Of a stretch of 64,000 nucleotides of DNA, positions 1 through 64,000 are shown in pieces. A program made the position numbers and the translations under genes. The notes beneath the pieces were generated by a model that had not been told where the DNA came from, made no database searches, and saw nothing but the letters and a program-made list of their open reading frames with translations. Source of the stretch: Ignavibacteriota bacterium (lineage in GTDB: Bacteria; Bacteroidota; Ignavibacteria; UBA10030); assembly GCA_963701295.1 (NCBI GenBank), contig OY969585.1, positions 1,952,001 to 2,016,000 of the forward strand, read 5' to 3'. Each line of letters starts with the position of its first letter. Within the stretch, counting starts at the first letter, position 1.

Positions 1-99
1 AAAGGAACGGTATACTTTTTTCCGAAGAAGAACGTCCTGAGGCGTCAAGTATTCCGCTTGATGCCTTTTGTGTTTATATTAGAGATGGAGACAGATCTT

Positions 100-762
100 A
101 TGAAGCATCTCAAGTGTATTGTGTTTGATATGGATGGAACGTTGACACAAACAAACCAACTCATCTATGATTCATTTAATTATATTGCTCAAAAATATGC
201 AGATAGAACATACACCATTCCTGAAATCCATGCAATGTTTGGTCCGCCGGAAGAAGAAGCGTTGCTTGAAATTGTTGGACCGGATCAGATGGATGAAGTG
301 ATGAAAGATTATCTCGCCTTCTATCGCACCCATCATAACCAATTGGCGCGTCTCTACCCTGGCATTGATGAAATTCTCCGTTACACAAAGAACCATGGAA
401 AAAGCCTGGCTTTGTTCACCGGCAAGGGAACGCACACCACAAGGATTACATTGCAGGAATTTCACATCGATAAATATTTTGACTTCGTGGTGACGGGAAA
501 TGATGTTGTCAACCGCAAGCCGTCATCGGAGGGATTGCGAAAAATTATGGGACACTTCGCACTTCAACCGAATGAAGTTCTCATGGTGGGCGACGCAGTT
601 TCCGATGTGAATGCAGCGCATGAAGCCGGCGTGAAGATCGCGGCTGTCGTGTGGGATTCGTACGCAAAAGATGTAGTCATGCAAATGAAGTCAGATTTCA
701 TATTCCATAATGTCCATGAATTCTACGAATGGCTTAAAGAACAATTCGGTTCGTATCCTTAA
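100..762 (+). CDS. HAD-family hydrolase (phosphoglycolate phosphatase/PpaX-like)
   Basis: Motif I FDMDGTL, motif III/IV KP...MVGD...D. Start moved to ATG at 100, which follows GGAG. Confidence 0.85.
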   Translation: MKHLKCIVFDMDGTLTQTNQLIYDSFNYIAQKYADRTYTIPEIHAMFGPPEEEALLEIVGPDQMDEVMKDYLAFYRTHHNQLARLYPGIDEILRYTKNHGKSLALFTGKGTHTTRITLQEFHIDKYFDFVVTGNDVVNRKPSSEGLRKIMGHFALQPNEVLMVGDAVSDVNAAHEAGVKIAAVVWDSYAKDVVMQMKSDFIFHNVHEFYEWLKEQFGSYP

Positions 763-849
763 TGTAATGGTTGTAAATATTCTTGCAGTCCATGACGTAT
801 TATTTCTCGCAGTCTTGAAACGACTATACGATAAAAGAAAGAACTCTTT

Positions 850-1848
850 ATGAATCCATTGCGTGTTGGTGTTATTGGTGTGGGACATTTGGGTGCTCTC
901 CACACTAAAATGTATGCACAAATTCCAACTGCTCACTTGGTCGGTGTGTTTGATGTTGATTCAATGCGTGCAGAAAAAATTGCGGCAGAATTCGGGATAA
1001 AAATGTTTGCGAAGTTCGATGATCTTTTGGCTAATGTCGAAGCAGTAAGTATTGCTACGGTCACGCAATCGCATTACGATGTAGCGATGCAAGTGATCAA
1101 ACGAGGTGTACATCTTCTAATCGAAAAACCGATTACCGCAACCATCGAGCAAGCACGTGCGTTGACAGAGCGGGCCGAGATAAAGGGATTGAAGCTCCAA
1201 GTCGGGCATATTGAGCGGTTCAATCCAGCGATTCTCGCATTGGAACCATACGATATTAAGCCATTGTTTATCGAATCACATCGGCTCGCACAATTTAATC
1301 CACGCGGGTCGGATGTGGCAGTAGTTCTTGATCTGATGATACATGACATTGATCTAATTCTAAGTTTGGTAAAATCAAAAGTGACACGAATTGATGCGAA
1401 TGGTGTTGCGGTTATTTCAGATACTCCGGATATTGCCAACGCGAGGCTGCAGTTCGAGAATGGTTGTGTCGCGAATGTAACGGCAAGCCGCATCTCGCAG
1501 AACAAAATGCGCAAAATGCGTTTATTTCAGCACGACGCTTACATCTCAATTGATTTTGCAGAAGGTATCTCAGAAGTATTTCGTTTGGCAGATGAACATA
1601 CTCCCCTTGCGAAATCGACAAAAATGCTTGGCAAGATTGAAGAGGGGTTGCACAAGAGAATCATCACCTATGAAAAACCAAAAGTACGGGAAGTAAACGC
1701 TTTGAAATATGAACTTGAACGGTTTATTGAATCTGTACAAAAGAACATCGAACCGCCGGTTTCAGGTCGCGATGGTTTACACGCATTAGAAGTTGCGCAG
1801 GAAATATTACAGAAAATTGAATTGCAAACGATACAGGTGGCGCAGTGA
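850..1848 (+). CDS. Gfo/Idh/MocA family NAD-dependent oxidoreductase (GnnA/WlbA-like sugar-nucleotide 3-dehydrogenase)
   Basis: GVIGVGHLG Rossmann motif, EKP, GHIERFNPA, DLMIHDID. Confidence 0.85.
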   Translation: MNPLRVGVIGVGHLGALHTKMYAQIPTAHLVGVFDVDSMRAEKIAAEFGIKMFAKFDDLLANVEAVSIATVTQSHYDVAMQVIKRGVHLLIEKPITATIEQARALTERAEIKGLKLQVGHIERFNPAILALEPYDIKPLFIESHRLAQFNPRGSDVAVVLDLMIHDIDLILSLVKSKVTRIDANGVAVISDTPDIANARLQFENGCVANVTASRISQNKMRKMRLFQHDAYISIDFAEGISEVFRLADEHTPLAKSTKMLGKIEEGLHKRIITYEKPKVREVNALKYELERFIESVQKNIEPPVSGRDGLHALEVAQEILQKIELQTIQVAQ

Positions 1849-3278
1849 CTGAGCGGATTGAAATCCGAGATGATATTTTGAAACGAATTGGCATAGTCGC
1901 TGATCGTGAGAGTATTGCAGCATATATTGTTGGTGGTTATGTGCGCGACCATCTGCTCGGTAAGCAAGTTAAAGATACCGATATCGTTGTTATCGGTAGC
2001 GGTGTAGAGTTCGCAAAAATAATTGCGAAGGACTTTGGCAGAACCAATTTAATTCTCTTTGAAAACTTCGGCACGGCAATGTTGCCATTGGATGATCGGA
2101 AACTGGAATTTGTCGGTGCGCGGAAAGAAAGTTACAGCAAGAGTTCCCGCAAGCCGCATGTTGAAGGTGGAACACTGGACGATGATTTAATGCGGCGGGA
2201 TTTTACTGTGAATGCGATGGCAGCAAGTCTTAATACAAAGACATTTGGACAGTTGATCGATCCGTTTGAAGGACAAAGCGATTTGCGAGCTGGGATTCTA
2301 CGCACACCGCTCGATGCGGAAATCACGTTCGATGATGATCCGCTTCGCATTATGCGCGCTATGCGTTTTTCTGCACAACTTGGATTTACCATTGATTCAC
2401 ATGTGCTTGAAGCTGCTGGTAAAATGGCGAAGAGATTAGCGATTGTTTCACAAGAACGAATCTCAGACGAGTTTCTGAAAATATTATCCAGCTCAAGACC
2501 ATCGGTTGGACTTCAGATGATGTATGATTCAAGCGTTATGGAAATTGTTTTTCCTGAAATTGCTCAGATGGCGGGAGTTGACCAGCGAAAGGATTATCAC
2601 CATAAAGATGTATTTCGGCATACACTGCAAGTGGTCGATAAAGTCGCAGATGTTTCTGATAATCTCTGGTTGCGAATGGCGGCATTGTTGCACGATATCG
2701 CCAAACCGAAGACCAAAGTATTTGTACCCGGAACAGGTTGGACTTTCCATGGACATGAAGATCTCGGCGCACGAATGGTGAAGAAGATATTCCAGCGGAT
2801 GCGTTTTCCGTTAGAACATGTTCCATATATCGAAAATCTTATTCGCCTTCATCTCCGTCCACAGGCGTTAGTCGATGATGGGGTGACAGATTCCGCCGTT
2901 CGCCGATTGCTCTTTGAAACCGGCAATGCTATTGATGATCTTATGGCATTATGCCGGGCTGATATTACATCAAGGAACCAAAAGCTTATCGAACAAGTGA
3001 AGCAAAACTATGATCTTGTCATTAAGAAAATGGCAGAGGTAGAGGAAAAAGATCGTATTCGGAATTGGCAGCCGCCATTGCGCGGTGAAGAAATTATGCA
3101 AGTTTGCGGATTGACTGAAGGACCCATGGTTGGTGTGTTAAAAGATAAAATCACCGAGGCGATACTGGACGGCACGATTTCGAACGAACACGATGCTGCT
3201 GTCCAGTATCTTTTTTCTATTAAAGACAGTATATTGAATCAAGCGCCAATGAAAAAAAAGCGGCCGCCGAAAATGTGA
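1845..3278 (+). CDS. cca: CCA tRNA nucleotidyltransferase, class II with HD domain
   Basis: [46 protein letters not shown]. Confidence 0.88.
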
Positions 3279-3418
3279 AACATATACATTTCTGGGAGCG
3301 TCTAACCTCTGGAAAAAGTTTGAGGTTCTTCAGTTCTTTTGAAACTTTACGGAAAAACAATCGTTTATTAAATATAATTCTATTACCTGCCAACATTATA
3401 ATTATTGGAGATGTCTCA

Positions 3419-4765
3419 ATGAAGAAAATGATTATATTTATCCTGTTAGCCGTTTCGTTCTGCAGTGCACAAATGCCAGTTGGAACGCTAAAAACACTTA
3501 CACTGAACGATGCTGTTACTGTGGCTCTCCAGCGAAATTTAAATGTAGCGCAGGCGGCTAATAATGTAGATGCCGCCCGAAGCGCTGAGGTGGCGGGTTA
3601 TGGTTCTTATTTGCCGTCTCTTTCGGCTTCTGCCGGATGGGGAAGAGATCAGTCAGAGTATTCGATTGATTCAGTCTATAGCCAGTTAGCCAACCGGAAT
3701 GTTCCGTCCGTAAACTCGATAACCACCGGCTATTCTGCAGGTTTAAATCTCAATTACACTATTTTTGATGGGCTGAATCGTGAGATGAATCTCAGTAAAT
3801 CCATTTCCGGCAAGGCAATTGCCGATCAAACTTTTTTGCGAACGAAACAAGGGATCGTGTATCAGGTGCAAGCAAGTTATCTCACCGTGTTGCGCAATGA
3901 ACAACTCGTACATGTAAATGAGGAGAACCTGAAACGCGATCAGAAGCAATTGGAACAAATTGAAGAATCGAATCGTGTTGGGTCGTTGGCAATTGGTGAC
4001 GTCTATCGTCAACAGTCTGCCGTAGCTACAGACGAATTTAATCTTATCACCGCCCAAAATACGTATGATAAATCGATTGCGGATTTACTTTCTCTTGTCG
4101 GACTGGATGTGCGGGATGATTATCATATTGCAGATACGACCGTCCCAACAGAAGTGGACTCGGTGGAGTTTTCACAACTGCCTTCCCTTGGAAAATTTGA
4201 ACAGTTTCGCAAGCAAGCGCTAGACGCTCGCCCTGATTATCAGGTAGCATCGGAAAACTTAAAAAGTACATCTTATTCAGTTGTTTCAGCGTGGGGACAC
4301 TATTTACCGGGTTTGAACGCGTATGCAGGGTACAATCTCAATGCGCCTGAAGTGTCGCAATTATCAAGTTATAAGGATTACACATGGGGTTTAAAATTGA
4401 GTTGGACATTGTTTGATGGATTTCAAACGAATGAGGGTGTCCAAAACGCGAAGGTTCAGGAACGAAATGCTGAGATATCGCTCCAACAGGCAGAGCTGAT
4501 CATCAGTGTCGACGTGAAAAAAGCACTTCTCGACCTCGGGGCGTCTCAAAGACAGTATGAAGCAAGTGTAAAAGGTGTAACTTCTGCTTCGCAGGATCGT
4601 AGAGTAGCAGAAGAGCGGTACCATCTTGGCGCCGGTACCATTATCGATCTTCAAACGGCGAATGCAAATTTTGTGAATGCGCAAGCAAACAAAGTAAATG
4701 CGACATACAACTACATCACAGCCAAGCGCAATTTGGAATATGTGCTTGGCGAACGAACGTACTGA
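3419..4765 (+). CDS. TolC-family outer membrane efflux protein
   Basis: Signal peptide [17 protein letters not shown] after a GGAG RBS; two OEP repeats (YLPSLSASA / YLPGLNAYA; ERYHLG..IDL). Confidence 0.9.
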
Positions 4766-4813
4766 GTGGGAGACAATAAAAATATTAGAATGCTCAACAC
4801 AGAGGAGTAAACA

Positions 4814-6079
4814 ATGGCAAATGGTAACGGGAAAAAGAAAAAAAAGAAGACTATCATTATTTCGATTATTGCGGTTGTAGTAATAGTTCTCGTCGTACTG
4901 GTGATTGTTGGCAGTCGTCGTGAGCCGGTTATCTCCGTGCAAACCGAGAAAGTACAACGCCGGACAATTACTCAAATTGTAACAGCGACAGGTAAAATTC
5001 AACCGGTCACTCAGGTGGTGATTAATGCAGAGGTTAGTGGAGAAATAATCGAGTTGCCGGTCCGTGAGGGACAATCGGTGCACAGAGGACAATTGCTCGT
5101 TCGTATCAAACCAGAGGCTTATCAGGCAGATTATGATCGAGCACAGGGGAATATCGAAATGGTGAAGGCGGCATTAGATAAAGCCGAAGCAGACTACAAG
5201 CGTGCATTAGGATTATCTGAAAAGAAACTCATATCCGATGCAGATATGGATATTGCGAAAGCAAATTTTCAAGGTGCAAAAGCAAACTATGTGCAGGCAG
5301 TTGCAAGTGCCAAAGAATCGTATCAATCGCTGTTGAAGACGTCTATTTATTCTCCGATGGATGGCACAATCAGCAATCTACCACGGGAACTCGGCGAACG
5401 TGTGAGCGGAAGTGCGTTCATGCAAGGCACAGAGATTATGACGGTTGCAGATCTTTCTAAAATGGAAGCTCGCGTTGATGTTGGCGAAAATGATGTAGTC
5501 ATGGTACACAATAATGATACGGCACGTATAAGTGTCGATTCTTATCCTGATCGTATCTTCATTGGTATAGTGTATCAAATTGCCAACACAGCAACATCTA
5601 CAGGTGTTGGAACGCAGGATCAGGTGACAAATTTCCAAGTGCGCATTTTACTAAATCCACAGAAAGATGCGGTCTTCCGTCCTGGGATGTCGATGTCAGC
5701 CGATATTGAAACAGAGACAAAACAAAACGCATTGACAGTCCCGATTCAATCTGTTACAGTACGATTGCCGAAGAAAGAAAAAGCCGAAGAACCGAAAGAA
5801 GGAGAAGCAAAATTTGAAACAACAGCGAAAAAAGAGAATGAGAAATTAGAAGAGGTAGTTTTTGTTGTGAAAGATGGTCTGGCAAAAACGGTTCCTGTCA
5901 AGCGCGGCATCAGCAACGACACTTATGTTGAAGTAAACGGAAGCGGATTGGAAGGACAGGATGTTGTTTCAGGGCCGTTCAAAGCGATTAATCGTGATCT
6001 GGAGGTAAATTCAAAAGTGAAGATCGATAACAAGACTGAACGCAAAACAGGAGCAAGTGCAGATAAAGATAAGAAGTGA
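4814..6079 (+). CDS. MacA-like periplasmic adaptor (membrane fusion protein)
   Basis: N-terminal TM helix, VSGEIIELPVREGQ and SPMDGTI lipoyl halves, RPGMS motif. Confidence 0.92.
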   Translation: MANGNGKKKKKKTIIISIIAVVVIVLVVLVIVGSRREPVISVQTEKVQRRTITQIVTATGKIQPVTQVVINAEVSGEIIELPVREGQSVHRGQLLVRIKPEAYQADYDRAQGNIEMVKAALDKAEADYKRALGLSEKKLISDADMDIAKANFQGAKANYVQAVASAKESYQSLLKTSIYSPMDGTISNLPRELGERVSGSAFMQGTEIMTVADLSKMEARVDVGENDVVMVHNNDTARISVDSYPDRIFIGIVYQIANTATSTGVGTQDQVTNFQVRILLNPQKDAVFRPGMSMSADIETETKQNALTVPIQSVTVRLPKKEKAEEPKEGEAKFETTAKKENEKLEEVVFVVKDGLAKTVPVKRGISNDTYVEVNGSGLEGQDVVSGPFKAINRDLEVNSKVKIDNKTERKTGASADKDKK

Positions 6080-6127
6080 AAAAAATAAAAAGGAAGAAAA
6101 GTAAAGGATAATAACAGAAGATTGAAA

Positions 6128-7120
6128 ATGAAACGGGAGATGATAAAAATAAATCGGATATGTAGATTTGTAATTGTAACGCTCATTCTGCAAATGCAAG
6201 GAGAATTGATAGCTCAGACGGTTGATGATGGTATTGCTCTTTTTCAGCAAAAGAAATATGCCGAAGCGAAATTGGTGTTTGCTAGGATTTTAGATAAAGA
6301 CGATAACAATGCTGAAGCGCATTATCGACTTGGCCTTGTATATCTGAATAGATCGAATCCGCAACGGGATGTTAATGAAGCGGTGGATCAATTGGAGAAA
6401 GCTACCGATTTAAATCCAACCAATGCCGATTACCACTTTCGATATGGTACTGCACTTGGCGAGAAAGCCCAGAATGCTGGAGTGATCAAAAAAGCATTTC
6501 TTGCTCCCAAGATCAAAAAAGCATTTCTTCGAGCGGTGGAACTTAATCCTCGGTATGCACAAGCGCGTATTGCATTGGCTCAGTATTACTTGATAGCTCC
6601 TTCTATCATGGGTGGTGATGAAGACGAAGGTTGGAGGCAGTTGAGTGAGGCAATCAAACTTGATGAAGTTCTAGGCCGTTTAGTCAAAGCGAGCTTTTTA
6701 GAACGAGCAAAGAAAAACGATGAGGCAGAGAGAGAATACAAGGCTCTTGTTGTCTCTAGACCGGAAGATTGGCGGACATGGAAAAACTATGGATACTTCC
6801 ATATGCGTACTGAGCATCTGGATGATGCTGTGAATTGTTTTCAGAAGTATACCGAACTTCGCCCTGATACGGCGGATTCGTATCAAAGTCTCGCTGAAGC
6901 ATTGTTGAAGAAGGGCGAAACCGATTTAGCAATGACCAGTCTAAATAAGTCGTTGAGTCTTGATAAGGATTATGTGCCTGCAATTATTTCGTTGGGCGAA
7001 GTCTATCAAGCAAAAGGACAGAAAAAGGAAGCGAAAGACGAATATCAACGGGCTATGTCAGTTGCTCAGAATGAATATTACAAGTCTCAAGCTGAAAAGA
7101 AACTGAAAGAAGTAGAGTAA
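6128..7120 (+). CDS. Exported tetratricopeptide-repeat protein
   Basis: Signal-like N-terminus; repeated TPR motifs ([34 protein letters not shown]). Exact start uncertain. Confidence 0.85.
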
Positions 7121-7136
7121 CAGGAAGGAAGCCAGA

Positions 7137-7862
7137 ATGTCAAGTATTATTCAGTTCACGAACATCACAAAGTTCTATCAAGTAGGCGAAGAAAAAGTTC
7201 ATGCTTTAGATGGTATTTCAATCAAGATTCAGAAAAACGAATATGTGGCAATTATGGGCCCGTCGGGTTCCGGCAAATCAACATTGATGAATATTATCGG
7301 CTGCCTAGATACGCCTACTTCTGGTTTGTATGAATTGAACAACACAAACGTCAGCGATATGAACGACAATCAGCTTGCAAAGATTCGAAATAAAGAAATT
7401 GGATTTGTGTTTCAGACATTTAACTTGCTTGCTCGGTCAGATGTTCTTCATAATGTTGAACTGCCGCTCATTTATGGCGGCGTCGGTTCGGCTGAGAGAA
7501 AAAGATTGGCTCGGGCAGCGATCGACCGCGTAGGATTGACGGATCGAATCCATCACAAACCGAACGAACTTTCCGGCGGACAACGCCAGCGTGTATCCAT
7601 AGCGCGCGCTCTTGTGACACAGCCATCCATTTTACTTGCAGATGAACCGACCGGAAACCTTGATACAAAAACCGGCGATGAAATTATGATGCTATTCGAT
7701 ATGCTGCACAAGGAAGGCAATACAATCATCCTCGTGACCCATGAAGAGGATATCGCATTGCATGCGTATCGTCGGATCCGTCTCCGCGATGGTAAGATGG
7801 AAGTGGACGAGCCAATCAAGAATCGAAAAATCATAACTCGACCAACAACGGTCATGGCATAA
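7137..7862 (+). CDS. ABC transporter ATP-binding protein (MacB/LolD family)
   Basis: Walker [32 protein letters not shown]. Confidence 0.95.
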
Positions 7863-7863
7863 T

Positions 7864-9096
7864 ATGAAATTCGTATTCGATGAATTTAAGGAAGGGATGA
7901 GGATTGCGTTTGCGGCAATACGCGCCAATAAAATGCGCTCAGTGTTGACGACACTTGGCATTGTTATCGGTATTGTTTCTGTAACGCTCATGGGGACGGC
8001 TATCGAAGGATTGAACCGCGCTTTTAATAAAAGCATTGCTGCTCTAGGAACAGATGTTTTATACGTTCAAAAGTGGCCATGGGGTGATCATGGAGATGAT
8101 TGGTGGAAACTCAAAAATCGGCGAAATGTTCGTATACAGCAGGCAAAGGATATTGAAAAGTATTCAGAATATGCACAGGCGGTGAATCCTGCGACGGGAA
8201 CTTTACGGAATGTCAAATATGGGCAGAAGCTTGTTGAAAACGTTGTTGTTGTAGGCACGGGCGCATACTTGCTTGAGACAAGCGGGGCGACTGTTGCCTT
8301 TGGCCGTTTCTTTACACAGATGGAAGCCGATGGGGGAAGACCTGTATGTGCTATTGGTTCTGAAGTCGCTGCAAATCTTTTCCCTAATGAAAATCCGATA
8401 GGGAAAGTTATTAAAGTTGGCGGGTACGCATTCCGCGTGTTGGGCGTGCTCGATAAACAAGGAAGTTTTCTTGGATTGCAGAGTCTTGATAATAGAGTCT
8501 ATATTCCAATCAATCGTTTCTTTCAAGAATTTATGTCGTTTCGAAGTGATCTCCAGATTATGGTAAAAGCAAAATCTGTGGAAGAATTGGATGACGCAAA
8601 GGAAGAAGTACGGGGCATTATGCGCAAATCGCGTGGATTGAAACCGAAGGAGGAAGATGATTTTGCAATCAACCAGCAGGAAATGTTGGTCCAAACGTTC
8701 AATCAAATTGGCGGTGTAATTGCAGCGGTGGGTTTGTTTATCACGGGAATGGCTCTCTTCGTCGGTGGTATTGGAATCATGAATATTATGTTCGTTTCAG
8801 TCACAGAACGCACAAAGGAGATCGGTATCCGCAAAGCCATTGGAGCGCCGCGCCGAACTATTCTTTTACAGTTCCTCATTGAATCTGCTGCACTGTGTCT
8901 TATCGGTGGTCTTATCGGTATTGTGATTGCCTTTCCATTAAGTCTTATTATCGACACAGTTTTGCCAACAGCGATGCCTCTCAGCGTTGTGGTAATTGCG
9001 CTTTTGGTATCGGTATTCGTCGGTGTCGTTTCCGGATTCTTGCCAGCATATCGTGCATCTCGTCTTGATCCGGTAGACGCATTGAGGTATGAGTGA
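7864..9096 (+). CDS. MacB/FtsX-type ABC permease 1
   Basis: NKMRSVLT, GIMNIMFVSVTERTKEIGIRKAIGA, LDPVDALRYE. Confidence 0.93.
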   Translation: MKFVFDEFKEGMRIAFAAIRANKMRSVLTTLGIVIGIVSVTLMGTAIEGLNRAFNKSIAALGTDVLYVQKWPWGDHGDDWWKLKNRRNVRIQQAKDIEKYSEYAQAVNPATGTLRNVKYGQKLVENVVVVGTGAYLLETSGATVAFGRFFTQMEADGGRPVCAIGSEVAANLFPNENPIGKVIKVGGYAFRVLGVLDKQGSFLGLQSLDNRVYIPINRFFQEFMSFRSDLQIMVKAKSVEELDDAKEEVRGIMRKSRGLKPKEEDDFAINQQEMLVQTFNQIGGVIAAVGLFITGMALFVGGIGIMNIMFVSVTERTKEIGIRKAIGAPRRTILLQFLIESAALCLIGGLIGIVIAFPLSLIIDTVLPTAMPLSVVVIALLVSVFVGVVSGFLPAYRASRLDPVDALRYE

Positions 9097-9099
9097 GTC

Positions 9100-10320
9100 G
9101 TGAAGTTCTCTGAAATATTTAAAATGTCTCTGAATGCTTTACGCGCGAATAAATTGCGTTCGGCATTAACTCTCCTTGGAATTTTTGTCGGAGTATTTTC
9201 CATTATTGGTGTGATGACCGCAATTCAGGTCCTTCAAAATAGCATTGAGAGCGGACTGAGCAATCTTGGATCCAATACTTTCCAGATTCAGAAGCAGCCA
9301 GTGATCGCAAATCGCACACAATGGATGAAATCACTGAAATGGAAAGATATTACATATGAGCAGGCAAAAGCTGTCAAAGAGCGGGTAACACTTGCTCAAT
9401 ATGTCGGTATCGGAGCATTACAGAGTGCAGAAATTATCCAGTTTGGATCACTCAAAACCAATCCGAATGTTTCTGTTGGCGGCGAGGAACCGGAAGGGAT
9501 GCAGACGAACAACTGGACTATTCAAGATGGAAGAAATATCACGGATGATGATGTGAAGTATGCTTCATTTGTTACAATTCTCATGGGTGATGTTGTGAAG
9601 AAATTGTTTCCGCATGATGGTGCAGTCGGCAGTAGTATTAGAATCGGTAATCAGCATTACACAGTTATTGGAACGTTTGAATCGAAAGGCTCATCATTGG
9701 GGGATTCTGAGAATAAAGTGATTGTACCGCTCAGTACATTCCTTCAACAATACGGCAAGATACGCAGTGTCTATATTAAGGTCAAAGCCAAAAGTCCGGA
9801 AGTGTACGATGATTGTGTTGAGGAGACGCGGATGGTTCTTCGCACACTACGAAAAGTTGCTCCCGGCGATGAAGATAATTTTTCCATTTCCTCTAATGAT
9901 TCACTCATTGCTACGTTCAATGATTTTACGCTCTATGTAAAACTTGGTGTTGGTTTTATGAGTTTTATTGCACTCATTGCAGCGGGAGTCGGTATCATGA
10001 ATATTATGCTTGTTTCCGTTACAGAACGAACCAAGGAAATCGGAATTCGCAAAGCCATCGGTGCTCGACGCTCAAATATTTTGGCGCAGTTTATTACTGA
10101 AGCTGTTGTGCTGTGTCAAATCGGCGGCATCGTTGGTGTCGGGCTTGGCATACTTGGCGGCAACTTGACAGCGCTTGCATTTAGTTTTCCGCCCGTCTTC
10201 CCCATTGATTGGGCATTGATTGGGTTTGCAATTACCACGTTTGTCGGAATTGTGTTTGGCGTGTATCCGGCATGGAAAGCAGCGAATCTTGATCCGATTG
10301 AATCTCTTAGATATGAATAA
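9100..10320 (+). CDS. MacB/FtsX-type ABC permease 2
   Basis: Same family motifs as permease 1; GTG start. Confidence 0.93.
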   Translation: MKFSEIFKMSLNALRANKLRSALTLLGIFVGVFSIIGVMTAIQVLQNSIESGLSNLGSNTFQIQKQPVIANRTQWMKSLKWKDITYEQAKAVKERVTLAQYVGIGALQSAEIIQFGSLKTNPNVSVGGEEPEGMQTNNWTIQDGRNITDDDVKYASFVTILMGDVVKKLFPHDGAVGSSIRIGNQHYTVIGTFESKGSSLGDSENKVIVPLSTFLQQYGKIRSVYIKVKAKSPEVYDDCVEETRMVLRTLRKVAPGDEDNFSISSNDSLIATFNDFTLYVKLGVGFMSFIALIAAGVGIMNIMLVSVTERTKEIGIRKAIGARRSNILAQFITEAVVLCQIGGIVGVGLGILGGNLTALAFSFPPVFPIDWALIGFAITTFVGIVFGVYPAWKAANLDPIESLRYE

Positions 10321-10375
10321 AAAGATAAGGCAGGTTATAGAGACCGGCTTTTTTGATTACCTTTGAAGAGGTTCT

Positions 10376-11600
10376 ATGCAGTTTTCTGAAATTATAAAAA
10401 TGGCTTTGATAGCCATACGATCCAATAAACTTCGTTCGGCGCTAACGCTTCTTGGCATTATCGTTGGAGTATTCTCTATTATCGGAGTTATGACAGCCCT
10501 TCAGGTGCTACAGAAAAGCATTGAAGATGGTTTAAGCGGTCTCGGTTCTCAAACATTCCAGATTCAGAAGCAGCCGGTGATGGCGAATCGGACACAATGG
10601 CTCAAATCATTAAAGTGGAAGGATATACGGTACGAACAGGGACTTATTGTAAAAGAGAGAATGACACTTGCTCAATATGTTGCACTGGAATCATGGAAAT
10701 TTGCACAAACCGTGCAGTATGGATCTTTAAAAACAAATCCGAATGTTCAGATCGCTGGAGAAGAACCGGAAGGAATACCAACGAATAATTGGACAATCAA
10801 AGAAGGGCGTAGCCTTTCAGAGGATGATATGCGATATAGTACCTTTGTAGCCATTATTGGCGATGATGTAGCAAAGAAACTATATCCGCATGGCGGTACT
10901 ATCGGAAGTGAGATTCGCATTGGCGATGGACGGTATCAGGTTATAGGTACGTTTGATCAAAAGGGTTCATCTCTGGGTGGAAATTCAGATAACTTCGTCG
11001 TAGTGACCATTGAGCACGTTTTTGAATAATTACGGCAAACTTCGCAGCATAAATATTATGATTAAGGCGAAAAATGCTGAAGTGTACGATGATTGTGTCG
11101 AGGAAGCTCGCATGCTCCTTCGAACAGTTCGAAATGTTGCACCGGGCCAGGAGGACGATTTTACAATCTTCTCGAACGATTCGTTGATTGATACATTTAA
11201 TGATTTTACGCTCTATGTAAAAATGGGAGTTGGATTTATCAGTTTTGTCTCACTTCTTGCAGCTGGTGTCGGTATTATGAACATCATGTTAGTTTCTGTT
11301 ACAGAGCGCACCAAAGAGATCGGGATTCGGAAGGCTATCGGTGCAAGGCGCTCAAATATTCTTGCTCAGTTCATTACGGAAGCTGTCGTTCTGTGCGAGA
11401 TTGGGGGGATTATCGGTATCGTGCTGGGAGTCCTGGGCGGGAATATAACTGCACTTGCATTTCATTTCCCTCCCGTTTTTCCAGTGGAGTGGGCGCTTAT
11501 TGGATTTGCGCTCACCACATTTGTCGGTGTGGTTTTTGGTGTGTATCCTGCATGGAAAGCTGCAAACCTCGACCCTATTGAATCTCTTCGATATGAATAG
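10376..11600 (+). pseudogene. MacB/FtsX-type ABC permease 3, split by a +1 frameshift near 11005 (real lesion or sequence error)
   Basis: ORFs 10376-11029 and 11010-11600 match the N- and C-halves of permease 2. Removing one base in gtagtgaccattgagc restores V-V-P-L-S-T (paralog VIVPLST). Confidence 0.8.
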
Positions 11601-11603
11601 GAT

Positions 11604-11644
11604 AAGAAAGAAAACCGATGAATGTTTTCATCGGCTTTCTTCTT
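11604..11644. terminator. Probable bidirectional intrinsic terminator between convergent genes
   Basis: CCGATGAA-tgtt-TTCATCGG stem with A-rich and T-rich flanks. Confidence 0.7.
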
Positions 11645-11704
11645 GTCAAGAATCTGATCCCGTCCTTTTTGATCTGTTCTCTTGAAAGAGTAACAATCAC
11701 ACTT

Positions 11705-12052
11705 CTAAATCTTTTCAACAACAACCGCCGTTCCATATGCTAGTACTTCAGTGACACCGGCGGCTATTTCCGTCGCGTCATAGCGAAAAGCAAGCACGGC
11801 ATTCGCACCGAGTTCTTCAGCATGAAGTATCATGAGCTCGTATGCATCCCTGCGAGTCTGCTCGCATAACTGGGTGTAGAGGCTGATGTTACCTCCGAAA
11901 AGAATCTGAAATCCAGCTCCGATATTTCCGAGGAGCGATCGCGATCGAACAATGATACCACGAACAACACCAAGATTTTTTACAACACGATACCCGTCAA
12001 GTTGAATATTTGTTGTGATTAGCGTGTGATCCATCCTTGTTTTCTGATTCAT
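11705..12052 (-). CDS. YbjQ/UPF0145 family protein
   Basis: ITT..LDGYRVVKNLGVVRG...GANAVLAFRYD...EVLAYGTAV. Start placed after AAGGAG. Confidence 0.9.
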   Translation of the reverse strand: MNQKTRMDHTLITTNIQLDGYRVVKNLGVVRGIIVRSRSLLGNIGAGFQILFGGNISLYTQLCEQTRRDAYELMILHAEELGANAVLAFRYDATEIAAGVTEVLAYGTAVVVEKI

Positions 12053-12077
12053 GGAGTTTCTCCTTTCAATAATAATA

Positions 12078-12581
12078 TTATATGATGCCCGGATGTTTTC
12101 CTCCACCCGCTACAGAGAGATACAGAATGATCATCAAAAGGAGGAATTGGACAAGATAAAACGTCGAAATGCTTTTATTTATAATCTTGATAGTTGCCTC
12201 GGCATCTTCAGGTGCGTTTTTCTCTGATATCCCCTGTATCAATTTTGTACGCCGCCGTACCAGTATAGGTCCGAAGACAGCTCCATTAATAAGAAGAAAG
12301 GCGAAAAGGATAATTTTTGCGATCAGCCATCCGTCAGTGTACCAGAGATTAATATTACCGTTGTACAAGTTGAAAATATTCACGATGCCTGTTAGGAGCA
12401 TGATGATGGAGGCGATGGGAGAAAGCAAGCCGAAGCGGCGGTTGATTTTTCCGACGAAGAGTTTCTGATTCCATTCCTTCTCCGCCTTCATTCTCCGTTC
12501 AAGAATCCATCCCCCTAAAAGCGCTGTGAATAAAAATCCAAAACCAATGAGATGAAAAAGAAAATTGACAGAACCATTCAT
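12078..12581 (-). CDS. Four-TM membrane protein (DUF2269/CopD-like)
   Basis: Four hydrophobic helices, FHLIG, LLTG, WLIAKIILF. Confidence 0.6.
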   Translation of the reverse strand: MNGSVNFLFHLIGFGFLFTALLGGWILERRMKAEKEWNQKLFVGKINRRFGLLSPIASIIMLLTGIVNIFNLYNGNINLWYTDGWLIAKIILFAFLLINGAVFGPILVRRRTKLIQGISEKNAPEDAEATIKIINKSISTFYLVQFLLLMIILYLSVAGGGKHPGII

Positions 12582-12718
12582 AGACACCTCGCTGTCGGGA
12601 TAGTATATGGAATGTTTATCATTGCTGTTCTAAGATAAGAAAATGATTTGATAAAAAGGAAGTGCTCCATTTCTGAGATGAGATTCTCATGAAGAGGAAG
12701 TGGGGAAAAGCGATTCAC

Positions 12719-12751
12719 TAAAAAAAGGGCAGTCCGAATATGACTGCCCTT
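12719..12751 (-). terminator. Intrinsic terminator downstream of the CsgG-like gene
   Basis: AAGGGCAGTC-N7-GACTGCCCTT perfect stem; the adjacent A-run is a U-tract on the minus strand. Confidence 0.8.
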
Positions 12752-12775
12752 ACTGTTTGCTGTTATTTGTTTTAT

Positions 12776-13675
12776 TTATTTCTCTTTATCACGCACGATA
12801 TCACCAACTTGAAAATTGGTGCCTTCAAGCACTTTCGCCTTTGCAGCTTTACCCATCAACGCATCTTCTACAACTTCAATCCTGCCGACCTTTGACTCTT
12901 CAGAACCAAGGATCATTCCAGTGTCTGGATCTTTCACTTCCTCTCCCTTGCGGAACACGAAGAATTCCATGCCTGGTTTCACTTTTCCTTCAGAGCCTGG
13001 TTTCATCAACACCGTACCGTCGGTATTCATTTTCAAAATCTTTCCCGCCCATGGTATCTTCTCCATGTTTTCTGCAATCAGCTTGACACAGCCGTTGATT
13101 GCTTCGCGTGTTGCTTTGCCAATATCGGTATCATTCCATGAATCCTGGTTGCTGAAATCGATATCTTCATAACGAACAGAAATGCCTGTGGAGGACTCGG
13201 TGCCTTCTTCGCTTTCGGCTGCAACAATCTCGCCGGTGTTTGTGTTGATGAGACGAATATCGATAACTGCGCGCGATTGCTTTGTAGAAATTCCGCCGCC
13301 GAGAATCGACATACCACCGCTAATATTACTTTTTTTCTGGCCGAATTCAGTGACACTGCCTACAATAAATAATTCTGCACCAAGAAGCTGTCCAACCTTT
13401 GGTGCGGTTTCCGGTGTGACCATAAAGGAAGTGCCAAATTGTTGCTCTTTGATGATTCGTTCGATCTCCTGCCGCTCGATAACAGCAAACTTGCCGGATT
13501 TCACGAGTGCGGTCACCAGCATATCAGCGATACCTTCGCCGAGCGAGTGATAGCCGCTGCCAGTACGATCTTCAAAACGTGACACCGCTACACGCTTTTT
13601 CAGCTGGGCTTGCGCATGCAGGGTAACTATGAAAAGACAAACGAGTAGGAGACGGAAAAAACGAGAAGCTTTCAT
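12776..13675 (-). CDS. CsgG/HfaB family protein with FlgT-like C-terminal domain
   Basis: Signal peptide, KKRVAVSRFED, LVKSGKFAVIERQ, GSVTEFG, IDIRLINTNTGEI, DPDTG..LG. Confidence 0.85.
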   Translation of the reverse strand: MKASRFFRLLLVCLFIVTLHAQAQLKKRVAVSRFEDRTGSGYHSLGEGIADMLVTALVKSGKFAVIERQEIERIIKEQQFGTSFMVTPETAPKVGQLLGAELFIVGSVTEFGQKKSNISGGMSILGGGISTKQSRAVIDIRLINTNTGEIVAAESEEGTESSTGISVRYEDIDFSNQDSWNDTDIGKATREAINGCVKLIAENMEKIPWAGKILKMNTDGTVLMKPGSEGKVKPGMEFFVFRKGEEVKDPDTGMILGSEESKVGRIEVVEDALMGKAAKAKVLEGTNFQVGDIVRDKEK

Positions 13676-13823
13676 ATGATGATCCCTTTTAATTGGTGAA
13701 TAAAAAGTTATGGATTCAATGTTGTTTTTTATGTTGATTAAAATAGGGTTTAGATTTAAAACATGCTAATGCACTGAATGACTTTTAGTGTATTTTTGGA
13801 TTCTATAACGTTGCATCGATTTC

Positions 13824-14396
13824 TCATACATTGCTGTGTGTCTCAATACTGTGCCGGACTTTCCATTCATCGGCAGTCATCCCATAGATGAAGAGATCCA
13901 CATAATGATCATAGAGGAATCCTGCCTGTCGTATTATTCCTTCTTTCATAAAGCCGAGTCGTTTTATAATGGCGCAACTCTTTTTGTTTCCGGTCGCGCA
14001 GCGAATTTGGACGCGATTGAGTTGGTACTCATTGAATGCATAATCTATCAAAGTCTGGCATGATTTTGTGACAATCCCAAATCCTTGATGTTCTGCATTG
14101 ATCCAATATCCTATCTCTACATTTCTATTCATCCAATCGATACGTTGGAATCCGATTACGCCGACAAGCTGCTGATGGAACCAGATACCGCATGCAAAGC
14201 CAAGGTTTTGATCATGCTGTTCATGCGAAGACTTGATGAATGCCAAACTCTCTTCGATGGTCGTATTGGTATCTACCCATGGAAGCCATTGCCGGAGATA
14301 CGAACGATTGTTTTCGACCAAATCAAATAAGGCAGTTGCATCGTCCAACATCAATATTTTCAAAACAATTTCTTCGTCAACTTTGAGGAGAAGCAT
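13824..14396 (-). CDS. RimJ/RimL-family GNAT N-acetyltransferase
   Basis: NRSYLRQWLPW, EIGYW....QGFG, N.KS...KRLGF..EG. Confidence 0.9.
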   Translation of the reverse strand: MLLLKVDEEIVLKILMLDDATALFDLVENNRSYLRQWLPWVDTNTTIEESLAFIKSSHEQHDQNLGFACGIWFHQQLVGVIGFQRIDWMNRNVEIGYWINAEHQGFGIVTKSCQTLIDYAFNEYQLNRVQIRCATGNKKSCAIIKRLGFMKEGIIRQAGFLYDHYVDLFIYGMTADEWKVRHSIETHSNV

Positions 14397-14432
14397 TTTT
14401 CATTTCAATGGAGTTTAATATTCAAAATAAAC

Positions 14433-14915
14433 CTAAATCTTATTGCTTGGTGTATTTTTCTGCTGTGGAAAGAATTGAAAAAGTGATATGCCGTAATTCT
14501 GAACGAACAGTAACCACACCCCCAGCATAATCATTCCGGCATTCTCTAAAATTTTAATATGTCCGATTTTGCTAACGTTTGGATCTTGGGTAAAACATCC
14601 GCATGAGATGTCCAGTCCGCGCAGAAGGGCGGAAATTATGAGAATGGTAAATCCAACAAGTATAAAGGTGATTAATAGTGCACTCGCGCGCGGATACAAA
14701 CCAAGAATGAGACTGAGTCCGCAGAGTAATTCCAAAGAAGGGAGAATCGTTGCGATCACCATCGCGAGCGTTGGTCCCACAATTTTGTAGTTAAGAATAG
14801 ATGTAACAAATGCAGCGGGATCAGATATTTTATCTAAGCTTGCAATGACGAATAATCCTCCAAGAAAAACCCGGATAAGAAGAATAAGAATGGTGTTCGT
14901 GAGAATCGATTTCAT
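14433..14915 (-). CDS. MauE/DoxX family membrane protein
   Basis: RVFLGGLF...K..DP..F...I..Y, LP.LE...G, RGLDISCGCF. Confidence 0.88.
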   Translation of the reverse strand: MKSILTNTILILLIRVFLGGLFVIASLDKISDPAAFVTSILNYKIVGPTLAMVIATILPSLELLCGLSLILGLYPRASALLITFILVGFTILIISALLRGLDISCGCFTQDPNVSKIGHIKILENAGMIMLGVWLLFVQNYGISLFQFFPQQKNTPSNKI

Positions 14916-14975
14916 GTTTTTTACTCGTTGAACTGAAGGCAAGCGAGAATAGAGTATCTCGTCTACCGTAGGATT

Positions 14976-15443
14976 CTATTCTCTATCAATAGACAAATTG
15001 TTTGCTTTCCACTCCTGCCATCCGCCAAAAAAAACTTTCACATTGGTAAATTTCAATTCTATCAATTTAAGCGCCAATTCTATACTGGAATTACATTCAG
15101 CACCGTCGCAATAAACGATAAGCATTTTTTCTTTTGGTATGCTTTCTAACAGGATATGGTGTGTATCAATCTCCTTCAATGCAATGTTGATTGCGCCGCG
15201 GATGTGTCCCGTTTTATACTCGAAGTCATGTCGAGCGTCGACGAAGAGCACATCCTGTGATTCATACAACTCCTTCGCCTTTTCTAATGAGATCATTTCC
15301 AAGTTGGCGGCTGCCGCAGAAAAAGTTGGTTTTTTCTCAGAAAAAAAACCTTGCTTTGTTACAAATGTGTAAGCAAATCCCAGTACCGTTGCTGCGGCGA
15401 TGAGGAATAACACTTCAAGGATTGATTGACGATGCGTCTTCAA
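14976..15443 (-). CDS. Membrane-anchored rhodanese-domain protein
   Basis: N-terminal TM helix; FVDAR, GHIRGAINI, VYCDGAEC, GGWQEW. Confidence 0.9.
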   Translation of the reverse strand: MKTHRQSILEVLFLIAAATVLGFAYTFVTKQGFFSEKKPTFSAAAANLEMISLEKAKELYESQDVLFVDARHDFEYKTGHIRGAINIALKEIDTHHILLESIPKEKMLIVYCDGAECNSSIELALKLIELKFTNVKVFFGGWQEWKANNLSIDRE

Positions 15444-16129
15444 TTCTCTTTGTTTCCTATATAGGTGACTCGTATTTCAACAAACGGTTGGATCTTGTGG
15501 TTCGTTATAATATAAAAATGTTCATTGGAATAACCGGGTTTATTTGGTACTACTGTTACCTGTATGTTCAGTGTATCGTCTGGCTGTAAAGTTTTCTTCT
15601 CCATGGTAATGGAAATAGATGCCGACGAGACACTGTCTCCTTGAATGGTAATTGGTGATCCTGATACATTCTTCACTGCCACTGTTTGTGTTATAGGTTT
15701 CCCCATCGTTATATTATTCATCCAAAGCATATTTGATCCGCTGATCGGCTGAAGTATTTCTTTTACGTCTGCGAGTAATTTAACAGTTATAAATTGCGAT
15801 GTGGGATCGTTGGTATTGATGTTCACATGCTTTTCTACTTTCCCACGATACCCGGCGGAGTTGAACTCTAATTCTACATCATCAGATTGATCGGGAAGGA
15901 GAAATCCTTTGGGCTGTTTCACCGTTGTGCATCCACATTGCGGTTGAACAGAAAAGATGCGTAATGTGTCGTTGCCAATATTTTTCAGAACGATCTTTCC
16001 TTTTTTCTTTTCACCACCATACATATTTCCAAGATCGACTTCAGGTTTGTCGAGAGAAAGTTTTGGTTGTGAAAAAGCAATGCCGGTGATCAAGAATGTT
16101 AAAATAAAAAAACGATAAATTAGTTTCAT
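15440..16129 (-). CDS. DUF1573 domain exported protein (two Ig-like domains)
   Basis: Signal peptide MKLIYRFFIL..., DLG...KNIG...L.I..V...CGCT, NTNDP. Confidence 0.85.
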   Translation of the reverse strand: MKLIYRFFILTFLITGIAFSQPKLSLDKPEVDLGNMYGGEKKKGKIVLKNIGNDTLRIFSVQPQCGCTTVKQPKGFLLPDQSDDVELEFNSAGYRGKVEKHVNINTNDPTSQFITVKLLADVKEILQPISGSNMLWMNNITMGKPITQTVAVKNVSGSPITIQGDSVSSASISITMEKKTLQPDDTLNIQVTVVPNKPGYSNEHFYIITNHKIQPFVEIRVTYIGNKEN

Positions 16130-16146
16130 AGTTTCATCTCTTTTGT

Positions 16147-17076
16147 TTAGTGAGCTGATGATTGTTTCCACCATACACCCGTCAAGGCCATTTGTTTTAA
16201 TATGGGGGCAACGCGGTAGCGTTCTTCTTGTAAATCAGTATAAAGGGCTGTGAGAACGGCATACACCTGATCCAATCCTATTTGCTCAGCCCATTCGATC
16301 GGGCCCAGCGGGAAGTGCATACCAAGTGTCAATGCTTTGTCAATATCGTCAGGTGCAGCGATGTCTGCTGTGATTGCAAATGCTGCTTCGTTGATGACTT
16401 GGCACAAAATTCGCGGCAGAACCATACCTACTCTATCTTGCACAATCTCAATTTCTTTGTCAATGGAAAGGAAAAACCGTGAAACGACTTCTAAAGTTTC
16501 CATCGGTGTATAAATTGTCGGTGCAACCTCGACCAGCGATTTATTGATAAATGTTGGCAGCGCAGCGATACCAACAAGCCGGTGTTTCCCTGCAATCCAA
16601 GCGGACTGTTCTGTTGCTGTTATAGTTATAGATGAAGAGAGAATTGGTGCAGTCTCTGGTAATGCAGTTGCCAACTTTTCAAGATTCTTTTTCTTTGTGA
16701 GAACATCCATGTTTGTTAATTCAATTGCTATGGATGTATTTTCTGGAATAGTACTTGAAATTATGATGCCGGGAGATAAAGGATTCTGTTTTTTTGTAAG
16801 CGGTTCATTCCATGAAGCGCATACATTGTACCCATGAGCCATGCAAATTCCTGCGTATTGCTCAACCATAGGAGCTTCACCCACCAAATACACGAGGGCT
16901 TTTTCAGATCGGAAACTTTCTTGAAAGCGCGGATCTTCCACTTTCTGTAAGGTATGCTTTTCAGCTAGAAATCTTGGAGTTTTTGCTATATCTTTCTTCA
17001 TGCTCTTTGAGGAAGTTTTTGTAACCTTCGCGGCAGTCTTAGTATTCTTTTCTGGTTTTTTTTTATTCTTCTTCAA
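16147..17076 (-). CDS. Degenerate 3-hydroxyacyl-CoA dehydrogenase-like protein (resembles the C-terminal half of PaaH)
   Basis: C-terminal 3HCDH motifs INEA, DIDKA..LG..FP.GP, ERYR. No GxGxxG and no catalytic HFF motif. Start uncertain. Confidence 0.75.
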   Translation of the reverse strand: MKKNKKKPEKNTKTAAKVTKTSSKSMKKDIAKTPRFLAEKHTLQKVEDPRFQESFRSEKALVYLVGEAPMVEQYAGICMAHGYNVCASWNEPLTKKQNPLSPGIIISSTIPENTSIAIELTNMDVLTKKKNLEKLATALPETAPILSSSITITATEQSAWIAGKHRLVGIAALPTFINKSLVEVAPTIYTPMETLEVVSRFFLSIDKEIEIVQDRVGMVLPRILCQVINEAAFAITADIAAPDDIDKALTLGMHFPLGPIEWAEQIGLDQVYAVLTALYTDLQEERYRVAPILKQMALTGVWWKQSSAH

Positions 17077-17089
17077 TCTAGATGTCCCA

Positions 17090-17950
17090 CTATTTCATTT
17101 CTTCGTAATTGAAGAATCCCTTTGCCGATTTTTTTCCCAATAATCCTGATTCCACCATTTGTTTGAGAATCGGGTGCGGGCGCAGACGCGGTTCTCCGTA
17201 CGATTGACTGTACAATGATTCTGTCTCAGCAAGCGCTGAATCAATTCCCATCTGGTCCATCGTCTCAAATGGCCCTGTAGAAAAACCACCGACTTTTTTT
17301 ACAATATTATCAATCTGTTCTGCATAAGCAACGTTTTCCCCAAGCAAACACAGTGCTTCGCTGAACATTGGAAGTGATATACGGCTAGCGATGAATCCAG
17401 GAGTATCCTTGACGATAATAGAATCTTTTCCTAGCAACTTTGCCCATTCGATGGCTCGATCAAGAGTCTCTGTATTGGTTTTGTAACCCTTCACTACTTC
17501 AACAAGTGCAGCAGTGTCTACTGGATGAAAAAAATGTAAGCCGATGACACGTTCCGGATTTCTTGTCATGGCCGCGATGGATGTGATGGAAAGCGAAGAA
17601 GTCGTACTTGCCAAAACAGCAGTGCTTTTAGTGTTTGCATCAAGGTGTTTGAAGAGATCTTTCTTTACACGAATATCTTCAATGACAGATTCGATGATGC
17701 AATCGCAGTGTCCAAGGTCGGGTAGACTCGTTCGCGTACGGATTCGCTCGAGGGCTGCAGTGAATTCCTCATGCGGCAGTTTCCCCAAGTTGATCATTTT
17801 TCGCAGGTCAGCTTTGATGCGCTCGATCGAGCGGCGTAAAATGGTTTCGTTGACATCGTAAAGCTGTACATCTATTTTAAAAAGGGCGGCAAGTTGGGCA
17901 ATTCCCGTACCCATCGTTCCCGCACCAACAATACCGAGGTGTTTCAACAT
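17090..17950 (-). CDS. 3-hydroxybutyryl/3-hydroxyacyl-CoA dehydrogenase
   Basis: GIVGAGTMGTGIA, IESVIED...K, TSSLSI, GLHFFHP, DTPGFI, LGKKS..GFF.Y. Start placed after AAGGA. Confidence 0.9.
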   Translation of the reverse strand: MLKHLGIVGAGTMGTGIAQLAALFKIDVQLYDVNETILRRSIERIKADLRKMINLGKLPHEEFTAALERIRTRTSLPDLGHCDCIIESVIEDIRVKKDLFKHLDANTKSTAVLASTTSSLSITSIAAMTRNPERVIGLHFFHPVDTAALVEVVKGYKTNTETLDRAIEWAKLLGKDSIIVKDTPGFIASRISLPMFSEALCLLGENVAYAEQIDNIVKKVGGFSTGPFETMDQMGIDSALAETESLYSQSYGEPRLRPHPILKQMVESGLLGKKSAKGFFNYEEMK

Positions 17951-18089
17951 AGTTTTCGTGTATCCTTGTAATGATGGAAACATACTCAACAGATGCCGAA
18001 AAAACAACACATGATTATTGTGGAATATGTTTGTATTATAGGTTTGAACAGTAATGCATAATGTTTTTTTATAAAAGATAAATTTTCTT

Positions 18090-19660
18090 ATGGCTTATTT
18101 TAATACTGCGCTCTTTCATGGCCAATCATCCGAGGTTTCAGTTGATACTGTTGTCAATTATAAACTATGGGGATGGGAAGCAATTGTGATGCAGAATGAT
18201 CTTATTACACTTGCCACAGTCCCGGCTATTGGCGGTCGTGTTATGCAGTACCGATCTAGGCGGTCATTCTTCCATTTTCATTAATCCGGATGAGCTTACA
18301 AAAATATACACGCCATCAAAAAATGCAGATTGGCACAATTTTGGGGGGTATAAAACTTGGCCTTCGCCTCAAAGCCAATGGCCTAATACTTGGCCACCTC
18401 CTCCAATACTTGATAGAGGTAATTATACTTCTCAAATCGATTTAATAAAGGAAGATTCAATTTCTGTTCTCGTTGCAAGTCCGGTTGAACAATGGGTCGC
18501 ACCCGGTGTTCAATTTGAACGCAAGGCGACACTATATGCTGGAACAAGTCGAGTTAAGATGGAACAAACCATCATGAACGATGGAACAAGCGCTGTAAAA
18601 TGGGGTATGTGGTCCATCATGCAGTCGATCGTCAACCATCCAGGGGAAACGGATTACGAGAATTTTTGGGCTTATTTCCCAATCAATCCAAACAGCGCCT
18701 ATGGGCAAAGCGGTGCGAACCCTCAAGGTAGTTCCAGTGCATGGAAGGGAGAAGTCGCACCTGGTGTGTATGGTGTCCAGTTTAGTCCTGATAACACATT
18801 AATTTATGCTGATCCGCATAAAGGGTGGATTGCCTATGCTGATCTGCGAGACGGAGTTGTTTACGCTAAAACCTTTAATATATTCGAAGGTGCACCATAT
18901 CCTGACAATGCCCGTGTGACGGTATACGTGAGCGCCAACTTTCCACCAATTTATTTAGAAGTCGAAGTGAAAGCTCCGGTCGTTGAACTTGCTGCAGGCG
19001 GTGGAAGATATACATTTATAGAAAATTGGTGGGCTGCTAAAGTGCGTGCGCCGATGTTGGATATAAATTCAGTTGGTGTCATCGCCGGGAAGCTTTCGTA
19101 CAAATCGGCAACACATGGTTTATCAGCAATGTATGGAGTCTTCTATAAAGGAACTGCTCGAGTGGTGTGTATCAATGCACTTGGCCGGATTTTAACAGAA
19201 GGTACTTCGGTTCCGGTTTCACCGCTGGCAGAATTTCAGCTTCAAGAAATAATTGATATTCCGGTCAATGCAAAAACAATTGAAATTCGGATTTATGATA
19301 CTCACAATACGCTGGTGGGTATCTTGGACAGTGCAGATGTCTCAGAACTTTTAACCGGTCGCAACGCTGTGAACTCAGGCAAGCCTTCGAAGTTTTGACT
19401 CGTGCAGAATTTTTCGAATCTATTCAATCAAGGCACATCCATTGCAGATGAGCTACCCGAACAATTATCAGTGAAGGTAATAATTTATAATTTACATGGA
19501 CGTGAAATAAAAACATATTTGTTGATTGACAAATCTATTGAGGTATCACGAACTACTATAGGATGGAACAAACGATCGGGGCTTTTCATTTTCAAGTGAA
19601 ATATAAGTTTATATGGTACAAGCAACATCATTGAAAGAAGAAAAAATCTTTGATAAGTCG
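18090..19660 (+). pseudogene. Disrupted DUF4380/mutarotase-like secreted protein with a decayed T9SS C-terminal sorting domain
   Basis: Frameshift near 18250 (PAIGGRVMQY|DLGG), NFGGYKTWPSPQ..W motif, in-frame TGA at 19396-19398 followed by LVQNFSNLFNQGTSI...IYNLHGREIKT. Confidence 0.65.
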
Positions 19661-19861
19661 GCAAAAATGACACTCTTAAAATAAAACTCAATGACACCGT
19701 GATTTTCGAAATATTGAAAAAAGAAAGCGATTACTTCTGCTGTTCTCTCATTGATTTCTCTCTCTTGAATCTATGTGTTATCCATTGATAAACAGGCAGC
19801 GTAATGCCGGATGCAAAACCGATGACGGAAAAGTATTACAAAATATAGTGCGCTTTATTTG

Positions 19862-21778
19862 ATGATGTCAGAACCCTTACCGAAAATAAATAAAGAAAAG
19901 ATGGCCTCATTCCTCTGGAATGAGAATATTGTCAGCGTTTTGCTCGTAGCAATTTCATTCTGTGTTTATCTTGCCACGATGTGTCGCTCGGTTGGGTTTA
20001 CGGATTCAGGTGAACTAGCAACTGTGATTTGCACGCTTGGGATCGCGCATCCGACAGGATATCCGTTCTTCACTTTGCTGGGAAAATGCTGGATGATGAT
20101 CCCAGCTCCGCTGGAAGAAATTCTTCAATTAAACATATTTGTAGCTTTGCTTACAGCTGTTGCTGTCGGTGTGTTTTTCAAGACAACACTGATACTCCGT
20201 CGATCAGCGCTTGTATTTCAAGGAAGAAGCCAGAAGCGAAAAGAGCACAACGATTATCGTTTCATACTTACATCGGTGATTGCGAGTCTCGTGCTCGGAT
20301 TATCTACAACATTCTGGTCGCAATCGACTGCCATAGAAGTTTACCCGCTTCATCTTGTGCTCATTATGCTTACGACATTATTCTTCGTGGGTGGCTTAGA
20401 GGAGCAGCTCAGTCAAACTCAGATTTTTTCCCGAAAGCTGATACTCTTCGCATTCGTATTAGGATTAAGTTTCTCAAATCATATGACCACGATTCTATTG
20501 GCGCCGGGATTTTTGTGGTTATACTTTCGTGTCTTTGGATTCGGGAAGGAATCGTTCCGCAGAATTCTGAAAATTGCCCCGTTCTTTCTGCTTGGTCTGT
20601 CAATTTATTTATACCTGCCCATTCGTTCATCGGGAAATCCATTGCTCGACTGGGGTCATCCCGCAACGCTCGAACGTTTTTTCTGGCATGTCAGCGGCAA
20701 GCAATTTCGAGTGTGGATGTTCTCCAGTTGGAGTGTTGTGCAAAAACAGCTAAGTTACTTTGCAAATAATTTTACATCGGAATTTCATCTTGCGGTAATC
20801 GCTTGTATTGTGATTGGGATGTTCGTGTTGATCAGACGCTGTCGTCGTATGTTTATTTTTTTGACACTCTTATTCTTAACTACGGTGGTGTATGCGGTGA
20901 ACTATGACATCTTTGATATTGATTCTTACTTTTTACTTTCCTACATCGCCATAGGTTGGATAGCAGCATATGGAATGGATTTTCTTTTTGATTCGATAAG
21001 CGATAAGCGAAGTTGGATGAAGGCAATAGCGTTTGTCATCCTTACTGTTCTTCCGATTGTACAAATCATGAATAATTGGAACAGAGTGGATGAAACAAAA
21101 AATATTCTTCCGCAGCAGTTTGTGCGGAATGCTTTTTCTCATTTTGAACCCAACGCTGTTGTCGTAGCGAGTCAGTGGGATTATTTTATCTCACCATCCT
21201 TGTATTATCAATTCATTCGAAATGAACGGCCCGATATTGCCATCATCGATAAAAGTTTGCTGCAGAATCGTTCCTGGTATTTTATACAGTTTCAACGACA
21301 GCACCCGGAGCTGATGGAACGTATACGGCCGAGCGCAAATTATTTTTTGGAAGAGTTGGATAAGTTTGAGCATGATAGTCCGTTCAATTTCAATATCATT
21401 CAATTATATTGGCAGAGCCTCTTGAGCGAGATAATAGAGAACTCCCTACCCGATCATCCAGTCTATATCGACCCCCGGATAGATCGGGAGTTTCCCTCTG
21501 ACTATTCTCGCACACCTGCGGGCCTTTTTTTACGGCTTACAAAAAAAGAAGATATAACTTGTTATAAAACTGCTCTGGCTCCTTTTGGGATTTGGGATAA
21601 AAAACAGCCGGTTGCAAAGGATTTTGAGCAGTATTATATCGCTATGCTTATACGTGATGCTGATTGGCTGTTAAAAAATGGAAGAGCCGATGAGGCAAAA
21701 AAGGTTCTTGCTGAGGTTCTATATATTGAGCCAGGCAACTTTTCCGCACGTTGGCTGACGAGAAAAGAAGGGAAATAA
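19862..21778 (+). CDS. DUF2723 / TMEM260-like GT-C membrane glycosyltransferase
   Basis: DSGEL.....LGIAHPTGYP, FWSQS...EVY, SNH, YLYLPIRS...WG.P; multiple TM helices and a C-terminal TPR-like helix. Confidence 0.85.
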   Translation: MMSEPLPKINKEKMASFLWNENIVSVLLVAISFCVYLATMCRSVGFTDSGELATVICTLGIAHPTGYPFFTLLGKCWMMIPAPLEEILQLNIFVALLTAVAVGVFFKTTLILRRSALVFQGRSQKRKEHNDYRFILTSVIASLVLGLSTTFWSQSTAIEVYPLHLVLIMLTTLFFVGGLEEQLSQTQIFSRKLILFAFVLGLSFSNHMTTILLAPGFLWLYFRVFGFGKESFRRILKIAPFFLLGLSIYLYLPIRSSGNPLLDWGHPATLERFFWHVSGKQFRVWMFSSWSVVQKQLSYFANNFTSEFHLAVIACIVIGMFVLIRRCRRMFIFLTLLFLTTVVYAVNYDIFDIDSYFLLSYIAIGWIAAYGMDFLFDSISDKRSWMKAIAFVILTVLPIVQIMNNWNRVDETKNILPQQFVRNAFSHFEPNAVVVASQWDYFISPSLYYQFIRNERPDIAIIDKSLLQNRSWYFIQFQRQHPELMERIRPSANYFLEELDKFEHDSPFNFNIIQLYWQSLLSEIIENSLPDHPVYIDPRIDREFPSDYSRTPAGLFLRLTKKEDITCYKTALAPFGIWDKKQPVAKDFEQYYIAMLIRDADWLLKNGRADEAKKVLAEVLYIEPGNFSARWLTRKEGK

Positions 21779-21799
21779 AATATAATATTAAAAGTTTCG

Positions 21800-21827
21800 T
21801 TGACTATGTGCGAATTTTTTCTATATT
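21800..21827 (+). promoter_or_regulatory. Sigma70-like promoter of the tRNA/rif cluster
   Basis: TTGACT-16 nt-TATATT. Confidence 0.6.
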
Positions 21828-21946
21828 TATAGTTCGGCAATTCGGCGTACCGGGCGAATCACCTGTATTCTCGAAGTCCTTGAGTTACTGCGGTTATTGT
21901 CATGCGAAATCGCAGCAGGGTTGAATATCGCTTTGGATGCAATTCT

Positions 21947-22019
21947 GCTGGCGTAGCTCAGCTGGTAGAGCAGCTGATTTGTAATCAGCAGGTCATCGGT
22001 TCGAGTCCGATAGCCAGCT
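21947..22019 (+). tRNA. tRNA-Thr(UGU)
   Basis: Cloverleaf folded by hand; anticodon arm GCTGA-TTTGTAA-TCAGC. CCA not encoded; G7:A66 mismatch. Confidence 0.93.
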
Positions 22020-22033
22020 CAAGCAGAGTTGTT

Positions 22034-22116
22034 GGGCAGGTAGCGAAGCGGTCAAACGCATCAGACTGTAAATCTGACGGCTCATGCCTTCGAAGGTTCG
22101 AATCCTCCCCTGCCCA
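22034..22116 (+). tRNA. tRNA-Tyr(GUA)
   Basis: Acceptor GGGCAGG/CCTGCCC, loop CTGTAAA, long variable arm. CCA not encoded. Confidence 0.95.
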
Positions 22117-22194
22117 CAAAGATTTTGCGGAATAGGGTTGATAGCTTGCGTTGTTTGTTGGATGAGTTATTGAAAGAGCTGGAATGGTATGAAC

Positions 22195-22270
22195 GCGGGA
22201 GTAACTCAGTTGGTAGAGTCACAGCCTTCCAAGCTGTTGGTCGCGGGTTCGAGCCCCGTCTCCCGCTCCA
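22195..22270 (+). tRNA. tRNA-Gly(UCC)
   Basis: Cloverleaf, loop CTTCCAA; ends TCCA. Confidence 0.96.
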
Positions 22271-22282
22271 CAGTGTCTGAGC

Positions 22283-22355
<73 letters not shown>

Positions 22356-22388
22356 CGAATACGTTAGGAAGAAGATGAAGGAACGAAT

Positions 22389-22538
22389 ATGCGAGACATC
22401 ATTACCTTAGAATGCACAAGTTGTAAACGGCGTAATTATTCTACAACGAAGAATAAAAAGAAACAAACCGGACGGGTTGAGTACAAGAAGTATTGCCCCT
22501 GGTGTAATAAACGAACGCCGCATAAAGAAACCAAGTAA
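22389..22538 (+). CDS. rpmG: 50S ribosomal protein L33 (zinc-binding form; absent from the ORF track)
   Basis: Hand translation [49 protein letters not shown]. Confidence 0.96.
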
Positions 22539-22642
22539 CGATTTTTGTATTCTGATGGTTACTCAAGTTGAGAGACACACGCGAGTTATTCAATCAGTAG
22601 AGCAGACGTGTCTGCGCCTGCACATAGAGCAAAAATGATGAT

Positions 22643-22715
<73 letters not shown>

Positions 22716-22751
22716 CATAATCACTCAAAACAAGAAAGAAGATATTGAGCG

Positions 22752-22940
22752 ATGGAAGAAAAAATTATAAACTTCTTTAAAGATGTTGTGAAAGAGATGG
22801 ATAAGGTGACATGGCCTTCACGTGAGGAACTCATGGAGCAGACTAAAATCGTCATCATTGTCACATTAATTATAGCGGTATTTGCTTGGATTGTGGACTT
22901 TTCGGTGAGCGAAATTCTCAAAGCAATTTTGAAATCTTAA
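22752..22940 (+). CDS. secE: Preprotein translocase SecE
   Basis: EMDKVTWP motif plus one TM helix; synteny. Confidence 0.95.
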   Translation: MEEKIINFFKDVVKEMDKVTWPSREELMEQTKIVIIVTLIIAVFAWIVDFSVSEILKAILKS

Positions 22941-22950
22941 GGAATCAACT

Positions 22951-23484
22951 TTGGATAAGCGCTGGTATGTAGTTCGAACGTATTCGGGCCACGAAGCCAA
23001 GGTCAAGACATACTTGGACTCGGAGATTGCACGGATAGGATTGCAGGAAAAAATTTCGAATGTATTGATTCCTTCGGAAAAAGTGTTTGAAATTAAGGAT
23101 GGAAAAAAGAAGTCAAAGGTGAAAAATTTTTTCCCTGGGTACATCCTTGTTGAGGCAGTCTTGGATAAAGAGACGAACCACGTCATTCTTGAAGCCCCGT
23201 CGGTGATGGGATTTGTACCAGACAAAAATAATCCAGCCGCATTACAACCGGATGAAGTGCGTCGTCTCATCGGCAAGATGGAGCAAAAGGAAGAGACTCA
23301 AATCGTCGATATTCCGTTCCATGTCGGTGAAGCAGTAAAAGTGACAGATGGACCGTTTAATAATTTCAATGGGTTCGTCCAAGGAGTAAATTTTGAAAAA
23401 CTCAAAGTGAAAGTGATGGTCAGTATCTTTGGGCGCAAGACACCGATAGAACTGGATTTTTCACAAGTAGAGATAGAAAAGTAA
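22951..23484 (+). CDS. nusG: Transcription termination/antitermination factor NusG
   Basis: WYVV.TYSG.E, FPGYI, DGPF..F.G, SIFGRKTP. Confidence 0.97.
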   Translation: MDKRWYVVRTYSGHEAKVKTYLDSEIARIGLQEKISNVLIPSEKVFEIKDGKKKSKVKNFFPGYILVEAVLDKETNHVILEAPSVMGFVPDKNNPAALQPDEVRRLIGKMEQKEETQIVDIPFHVGEAVKVTDGPFNNFNGFVQGVNFEKLKVKVMVSIFGRKTPIELDFSQVEIEK

Positions 23485-23522
23485 CTCGAGTATTTTGTAA
23501 TTCTTAACGTAAGGCATGTACT

Positions 23523-23948
23523 ATGGCAAAGAAAGTAACAGGTTTCATCAAACTGCAAATTCCTGCTGGTCAGGCAAATCCTGCACCTCCGGTGGGTCCC
23601 GCACTTGGTCAAAAGGGCGTTAACATCATGGAATTCTGCAAACAGTTTAACGCCAGAACGAAAGATCAACAGGGGCTCATCATTCCTGTGGTTATTACTG
23701 TGTTCAGCGATAAATCATTTTCGTTTATCACGAAAACACCGCCGGCGGCAACATTGTTGGTGAAAGCTGCAAAGTTGGAAAAGGGTTCCGGTGAACCGAA
23801 CCGCAATAAAGTTGGAAAGGTGACGAAGAAACAAGTTCGCGAAATTGCTGAATTGAAAATGCCGGATTTAAATGCCGCAAACATCGATTCGGCAATGAGT
23901 ATGGTAGCGGGCACTGCCCGCAGTATGGGTATTACAGTTGAAGAATAA
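23523..23948 (+). CDS. rplK: 50S ribosomal protein L11
   Basis: [20 protein letters not shown]. Confidence 0.98.
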
Positions 23949-23972
23949 AATTGTTCGTGATGGAGTGAGAGA

Positions 23973-24668
23973 ATGAAACAGCACAGTAAAAGATTCAGAG
24001 CCGTTGCAAAGAAAATTCAGCCGAAGAACTATACGATCACTGATGCAGTGGAGTTAGTAAAACAATCTGCTTCCGCAAAGTTTGCCGAAGCAGTTGATAT
24101 CGCCGTTCGACTTGGTCTCGACCCGAAGAAGGCAGACCAAGCACTTCGAGGAACAGTAGCATTGCCGCATGGTATTGGAAAAGAAGTTCGTGTACTCGTC
24201 ATTGCCAAACCTCCAAAGGATGAAGAAGCCAAGGCTGCAGGTGCAGATTATGTCGGGTACAAAGAGTATCTGGAAAAGATCCAGCAAGGTTGGGCAGATG
24301 TCGATGTGATTATTGCCACGCCAGATGTTATGGGCGATCTTGGAAAGCTCGGGAAAATTCTCGGTCCTCGCGGCTTGATGCCGAATCCAAAGAGCGGAAC
24401 GGTAACACCGGATGTAGCGAAAGCGGTGAAGGAAGTGAAAGCCGGTAAGATCGAATTCCGCGTTGAGAAGGCAGGTATTGTCCATGCAACAGTTGGCAAG
24501 GCAGGATTTGAAAAAGAAAAATTGGTTGAGAACATTCAGTCATTTCTCAATACCATCATGCGTTTAAAACCTGCAACAGCAAAAGGTCAGTATGTCAAGA
24601 GTATTGCCATCTCCACAACAATGGGACCTGGCGTACACATCGACCGCGCTGAAACGGGGGTACATTGA
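23973..24668 (+). CDS. rplA: 50S ribosomal protein L1
   Basis: [18 protein letters not shown]. Confidence 0.98.
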
Positions 24669-24684
24669 AATAGAAATTACGCAC

Positions 24685-24750
24685 TCACGTTCTCGTAAAC
24701 CGTTGGATGCTCCGTTGAATGCGGAGGCTTCTCATTCGACAACAAGAACT
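24685..24750 (+). promoter_or_regulatory. Putative L10 leader (autogenous control element)
   Basis: Lies in the rplA-rplJ spacer; CGTAAACCGTTGG resembles the L10-leader 5' strand; internal hairpin CTCCGT-tgaat-GCGGAG. Confidence 0.45.
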
Positions 24751-24768
24751 AACGTATAAAGGGAAACC

Positions 24769-25290
24769 ATGAAACGCAGTGAGAAAGAGGCGATCATCGC
24801 CGAAGTTGCTGAAAAAGCTGCGCGAGCTGTTGCGATGTACTTCGCGGATTTTTCAAAACTCACGGTCGCAGAAGAAACAGAACTGCGTCGTGAATTTCGG
24901 AAATCCGGAGTTGAGTACAACGTAGTGAAGAATACACTCGCACGGAAGGCTCTTCAACAACTTACAGGATATGATCGTGTATATGATAAGCTCGTTGGTC
25001 CGACTGGTCTCGCATTTTCATACGACGATCCATCGGCACCGGCAAAGATTATCAAGAAATATTCTGAGAAATTAGGGAAGTTCAAGCTTAAAGCCGCTGT
25101 CATCGAAAAACAAGTCTACGATGCCACAAGGTTAAATGAACTTGCGAACATGCCATCGCGAAAGGATATGGTCGCTGCTATTCTCAGAAACTTGCAAGCA
25201 CCTGTTTCCGGCATCGTGGGCGCGATCAATGCTGTCGCACGTGATCTCGTCTATGTTCTCGATGCGATCGAGAAGAAGAAAGCTGCTTAA
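24769..25290 (+). CDS. rplJ: 50S ribosomal protein L10
   Basis: VVKNTL, GPT; synteny. Confidence 0.97.
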   Translation: MKRSEKEAIIAEVAEKAARAVAMYFADFSKLTVAEETELRREFRKSGVEYNVVKNTLARKALQQLTGYDRVYDKLVGPTGLAFSYDDPSAPAKIIKKYSEKLGKFKLKAAVIEKQVYDATRLNELANMPSRKDMVAAILRNLQAPVSGIVGAINAVARDLVYVLDAIEKKKAA

Positions 25291-25328
25291 TTTAGAATTT
25301 GAAAACTATTATTTAAAGGAGAATTATC

Positions 25329-25712
25329 ATGTCAGTCGTTGCTGAAATTGTTGAAAAGATTGAAAAACTTACTTTGCTTGAAGCTGTGGAATTAAAGAAA
25401 GCACTCGAAGAGAAATTTGGTGTTACTGCCGCTGCCCCAATGATGATGGGTGCGATGATGCAGACCGGTGCAGCTGCCCCAGCTGCTGTCGCGGAAGAAC
25501 AAACCGAGTTCAATGTCGAATTGAAGAGTGCAGGCGCGCAGAAGATCAACGTCATCAAGGTTGTACGTGCAGCAACTGGTCTCGGCTTGAAAGAAGCTAA
25601 AGACCTTGTTGACGGTGCACCAAAGACCGTGAAGGAAGGCCTCTCGAAAGATGATGCTGAAAAGTTGAAGAAAGAACTCGAAGAAGCAGGCGCTACTGTC
25701 GAGCTCAAATAA
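25329..25712 (+). CDS. rplL: 50S ribosomal protein L7/L12
   Basis: [25 protein letters not shown]. Confidence 0.98.
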
Positions 25713-25950
25713 ATCAAGTAGCAAATCCATCGCGAACTTTTCGAGTGAAAATCTTGTTCAGATTGCGGTGGATGAATAGGTCGCTAAGCCGATGGCTCGC
25801 CTTTTTACGAGGCTCGGGAACCATCGGCTTATGCCGTCTAAGGATGAGCATTTGGCGGTCACTTTGTGAAAGTTCGTTTTCATTTGAAGTCGATGTTTCA
25901 ACCATCAAGGTTGAATTTAAAAATCTTAATATCAACAAGGAGTGGTTCCT

Positions 25951-28900
25951 TTGAAAAACCAATCCAATGGTTCCCAAGAACGTGTGTTGTTTGCACGAAT
26001 CCCATCGGTCATCGAAACGCCAGATCTTCTGAACGTCCAGATCGACTCGTTTAACAATTTTCTTCAGGCCGATACGCTTCCGCATCGTAGGAGGAAGCTT
26101 GGCTTGCAGCAAGTATTTGAAATGAATTTTCCGATCAGCGATGCACGTGAAAATTTTCTCCTCGAATTTGCTGAATACTACGTCGAAAAACCGAAGTATT
26201 CAGTCGTCGAGTGCCAGGAACGCGGTTTAACATTTGCTGTTCCGCTGAAAGCACAGCTCCGGCTCTCTGCCAAGAAAGAAGGCGGAAAAGAATTTGTCGA
26301 TACAATCGAACAGGAAGTCTATCTTGGAAATCTTCCTGCAATGACGCATCGCGGTACCTTCATCATCAACGGTGCTGAACGCGTGGTGGTGAGCCAGTTG
26401 CATCGTTCGCCAGGCGTGTTCTTCGGCGAGTCGGTACATCCGAACGGCACTATGATGTATTCTGCGCGTATTATTCCATTCCGAGGGTCATGGGTGGAAT
26501 TTGCCACTGACATCAACAATGTCATGTACGCTTATATCGACAGGAAGAAAAAATTTCCCGTTACTACATTGTTGCGTGCGCTTGGTTATTCATCAGATGA
26601 CGATATTCTTGATTTGTTTGGACTCGTGGAAGAGATTGATACTGCAAAGGTAGAATTAAAAGAATACATTGACCGAAAAGTGTGTAGCGATGTGTTCGAT
26701 AAAAAGACCGGTGAAGTCTTCATTAATAAAGACACAAAGCTCACTGAAGAACATATCAAGCACCTCAGAAAAGCAAATATTAAGAAACTTCGATTGTTAA
26801 AAACTGATGAAGCATCTTCCAGCTCCGTGATTGCAAATACTATTTTGAAGGATGCTGCACGTTCTTCTGAAGATGCGCTTGAAGCAATTTATACGCAGTT
26901 GCGTTCCGGTGAAGCGCCGGATTTAGATACAGCGAAGAACCTCATTGACCGATTGTTTTTCAATCCAAAGCGCTATGACCTTGGCGATGTCGGCCGGCAC
27001 AGGATGAACATTAAACTCAACCTGAATATCCCGGAAAATGTAACAACGCTGACGAAAGATGATATTATCGCTATCATCAAATACTTGATAGATATGCAGC
27101 AAGGTAAGCGAGCAGTAGATGACATAGATCATCTTGGAAATCGCCGTGTACGAACAGTAGGCGAACAGCTTGCCCAGCAATTCAACATTGGATTGTCTCG
27201 GATGACACGCACGATCCGTGAACGGATGAACTTACGTGATGCCGAAACAATCACACCGCAGGATTTGGTGAACGCGCGAACAATCACCAGCGTTATCAAT
27301 GCGTTCTTCGGAACAAACCAACTTTCACAATTTCTCGATCAGACAAATCCATTGGCAGAGATGACGCACAAACGGCGTGTTTCTGCACTCGGACCTGGCG
27401 GTTTAACGCGCGAACGTGCAGGCTTCGAAGTCCGTGACGTGCATTATACACACTATGGTCGCCTTTGCCCGATTGAGACGCCAGAAGGTCCAAACATCGG
27501 CTTGATTTCTTCGCTTTGCATTCATGCGCGTATCAATGATTTTGGTTTTATCGAAACACCTTATCGGAAAGTAAAGAACGGCAGGGTTGTTGAAGAGATT
27601 GAATTCCTGACAGCAGAACGCGAAGACGAAGTCACTATCGCGCAGGCAAACACTGTTCTGGACGAACGCGGCCGTTTCCTTGAAGAAAAAATTAAGGCGA
27701 GATTCCAAAGCGACTATCCGGTCACAGAACCTGATAAGATCCAATATATGGACGTTGCACCGAACCAGATTGTAAGCGCAGCAGCAGCATTGATCCCTTT
27801 CCTTGAGCATGACGACGCTAACCGTGCTTTGATGGGATCAAATATGCAACGCCAAGCTGTTCCGTTGTTACAACCTGAATCACCCATTGTCGGCACTGGG
27901 TTGGAAGAAACCATCGCACGTGACTCACGTACAATCATTGTTGCCGAACGCAATGGCTTAGTCGAGTCTGTGAATGGTGACAATGTTGTAGTGTTGTACG
28001 ATATTGACGAGAACAGCACTGAAGCAATTATCAGTTTTGACGACAAACGTCGGGTAGAATATAAGCTCACAAAATTCCTCCGCACAAATCAAGATACATG
28101 CATCAATCAAAAACCAGTTGTCAAAGAAGGTCAACGTTTCAAGAAAAATGATGTGCTGGTTGATGGTTGTGCGACTGATGGCGGAGAACTTGCGCTGGGT
28201 AGAAATATTTTGGTAGCGTTTATGCCATGGCGTGGATATAACTTTGAAGATGCTATCATTGTCAGTGAGCGTATTGTGTCGGAAGATGTCTTTACGTCCG
28301 TCCACATTGAAGAGTTTGAATTACAAGTACGGGATACGAAGCGCGGTGAAGAAGAACTTACGCGGGAAATTCCGAATGTCAGTGAAGAAGCAACGAAAGA
28401 TCTTGACGAAAACGGAGTTGTCCGTATTGGTGCAGAGGTAAACGAGGGCGATATTCTTATCGGTAAGATCACACCAAAAGGTGAAACCGATCCTACACCG
28501 GAAGAGAAACTTTTGAAAGCGATTTTCGGAGAAAAAGCCGGCGATGTAAAAGATGCTTCACTGAAAGCGCCTCCTGGTATGAAAGGCATTGTCATTTCTA
28601 CGAAGCTCTTCAGCCGCAAGAAGAAGGATACGGAAAGTAAGAAGGAAGACAAGAAAAAACTGGAATCACTTGATCGCTTAAGGCGGAAGGAAATCAAAGA
28701 TCTGCACGAGAAGCTTGGACGCAAGCTGGATCAGGTGCTCGAAGGTGAAAAATCTGTTGGCATTCGAAATGCAGATGGCGAAATTGCTATCCGTGCCGGT
28801 GTCATGTTTAAAGAGGACACCTTTCAAAAAATAGAAGATCTTGACAAGCTTGATTATAATCAAGAGTGGATCGATGATAAGCGTAAGCAGAATACCATCA

Positions 28901-29727
28901 TCCGTCTCTATGAAAATTTTCGCCAGAAAATGACCGAGATAGAAGAACTCTATCGCCACGAGAAAAATAAAATACAACTTGGCGACGAATTGGCTCCGGG
29001 TATTGTACAACTCGCAAAGGTCTATGTCGCGAAGAAGCGCAAGCTTCAAGTAGGTGACAAGATGGCCGGTCGTCACGGAAATAAAGGCGTCGTTTCTACT
29101 ATTGTGCCAATGGAAGATATGCCGTTTCTTCCTGATGGGCATCCGGTTGATATCGTACTCAATCCATTGGGTGTGCCGTCACGTATGAATTTGGGACAGT
29201 TATTTGAAGTAGCGCTCGGCTGGGCAGGAATAAAATTGGGCGTAAACTTTGCGTCACCGATCTTTGACGGTGCAAAATGGGAAGAAGTACAGGAATGGCT
29301 GGAGAAAGCCGGCATTAGCAATACATCGAAGACGCTCCTGATCGATGGACGAAGCGGTGAACCGTTCGACCAGGAAGTTACGGTCGGATACTTATATATG
29401 ATGAAGTTGTCACATATGGTAGACGACAAAATTCACGCGCGCTCTATTGGACCATACTCGCTCATTACACAGCAGCCATTGGGTGGGAAGGCGCAATTCG
29501 GTGGTCAGCGCTTTGGAGAAATGGAAGTGTGGGCGCTCGAAGGATACGGTGCGGCGAATATTCTTCAAGAAATTCTCACTGTCAAATCTGATGACGTGCT
29601 TGGGCGTGCCAAAGTGTACGAAGCTGTTGTGAAAGGTGAAAATCTTCCCGAACCAAACGTACCTGAATCATTTAATGTACTCGTTCGTGAGCTACAGGGA
29701 CTGGGTCTGGAAGTGAAGATTGAATGA
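25951..29727 (+). CDS. rpoB: RNA polymerase beta subunit
   Basis: [41 protein letters not shown] start placed after AAGGAG. Confidence 0.98.
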
Positions 29728-29794
29728 TGGTGATGCGCGCTGCTCAAAAGCAGTCATCACTCATCCAATAAAGAACATAGTTGATGGAGGCGAT

Positions 29795-32700
29795 ATGCCT
29801 TATACAGAATTAGCAGCAAAGAAAACATTTTCAAAAATTACGATCAGTCTTGCATCACCGGATATGATCCTGAGCCGATCGCACGGGGAAGTAACGAAGC
29901 CGGAGACGATTAATTACCGTTCATTTCGTCCCGAGAAGGATGGATTGTTCTGCGAAAAAATATTCGGTCCGGTTCGCGACTGGGAATGCCATTGCGGAAA
30001 GTACAAACGCATTCGTTATAAAGGGATTACATGCGATCGTTGTGGCGTCGAGGTGACGCAAAAGAGCGTTCGTCGCGAACGGCAGGGACACATTACACTG
30101 GCAGTGCCCGTAGTGCATATTTGGTACTTTCGATCTGTACCTAGCAAAATTGGCACAATTCTTGGTATTGCCGGTAAAGAACTTGAAAAGATCATCTATT
30201 ACGAATCATACGTCGTTGTCAATCCCGGTACAACCGGTTTGCAACAGTTCAATTTGATTTCGGAAGATCAGTATCTCGAAGTTCTTTCTTCGCTCCCTGA
30301 AGAGAATCAGGAACTTGAGGATCACGATCCGAAAAAGTTTATTGCAAAAATGGGCGGTGATGCAATAAAGGATTTATTGAGACGTGTGAATATAGAGGAT
30401 CTCGCAGCAGAATTGCGTGCACAGATTGCAACGGAAACATCAGTCCAGAAAAAACAAGACGCGCTGAAACGTTTGCGCGTTGTTGAAGCGTTCCGCACCC
30501 CGGAAAGTGATGTACCGAACAAACCTGAGTGGATGGTATTGGATGTGATTCCGGTTATTCCGCCAGAATTACGTCCGTTGGTTCCATTGGAAGGTGGGCG
30601 TTTTGCAACATCGGACCTAAATGATTTGTACCGACGCGTTATCATCCGCAATAATCGGCTGAAGCGCCTCATCGAAATTAAGGCGCCGGAAGTAATTCTA
30701 CGCAATGAGAAGCGCATGTTGCAGGAAGCAGTGGATTCGCTGTTCGACAACTCACGTCGTGTTAATGCGGTTCGTTCCGACAATAATCGAGCTTTGAAAT
30801 CTCTTTCAGATATGCTCAAAGGGAAACAGGGACGTTTCCGTCAGAACCTGCTTGGGAAGCGCGTTGATTATTCTGGTCGTTCGGTTATTGTGGTTGGGCC
30901 AGAATTACATTTGCACCAATGTGGTTTGCCGAAAGATATGGCAGTGGAGTTATTCAAACCGCACATTATCCGTAAGCTCATCGAACGCGGTTTGGTAAAA
31001 ACAGTGAAAAGTGCAAAGAAGATGGTAGACAAAAAGGGTCCTGATGTATGGGATATTTTGGAAAACATCATCGATGGACATCCGGTCATGTTGAACCGCG
31101 CCCCAACATTACACCGTCTCGGCATTCAAGCATTTCAACCGGTGTTGGTTGAAGGTAAAGCTATTCGTATTCATCCGATGGTCTGCACAGCGTTTAATGC
31201 AGATTTTGATGGTGACCAGATGGCCGTCCATGTACCGCTTTCGTACGAGGCGCAGCTTGAAGCACGTATGTTGATGCTTTCAAGTCATAATATTCTTTCT
31301 CCGGCAAGCGGCACACCGATTGTTACACCAACACAAGATCAAGTGCTCGGCTGTTATTATCTGACAAAATCGAAAACAGGCGATGTTGGAGAAGGAAATA
31401 TTTTTGCTTCTCCCCAAGAGGTTATCATTGCATATGATCAAGGCAGAGCTGGTTTACATGCAAGGGTGAAAGTACGAATCAATGGAACTTTAATTGAAAC
31501 GACGACAGGTCGGACCATCTTCAATCAAATCGTTCCACCGGAAATTCCTTTTGTGAATGAATTGCTGAATAAGAAACGTCTTGTACAGATAATTTCGACG
31601 GTGTTCCGCCGTTGCGGCAATTTGATCACTGCAAATTTTCTTGATCAACTGAAAACGCTTGGGTTCACATATGCAACCAAGGGCGGACTTTCAGTTTCTA
31701 TCGGTGATGTTGTTATTCCAAAAGAGAAAATTGATCTAGTCGTCAAAGCACAAAAGGATGTAGAGAATGTAGAATCACAATACTTCCGAGGCTTCATCAC
31801 GAATGGCGAGCGATACAATAAGGTGATTGATATCTGGACACGTGTTACTAGTAGAATTGCAGATAGATTATTTGAAGCTTTGCAGCGAGATCGCGATGGA
31901 TTCAACTCTCTTTATATGATGGTCGATTCCGGTGCCCGTGGTTCAAAAGAACAAGTTCGTCAGCTTGCAGGTATGCGCGGATTAATGGCGAAACCGCAAA
32001 AAAGTATGTCTGGCGCAACAGGAGAACTGATTGAGAATCCGATCATTGCAAACTTCCGCGAAGGCCTATCGATTCTTGAATACTTTATTTCGACGCATGG
32101 CGCACGTAAAGGTCTTGCCGATACCGCATTGAAAACAGCCGATGCTGGGTACCTCACGCGCCGACTCGTTGACGTTGCTCAAGATGCAATCATTGGTGAA
32201 ATCGACTGTGGAACGATCAAAGGTGTATCAACCAGCGCATTGAAAGAGGCAGAAGATATTAAGGAACCATTGACTGAGCGGATACTCGGTCGCGTCTCCC
32301 TCCAAGATATTATCGATCCAATTTCAAATGATGTGATTGTCCAGGGTGGTGAGCTTATCGACGAGGACAAGGCGCAGCAGATTTCTGAAACATCTATCGA
32401 GACGGTTATTATCCGTTCAGTACTTACATGCGACTCTCGCCGTGGTGTATGCGCAAAATGCTATGGCCGCGATCTTACGACGGGAAATCTCGTAGAGCCG
32501 GGTATGGCGGTTGGTGTTATTGCCGCACAATCGATTGGAGAGCCTGGTACACAATTGACATTGCGTACGTTCCATACGGGTGGAACGGCAAGTCTTATTG
32601 CTGCACAATCACAAGTCGTTTCTAAATTTGACGGGCGCATCAAATACGCCGGTATCAAATTCATCGAATTCACAAAGGAAGGTGATAACCGGTTGATGGT

Positions 32701-34081
32701 TTCTGGACGAAGCGGTGTCCTGAACGTGCTAGATAACGACAATCGAATTCTCACAAAATATGATGTTCCGTATGGTGCAACCTTATTGGTTCGAGATGAT
32801 GCAAAGGTTGCAAGAGGCGAACTTGTCTATGAATGGGATCCATATAACGCGGTGATCGTTTCTGAACATAGTGGTACAATTCAGTATGTCGATATGAAGG
32901 AGAAAGTAACTTATCGAGAAGAGCCGGATGAGCAAACGGGACACATTCAGAAAGTAGTCATTGATAGCCGCGAGAAAACTCTAATTCCAGCTATTGCGAT
33001 CGTCAACAAGAAGGGTCAGAAGGTTGCATCGTATCCTATTCCCACACGTGCACACGTCAATGTTGATAACGGAGAGGAAATCCAGGCTGGCTCTATTTTA
33101 GTCAAGATCCCGCGTGATATTGGCAAGACGCGTGATATCACTGGTGGTCTGCCCCGTGTAACGGAACTCTTCGAAGCACGGCACCCAACCGATCCGGCAG
33201 TCGTTGGTGAAATCGATGGAACAGTTACTCTTGGTCAGCCGAAACGCGGTTCACGAGAAGTATTCATCGAGAGTGCGGATGGTAAGGACAAGCGCACATA
33301 TCTTGTTCCGCTTGGCAAGCATCTTCTGGTTCAGGAAGGTGATTTGATTCGGGCAGGCGAACGCATGTCGGCGGGCTCGATTGATCCTCATGATGTTCTC
33401 CGCATTAAAGGAACGACTGCAGTGCAGGAATACCTGGTGAACGAAATTCAAGAAGTTTATCGGATGCAGGGCGTTAAAATTAATGACAAACACATTGAAG
33501 TCATCGTGCGGCAAATGATGCAAAAAGTTCGAATCGCTGATCCGGGCGACACAAAGTATCTCGAAGGTGATCATGCTGACAAGAACCAGTTGCATGACGA
33601 GAATGATGGTCTCATCGACAAAATCGTTATCGTTAACAAGGGAGATGCAAAACTGAAAAACGGACAATTACTATCCAAGAAGAATGTGCGAGAGACAAAT
33701 AGCGACCTCAAGAAGAGATCTAAAAAGGTTGTTGATTTTCGCGATGCTTTACAGGCTACATCAGATCCTATTCTTTTAGGCATTACTCAGGCATCTCTTA
33801 CAACGGATAGTTGGATCTCTGCGGCTTCGTTCCAGGAAACCACAAAGGTATTGACTGATGCAGCCATTGCAGGAAAGAACGATCATCTTCTTGGTCTGAA
33901 GGAAAATGTTATTATGGGTCACCTTATTCCTGCAGGAACAGGACAGAAGAAGTTCAAGGATATTATTGTCACTGCCCCTGAACCGATGCTGCCTGGCGCG
34001 ATGGAGGAGGTTTCCGAAGAAGCAAATATTTCAGAAGTCGAAACGAGGAAACCGAAACGAAAGATCAAGGTTATAGATTAG
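29795..34081 (+). CDS. rpoC: RNA polymerase beta-prime subunit
   Basis: NADFDGDQM catalytic motif and zinc fingers. Start moved to the ATG after GGAGG. Confidence 0.98.
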
Positions 34082-34107
34082 TTTTTTGTTGTCTTGAGGT
34101 TTTTGCA

Positions 34108-34136
34108 TTGACTTCTAAATCAAAAAACATTATATT
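34108..34136 (+). promoter_or_regulatory. Sigma70-like promoter of the str operon
   Basis: TTGACT-17 nt-TATATT. Confidence 0.7.
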
Positions 34137-34184
34137 AAACAACTTGTACTTCATGTTGAAGTAGAAAATTCGGAGAATGTAGAG

Positions 34185-34565
34185 TTGCCGACGGTCAATC
34201 AACTTGTGAAAGAAAGTCGAGAAAAGGTGTTGTGGAAAAGTAAATCACCAGCTCTCGATGGTAATCCTCAGAAAAGAGGAGTTTGCACGCGTGTGTATAC
34301 TACGACACCCAAAAAACCTAATTCAGCATTACGTAAAGTTGCACGTGTTCGTTTGACGAATGGTATTGAAGTTACAGCATATATCCCCGGTGAAGGGCAC
34401 AATCTTCAAGAGCATTCTATCGTCCTTATTCGAGGCGGAAGAGTTAAGGATTTACCTGGTGTGCGTTATCATATTATTCGCGGCACGTTAGATACTCAGG
34501 GCGTGCAAGATCGAAAACAAGGACGTTCAAAATACGGAGCTAAAAAGCCAAAGCAGCAAGCTTGA
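34185..34565 (+). CDS. rpsL: 30S ribosomal protein S12
   Basis: [22 protein letters not shown]. Confidence 0.98.
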
Positions 34566-34571
34566 TTATCG

Positions 34572-35039
34572 ATGAGAAAAAAAAGAGCCATACGTCGACG
34601 GGTGACGCCGGATCCAAAGTTCGGTGATGAACTTATTTCCCGCTTTGTCAATAGTGTATTACAAGATGGAAAAAAGAACATAGCCCGTACAATCGTCTAC
34701 AGCGCCCTAGAACAAATAGCGCAAAAGACAGATAAGAATCCGTTAGATATATTTAAAAAAGCAGTGGACAATGCTTCTCCACTCATTGAAGTAAGAGCAC
34801 GAAGAGTTGGCGGTGCAACCTATCAGGTGCCTACAGAAGTTCGTCTCGAGCGACGAACCGCTCTCGCAATTCGTTGGCTGATCAATTACGCCCAAGAACG
34901 CTCGGATAAGTCGATGTCGCAAAAGCTCGCGGCGGAATTACTTGCTGCGTCTTCTGGTGAAGGCGGTGCGGTGAAGAAAAAAGATGATGTACACCGTATG
35001 GCTGAAGCCAATAAAGCTTTCGCACATTTCAGGTGGTAG
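34572..35039 (+). CDS. rpsG: 30S ribosomal protein S7
   Basis: RRVGGATYQVP, MAEANKAFAHFRW. Confidence 0.98.
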   Translation: MRKKRAIRRRVTPDPKFGDELISRFVNSVLQDGKKNIARTIVYSALEQIAQKTDKNPLDIFKKAVDNASPLIEVRARRVGGATYQVPTEVRLERRTALAIRWLINYAQERSDKSMSQKLAAELLAASSGEGGAVKKKDDVHRMAEANKAFAHFRW

Positions 35040-35118
35040 AGTTTTAGTGTTTTATTGTTTCATGTAACCTGTATGGTCGGCAAATGCTGATTTTACGGGA
35101 TGGAGTATGTAATAATTT

Positions 35119-37221
35119 ATGCCTCGTGAGTATTCTTTAGAAAAAACTAGAAACATCGGTATTATGGCGCACATTGATGCCGGTAAGACGACTACGACGG
35201 AGCGAATTCTGTTTTATACGGGCCGTTTGCATCGTCTTGGTGAAGTTCATGACGGCGCTGCAACGATGGATTGGATGGAGCAAGAAAAAGAGCGTGGTAT
35301 CACGATCACCAGTGCTGCAACGACATGTTTCTGGCGCCAGCATCTCATCAATATTATTGATACCCCAGGTCACGTTGATTTTACAATTGAAGTTGAGCGT
35401 TCGCTTCGCGTACTCGATGGTGCTGTTGCTTTGTTCTGTTCGGTTGGTGGTGTGGAACCGCAATCCGAAACAGTGTGGCGGCAGGCTGATAAGTATGGTG
35501 TGCCCCGTATCGCATTTGTGAATAAGATGGATCGTGCAGGAGCAGATTTCCTTGGCGTAGTGGATATGATGAAGACTCGTCTGAAAGCAAATGCTGTTCC
35601 GATACAATTACCGGTTGGCGAAGGCGACATGTTTGCAGGTATCATAGATTTGATCTCAATGAAGGCTCGCATGTATCACGAAGATACACAGGGTGCGACG
35701 TGGGATGAAATAGAAATACCGGAAAAATTAAAATCGAGAGCAAATGAATATCGAATCAAGATGCTTGAAGCGGTTGCAGATGAAGATGATAAGCTGCTTG
35801 AAAACTATCTTGAAGGAAAAGAAATCTCACCCGAAGAAGTTCGCCGGGTACTAAGACGCTCTACAATAAAAGGTGGCATCATTCCTGTCCTTTGTGGTTC
35901 TTCATTCAAGAATAAAGGTGTTCAAGATTTGATGGACGCGGTTGTCGATTTATTACCGTCCCCATTAGATATCAACACTGGAGAAATTCATGGTCACCAT
36001 CCTCACCGGCATGACGATGTTGTACGGCAGGTAAGTGACACAGAAAAATTTACGGCATTGGCGTTTAAAATTATGAGCGATCCTTTTGTCGGGCGATTAA
36101 CGTATTTTCGTGTCTATGCCGGAACACTCTCTGCGGGTTCGTATGTCCACAATGTTGTCTCTGATAGGAAGGAACGCATTGCGCGTATTCTTCGGATGCA
36201 CGCGAATCACCGTGAAGAAATCCAGGAAGCATATGCAGGTGATATTGTTGCTGCCATCGGATTGAAAAATACTCGTACGGGTGATACACTGGCAACTGAA
36301 GACGATCCAATCGTGCTCGAACGGATGGAGTTTCCTAAACCGGTTATCGATGTTGCAATAGAACCAAAGACGAAGTTAGATTTGGAAAAACTGGGCGAGG
36401 CAATGCAGCGTCTTGCTGAAGAAGATCCAACATTCCGTATCTCAACGAACGAAGAAACAGGGCAGACGATTATTAGCGGTATGGGTGAGTTACATCTCGA
36501 AATTATTATTGACCGGATGAAACGTGAATTTAAAGTCGAGGCAAATGTCGGCAAACCGCAAGTTGCATATAAAGAAACGATCACCAAGAAGGTGACGGCA
36601 GAAGGCAAGTTCATTCGTCAGTCGGGTGGACGCGGTCAATTCGGACATGTCTGGATCGATATTGAGCCGAATGAAAAAGGCAAGGGTTTCGAATTTGAGA
36701 ACGATGTTGTTGGCGGCTCGGTGCCGAAAGAATATATCAAGCCGGTTGAGCAGGGGATTATTGAAGCAATGCGTAATGGCGTCCTTGCAGGTTATCCCGT
36801 AGAAGATATTAAGATTAGATTATTCGATGGTTCCTTCCATGCGGTCGATTCATCGGAAATGGCATTTAAGATTGCGGGTTCTATGGCGTTCCAAGAGGGA
36901 GCGAAAAAAGCTGGACCCATTCTTCTCGAACCTGTGATGGCAGTAGAAGTCGTGACACCAGAAGAATATCTTGGTGATGTCATGGGAGATCTCAATTCAC
37001 GCCGCGGCAAAATTGAAGGAATGGGATCTCGAAAAGATGCTCAAGTCGTAACAGCGCATGTGCCGTTATCTGAGATGTTTGGATATGCAACACAAGTTCG
37101 TTCGATGACTCAGGGACGCGCGCTCTACACAATGCAATTTTCACACTATGAACCAGTGCCGAAGAGCATTGCGGAACAGATTGTTGAAAAGGTTCGCGGT
37201 AAAAGTAACGTCGCTGCATAA
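35119..37221 (+). CDS. fusA: Elongation factor G
   Basis: [21 protein letters not shown]. Confidence 0.98.
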
Positions 37222-37271
37222 AGTTTTTTAATATGAATGAGTAATTACATCTAATTAAAGGAGATCAACAC

Positions 37272-38483
37272 ATGGCAAAGGAAAAATTTGACCGTAGTAA
37301 GCCGCACGTAAATGTCGGTACGATCGGCCACGTTGACCACGGAAAGACCACTCTGACGGCTGCTATCACTATGGTGCTTGCCAAGAAGGGTCTCTCTGCA
37401 GTTCGTACATTCGATTCAATTGACAATGCTCCAGAAGAAAAAGCGCGTGGTATAACGATTAATACCGCGCACGTTGAGTATTCTACTGAAAAGCGTCACT
37501 ATGCGCATGTGGATTGCCCGGGTCACGCCGATTATATCAAGAATATGATCACTGGTGCCGCTCAAATGGACGGTGCCATTGTCGTCGTAGCAGCAACCGA
37601 TGGCCCGATGCCGCAAACTCGCGAGCATATTCTTCTTGCTCACCAGGTAAACGTTCCAAAGATTGTTGTGTTTATGAATAAAGTTGATGCAGTTGATGAT
37701 CCAGAGTTGTTGGACCTTGTTGAAATGGAAGTTCGTGATCTTTTAAAAAAGTATGATTTCCCCGGTGATGAAATTCCTATCATCCGCGGTTCAGCATTGA
37801 AGGCGATGGAAGCAGCTCTTCACCCAGAAACGAAAGTTGATGATCCGCGATTCAAGTGCATTATGGATTTGATGGATGCGGTTGATTCATACATCCCGTT
37901 ACCAGCTCGTAATATTGAAAAGCCGTTCTTGATGCCGATTGAAGATGTGTTTTCTATTACCGGTCGTGGTACAGTCGGAACAGGTCGTGTTGAACGAGGT
38001 CGTGCAAAGGTCGGTGATGAAGTAGAGGTGATAGGTCTTGGTGCGCATAAGAAGACCGTCATCACAGGCGCTGAAATGTTTCGCAAGGAATTGGATGAAG
38101 TTGTAGCAGGTGATAATGCGGGACTCCTATTACGTGGAATTGAAAAAGATGAACTCGAACGCGGTATGGTTGTCGCCAAGCCGGGATCGATTACACCGCA
38201 CACGAAGTTCACTGCACAGATTTACGTATTGAAGAAAGAAGAAGGTGGGCGTCATACACCATTCTTAACTGGTTATCGTCCTCAATTCTACTTCCGCACT
38301 ACTGATGTGACGGGTGTTGCAGAATTGCCCGCCGGAGTCGAAATGGTGATGCCGGGTGATAATCTTGATGCAATTAACATCGAGTTGATCTCCCCCATCG
38401 CAATGGAAGAAGGACAGCGATTTGCGGTTCGTGAAGGCGGACGCACAGTTGGTGCAGGTGTTATTGGAAAAATCATAAAATAA
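37272..38483 (+). CDS. tuf: Elongation factor Tu
   Basis: [21 protein letters not shown]. Confidence 0.98.
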
Positions 38484-38543
38484 AATATCGTTTATTCTGC
38501 TCTTGGAAGAAATCGAGAGCGGAGAGTAGTCTAGGAGTCTTCC

Positions 38544-38852
38544 TTGGCTGGACAAAAAATAAGAATAAAGCTAAAATCGTTCGATCATAACCTGATCGAC
38601 AAGTCTGCGGAAAAGATCATCAAGACTGTAAAATCTACAGGTGCGATAGTATCAGGACCGATTCCGTTGCCAACAAAGCGCAGCCTCTATACGGTCAATC
38701 GTTCTCCACACGTTGACAAAAAGTCGCGAGAGCAATTCGAGACACGATCGCACAAGAGATTGATAGATATTCTCAACTCCACAAGTCGTACGGTTGATGC
38801 ATTAATGAAATTGGAGCTTCCTGCAGGTGTTGATGTTGAGATTAAAGTCTAA
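38544..38852 (+). CDS. rpsJ: 30S ribosomal protein S10
   Basis: [21 protein letters not shown]. Confidence 0.98.
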
Positions 38853-38975
38853 TTCGGCAGAATAGAGTTCTTTGAAGTGGAAGTGTAATGAGAACGGCAA
38901 TCCCTTTGTGAACGTTCTCACTTTGGATGACTGAGCTAATGGCTCATGCGTAAAAGACGCAAAGGAGTAGAAACA

Positions 38976-39605
38976 GTGAGTGGTATTCTAGGCAAAAAAA
39001 TTGGAATGACAAGTCTCTTCGATGAGAATGGCGAGGTAGTTCCTTGTACCGTCATCGAAGCAGGTCCGTGTTACGTGACACAGGTCAGAACCAAAGAGAA
39101 AGATGGGTATGAAGCAGTCCAACTTGGTTTTGATGAAAAAAGAGATCGTCTTGTCAACAAGCCGCTGAAGGGACACTTCGCAAAAGCAGCAACGAAGATG
39201 TTGCGTCTCATGCGCGAGTTCAAAGGGTTCAATGGAACTCAATTGAAAGCTGGCGATGAAATCAAAGTGGATATGTTTCTCCCAGGCGATATTGTTGATG
39301 TAAGCGGAAAATCGAAGGGTCGTGGATTTCAAGGCGTAGTGAAACGCCACCATTTTGGCGGCGTCGGTATGACAACACACGGTGCATCAGATCGTGTTCG
39401 TGCTCCTGGATCTATCGGTGGAAGTTCATATCCATCACGCGTCTTCAAAGGTATGCGAATGGGTGGTAGGATGGGATTTGAGCGTGTTACGGTCAAGAAT
39501 CTGAAAGTTGTGAAGGTTATTCCGGAATCCAATATTCTCATTATTCGCGGTTCGGTTCCTGGTGCGATTAACGGGTATTTGGAAATTGAGAAGAAACATC
39601 ATTAA
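38976..39605 (+). CDS. rplC: 50S ribosomal protein L3
   Basis: [20 protein letters not shown] start placed after AAGGAG. Confidence 0.97.
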
Positions 39606-39631
39606 GAGCTGCCTTGTAAGGAAAAAGTATT

Positions 39632-40261
39632 ATGCAGGTTGATGTCTATAAAATAGATGGCACATTAAGCGGAATAACGGTCGAACTTGATCCGAAAATT
39701 TTTGAGATCGAACCGAGTGATCATGCTATCTATCAAGCTGTGCGAAGCATTCAGGCAAATAAACGCCAGGGCACGCATAAAGTGAAGGGACGCAGCGAAG
39801 TGAGCGGCGGCGGCAAAAAACCATTCAAACAAAAGAAGACAGGTCGTGCTCGCTCCGGATCAACACGCTCCCCGTTGTGGGTCGGCGGCGGTTCAATCTT
39901 TGGACCAACTCCTCATGAGTATTCGATTAGTCTTCCGATTAAAGTTCGCAGGCTTGCCCGCAAATCTGCTCTAAGCTATAAAGCGAAGGATGGAGCTATT
40001 AAGGTGGTTGAAGATTTTCAGTTTGATGAAGTGAAAACGAAAAGAATGTCTTCGGTGTTGAAAGCTCTTGCTATCGACAAGCAAAAAACATTATTACTGA
40101 CAAGAGGACCGGATCAAACACTAGTGAAATCAGGACGCAATATCGAAAAACTGCAGGTACGCGAGGCGGACAAAGCTTCGACATTTGAAATTCTCAAGAA
40201 CCAGGTGCTTCTGATTCAAAAGAGCGCTGTGGATTTGCTGCAACAATCTTTGAAGAACTAG
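39632..40261 (+). CDS. rplD: 50S ribosomal protein L4
   Basis: RQGTH, KP.KQKKTGRAR. Confidence 0.97.
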   Translation: MQVDVYKIDGTLSGITVELDPKIFEIEPSDHAIYQAVRSIQANKRQGTHKVKGRSEVSGGGKKPFKQKKTGRARSGSTRSPLWVGGGSIFGPTPHEYSISLPIKVRRLARKSALSYKAKDGAIKVVEDFQFDEVKTKRMSSVLKALAIDKQKTLLLTRGPDQTLVKSGRNIEKLQVREADKASTFEILKNQVLLIQKSAVDLLQQSLKN

Positions 40262-40272
40262 GACAACAAGCA

Positions 40273-40563
40273 ATGATAGGTATTCTCGTTCGACCGATTA
40301 TCACAGAAAAAATGACGGAACTTGGTGAAAAACGTCAATACGCATTTGAGGTTCCGATTTCTGTGAATAAGATAGTAGTCGGTAAGGCTATCGAAAAGAA
40401 ATTTAGCGTTAAAGTAACAAGCATTCGAACTGTGCTCGTCAAGGGCAAACGTAAGAGCCAGATGACACGTCGCGGCCGTTTTGAAGGACACACCAAGACA
40501 TGGAAAAAAGCGATCGTAACGCTCAAAGAAGGCGATAAAATCGATTATTTCGGTAACGTCTGA
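40273..40563 (+). CDS. rplW: 50S ribosomal protein L23
   Basis: PIITEK, WKKAIVTL. Confidence 0.97.
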   Translation: MIGILVRPIITEKMTELGEKRQYAFEVPISVNKIVVGKAIEKKFSVKVTSIRTVLVKGKRKSQMTRRGRFEGHTKTWKKAIVTLKEGDKIDYFGNV

Positions 40564-40583
40564 TTGTGAAAGTATAAGAGACT

Positions 40584-41417
40584 ATGGCAATTCGAAAATT
40601 ACGACCAATGACTCCAGCGACGAGATTCTATTCAATCTCGACGTTCGAAGAGATAACAAAAAAAGAGCCTGAAAAAGCACTGCTCGAGTCGAATAAGAAA
40701 TCAGGTGGACGAAATAATCTTGGACGCATCACTTCGCGGCATCGCGGTGGTGGGCATAAACGTCAGTACCGCATTATTGATTTCAAACGAGATAAACATG
40801 GTATCGTTGGAACAATTGCTGCTATAGAGTACGACCCGAATCGTGCTGCTCGTATTGCGCTCGTGCATTATCCCGATGGCGAGAAACGATATATTATCGC
40901 TGCTACGGGAATGAAAGTTGGTACAAAAATTGTTTCCGGTCCCCAAGCTGAAGTTGATCTTGGGAATGCACTTCCATTGAAAAATATTCCTGCGGGCACA
41001 TTTATATATAACGTCGAAATGTTTCCAGGTAAAGGCGGACAGGTTGGTCGTAGTGCGGGCAATTCCTTGCAGGTGATGGCGAAAGAAGATGATTGGGTTT
41101 CACTTAAAATGCCTTCAGGAGAAATTCGTAAGTTTATTTCAGGGTGCTATGCAACTATCGGTACTGTCGGCAATGCAGATCACGAGAACATCAGCCTCGG
41201 AAAAGCCGGACGCTCTCGCTGGCTCGGCATTCGTCCACAGTCACGTGGTATGGCAATGAACCCAGTGGACCACCCGATGGGTGGCGGTGAAGGTCGTTCA
41301 AAGAGCGGCGGCGGAGGGCAGCATCCTGAATCGCCGTGGGGCAAGTATGCTAAAGGTTTAAAGACGCGCAAGCGGAAGAATCAATCAAACAAATATATCA
41401 TTAAACGTCGTAAATAG
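40584..41417 (+). CDS. rplB: 50S ribosomal protein L2
   Basis: [19 protein letters not shown]. Confidence 0.98.
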
Positions 41418-41430
41418 TTGGTAAGCACCT

Positions 41431-41718
41431 ATGAGCCGTTCAATCAAAAAGGGGCCGTATATTGACCTCAAATTACAGGGTAAAATAGAAGTACTCAACA
41501 AGACAAACCAGAAGCGTGTCGTGAAAACCTGGTCGCGATCGAGTACCATCATCCCAGAATTTGTTGGACATACCTTCGCAGTACACAACGGAAATAAATT
41601 CATTCCGGTGTATATCCATGAAGCGATGGTGGGACATAAGCTTGGTGAGTTTGCACCAACCCGAGTATTTCGTGCACATCCGGGCATCAAGAGCGAAAAG
41701 ACGACGGCACCAGCGTAA
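41431..41718 (+). CDS. rpsS: 30S ribosomal protein S19
   Basis: [18 protein letters not shown]. Confidence 0.98.
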
Positions 41719-41742
41719 GAACTGTTTGTTGAAGAGTGAACC

Positions 41743-42186
41743 ATGGAAACAAAAGCAATTAATAGATATATCGGAACTTCACCGCGTAAGATGCGCTTGG
41801 TTATTGACTTGATTCGCGGTAAAGAAGTAGAAGAGGCGTTGAGTATTCTTCACTTCACAACGAAACACGCCGCAAAAATGGCGGAAAGAGTTCTTCGGTC
41901 AGCGATCTCTAATGCTCAGAATAAAGAAGAGAGCGGGCGCCTGGACACAGCCACTTTGTTTATTAAGGAAGCGTTTGTCAATGGCGGAGCAATGACGAAG
42001 CGGGTGATGCCTGCGCCCATGGGGCGAGCATTCCGTGTGCGAAAACGTTCGAATCATATTACCATCGTGTTGGCACAGCGCGAACAAGCAAAGAAGCCGG
42101 CACCAAAAACAAAAGCGGTAGTTGAAAATAAAAAAGCCGCATCAAAGAAATCGGAAACAGCATCAAAAGAAGTAACCGAAAGTTAA
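41743..42186 (+). CDS. rplV: 50S ribosomal protein L22 (Lys/Ala-rich C-terminal tail)
   Basis: SPRKMRLV.D.IRG, GRA..RKR..HIT. Confidence 0.97.
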   Translation: METKAINRYIGTSPRKMRLVIDLIRGKEVEEALSILHFTTKHAAKMAERVLRSAISNAQNKEESGRLDTATLFIKEAFVNGGAMTKRVMPAPMGRAFRVRKRSNHITIVLAQREQAKKPAPKTKAVVENKKAASKKSETASKEVTES

Positions 42187-42198
42187 TCGGAGGATCAC

Positions 42199-42834
42199 TT
42201 GGGCCAAAAAACTCATCCAGTTGGATTTCGTCTCGGAATCGTGCGTGCATGGGATTCAAACTGGTACGATGATAAAAGCTTTTCAGGCAAATTGCAGGAA
42301 GATATTGTAGTACGGAACTATGTTCGAAACAGGTTGAAAAAAGCAGGTATTGCACGAGTTCAGATTGATCGAACTCCTAAACGCGCAGTAGTCACCATTC
42401 ACACGTCACGGCCCGGCATTGTGATTGGCAAGAGTGGTAAAGAAATTGCTCAGCTGGAAGAAGAACTGAAAAAAGTGACATCAAAAGAAATTAAAATTCT
42501 TATCCATGAAATCAAACGCCCAGAATTAGATGCCTATCTTGTGGCAGAAGCCATTGCCGGACAGCTGGAAGGAAGAATTTCGTTCCGCCGCGCAATGAAA
42601 CAATCGATTACCGCTGCTATGCGCATGGGTGCTGAAGGAATTAAGGTAATGTGCGCAGGGCGTCTTGGTGGCGCAGAAATCGCGCGAACGGAGCACTATA
42701 AGGACGGACGTATTCCTTTGCAGACGCTTCGGGCAGATATCGATTATGCAGGTGCAACCGCGAACACTATTTACGGAACCATTGGTGTCAAAGTATGGAT
42801 CTGCAAAGGTGAAATCATCGGATCGCGGTCATAA
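42199..42834 (+). CDS. rpsC: 30S ribosomal protein S3
   Basis: [23 protein letters not shown]. Confidence 0.98.
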
Positions 42835-42847
42835 GGAGTGTTGAGTT

Positions 42848-43270
42848 ATGTTGATGCCAAAGAGAGTAAAATTTAGAAAAGCCCAGCGCGGACGGATGAA
42901 GGGAAAAGCGACGCGCGGTGCAACGATTGCATTTGGTGATTTTGGTTTGAAGGCGATGGAACCAGGGTGGGTAACTCAGCGCCAGATTGAAGCATCACGT
43001 GTTGCACTGACCCGTATGATGAAACGCGAAGGCAAAGTATGGATTCGCATTTTTCCTGATAAGCCGGTTACAAAGAAGCCTGCAGAGACTCGTATGGGAA
43101 GCGGTAAAGGATCGCCGGAATTTTGGGTAGCAGTAGTGAAACCAGGCCGGGTTTTATTTGAGTTGGGTGGAATCAACCGCACAACCGCAGCAGAAGCAAT
43201 GAAGCTTGCAGCACACAAGCTCGCGATTAAAACAAGGTTTGTCACTCGTATTGATTATCAGGGTGCATAA
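42848..43270 (+). CDS. rplP: 50S ribosomal protein L16
   Basis: RIFPDKP, RMGSGKG. Confidence 0.98.
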
Positions 43271-43282
43271 GAGGGTAAAGCG

Positions 43283-43513
43283 ATGAAGGCACATGATTTG
43301 CGACAACTCTCGGACGCAGAACTGCTGAAGAGAATTCAAGAGGAAGAAGAGAACCTGTCCCATCTAAGATTTCAGAAAGTCATTGGACAGTTAGAGAACC
43401 CGATGAAGTTAGGCCATGTTCGTAAGACTATTGCACGAATCAAAACGATTCTTCGCGATCGACAACTAAATCCATCAACCGAACAACCCGCGCAGGTTGA
43501 GCAACAAAAGTAA
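43283..43513 (+). CDS. rpmC: 50S ribosomal protein L29
   Basis: LRFQ...GQLENP, RKTIARIKT. Confidence 0.96.
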   Translation: MKAHDLRQLSDAELLKRIQEEEENLSHLRFQKVIGQLENPMKLGHVRKTIARIKTILRDRQLNPSTEQPAQVEQQK

Positions 43514-43519
43514 TGTGAG

Positions 43520-43804
43520 ATGAAGATGACAGAAGCACAAAAGGAAAATCTGAAACGCGCACGGCGCAAAGTTCGAATCGGCAAAGTGGTTAGTAATAAG
43601 ATGGCAAAGAGTATCATAGTTGCGGTTGAGCGACAGGTTGCACATGCGCTCTATAAGAAAATATTCCGGCTTACTACCAAGTTGATGGCGCATGACGAGA
43701 AACAAGAAGCTGGTATCGGAGATATAGTGAAAATTATGGAAACCCGCCCGATGAGCGCATGTAAGCGCTGGCGATTGGTGGAAATTATTCAAAAAGCGAA
43801 GTAG
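43520..43804 (+). CDS. rpsQ: 30S ribosomal protein S17
   Basis: [23 protein letters not shown]. Confidence 0.97.
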
Positions 43805-43813
43805 GCGAAGACG

Positions 43814-44182
43814 ATGATCCAGGAAGAAACTAATTTAGTTGTTGCCGATAATTCGGGCGCAAAAAAAGTACGATGCATCCGCGTCCTCGGTGGCCACGAT
43901 AGGCGTTATGCCAGTGTTGGTGATCTCATTGTGGTGTCCGTGAAGAGTGCTATTCCCGGTGCTCCTGTAAAAAAAGGAGAGGTATCGCGCGCCGTTGTTG
44001 TACGAACGAAGAAGGAAATTCGACGTAAGGATGGTTCCTACATCCGCTTCGATGAAAATGCAGCTGTGTTGCTTAATGCCTTGGGCGAACCACGCGGAAC
44101 GCGTATCTTTGGTCCGGTTGCACGAGAATTACGTGAACGTCAATTTATGAAAATTATTTCCTTGGCACCTGAGGTGCTCTAA
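43814..44182 (+). CDS. rplN: 50S ribosomal protein L14
   Basis: [19 protein letters not shown]. Confidence 0.98.
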
Positions 44183-44187
44183 AAATT

Positions 44188-44523
44188 ATGGCGCAGAATC
44201 TCCACATACATAAGAATGATACAGTCCTCGTCGTTTCGGGCGCGTTCAGAAAAAAGCAAGGCAAAGTGCTGAAAGTGTTTCCTGATACACAACGGGTGAT
44301 TATCGAGAACGTCAATATTATCAAAAGGGCCACACGCCCTTCACAGAAGAATCCGCAGGGTGGGGTAGTTCAAAAAGAGGGAAGTATTCGTGCGTCAAAC
44401 GTGATGGCTATTTGTCCCAAGTGCAGTAAACCGACTCGTATTGGGCACAAACATGTGAAAGATGCAACGAGCGGCAAAAAGAAAACAATGAGAACTTGCA
44501 AACAATGCAATGAGATGTTCTAA
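44188..44523 (+). CDS. rplX: 50S ribosomal protein L24
   Basis: KOW motif, SNV; C-terminal CPKC...CKQC. Confidence 0.96.
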   Translation: MAQNLHIHKNDTVLVVSGAFRKKQGKVLKVFPDTQRVIIENVNIIKRATRPSQKNPQGGVVQKEGSIRASNVMAICPKCSKPTRIGHKHVKDATSGKKKTMRTCKQCNEMF

Positions 44524-44534
44524 GAGAGTAATTC

Positions 44535-45206
44535 ATGGCGAAAGAAACAACTCCTAAAAAGGAAAAAGTTACAAAGGCTGCTACCGAGTCCAAAGGCAAG
44601 AAAGAAGCAGGCGGACAGGAAAAAGGAGTGGCAGCTCGTCTGTTTGAGCGTTATCAAAAGGAAACAGTTCCATCAATGATGAAAAAGTTTCAGTACAAGA
44701 GCAAGATGCAAGTGCCACGGCTGGAAAAAATTTCTATCAACATTGGCGTTGGACAAGCGACACAGGATCCAAAATTGTTGGATGTTGCAGTACACGAATT
44801 GGAAGCTATTACCGGACAGAAGGTAGCGATCACAAAATCCAAGAAGGCGATTTCAAATTTCAAGTTGCGCGAGAATCTTCCCATTGGATGTCGCGTCACG
44901 TTACGCAGAGCTAAAATGTACGAGTTTTTAGATAGATTTGTCAGTGTCGCATTACCGCGTGTGCGTGATTTTCGCGGTGTTTCAGATAAATCGTTCGATG
45001 GTCATGGCAATTATACTGTTGGAGTCAAAGAACAGATTATTTTCCCGGAAATTGATGTAGACAAAGTAACACGGATCTCTGGAATGGACATTACGTTCGT
45101 CACGACTGCCAAGAACGACGTTGAAGCATATGAATTATTAAAAGAGCTTGGCATACCGTTTGTAAAGCGGCAAGAAGTTGTTCAACCCATAACCCAGAAC
45201 ACGTAA
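44535..45206 (+). CDS. rplE: 50S ribosomal protein L5 (charged N-terminal extension)
   Basis: [17 protein letters not shown]. Confidence 0.97.
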
Positions 45207-45221
45207 AGCAAAGGAGTTCGC

Positions 45222-45407
45222 TTGGCACGTTTAGCTATGCGAGTAAAGGCGAAGAGAACGCCAAAACACAAAGTATCACAACACAATCGTTGTAATATCT
45301 GTGGACGTCCGCGCAGTTATTATCGGAAGTTCGGCCTCTGCAGGATCTGTCTTCGTAAGCTCGCGCTTGAAGGCAAGATTCCAGGTGTTTGCAAGGCAAG
45401 TTGGTAA
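45222..45407 (+). CDS. rpsN: 30S ribosomal protein S14, type Z (zinc-binding)
   Basis: 61 aa, [18 protein letters not shown]. Confidence 0.97.
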
Positions 45408-45432
45408 CACAATAAATTAGAGAGTTCAATCG

Positions 45433-45828
45433 ATGTCGAAAACTGATCCTATTGCCGATTATCTTACAAGAATCCGCAATGCAGCAAAAGCGAAACACCG
45501 TCGGGTAGATATTCCGTCCTCCAAATTGAAGAAGGCGATTTCTCAAATTCTTTTGGAGAAAAATTATATTTCTGGGTTCACAGTACTCGAGGATAAGAAG
45601 CAGAATGTCCTTCGGGTTAATCTCAAGTACTACAACGGAAAACCGGTCATCACCGGATTACGTCGAGTGAGCAAGCCGGGTATTCGATTATACTGCGGTT
45701 CCAATGAATTGCCTCGTGTACTCGGTGGCTTAGGTGTTGCGATCATCACCACATCGAGAGGTGTGATGACGGATGCACAGGCAAAGAGAGATAATGTTGG
45801 CGGCGAAATTCTTGCTTACATCTGGTAA
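45433..45828 (+). CDS. rpsH: 30S ribosomal protein S8
   Basis: DPIADYLTRIRNA, SKPG.R.Y. Confidence 0.98.
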   Translation: MSKTDPIADYLTRIRNAAKAKHRRVDIPSSKLKKAISQILLEKNYISGFTVLEDKKQNVLRVNLKYYNGKPVITGLRRVSKPGIRLYCGSNELPRVLGGLGVAIITTSRGVMTDAQAKRDNVGGEILAYIW

Positions 45829-45851
45829 GTTTTTGAAGAGGAGAGAATACA

Positions 45852-46400
45852 GTGTCACGTATTGGTAGAAAACCGGTTCAGATTCCTAAGGGTGTCACAG
45901 TCACTTTGAAGGATGGTGTCGTATCCATCAAGGGACCAAAAGGTGTCTTAGAGGAAAAAGTACATTTGGATGTCAGTGTCGAGGTGAAGGACCAGCAAAT
46001 CCTTCTTAATCGAAAGTCGGATGAAACGAAATATCGTGCATTGCACGGATTGTGGCGTGCACTGATTCAGAATATGATTACTGGTGTCACCGAAGGATTT
46101 TCCAGAAAGCTGGAAATCATCGGTGTCGGTTACCGTGCTGAAATGAAGGGGACACGATTGAATCTTCTCCTTGGTTACAGTCACCCGATTTTATTTGGAG
46201 CGCCGGAAGGAATTAAAATTGAAGCACCGACTCAAACAAGTATTCTCATAAGCGGTATCCACAAACAACTTGTTGGTTTGGTTGCGGCGAAGATACGTTC
46301 TTTCCGTCCGCCGGAGCCGTATAAAGGCAAGGGTATTAAATATGAAGGCGAATATATCCGTCGTAAAGCTGGTAAAGCAGCCGCTACGGCTGCGAAGTAG
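45852..46400 (+). CDS. rplF: 50S ribosomal protein L6
   Basis: MSRIGRKP, PEPYKGKG. Confidence 0.98.
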   Translation: MSRIGRKPVQIPKGVTVTLKDGVVSIKGPKGVLEEKVHLDVSVEVKDQQILLNRKSDETKYRALHGLWRALIQNMITGVTEGFSRKLEIIGVGYRAEMKGTRLNLLLGYSHPILFGAPEGIKIEAPTQTSILISGIHKQLVGLVAAKIRSFRPPEPYKGKGIKYEGEYIRRKAGKAAATAAK

Positions 46401-46433
46401 TAAGAAAGATTTTGAGGTAAGGAAGAAAGAATT

Positions 46434-46802
46434 ATGATTCGAAAGAACACAGTGGAACGCCTTGCAAAAAAGCAGGCGCGCATCCGAAAGAAAATCAAAG
46501 GCACGCCTGAGCGTCCTCGTTTGGTCGTCTTTCGTAGCGCTAAACATGCATATGCGCAGATCATTGACGACACAACTGGAAAAACGGTGTTATCAGTATC
46601 AACATTGTCAAAAGATCTTCGTGAGGATGTGAAGCAAGCGAAAACACCGATTGCGCGTTACAAGCTCATTGGCGTTGCAACGGCAAAAAAAGCGCTTGAA
46701 AAAAATATCAAAGAAGTGGTCTTTGACCGAAGCGGTTATCTGTATCATGGCCGTGTTAAAGCACTCGCGGATGGTGCTCGCGAAGGCGGACTGAAATTCT
46801 AA
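46434..46802 (+). CDS. rplR: 50S ribosomal protein L18
   Basis: RPRL.VFRS, FDR.GY.YHGRV. Confidence 0.98.
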
Positions 46803-46825
46803 CTCCTCATACCCGTATGAAAAAT

Positions 46826-47326
46826 ATGCCAAAAGTTAAAGTAGGCGAATTCGAACTTAAAGAACGGTTAGTGAACGTTAACCGTGTAGCGAAAGTGGTT
46901 AAAGGTGGACGCCGCTTCAGCTTCAATGCCATCGTTGTCGTAGGCGATGGTAATGGTCACATTGGCGTTGGTCTCGGAAAGGCGAATGAAGTACAAGATG
47001 CAATTGCGAAAGGTACGGATGATGCAAAGAAGAGCCTCGTTTTTGTCCCTATTGTGAAGGGAACTATTCCACATTCGGTCATTGGAAAGTTTGGCGCAGG
47101 AAAAGTGATGCTCAAACCAGCAGCTCCCGGAACCGGTCTCATAGCCGGTGGCGGTGTCCGCGCTGTTCTAGAAATGGCAGGTGTGAAAGATGTGCTCACG
47201 AAGCAAATGGGTTCACCGAATTCCCACAATGTTGTTAAAGCAACTATGCAGGCACTTTTAAATCTTTCAGATGCTCGAATGATTGCTGAACGCCGTGGAA
47301 TAACATTTCAGGAACTGTTTCAATAA
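46826..47326 (+). CDS. rpsE: 30S ribosomal protein S5
   Basis: [23 protein letters not shown]. Start could be 46817 or 46826. Confidence 0.96.
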
Positions 47327-47346
47327 ACTCTTAGTGAAGACATACT

Positions 47347-47538
47347 ATGTCGGAATCGAAGAAAATTAAAATCACACAGGTCAAGAGTATTGTTGACCAT
47401 CTCGAGAATGCTAAGCTTACCATCAAAGCACTGGGACTCGGCAGGCCGAATTATTTTGTTATTAAAAATGATACTCCGCAGATTCGTGGCATGATCAACA
47501 GAGTCCGGCATCTTGTCAAAGTGGAAGAGGTACAGTAA
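47347..47538 (+). CDS. rpmD: 50S ribosomal protein L30
   Basis: KITQVKS, ALGL, IRGMI..V.HLV. Confidence 0.96.
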   Translation: MSESKKIKITQVKSIVDHLENAKLTIKALGLGRPNYFVIKNDTPQIRGMINRVRHLVKVEEVQ

Positions 47539-48023
47539 TGGCGAAAGACATTCTTAGCAATTTAACGCCAGCGAAAGGTTCGCGGAGAAAGACAAAGCGA
47601 ATCGGCCGCGGTCAGGGTTCCGGGCACGGTGGAACAGCAACCAAGGGACACAAGGGTGCAAAATCCCGTTCGGGTCATAAGTTTAAGATGTGGTTTGAAG
47701 GTGGACAGATGCCGCTGACGCGACGCGTGCCGAAGTTCGGTTTCACACCGCGCAATCGTATCGAGATGCAAGTCGTGAATATTACAACACTAGGCATACT
47801 GGCTGAAAAAAAGAAATTTGCCGACGGCGTGGTGACGCCAGAAGTTCTTTTCAAGACTGGCACAACTGCAAAGAAAAATGTTCCAATAAAAATTCTTGGT
47901 AATGGCGAAATAAAAATAAAATTAGATGTCACTGCACATGCATTTAGTAAATCGGCGATTTCGAAAATCGAAGCCGCCGGAGGAAAAACCACAGTTCTTA
48001 CAAAGACAACCGCGAACTCATGA
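47538..48023 (+). CDS. rplO: 50S ribosomal protein L15
   Basis: GRGQGSG.G, FEGGQMPL.RR.PK.GF. Confidence 0.98.
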   Translation: MAKDILSNLTPAKGSRRKTKRIGRGQGSGHGGTATKGHKGAKSRSGHKFKMWFEGGQMPLTRRVPKFGFTPRNRIEMQVVNITTLGILAEKKKFADGVVTPEVLFKTGTTAKKNVPIKILGNGEIKIKLDVTAHAFSKSAISKIEAAGGKTTVLTKTTANS

Positions 48024-49357
48024 GTAAGCTGACTGACACCTTTACGAATATTTTTAAAATCCAGGAGTTGCGTGAGAGGCTGTTGTTCACAACGCTCTTG
48101 CTGATTATTGTCCGTATCGGCTCGCACATTACGCTGCCTGGCGTTGATGCAGTTCTCTTGGCAGACACGATCCGGAAATCGTCTGAGAATACTCTTTTTG
48201 GATTGTATGATCTTTTTGTCGGAGGTGCCTTTAGCAATGCGGCGATCTTTGCACTCGGTATTATGCCGTATATCAGTGCATCTATTGTCATTCAATTGCT
48301 CGGCGCGGTGGTTCCGTACTTCGCCAAGCTGCAAAAAGAAGGCGAGGAGGGACGCAAGAAAATTACGCAATACACTCGTTATGGTACCGTCGCTATATCG
48401 CTTATGCAGGCGAGTGGTGTGGTAGCAAAACTCATGAGCGTTGCTCCTGGCGGAAATCCTATTGTGCCAATAGGAGTCCGTGGGGCAGGATTCTATATGA
48501 GTACGATGATTATTCTTACTACCGGCACTATCTTTATGATGTGGCTGGGTGAGCAGATTACCGAGCGTGGCATCGGTAATGGAATCTCATTGATTATATT
48601 CATTGGTATCGTAGCGCGTTTCCCGCATGCTATTCTCAATGAAGCCCAGCTTGTTACAGGCGGTACACGAAACCTTATCGTTGAGTTAGTGATCTTTGTC
48701 CTTATGGGCTTCATTGTCGCAGGTGTTGTTCTTATTACGCAAGGTACTCGCCGTATTCCCGTACAATATGCGAAACGGGTTGTGGGAAGAAAAGTATACG
48801 GCGGTGTAACACAATACATTCCGCTGCGCGTAAACACAGCTGGTGTTATGCCGATCATTTTTGCTCAAGCGATCATGTTCGTTCCGCAGATTGTTTTCTC
48901 ATTCTTTCCGGAGAACGAGTTCGTGAATGAGTTGTCCAATAATTGGTTTGGTTATACTTCATGGACTTATTCCGTCATCTATGCGTTGATGATCGTTTTC
49001 TTCACCTATTTCTATACTGCTATTGCTTTCAATCCGAAAGATGTTGCAGATAATATGAAGAAACAGGGCGGATTTATTCCTGGCATTCGTCCCGGTACAC
49101 ATACAGCAGAATTCGTCGATAATATTTTAACAAAGATCACGCTTCCGGGTTCGATCGGACTGGCGATCATCGCTATTCTCCCAACGATGATGATTAAATT
49201 AGGTGTGACGCCGGGCTTTGCATCATTCTTTGGTGGAACAAGTTTACTTATTATGGTAGGTGTTGCACTGGATACATTGCAGCAAGTCGAGTCGCATTTA
49301 TTGATGCGTCACTATGATGGGTTTATGAAGAGTGGTAAGCTCAGAGGCAGACGGTAG
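48020..49357 (+). CDS. secY: Preprotein translocase SecY
   Basis: ALGIMPYISASI, GIGNGIS, GGTSLLI. Confidence 0.98.
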   Translation: MSKLTDTFTNIFKIQELRERLLFTTLLLIIVRIGSHITLPGVDAVLLADTIRKSSENTLFGLYDLFVGGAFSNAAIFALGIMPYISASIVIQLLGAVVPYFAKLQKEGEEGRKKITQYTRYGTVAISLMQASGVVAKLMSVAPGGNPIVPIGVRGAGFYMSTMIILTTGTIFMMWLGEQITERGIGNGISLIIFIGIVARFPHAILNEAQLVTGGTRNLIVELVIFVLMGFIVAGVVLITQGTRRIPVQYAKRVVGRKVYGGVTQYIPLRVNTAGVMPIIFAQAIMFVPQIVFSFFPENEFVNELSNNWFGYTSWTYSVIYALMIVFFTYFYTAIAFNPKDVADNMKKQGGFIPGIRPGTHTAEFVDNILTKITLPGSIGLAIIAILPTMMIKLGVTPGFASFFGGTSLLIMVGVALDTLQQVESHLLMRHYDGFMKSGKLRGRR

Positions 49358-49372
49358 GCCTCGTTATCTGCG

Positions 49373-50134
49373 ATGATTCCTCTGAAATCGATCGAAGAGA
49401 TTGAATTCATTCGTGAGAGTAGCCGAATCGTCGCCGATGTACTCAAGTTGGTGGGTGCACAAGTTCAACCGGGCATAACCACGCTGGAGCTTGACAAAGT
49501 TGCAGAAGACTTTATTCGCTCGATGGGCGGCGAGCCGGCGTTTAAAGGATATGGTTGGGATAAGAAGAATTTATTCCCGGCAACGCTTTGCACCTCGATA
49601 GATGCGGAAGTTGTGCATGGTATCCCGGGCAAACGAATGTTAAAAGATGGAGATTTATTGTCCATTGATGTTGGTGTGAAGAAGAATGGTTTTTATGGCG
49701 ATGGAGCATGTTCTTTTGGAATTGGAGAAGTATCAGAAGAGAAACAACGGCTGATGCGTGTAACACAAGAATCGCTTGCGAAAGGAATTGAACAAGCAGT
49801 CGCCGGCAAGAGAGTGCACGATGTTTCGAATGCGATTCAACATCATGTAGAAGCAAATGGGTTTTCAGTCGTCCGGGATTTAGTTGGACACGGAGTTGGT
49901 AGGAAGTTGCACGAAGAACCGTCTATTCCGAATTTTGGAGAATCGGGAACAGGTGTAGTGTTAAAAGATGGAATGACGCTTGCTATCGAACCAATGGTCA
50001 ATGCGGGAACGTGGCGGGTAAAAGTAGCAACAGATGGTTGGACCGTTTTGACAGTCGATGGGAAACCATCGGCGCATTTTGAACATACCATAGCGATTGT
50101 ACGCGGCAAGGCAGAGATACTTACCTTGTCCTAA
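49373..50134 (+). CDS. map: Methionine aminopeptidase type I
   Basis: VVHGIP, GHGVG..LHEEP, AIEPM, AHFEHT. Confidence 0.97.
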   Translation: MIPLKSIEEIEFIRESSRIVADVLKLVGAQVQPGITTLELDKVAEDFIRSMGGEPAFKGYGWDKKNLFPATLCTSIDAEVVHGIPGKRMLKDGDLLSIDVGVKKNGFYGDGACSFGIGEVSEEKQRLMRVTQESLAKGIEQAVAGKRVHDVSNAIQHHVEANGFSVVRDLVGHGVGRKLHEEPSIPNFGESGTGVVLKDGMTLAIEPMVNAGTWRVKVATDGWTVLTVDGKPSAHFEHTIAIVRGKAEILTLS

Positions 50135-50140
50135 AGAAGA

Positions 50141-50359
50141 ATGGCGAAGCAAGGACCGATCAAAGTTGACGGAGTAATTACCGATACGCTGCCGAACGCA
50201 ACGTTTCGTGTGAAACTCGATAACGGCGTGGAAATCTTTGCACATATCTCTGGAAAAATGCGAATGCATTACATCAAAATTCTCGTCGGAGATAGAGTAA
50301 CAGTGGAAATGTCGCCGTACGATTTATCTAAAGGTCGTATCACGTATCGATACAAATAG
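50141..50359 (+). CDS. infA: Translation initiation factor IF-1
   Basis: LPNA.F.V, SGKMR, SPYDL.KGRI. Confidence 0.98.
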
Positions 50360-50387
50360 AGATTCTTATGGGATTGAGGAGCAAAAC

Positions 50388-50501
50388 ATGAAGGTTCGGT
50401 CATCAGTGAAAAAAATGTGTGAGAACTGCAAGATTATTCGGCGCAAAGGTGTCATCCGGGTAATTTGTAAAAATCCAAAACACAAACAGCGGCAAGGATA
50501 A
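50388..50501 (+). CDS. rpmJ: 50S ribosomal protein L36 (absent from the ORF track)
   Basis: Hand translation [37 protein letters not shown]. Confidence 0.97.
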
Positions 50502-50516
50502 ACAAGGAGTAACGAC

Positions 50517-50900
50517 GTGGCTCGTATTGCTGGAGTTGATTTACCCAAAAATAAGCGTTCAGAAATTGGGCTTACCTATATATACGGTATCGGCCGCTCC
50601 GCAGCACTGGAGATTCTTGAAAAGGCAAAAGTCGATCGTGGAAAGCGGGTCGGCGATTTGAACGATGAAGAGGTAGCGGCGATTCGTTCTATCATTCAAT
50701 CAGACTTTAAGGTGGAAGGTGCTTTGCGGAGTGAATATCAACTTAACACCAAACGATTAATGGATATTGGCTGTTACCGCGGTTTGCGTCATCGCAAAGG
50801 ACTTCCAGTTCGTGGACAGAGAACACGTACCAACTCGCGCACGCGCAAAGGTAAAAGAAAGACGGTCGCCGGCAAGAAGAAAGCACTCGAGAAGAAGTAG
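50517..50900 (+). CDS. rpsM: 30S ribosomal protein S13
   Basis: [21 protein letters not shown]. Confidence 0.98.
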
Positions 50901-50936
50901 TCAATTAGTTGAAAATCTTTTAGAAGGAAGATTGCA

Positions 50937-51332
50937 TTGGCAAAACAAACAGCACCAGTAACAAAAAAGAAAAAGAAAGTTCATGTCGATGTCAACGGGA
51001 AGGCGTTCATTAAGGCGACCTTCAATAATACTATCGTAACATTGACTGATACGTATGGTAATGTCATTGCATGGTCAACATCGGGCAAGAACGGATTCAA
51101 GGGATCACGCAAGAGCACTCCATTTGCTGCACAGGTTGCCGCAGAAGCAGCCGCGAAGGAAGCCCATGGTCTAGGACTTCGCCGTGTAGAAGTGTTTATC
51201 AAAGGGCCAGGTGGCGGACGTGAAGCAGCGGTTCGGTCTTTGCAAACAGCAGGACTTGAAGTCATGTTGATTCGAGATATTACACCGATTCCGCATAACG
51301 GATGCCGTCCACCAAAGCGTCGAAGAGTGTAA
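50937..51332 (+). CDS. rpsK: 30S ribosomal protein S11
   Basis: [18 protein letters not shown]. Confidence 0.98.
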
Positions 51333-51418
51333 AACAATTGACGATTGTATGATTTCCGATTGAATGATAGTTTGATCGGAAATCGAAAATCGAAATTCGA
51401 AAATTATTAAGGAGATCT

Positions 51419-52048
51419 ATGGCAAGATACATTGATGCCAATTGCAAACTGTGCCGTCGAGAGAAGCAAAAGTTGTTTCTGAAAGGAACAAAGTGCTTGA
51501 CGGAAAAATGTCCTTTGGAAAAGAGGAATTATGCACCGGGTCAGCATGGGCAATCCCGGCGATCGCGGATTTCAGAGTATGGCGTACAATTACGTGAAAA
51601 ACAGAAAGTCCGTCGGATGTACGGAATTTTAGAAGCACAATTCCGAAATTATTTCCATCGAGCGTCTCAGCAATCTGGTCGAACCGGTGATGCGTTGGTG
51701 AAAATGCTGGAACGCCGGCTTGATAATGTAATCTATCGGTTAGGTTTTGCACCATCGCGTAAATCAGCACGGCAGTTAGTCGTTCACAGACATTTTGTAG
51801 TCAACAATCAGATCGTTGATATCCCATCGTTCCTTGTGAGCCCGGGTGATGTTATACAGGTGCGGGAACATGCGAAGAAACTTGCACTGATCCATGATGC
51901 AATGAAACGTGTGAAGGACGCTTCTATGCTGCCCTGGCTCAATATCGACAAAGCAACGATGACCGGTACGTTTCTAAATATTCCAGAACGCGCAGAAATT
52001 CCATTGAATGCAAATGAGCAACTGATTGTTGAGTTGTACTCGAAGTAA
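51419..52048 (+). CDS. rpsD: 30S ribosomal protein S4 (Cys zinc-finger form)
   Basis: CKLCRRE...KC...KC, LERRLDN, IVELYSK. Confidence 0.98.
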   Translation: MARYIDANCKLCRREKQKLFLKGTKCLTEKCPLEKRNYAPGQHGQSRRSRISEYGVQLREKQKVRRMYGILEAQFRNYFHRASQQSGRTGDALVKMLERRLDNVIYRLGFAPSRKSARQLVVHRHFVVNNQIVDIPSFLVSPGDVIQVREHAKKLALIHDAMKRVKDASMLPWLNIDKATMTGTFLNIPERAEIPLNANEQLIVELYSK

Positions 52049-52105
52049 TTGAACTATGAGCCAAGAACTATTATCCGCCTCGATGAACTCGGGAAAAGGA
52101 ACACT

Positions 52106-53089
52106 ATGAGTACTCTTCAAATACCTGAAAGAGTCGAACTGGAACAGTCGACATATTCCACCACGACAGGAAAATTTACACTTCAACCTTTAGAAAAGGG
52201 ATTTGGAGTGACGATGGGAAATTCGATGCGCCGTGTATTGTTATCATCATTACCGGGCACGGCAATTACCGCAATTCGTGTTGAAGGAATTCACCATGAA
52301 TTTTCTACGATCAAAGGGATGGTGGAAGATGTTGCGGATTTTATCTTGAACCTGAAACAGGTTCGTATCAAACCGATCAACAAGAAAGCGTCCAAGGTGA
52401 CGCTGCACGGAAAAGGTCCAGGCAAGTTGAAGGCTGGAGATATTCAGAAGGCTTCCACAGAAGTTGAAGTTATGAATCCGGATCACCATCTCGCTTCGCT
52501 CAATAAAGATGCGGATTTCGAAATCGAACTTCGTCTTGGACGTGGCAAGGGATATGTTCCTGCAGAGGAAAATAAATCGTCAGACCAACCATTAGGAACA
52601 ATAGCCATCGATTCGATCTTTACACCCATCACAAATGTGCGTTATACGGTTGAGCCGACGCGTGTGGGCGGGCAAACGGACTTCGAAAAACTCGTGCTTG
52701 AGATTGAAACTGATGGTTCGGTTACTCCGGAAGAAGCAGTCACGTACGCTGCAAAAATCTTGCGTGATCACTTGCAGCTCTTTATCAACTTCGGCGTGGA
52801 GCCGGAGGCGGAAAAAGCAGAGACAGAGCAGGAAGCAGAAGTCGGCAGAGTGCGCAAGATTCTTCGGTTGTCTGTAGATGAATTGGAATTATCGGTGCGT
52901 TCTCATAACTGTCTCCGTTCTGCTAATATCAAAACACTGGCAGATCTCGTGCACAGGAGTGAATCTGAATTATTGAAGTTCCGCAACTTTGGGCGTAAAT
53001 CGCTGGCAGAGCTTTCCGAAATCGTTGAACAGCATGGACTAACGTTTGGAATGGATGTGGACAAGTATTTGAAAGAAGGCAACGACTAA
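52106..53089 (+). CDS. rpoA: RNA polymerase alpha subunit
   Basis: PLEKGFG.T.GN..RR.LLS, LSVRS.NCL, NFGRKSL. Start moved to the ATG after AAGGA. Confidence 0.97.
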   Translation: MSTLQIPERVELEQSTYSTTTGKFTLQPLEKGFGVTMGNSMRRVLLSSLPGTAITAIRVEGIHHEFSTIKGMVEDVADFILNLKQVRIKPINKKASKVTLHGKGPGKLKAGDIQKASTEVEVMNPDHHLASLNKDADFEIELRLGRGKGYVPAEENKSSDQPLGTIAIDSIFTPITNVRYTVEPTRVGGQTDFEKLVLEIETDGSVTPEEAVTYAAKILRDHLQLFINFGVEPEAEKAETEQEAEVGRVRKILRLSVDELELSVRSHNCLRSANIKTLADLVHRSESELLKFRNFGRKSLAELSEIVEQHGLTFGMDVDKYLKEGND

Positions 53090-53110
53090 GTCGTAAAAGG
53101 AATGTGAAGT

Positions 53111-53671
53111 ATGCGTCATCAGAACTCAGGACGAAAACTCAATCGAACCGCAAGTCACCGCAAAGCAACGCTGGCGGCATTGTGCTCGGCATTGATTATG
53201 CACAAAAGAATCAAAACAACCGTTGCGAAGGCAAAAGAAACGCGAATGTTCGTAGAGAAGATTATTACTCGTGCGAAAAATGCAGTTGCGAATGAAACCA
53301 CACCTGACAAGAAGAATATTGCAGCACGGCGCGAAGTATTTGCGGCTCTTCGGAATAGGGAAGCGGTGTCGAGTTTGTTCAAAGATATCGCACCAAAAGT
53401 TGCCACGCGTCCCGGCGGCTATACACGTGTTGTGAAACTCGGCAGACGATTAGGCGATGGCGCTGAGCTTGCGGTGTTGGAGCTTGTCGATTTCAATGTC
53501 GGTCAAGATAAAGCGGCAGCGAAAGCAGCAAAAAAATCCACTTCTCGAAAGAAAAGTACAGTGAAGATAAAGAAGAGTAAGGATGCAGCAACTTCCGAAT
53601 CGGTTGAACAGAAGAAAGTACCAAGCGCATCTGAAACAAGTGTAGGATCACCCCCGATCGCAGGGTCGTAA
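53111..53671 (+). CDS. rplQ: 50S ribosomal protein L17 (long low-complexity C-terminal tail)
   Basis: MRH...RKL.R, RPGGYTR. Confidence 0.97.
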
Positions 53672-53681
53672 GAAAGTGGAA

Positions 53682-53720
53682 CAAGAAAGGATAGCAGACG
53701 GCTATCCTTTCTTGCTTCTA
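53682..53720 (+). terminator. Terminator-like hairpin at the end of the alpha operon
   Basis: 14-bp perfect stem CAAGAAAGGATAGC-agacg-GCTATCCTTTCTTG. Confidence 0.75.
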
Positions 53721-53738
53721 TAAGCATGGGAGAAACAT

Positions 53739-54368
53739 ATGCTCAAAATTGTATCAGCAGAATTTTTACAGGGTGTTGTCGATCTACGACAACTTCCCAA
53801 AAATGAGTTATGCGAGATCGTGTACATTGGCCGATCAAATGTTGGCAAATCCTCATTATTAAACAAAATGTGCAACAAGAAAAACCTTGCGCGCACCAGG
53901 ACCGTTCCTGGAAAAACGCGCGAGATCAATTATTATATTATTAACAACTCGTTTTATTTTGTTGATTTGCCTGGGTACGGTTATGCAAAAGTACCGGAAC
54001 AAATGCGCGCAGGCTGGAAAAAATTGATTGAAGATTTCCTGAAACGCGGACAACCAGTTGCTCTAGCGATGCAGCTCATCGATTCACGTCAGGAGCCGAC
54101 ACCGCTTGACCTGATGATGATGGATTGGCTGGAATACTACGAAGTTCCCTATCTGCTTGTTCTCACAAAATCGGATAAACTTCCATTTAGTAAATTGGGG
54201 AAGCAAATTGAGCTCTATAAAGATCATTTTCATAGCCAGTTGACCGAAGGGTGCTGCCGTGGTATCGTGCCATTTTCTATTATCAGTGGTGACGGACGAT
54301 TGGAACTGCTCAAATTCATTGACTCTCATCTACAGACATCACCCAAGAAGAAAAAAGAAGCTGTGTAG
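53739..54368 (+). CDS. engB: Ribosome biogenesis GTPase YihA/YsxC
   Basis: GRSNVGKSS, PGKT, DLPGYGYA, TKSDK. Confidence 0.96.
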   Translation: MLKIVSAEFLQGVVDLRQLPKNELCEIVYIGRSNVGKSSLLNKMCNKKNLARTRTVPGKTREINYYIINNSFYFVDLPGYGYAKVPEQMRAGWKKLIEDFLKRGQPVALAMQLIDSRQEPTPLDLMMMDWLEYYEVPYLLVLTKSDKLPFSKLGKQIELYKDHFHSQLTEGCCRGIVPFSIISGDGRLELLKFIDSHLQTSPKKKKEAV

Positions 54369-54393
54369 AATTTTGCCACACTCCATTTCTTGA

Positions 54394-54431
54394 CGACCTC
54401 GAGCAGATATACTCGAGGTCGGTTTGTTTTT
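54394..54431 (+). terminator. Intrinsic terminator after engB
   Basis: CGACCTCGAG-N8-CTCGAGGTCG followed by GTTTGTTTTT. Confidence 0.75.
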
Positions 54432-54779
54432 GCTCCCCTATGAACATATCTCAAAACCCTCTTTGCTTGCTCAGCGAGTGATTTCGTCTGTTGAAATAAA
54501 CCATTTCAGTGGCAAAGCTAAGTGTACTCTATTTTCTTTATATTTATCATCCTTCCTCTCTGAAGCAGTAGGCTCGTCTTATTTATTTCGCTTGTTAAAA
54601 CCGCTTGAAAACGAATCTTTGAAAATCGGCAAACGGGCATACAATTTGGCTTAGATATGAAATCTTTCTTTTCTGATTTTTTTAAAAGGAGGCTAAGACA
54701 GACGCAGGCAGGAACATTTTGTTTTCGCCACAAGTGATTATTCACATGAAAAGAATCTTCAATATTTTCTAAAAAAGAC

Positions 54780-54808
54780 TTGACAAACAAAGCAACAAAA
54801 TATATATT
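54780..54808 (+). promoter_or_regulatory. Near-consensus sigma70-like promoter of the TBDR-PorV operon
   Basis: TTGACA-17 nt-TATATT; same -10 hexamer as the tRNA and str promoters. Confidence 0.7.
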
Positions 54809-54981
54809 CTTGCAAACAAAAAGTCGCACATACTCAAGAAGGAGGTGACGCGATTCCTTGCATGAAGAAATCTCACTGTATGTGAGGAAGCATTTTTTTG
54901 TTACCAATCCCATGTTTTTTTCCGCGACAGATATAAATTAATTATTCTGTGCCGTCTTATAATCTATAAAATGGAGGAAAT

Positions 54982-55725
54982 ATGAAACTTTCCATAACAT
55001 GGTGGCTGATTGTTTTATCGGGCATAATGTTGATTTTCTATGTGGGGGGTTGCGTTAATGTGAACAATCCGGATATCAGCACTGTTGATTATCGTTCTTT
55101 AGTAAAATTTGTTAATCTCTCAAAAATTGGCACAAGTGTGAGTGTAAAAGTGGATGGAAGTACCGTTGTTAATTCTTTAACCAATACTTCTTATTCGGCA
55201 TATGAGGATTTAGCATCTGGCACTCGGTTTTTTTCCTTTACGTATGCTGGCACTACTCCTGCAATTCAAGATACTTTTCATTATTCCCTTGCACCAAATT
55301 ACAAGTTTACATATTTCTTTGTGTCTGATCCTACAGCCGGAGATTCAACTCGTACCTACTGTTTAGTACCTGAAAGACAAACATATAGTGGTACAGTAGC
55401 ATCTATTCCAAACAATATTTTAGTACGTTTCATAAATTTATCAAATGATACTTCCGCTTCAGTAAGCGGCGGTGTACAGTTCCATCTTATTTACAGTACA
55501 ATTGACACAACAACCGATTTATTGGTTTTTAAGGGAGTCAGTCCCTATTATCAAGTCGCTCTATCTAACTCAGCTCAATATCTTGTTATGAGTGCGGATA
55601 CTTCGATACATACACCGCTCATTCCGTCGACATCCGTGTCTACAACACAAGGACGTTTTTCAGTTGTATTGTATGGATTCCAAGGTACAAACACATTGCA
55701 AACACAAGTTTATAAAGAAGATTAA
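54982..55725 (+). CDS. Lipoprotein with tandem DUF4397-like domains
   Basis: Lipobox-like VGGC at Cys24; repeated VKFVNLS / VRFINLS; VDG....L.....S.Y..L..G pattern. Confidence 0.7.
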   Translation: MKLSITWWLIVLSGIMLIFYVGGCVNVNNPDISTVDYRSLVKFVNLSKIGTSVSVKVDGSTVVNSLTNTSYSAYEDLASGTRFFSFTYAGTTPAIQDTFHYSLAPNYKFTYFFVSDPTAGDSTRTYCLVPERQTYSGTVASIPNNILVRFINLSNDTSASVSGGVQFHLIYSTIDTTTDLLVFKGVSPYYQVALSNSAQYLVMSADTSIHTPLIPSTSVSTTQGRFSVVLYGFQGTNTLQTQVYKED

Positions 55726-55741
55726 GGTAAAGGAGGATCGT

Positions 55742-58726
55742 ATGATGAAACAATACGCTGTAATTTTCTTCTTACTCTTATTGAGTTTCTCTATAGCGAG
55801 TGCTCAATATGGAAAAATAACAGGAGTGATAACCGATCAAGAATCAAAAGAGCCATTGGTTGGTGCGAATGTTGTTGTTGAAGGGACATCATTAGGAGCA
55901 GCAACGGACTTAAATGGGAGTTATGTGATTCTTAATATTGCTGCAGGAACATACACAGTTAAGGCTTCGTACATAGGCTACCAGACAATCACAATAACGA
56001 ATGTAAAAGTTCTTGCTGATCTCACGAGAGAGCTTAATATTAAATTATCGAATACGACTGTTCAGATCACTGCGATAACTATTGTTGCTGAAAGGCCTTT
56101 AATTGAAAAAAGTGCAACAAATGCTGTAAGAATTCAAGCAGCGGAAGATATTGAAAAGTTACCAGTGAGAGGTGTTCAAGGTTACTTCACATTAGAACCA
56201 GGTGTTGTTTTACAAAATGGCACTGTTTATATGCGTGGTAGTCGTAACGACGAAGTTGGCTTTTCTATTGAAGGCGCTGATGTAAGAGATGTTGTTGGAA
56301 CAACTGTGCGAAATAATGCTAATGGTAATTTAATAACAACAATTCCTGAAGCTCTGGAAGAAGTTACTGTTCAAGCTGGTGGGTATGGTGCCGAGTACGG
56401 AGGTGGAAGTGCAGGAATTGTAACTCAAACATTTAAGACAGCGGGTTCTGGCACCAAGGTTACACTTCAAGCAGAAACAGATAATTTTGGTAATTACCCC
56501 GGCAAAAAATTCCTAGGAACTTATTCTTACGGCTATTCAGATTATGTGATGACTCTCAGCACACCCATCACATCAGATAATATTAAACTCTTCGCAGCTT
56601 TGGAAAGTAATTTTCAGCGTGATCAGAATATTTGGTTCTGGTCAGGCGGCAATTTTGGATATCTCTATGACAATGGGGGAAGTGGAGGACATGCGGGTGA
56701 TTCAGTGCTCATGAACTGGAACAACGGTAACATCCCCGGGAGAATGAATAAACGATATACGGGTAATGGTTCATTGCTCTTCGACTTCAAACCTCTTGAA
56801 GTAAGATTTTCAGGCGCATACACATGGTCAAGAAATGAAAATAATAATTTTATCGCAGATATTTTTGATTTAGATCGTGCACCAACAGGAGACAATGATA
56901 ATTTACTCCTTAATGGTAAAGCGACTTATTTCCTTACAAATAGTACATTTGTTGAGGTTAATCTCAATTATGCGGATGTTCGGAATAAAACGTACGATCA
57001 GACATTTGGTGATGATCTCATTTCATATCTGGATAGCGTTGCAGCGGCACAACATGGATGGCAGTTTGCAAGTCTAACTCAAGATCCGCTCCCTTACAAC
57101 ATCAATGGATTTGAATTCAATAGGCCTGGAGCACCGATCGTTGGCAGTAACAATTCGTTACCGGGCTTTTTATATCAAAAGAATAAGAATACGTCGATGG
57201 GAGGATCTTTAGCAATATCATCACAAATGAATAAACATGAATTGAAAGTAGGTGGATCATTCAACTACTGGTCAGTCTCCCATTACGATGTTGATCCAGG
57301 ACTTATCTTCGCTTCGACTATAAACAATCCTGATATCGTAAGAGATCCTACGGCTTATGCAATGATGATGCGGACAGTGAATCATGTTAACAATTACGGA
57401 TTCGATGAATTCGGAAATCCTATTACAAGTGGATCAGACGGTCCCAAGCATCCATATTTTGCTGCCGCTTATATACAGGATAAAGTTGAATTAACTGATA
57501 TGATTGTAAATGCTGGTCTGCGTTTCGATGCAATTAATTTGGATGGATGGGCTTTTCCCAATGTAAGTGATCTCGTTGTTAATCAAAGTAATTTCACCAT
57601 ATCAAATTTAAGTAAAACGCCAGTCTATACATACGTTGAACCTCGAGTAGGATTTTCTTTCCCGGCATCAGATAAAACGGTTTTCCATTTGCAGTATGGA
57701 GAATTTGTTCAAGCGCCGCCATTATATAGTCTCTATCGAGGCGAAGCGTTTACAGTATATATTTTACAAAATGGGCATTATTTTGCGAACCCTGTAGGAT
57801 ATAATATACAGCCAGAAAAGACAACTCAGTATGAGATTGGTTTTTCACAGCAATTTAGTGATGTATCCGCTATTGATATTACTGGTTTCTACAAGAATAT
57901 TGCAGGTCAATTACAGACTTCAGTTTATAACATGCCAGCGTCACTTCTCCTTCCGGGGAATGTGTATTATGCATACTCGAACGGTGATTTTCAAAACGTG
58001 CTTGGCGTTGAGATAAGTCTGCATCTCAGAAGAATTGAACGATTTCAAGCAGATTTAAATTACACGCTGCAAGATTCACGCGGAACGAACTCCTACGCGA
58101 ATGGAACTATTGCTTTATTAAATACAGGTAGTACTCCTCCAAGTATGGTTGTTCCTTTGGAGTACGCAGAAACGCATCGCGGCTCTATCTCGTTAGATTA
58201 TCGGTGGGGAAAGAACGATGGCGGGCCAATTCTTGAGCAATTGGGATTCAATCTTCTGTTCACATTTAATTCCGGCCATCCATATACGTTGTCAACCGGC
58301 AGCGGCGGACAACAAGGACCGGATTTAGGAGCCATCTTGAATGATGCAGATGCACGAACAAGATTTCCTGTAGAACCGATAAACAACTCAGTAACTCCGT
58401 GGGCGTATGAATTGGATTTTCGAATTGATAAATCATTTTCGATAGGATCTTTTAATATTAATATTTATGCTTACGTTCAAAATTTGCTTAACACACAAAA
58501 TGTTACGAATGTGTACTATAGAACGGGTAATGCCTACGACGACGGATGGCTAAGTGATCCATTAGCAAGTGGAAAAACGGTTAGCAATCCTTCCTATGGA
58601 CAGACGTATTCAGGACTCTATCAGGTTATCAACCTTCAAAACAATCAAAATCAATTCCGACAAAATGGTTTTGTCAACTTTGGCACGCCGCGTCAGATAC
58701 GTATTGGTGCAAAGTTAGAATTGTAA
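55742..58726 (+). CDS. TonB-dependent receptor with N-terminal carboxypeptidase-regulatory-like domain
   Basis: AAGGAGG RBS, signal peptide; GKITG.ITD..SKEPL.GANV...G; plug MRGSR.DEV...IEG and GGYGAEYG; AAYIQDK, NAGLRFD, PEKT.QYE.G; C-terminal PRQIRIGAKLEL. Confidence 0.92.
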   Translation: MMKQYAVIFFLLLLSFSIASAQYGKITGVITDQESKEPLVGANVVVEGTSLGAATDLNGSYVILNIAAGTYTVKASYIGYQTITITNVKVLADLTRELNIKLSNTTVQITAITIVAERPLIEKSATNAVRIQAAEDIEKLPVRGVQGYFTLEPGVVLQNGTVYMRGSRNDEVGFSIEGADVRDVVGTTVRNNANGNLITTIPEALEEVTVQAGGYGAEYGGGSAGIVTQTFKTAGSGTKVTLQAETDNFGNYPGKKFLGTYSYGYSDYVMTLSTPITSDNIKLFAALESNFQRDQNIWFWSGGNFGYLYDNGGSGGHAGDSVLMNWNNGNIPGRMNKRYTGNGSLLFDFKPLEVRFSGAYTWSRNENNNFIADIFDLDRAPTGDNDNLLLNGKATYFLTNSTFVEVNLNYADVRNKTYDQTFGDDLISYLDSVAAAQHGWQFASLTQDPLPYNINGFEFNRPGAPIVGSNNSLPGFLYQKNKNTSMGGSLAISSQMNKHELKVGGSFNYWSVSHYDVDPGLIFASTINNPDIVRDPTAYAMMMRTVNHVNNYGFDEFGNPITSGSDGPKHPYFAAAYIQDKVELTDMIVNAGLRFDAINLDGWAFPNVSDLVVNQSNFTISNLSKTPVYTYVEPRVGFSFPASDKTVFHLQYGEFVQAPPLYSLYRGEAFTVYILQNGHYFANPVGYNIQPEKTTQYEIGFSQQFSDVSAIDITGFYKNIAGQLQTSVYNMPASLLLPGNVYYAYSNGDFQNVLGVEISLHLRRIERFQADLNYTLQDSRGTNSYANGTIALLNTGSTPPSMVVPLEYAETHRGSISLDYRWGKNDGGPILEQLGFNLLFTFNSGHPYTLSTGSGGQQGPDLGAILNDADARTRFPVEPINNSVTPWAYELDFRIDKSFSIGSFNINIYAYVQNLLNTQNVTNVYYRTGNAYDDGWLSDPLASGKTVSNPSYGQTYSGLYQVINLQNNQNQFRQNGFVNFGTPRQIRIGAKLEL

Positions 58727-58760
58727 ATAATTCATTCTGAACGGTCAGGAGATATCTACT

Positions 58761-61700
58761 ATGAAATATAAAAAGCTGGTGTTAATGATCTTTCTAGCTC
58801 TGTTGTTCGTCTCATTTTCCTCTCCTGGAAAAGATAATTCGAACAATTCAGCACATAAATTGTTTAAGAACACTGCTGGAGTCTCAAAAGCATTAATGAA
58901 TGCAAATAATGTGACAAGCTGGATAAGGCCTAATGGGTTCTTTAATTGGGATGTTGCACAATCATGGAATGGCGAATATCCAAAACTTTCAGGAGTCGGA
59001 ACAATTTTTGCCGAAGGTATTGTTTTTGGAGGCTTTTCTAATGATGGACTTTATACGAGTTCCCTGCGTGTCACAGGAAATACTTATTTCAATGGAATGC
59101 AGGCAGGAAGTATTTTGACTGCAAACGGCAATACAACAGGCGCAGAAGATCCATCCTCGTCAGCTGTTAATAGAGTATGGGGAGTACGGCCTGATGTTTC
59201 ACCATTTACTGCAACAAGTGCATATCCAAATTTAACGAATGATGCAGCAACATTTTTTCAAGTTTCTCCAGGTTCCGTGACTTCTTCTCAGATTCAAACT
59301 ATTGTCAATCAATATATTGCAGATTGGAATGAATGGCCAGCAAGTGCTCAGAATCCTAAGGGCGCTCCTTGGTACGTTGATACGGTGCAAGTTGTCAGAA
59401 ACGACAACAATTTTTCTGCATCAAATCCACACCATATTCCTGGTATGCCAGGGGCAACAAAAACCATATGGTTTGTCTGCAATGACCTAAATCCATCAGT
59501 ATCTGAAACTTTTGGCGGTTCTCCACCGATGGGTATTGAACAGCAAATGATGCTCTGGTCATATGCATCATCGACCCCATTAAACGATATGATTTTTAAA
59601 CAAGTAAAATTGATTTATAAGGGAAATCCCCATTCACCAGCGAATGCTGAAATAGATAGTATGTATATTGTTCAATGGGCGGATGGCGACGATGGAGATG
59701 CCGGGGATGATTACGCAGGATGCGATTCAACATTAGGCCTCGGATATCAATATAATTCCACTGCAACAGATGCAAAATACGCAGCTGTGGGTTTAGCTGC
59801 TCCTGCAGTTGGTTACGCCATTTTAAACGGCACCGCATATAAAACCGGCAATTTTAATGACAGCGCTGTTGTGAATTTCCAATGGCGGCACGGCTATAAA
59901 TATTGGAGTGCTAACCCGTTAAGTGCGTACGATTATTTTGCAGCTGGTTCACCGATAAGTGATCCGGATAACGGAACATATTCAGGAACGCAGCAATGGT
60001 ATAATCTTATGCGGGGTGATTTACCGCGACCGGCATATCCCGAGGCAACTCCGTATTATACTTCATCTACATATGCGAGCGCACATGGAATAGTAACGAA
60101 ATATTGCCCGAATGGTGATCCAACAACTGGCACCGGCTGGATAGATGGATTAGATATTGCAGCAGGTGACCGCCGAATGGTGAATGTTCATGGGCCATTC
60201 ACACTCAAATTACACGACACGGCTGAGGTTGTTATTGCACTCATTGATGCGATGGGTGCAGATAATATTGGTAGCGTGAAATTGTTAAGAAATAACAGCT
60301 CATTTGCAATACGAGCATTTCAAAATCTTTTTCAATTACCTGCTCCACCGCCTCCTCCATCGGTAAGCGTTTCCGCTCTGGACGCGGAAATCATACTGAA
60401 TTGGGGTGGACCTCAAAGTGCAAACCTGGAATCAAGTTTTAATAGGGGTTACGCTTTCGAAGGGTACAACATTTACCAGTTTGCAACACCAAGCTCAAAA
60501 ATTGAAGATGCTACAACAGTAAAAATAGCAACGTATGATATTGTTGATGGCGTTAAAGTAATTCTCGGCCCTGCTATAGACCCAGCGTCTGGGGCAGCTA
60601 TCACGAAAGTTTATGAGAATGGTAATGATACAGGATTGAAAAGGGTCTTTGACCTTACAAAAGATTATTTACGACAACGTCCTCTGGTAAATGGTCAGGC
60701 ATATTACTTTGCTGTTACGGCATATACGTATGACCCATACTGGAATGTTGATACATCGCAATATTATTCGCCAGGTTCGCCAACGTTGGAGAGTAATCCA
60801 CTTATCCTTGTAATAACACCGCATTCAGTAAATCCAGGTACGCGGCTAACAGCTCAAGCTGGAAGTGCTGTCCAAGTTACACATACTGTTGTGGACTCGA
60901 CAAAACCATCAAGTGATGGAAGTGCTACTGTAATAGTCGAACAACCCGATAAGTTAACAGGCGACAACTACATTGTTAAATTCGACAGTACAGGAGCTAA
61001 TTGGTTTGTTGTCGACGCCACTCAAAATGTGACAGTGGCAACAGGTACTAATGAATCTGGAGACAGTAATTATCCTATTGTTGATGGAATACAGGTTATT
61101 ATTCAGGGACCACAACCCGGAATGAAAGAATGGACAATCCCTTCAGGAACTCGGCGATTTTCTCCAGTTGGAGGGTGGGGAGGTCTAGGGCTTGAAGGAT
61201 TTAGGTACTGCTGCTGACCCATTTGCGTATGACGAAACTGCCGGTACTATAGGTATGGCAGGTCATTTTGCATTTGGCGGTGTAGGAACAACATTGACAA
61301 CTGCACAGCAGTATCATACGGTGCTTTTAAAATTAGCAGCTGTAGACCATACAAACCTATGGGATCCAAAATCTGCACCTACAGATGCTAATTTTTCACT
61401 TGGCTATAGATGGGTGCGGCATGCATCTGCTGCAGCGGATACTATTCCTGCGTTTATGCCATGGATTATTAATCAAGGGAGTGGATATCCGTATCAAGAT
61501 TTTAATTATTCTGTACCTTTCTCAGCTTGGGATATGTCTACTAATCCACCGACTCGCCTTGTCGTGGGAATGTTTGAAAATAATGATCCTGGTGCATCTG
61601 TTGATGGAAGGTATTGGCCACCATTAACAACTGGAGATAATTCGGTAAACCGTGAATTTTGCTTTATCTTTAGTAAGCCATATTCGACGACACCGGATCC

Positions 61701-62214
61701 TACATTTGAAAATAATCTTTCTAATAATTCATCGATGCCTCTTATGTGGGTCATGACTTGCAATAGGCGTGCTGATGTGGACTGGGTTGCTGGTGATCAA
61801 TTTGAAATTATCGCAGCAAATGTGAACGGACCGAATGATATTTTCAAATTTAAAGTACCATCGGTTATGTACTATGCTGATTCAGCAAAGTTAGACGTTG
61901 ATAAGATCAATGTATTCCCCAATCCATATCTTGGTGTACAAGCACGAGAAACGAGTCGTCTTAATAAATTTGTGACGTTTAATCATCTGCCTGCAAGTGC
62001 GACAATTCGAATATTTAGTTTGTCAGGCGTGCCGGTCAAAACTATCACAAAAAATGATGCAACACAGTTTGCGACATGGAATCTTTTGAATGACCACAAT
62101 TTGCCTGTAGCAAGTGGAATCTACATTATCTATGTTGATATGCCAACACTTGGGAAATCGAAAATCCTCAAGTTAGCGCTCGTTCAAGAAGAACAAGTTT
62201 TACCGAACTATTAA
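58761..62214 (+). CDS. Large secreted protein (~1150 aa) with T9SS-like C-terminal domain; split into 58761-61217 and 61192-62214 by an apparent +1 frameshift near 61204
   Basis: Signal peptide; DGDDGDAGDD; PAPPPPP linker; FN3-like FEGYNIY..NGQAYYFAVTAY; C-terminal INVFPNPY...IRIFSLSG..VKTI...W...VASGIYI. Deleting one G in ttt agg tac gives F-S-T-A-A-D and joins the frames. Confidence 0.75.
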
Positions 62215-62263
62215 GATGACCATGATTTTATTATGACTCCAACTAAATTCTAAGGAGCGAATT

Positions 62264-63301
62264 ATGAAAAGAAAAGTTTTATTAATATTAACATTATCAT
62301 TTCTGGTGCTGAGCATGTTTACCATTTCTGCTTTTGCACAGAGCAAAGCAGGAACATCAGCAGCTCCAGAATTGCTTATCCCGCTTGGCGCACCAGAAGT
62401 GTCAATGTCGGGTGCTGTTATTTCTTTTGTTTCCGGACCAAGTGCAATTCCATGGAATCCAGCTGGTCTCGATGTAGGCAATGTCAGTGCAAGTGCATTA
62501 TTTTCTCATCGATCATACATCGGAGACATCGGCATTAATTACGCTGCAGTAGCAACCAGGATATCTTCATTTGGCACATTAGGATTAACATTGCGTGCAT
62601 TTAATATCGGCCAAATCTCTGTAACAACAGAGGATCAACCAGATGGAACTGGAGCTTTTATCAATCCGACTTTCTTTACGCTCGGGCTCACATATTCAAA
62701 ACAGCTTACCGATCATGTAAGTATTGGTGCTACAATGAATATAGTGAATGAAAGCTTCTCAAATGTCAGTGCGTCTGGTATTGCATTTGATGCTGGTATT
62801 CAGTATAGAAATCTTGGAGACGTTGCAGGATTGAGCTTGGGTGTTTGTGTAAACAATATAGGAACATCTATGCAATTTAGTGGATCAGATTTGTGGTTAC
62901 CAGCAACAGCAACAGATCTGTCACGAGGTATAACATACTACAAGGTAGAAGCAGCGAGTGCACAGATGCCTTCTATTATCCAAATTGGCTTAGGGTATGA
63001 AATGAAACTCGATGAAAACACCGGATTGAAGCTCGGGATCGCGTATGAAAATAACAACTATGGTATTGATGAATATAGACTTGGCGCTGAGTTAGGACTT
63101 GTGAAATCCTTGTTCATACGAGGCGGTTATATCTATAGTACTGATCCTGCTGGAGCTAAATCGATTTTCCAAAATTATTCATTTGGATTAGGTGTTGATT
63201 TGAAGGAGTACCTTGGAGTTCCAATAAGTATTGATTATGCGTACATACCAGTTCAATACTTCAGTGCGAACAGTATTTTTGATATTCATATTAATTTTTA
63301 G
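62264..63301 (+). CDS. PorV/PorQ-family (UPF0164, FadL-like) outer-membrane beta-barrel
   Basis: Signal peptide, KAGT.AA..L.IP.GA...MSGA, WNPAGL, TT..QPDGTG, AFDAG.QY, IDYAY, C-terminal Phe. Confidence 0.85.
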   Translation: MKRKVLLILTLSFLVLSMFTISAFAQSKAGTSAAPELLIPLGAPEVSMSGAVISFVSGPSAIPWNPAGLDVGNVSASALFSHRSYIGDIGINYAAVATRISSFGTLGLTLRAFNIGQISVTTEDQPDGTGAFINPTFFTLGLTYSKQLTDHVSIGATMNIVNESFSNVSASGIAFDAGIQYRNLGDVAGLSLGVCVNNIGTSMQFSGSDLWLPATATDLSRGITYYKVEAASAQMPSIIQIGLGYEMKLDENTGLKLGIAYENNNYGIDEYRLGAELGLVKSLFIRGGYIYSTDPAGAKSIFQNYSFGLGVDLKEYLGVPISIDYAYIPVQYFSANSIFDIHINF

Positions 63302-63324
63302 TTGGAATAAATATATAATTTACC

Positions 63325-63361
63325 AAAACCGTCAATGGAGAGGACATTGGCGGTTTTTTTT
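63325..63361 (+). terminator. Intrinsic terminator closing the TBDR-PorV operon
   Basis: AAAACCGTCAATG-N7-CATTGGCGGTTTT followed by a T-run. Confidence 0.85.
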
Positions 63362-63440
63362 ATGCTTACTTGAAAATTTAGTATTACATTCTATTTATAG
63401 AATCGCTAACAAGGTTAGACCATACGAGAATCATACGTAA

Positions 63441-64000
63441 ATGAAAAACATTTTACTTCATATATATTGTGTACTGGCAATACTATTATTAAGCATTAAA
63501 GGACAATCACAAACTATTCCTCCCCAAAATCCGTTTTTAATAAATGTGTTGATTAATAAGTTCTGGCAAAATGATTCTACTGCTTATTTGGAAATTTCAA
63601 CTGCGTGTTATCCCAATCAAGTAACTCTGTATAATGATTCGGCAGGACATCACAAAAGTATTGAGTTTTGGATCAAAATTAAAAATAATTCTACTGAAAA
63701 GATTGTTCAGGCAGATCGGTTTCGTGTACCAATTACTATGCAGGATTCTTCGAATGAATTATCTTCAAAATCCATAGTAAATAAATTTACTTATAAACTG
63801 AGTTCTGGTTCGTATACATTAAGTGTTCATGGCTTTGACAACGGAAAGCCAACCCATCGGGATAGCGCAATTATTCAAGTCGAAATACCTCGTCGCCCGA
63901 GAACTGTCGCATTGAGTGACATCGAACTTGCCAGTAATATTACCGAATCGAAGGATACAAAGGATTATTTTTACAAGAATTCTCTTTGTGTAATTCCAAA
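63441..64000 (+). CDS. Exported protein, probably the N-terminus of a GWxTD-domain protein (runs off the window; absent from the ORF track)
   Basis: Hand translation open to the window edge: MKNILLHIYCVLAILLLS...AYLEI...GSYTLSV...LSDIELASNI...FYKNSLCVIP. The GWxTD motif itself is not in the window. Confidence 0.6.
   Translation, partial: MKNILLHIYCVLAILLLSIKGQSQTIPPQNPFLINVLINKFWQNDSTAYLEISTACYPNQVTLYNDSAGHHKSIEFWIKIKNNSTEKIVQADRFRVPITMQDSSNELSSKSIVNKFTYKLSSGSYTLSVHGFDNGKPTHRDSAIIQVEIPRRPRTVALSDIELASNITESKDTKDYFYKNSLCVIP

Follow-up and report, generated by a model that had tools for sequence, protein, structure and literature searches.

A receptor, a large protein and a barrel encoded side by side in an operon of an Ignavibacteriota bacterium form a real, widespread and apparently undescribed module, in which known parts stand in a new arrangement. 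We lean toward reading the three core genes as a surface capture-and-import module, where a barrel-tethered capture protein would serve a TonB-dependent receptor. A full-text literature search, judged by titles and the starts of abstracts and including few subscription papers, returned no description of this triad arrangement, and supplementary tables of proteomic or comparative papers may list triad genes. The operon lies in the window, that is, the whole stretch of 64,000 nucleotides analyzed here, and consists of the following elements:

54780-54808, + strand: sigma-70-type promoter, TTGACA-17-TATATT, 11/12 match, hexamers invariant in aligned regions
54836-54870, + strand: conserved 5′ leader motif with a AAGAAGGAGG core, directly behind the promoter
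54982-55725, + strand: lipoprotein gene, 247 aa, Pfam PF14344 (DUF4397)
55742-58726, + strand: TonB-dependent receptor-type gene, 994 aa, PF13715 and PF07715
58761-62214, + strand: large-protein gene, ~1150 aa if read through, two frames in the assembly
61204-61205, + strand: single additional G breaking the large gene into two frames, from alignment with relatives
62264-63301, + strand: PorV/PorQ-family barrel gene, 345 aa, NF033709
63325-63357, + strand: intrinsic terminator, -17.4 kcal/mol, z -4.6

The first-pass annotation had described a self-contained operon of four tightly spaced, co-oriented genes with ribosome-binding sites, opening with a near-consensus promoter and closing with a clear terminator. 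Both ends of that description hold, as does the spacing: the gaps between the lipoprotein, receptor, large-protein and barrel genes measure 16, 34 and 49 nt, with purine-rich ribosome-binding sites. A second hairpin (54394-54421) ends the upstream GTPase gene, and the unit is thus bounded on both sides by strong hairpins (z -4.6 and z -3.6). Two parts of the description do not stand, namely that the large gene is one open frame and that the lipoprotein is a constant member. The promoter is the top site among 36, but shuffled sequence gives 33.7 sites, so that the match alone is not beyond chance, though both hexamers are invariant in 7/7 aligned upstream regions (the window and six relatives picked for matching it). 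Equally invariant across these seven regions, including those that lack the lipoprotein gene, is the AAGAAGGAGG-core leader motif, behind which no conserved start codon occurs. No Rfam family came close to its gathering score on the leader, which folds no better than shuffled sequence (z -1.2), and one leader motif is frequent enough to be expected by chance, the genome having 35 matches to it at one mismatch. Family-profile search agreed with the earlier annotation in matching no SusD, CAZyme or regulator family among the four genes. Beyond the terminator begins a 457-aa gene (window 63441-64000, continuing to C1:2016814) whose orthologue in the related genome G011 has a GWxTD domain (TIGR04514); such a gene lies 3′ of the triad in several relatives.

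Inspection of the large gene reveals a reading frame of 818 aa (58761-61217) followed by a second frame ending at 62214, with the extra G present relative to 5/5 relatives' loci whose alignment spans the site. The G011 orthologue, 87% identical, reads as one uninterrupted frame of 1147 aa and has the same genes in the same order around it, and both halves of the split gene are 85-87% identical to this intact relative. Because the large gene is intact in close relatives, the extra G is probably an assembly error. The SprA gene and three other of the 30 triad genes in this single-contig genome are split in the same manner, which likewise points to assembly indels. It is rather unlikely that the module is as described and the large gene of this one genome a recent pseudogene: the extra G is indeed in the assembly, but the preserved identity of both halves argues against it, as does the like splitting of triad genes and of SprA, which other tailed proteins presumably need. 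One DNA read run contained 5% of the words, its contigs were mostly less than 95% alike, and no listed piece bridges the frameshift; a protein-based frameshift count across the genome covered 40 bins and refound the 61204-61205 site only.

The triad recurs far beyond the window. Ten copies of receptor, large protein and barrel are found in the window's genome alone, whose nearest named relatives are Ignavibacteria and Kryptonia. Of 31 related genomes, 25 have a match to the large protein; the other six, four of them at least 96% complete, gave none for the window-clade protein. A scan of species genomes detected at least 594 relatives of the large protein and returned 79 loci that span, by record titles, Ignavibacteria, Kryptonia, Calditrichota, KSB1, Marinimicrobia, Latescibacterota, Zixibacteria, Chlorobi and Bacteroidota. 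Complete triads, in which the large-protein gene immediately follows that of the receptor and immediately precedes that of the barrel, make up 59 of the 63 loci whose flanks reach at least 600 bases on either side, and the four incomplete cases are two large-protein arrays and two receptor-protein pairs without an adjacent barrel. A profile of the triad tail matched 87/151 genomes across the phylum, and among 20 regions chosen solely by such matches, taken from 20 genomes that lie outside the order of the window, 18 contained the full triad. Conservation of the triad in other genomes, on which the earlier annotation had made its reading depend, is therefore borne out. Some triad-type large proteins lie in arrays and lack a barrel of their own (L046, L053, L138, L139), and a large protein with a barrel occurs without an adjacent receptor in L103 and L104. 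Tandem arrays of two to four family large proteins were observed in L046, L048, L053, L062, L138, L139 and L101; some of these have triad-type tails without a barrel of their own, and those of L101 have ordinary tails. At E 1e-30 the large-protein family comprises 1,359 representative clusters (50% identity clusters); with over 1,300 clusters at that identity, it is a family as yet unnamed.

Congruence of the three gene trees had been proposed as a check, and receptor, tail and barrel distances do correlate, at 0.81-0.86 over 59 triads (49 intact loci of the 79 and the ten paralogues of the window's genome). Among the ten paralogues alone, Spearman correlations reach 0.80-0.94, with 2/2000 permutations as high, and the receptor and barrel trees agree at 0.94 across deep paralogues. 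These correlations indicate block duplication, not binding: congruent trees are no proof of contact, because co-duplication alone yields them. A domain-level mirror tree appeared to tie the tail to the barrel over the receptor (partial correlation 0.46 vs 0.16), but its control failed. Two domains of the receptor itself, the plug and the N-terminal extension, showed the same bias (+0.17 to +0.28, vs +0.27 to +0.31 for the tail), and for that reason we rejected the test as evidence.

Gene context differs among the copies. Eight of the nine other triads, in 5/6 other gene clusters, adjoin sugar genes (60 neighbours scanned), including GH3/13/16/30/31/59/77/94, CBM6/9, sugar transporters, a sugar kinase and LacI, and these paralogues likely take up glycans. 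The window copy and one other lack sugar context. Flanks of the window clade, 91 proteins in all, include one glycoside-hydrolase match and five PIG-L deacetylase-like proteins and are otherwise housekeeping. The window copy itself occupies a fixed housekeeping position behind a ribosomal gene cluster with no regulator gene adjoining, and this position, between the ribosomal cluster/GTPase and the GWxTD gene, is shared by 4/4 closest genus relatives, the window included. SusD and the triad coexist in 5/31 genomes. The genus genomes without the window-clade protein (G003, G008, G010, G013) have one weak SusD match each, vs 1/12 of those with the protein, and 0-1 weak triad-tail matches. An exchange of SusD for the triad within the genus is a hint only, as the groups were noticed post hoc and consist of kin that are not independent.

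The receptor comprises an N-terminal extension, a plug and a predicted barrel. Its plug matches PF07715 at 32 bits (cut-off 23.9), and a long region without a Pfam barrel match follows. A SusC identity is ruled out, with 64.8 bits against the SusC/RagA model TIGR04056 falling far below its cut-off of 368.25. The lipoprotein matches PF14344 at 33.1 bits (cut-off 30.6) and carries a lipobox-like GGC. Its gene lies directly 5′ of the receptor in 12/12 other loci of the window's subclade and in 5/33 outside it, four loci being too short to judge, and the DUF4397 lipoprotein is thus an optional, mostly subclade-specific extra. Behind each of the five triads of one paralogue clade (C1:2284744, 2511583, 2869796, 3100675 and 3110075) stands a gene for a lipoprotein-like protein of 418-456 aa; these genes, two of which have a TIG domain match, are distinct from the DUF4397 gene of the window.

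The window barrel scores 150 bits against the PorV/PorQ family model NF033709 (cut-off 90) and matches Flavobacterium johnsoniae PorV (6h3i_F) at E 3e-4. It falls under every orthologue cut-off, with 63.5/250 for PorV and 73.5/220 for PorQ (models NF033710 and NF033711) and 58.4/325 for PorV2, and all nine sister barrels likewise pass the family model and fail the orthologue models. Other genes of the same genome pass the PorV and PorQ orthologue models (260.5 and 267.1), which excludes the window barrel as the housekeeping PorV or PorQ. A quick tree of 65 rows places it amid 50 triad barrels (support 91), apart from housekeeping PorV, PorQ and FadL. Profiles and tree together assign it as a PorV/PorQ-family paralogue additional to the housekeeping pair, and the concern that it might group with FadL transporters or housekeeping PorV is settled in favor of neither. 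PorV and FadL do belong to one fold family, and the barrel could on that ground be a FadL-type transporter of hydrophobic molecules unrelated to the secretion tail. We consider this highly improbable: the genome's FadL is encoded elsewhere (PF03349, 226 bits, C1:2156418), and the barrel of the window clears the cut-off of the PorV/PorQ family, groups with the triad barrels and is not among the genome's five PF03349 matches.

The large protein is organized as a signal peptide, a beta-supersandwich (~residues 40-522), an FN3-like domain, which we take to be such from its motifs, two further beta domains and a C-terminal secretion domain. An N-terminal hydrophobic helix is visible in both sequence and model. 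Structure models reached pLDDT 90 for the intact G011 protein and pLDDT 96 for the window's own N module. In structure, the N module matches the supersandwiches found at the N-terminus of GH15/94/116/65 enzymes (best Z 18.9, rmsd 3.0, 234/487 residues aligned), and its model includes the linker helix of these enzymes. These matches cover model residues 31-522 only, corresponding to the N-terminal part of the target enzymes. The rest of the model is beta, and identity as a GH15, GH94, GH116 or GH65 enzyme was rejected because the catalytic helical barrel is absent. The N-terminal domain is therefore predicted to be a glycoside-hydrolase-type beta-supersandwich without the catalytic barrel. A shared supersandwich fold shows no function, the same fold being catalytic in mutarotases and some lyases. 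Between the three paralogue clades, the N modules show only weak likeness (HHalign 32% and 22%). Proteins whose tail is ordinary contain the module too, in some cases within arrays that include neither receptor nor barrel in the fetched stretch (e.g. L101), and the module hence does not need the receptor. Longer fused forms comprise a CHRD fusion and two long tailed proteins; Pfam detected no catalytic partner fused to the N module, which is weak evidence. Neither half of the large protein matched a Pfam family, phmmer found no match in the PDB, and Atlas neighbours were unnamed clusters only.

At its C-terminus the large protein has an atypical type A-like secretion domain, which scores 23.4 bits against TIGR04183 for the window tail (cut-off 23) and 21.3 for the full G011 protein. 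The signal peptide together with a C-terminal Ig-like sorting domain marks it as a predicted type IX cargo. The nearest solved tail is that of PorZ (Z 12.4, rmsd 2.0, 90 residues, 29% identity), and the tail profile matches PorZ at E 0.004 and PorU at 0.2. A loop insertion behind the first conserved motif is common to the ten triad tails, which a quick tree (88 columns) places together on one side of a branch, opposite the 104 other tails of the genome (SH-aLRT 96). Within the window's clade the tail is the most conserved domain, with 54% mean identity compared with 24-46% elsewhere in the protein, and has a conserved extension of about nine residues. As a secretion signal the tail belongs to a class of its own, nearest to the tail that PorZ keeps uncleaved.

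The genome encodes the type IX translocon on which such a tail would depend: SprA, frame-split in the assembly, is present, as the first-pass annotation had asked to see confirmed, along with PorU, PorV and PorQ, 106 type A tail matches and seven TonB_C matches. GldM and GldL had no match in this genome, nor in any positive-control genome, and GldK had a match under the cut-off. This combination may represent a type IX system without the known motor. The SprA break (C1:3470871-3477363, L013) separates frames of ~2037 and 313 aa at a frameshift near C1:3471660 and is probably an assembly indel. A second PorU-like gene, with a 1796-aa frame under the cut-off, lies in C1:2912000-2924000 (L122), and its tail groups with that of PorU. 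At C1:2668671-2672085 (L118), two divergent PorV/PorQ-family barrels stand behind a propeller-like protein whose tail is atypical, and with no receptor present this is another possible private cargo-barrel set. No SusC passed the TIGR04056 cut-off in this 99% complete genome, and SusD (PF07980) had zero matches where the control, B. thetaiotaomicron, was matched. The triad likely stands in for the SusC/SusD pair, which is unmatched here.

In the capture-and-import reading, the large protein would pass through SprA, the type IX translocon, and be collected by the co-encoded barrel, with its tail kept uncleaved and docked as that of PorZ is on PorQ. The likeness to PorZ is no proof of tail retention, because PMC11285876 describes no known features that distinguish cleaved from uncleaved tails. 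Held beside the receptor in this way, the large protein might present its N module, likely a ligand-binding one, for capture of a substrate on behalf of the TonB receptor, as SusD does for SusC, and the receptor would then import that substrate.

In an unlikely alternative, the large protein is anchored on its own barrel yet works independently of the receptor, be it as an adhesin, as a substrate concentrator or as an enzyme, in which case linkage would reflect co-regulation only. Reuse of the N module in ordinary cargos is in keeping with such independence, as are L103 and L104 with their missing receptors. An enzymatic role gains from invariant acidic and arginine residues in the N module (D304, the D308 region and D466-R467-R468, G011 numbering) and from supersandwich folds that are themselves catalytic in mutarotases, PL4 and GH174 (Z 11-14). 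Independent action is harder to reconcile with the order receptor-protein-barrel, which is kept in 59/63 and 18/20 loci while the flanks vary, and with the agreement of receptor and barrel trees (0.94), which would go beyond that usual for loose co-regulation.

A role in envelope biogenesis or secretion, not import, is quite improbable but concerns at least the window clade, where a TonB-coupled barrel might energize or assist the handling of surface proteins in a motorless type IX system. PorF, a protein of the type IX system, resembles TonB receptors. The missing detection of GldK/L/M beside SprA and 106 tails, tempered by the absence of a control match for GldM/GldL, would suit this role, and so would the fixed housekeeping position in the closest genus relatives. 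Known precedents lend it further plausibility, since BamG/H/M show a similar barrel-plus-canopy layout (PMC12611786) and PorF is listed as an outer-membrane protein of the system with unknown partners (PMC12704123). Absence of the window-clade protein from 6/31 related genomes weighs against biogenesis, as a protein missing there is not obviously essential, and the nine paralogues, eight of them in sugar loci, fit substrate-specific import better.

Capture and import thus remain the reading that we prefer, and it would link type IX secretion directly to TonB uptake. Taken with the genome background, it allows a bolder proposal that we regard as possible though short of probable: many FCB bacteria outside Bacteroidia may use a second, undescribed form of lidded TonB import, built from a type IX-secreted lid, a private PorV-like barrel and a dedicated tail class, as the main polysaccharide uptake of SusCD-poor lineages with motorless type IX. 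If so, the dedicated tail class would give each lid its own barrel and receptor, and the lineages meant would include Ignavibacteria, Calditrichota and Marinimicrobia. Carbohydrate-enzyme gene clusters of Ignavibacteriales are reported in PMC10576277 scarcely to carry susCD, so polymer capture there needs explaining, and a multi-copy, conserved unit of receptor, surface protein and barrel is a concrete candidate. It has also been hypothesized that cognate PorV-like barrels shield tails from cleavage (PMC10202324), which ten diverged tail-barrel pairs in one genome make directly testable.

Several known systems share parts of this layout. In Porphyromonas gingivalis, PorQ tethers PorZ via an uncleaved tail (PMC10202324, PMC12704123, PMC10947112), and the triad resembles the PorZ-PorQ and PorU-PorV pairs in placing a barrel of the PorV/PorQ family next to a protein whose tail comes closest to that of PorZ. 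It differs in that its barrel fails the PorV/PorQ orthologue cut-offs, with true orthologues elsewhere in the genome, in that its cargo is neither a sortase nor an LPS carrier, and in having a TonB receptor and ten copies. Type B cargos with PorP/SprF shuttles (SprB-SprF, Fjoh_3952-Fjoh_3951) offer a second likeness, as PMC12618676 describes a shuttle gene directly 3′ of the cargo, one barrel per cargo and some orphan cargos. According to that paper, cognate shuttles serve type B tails and type A tails are all said to use PorV. In contrast, the triad tail is type A-like (TIGR04183 at cut-off), its barrel belongs to the PorV/PorQ family, and its constant third gene is a TonB receptor; the word 'TonB' is absent from the main text of PMC12618676. 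The BamA-BamG-BamH/M set of Flavobacterium johnsoniae is similar in geometry, with BamG, a 14-stranded FadL-family barrel, anchoring a surface canopy beside BamA and thereby holding a surface protein over a larger barrel (PMC12611786). That set works in protein biogenesis and anchors lipoproteins (PMC12611786), whereas the window barrel has no BamG match by profile search. SusC/SusD (RagA/RagB) of Bacteroidia shares with the triad a TonB receptor with an N-terminal extension, a surface-protein gene directly after it, and many paralogues, mostly in sugar loci. The triad departs from this pair in a receptor far under the SusC cut-off, in the presence of a third gene for a barrel, and in a partner that is predicted to be an all-beta protein with a secretion tail instead of a lipid-anchored SusD.
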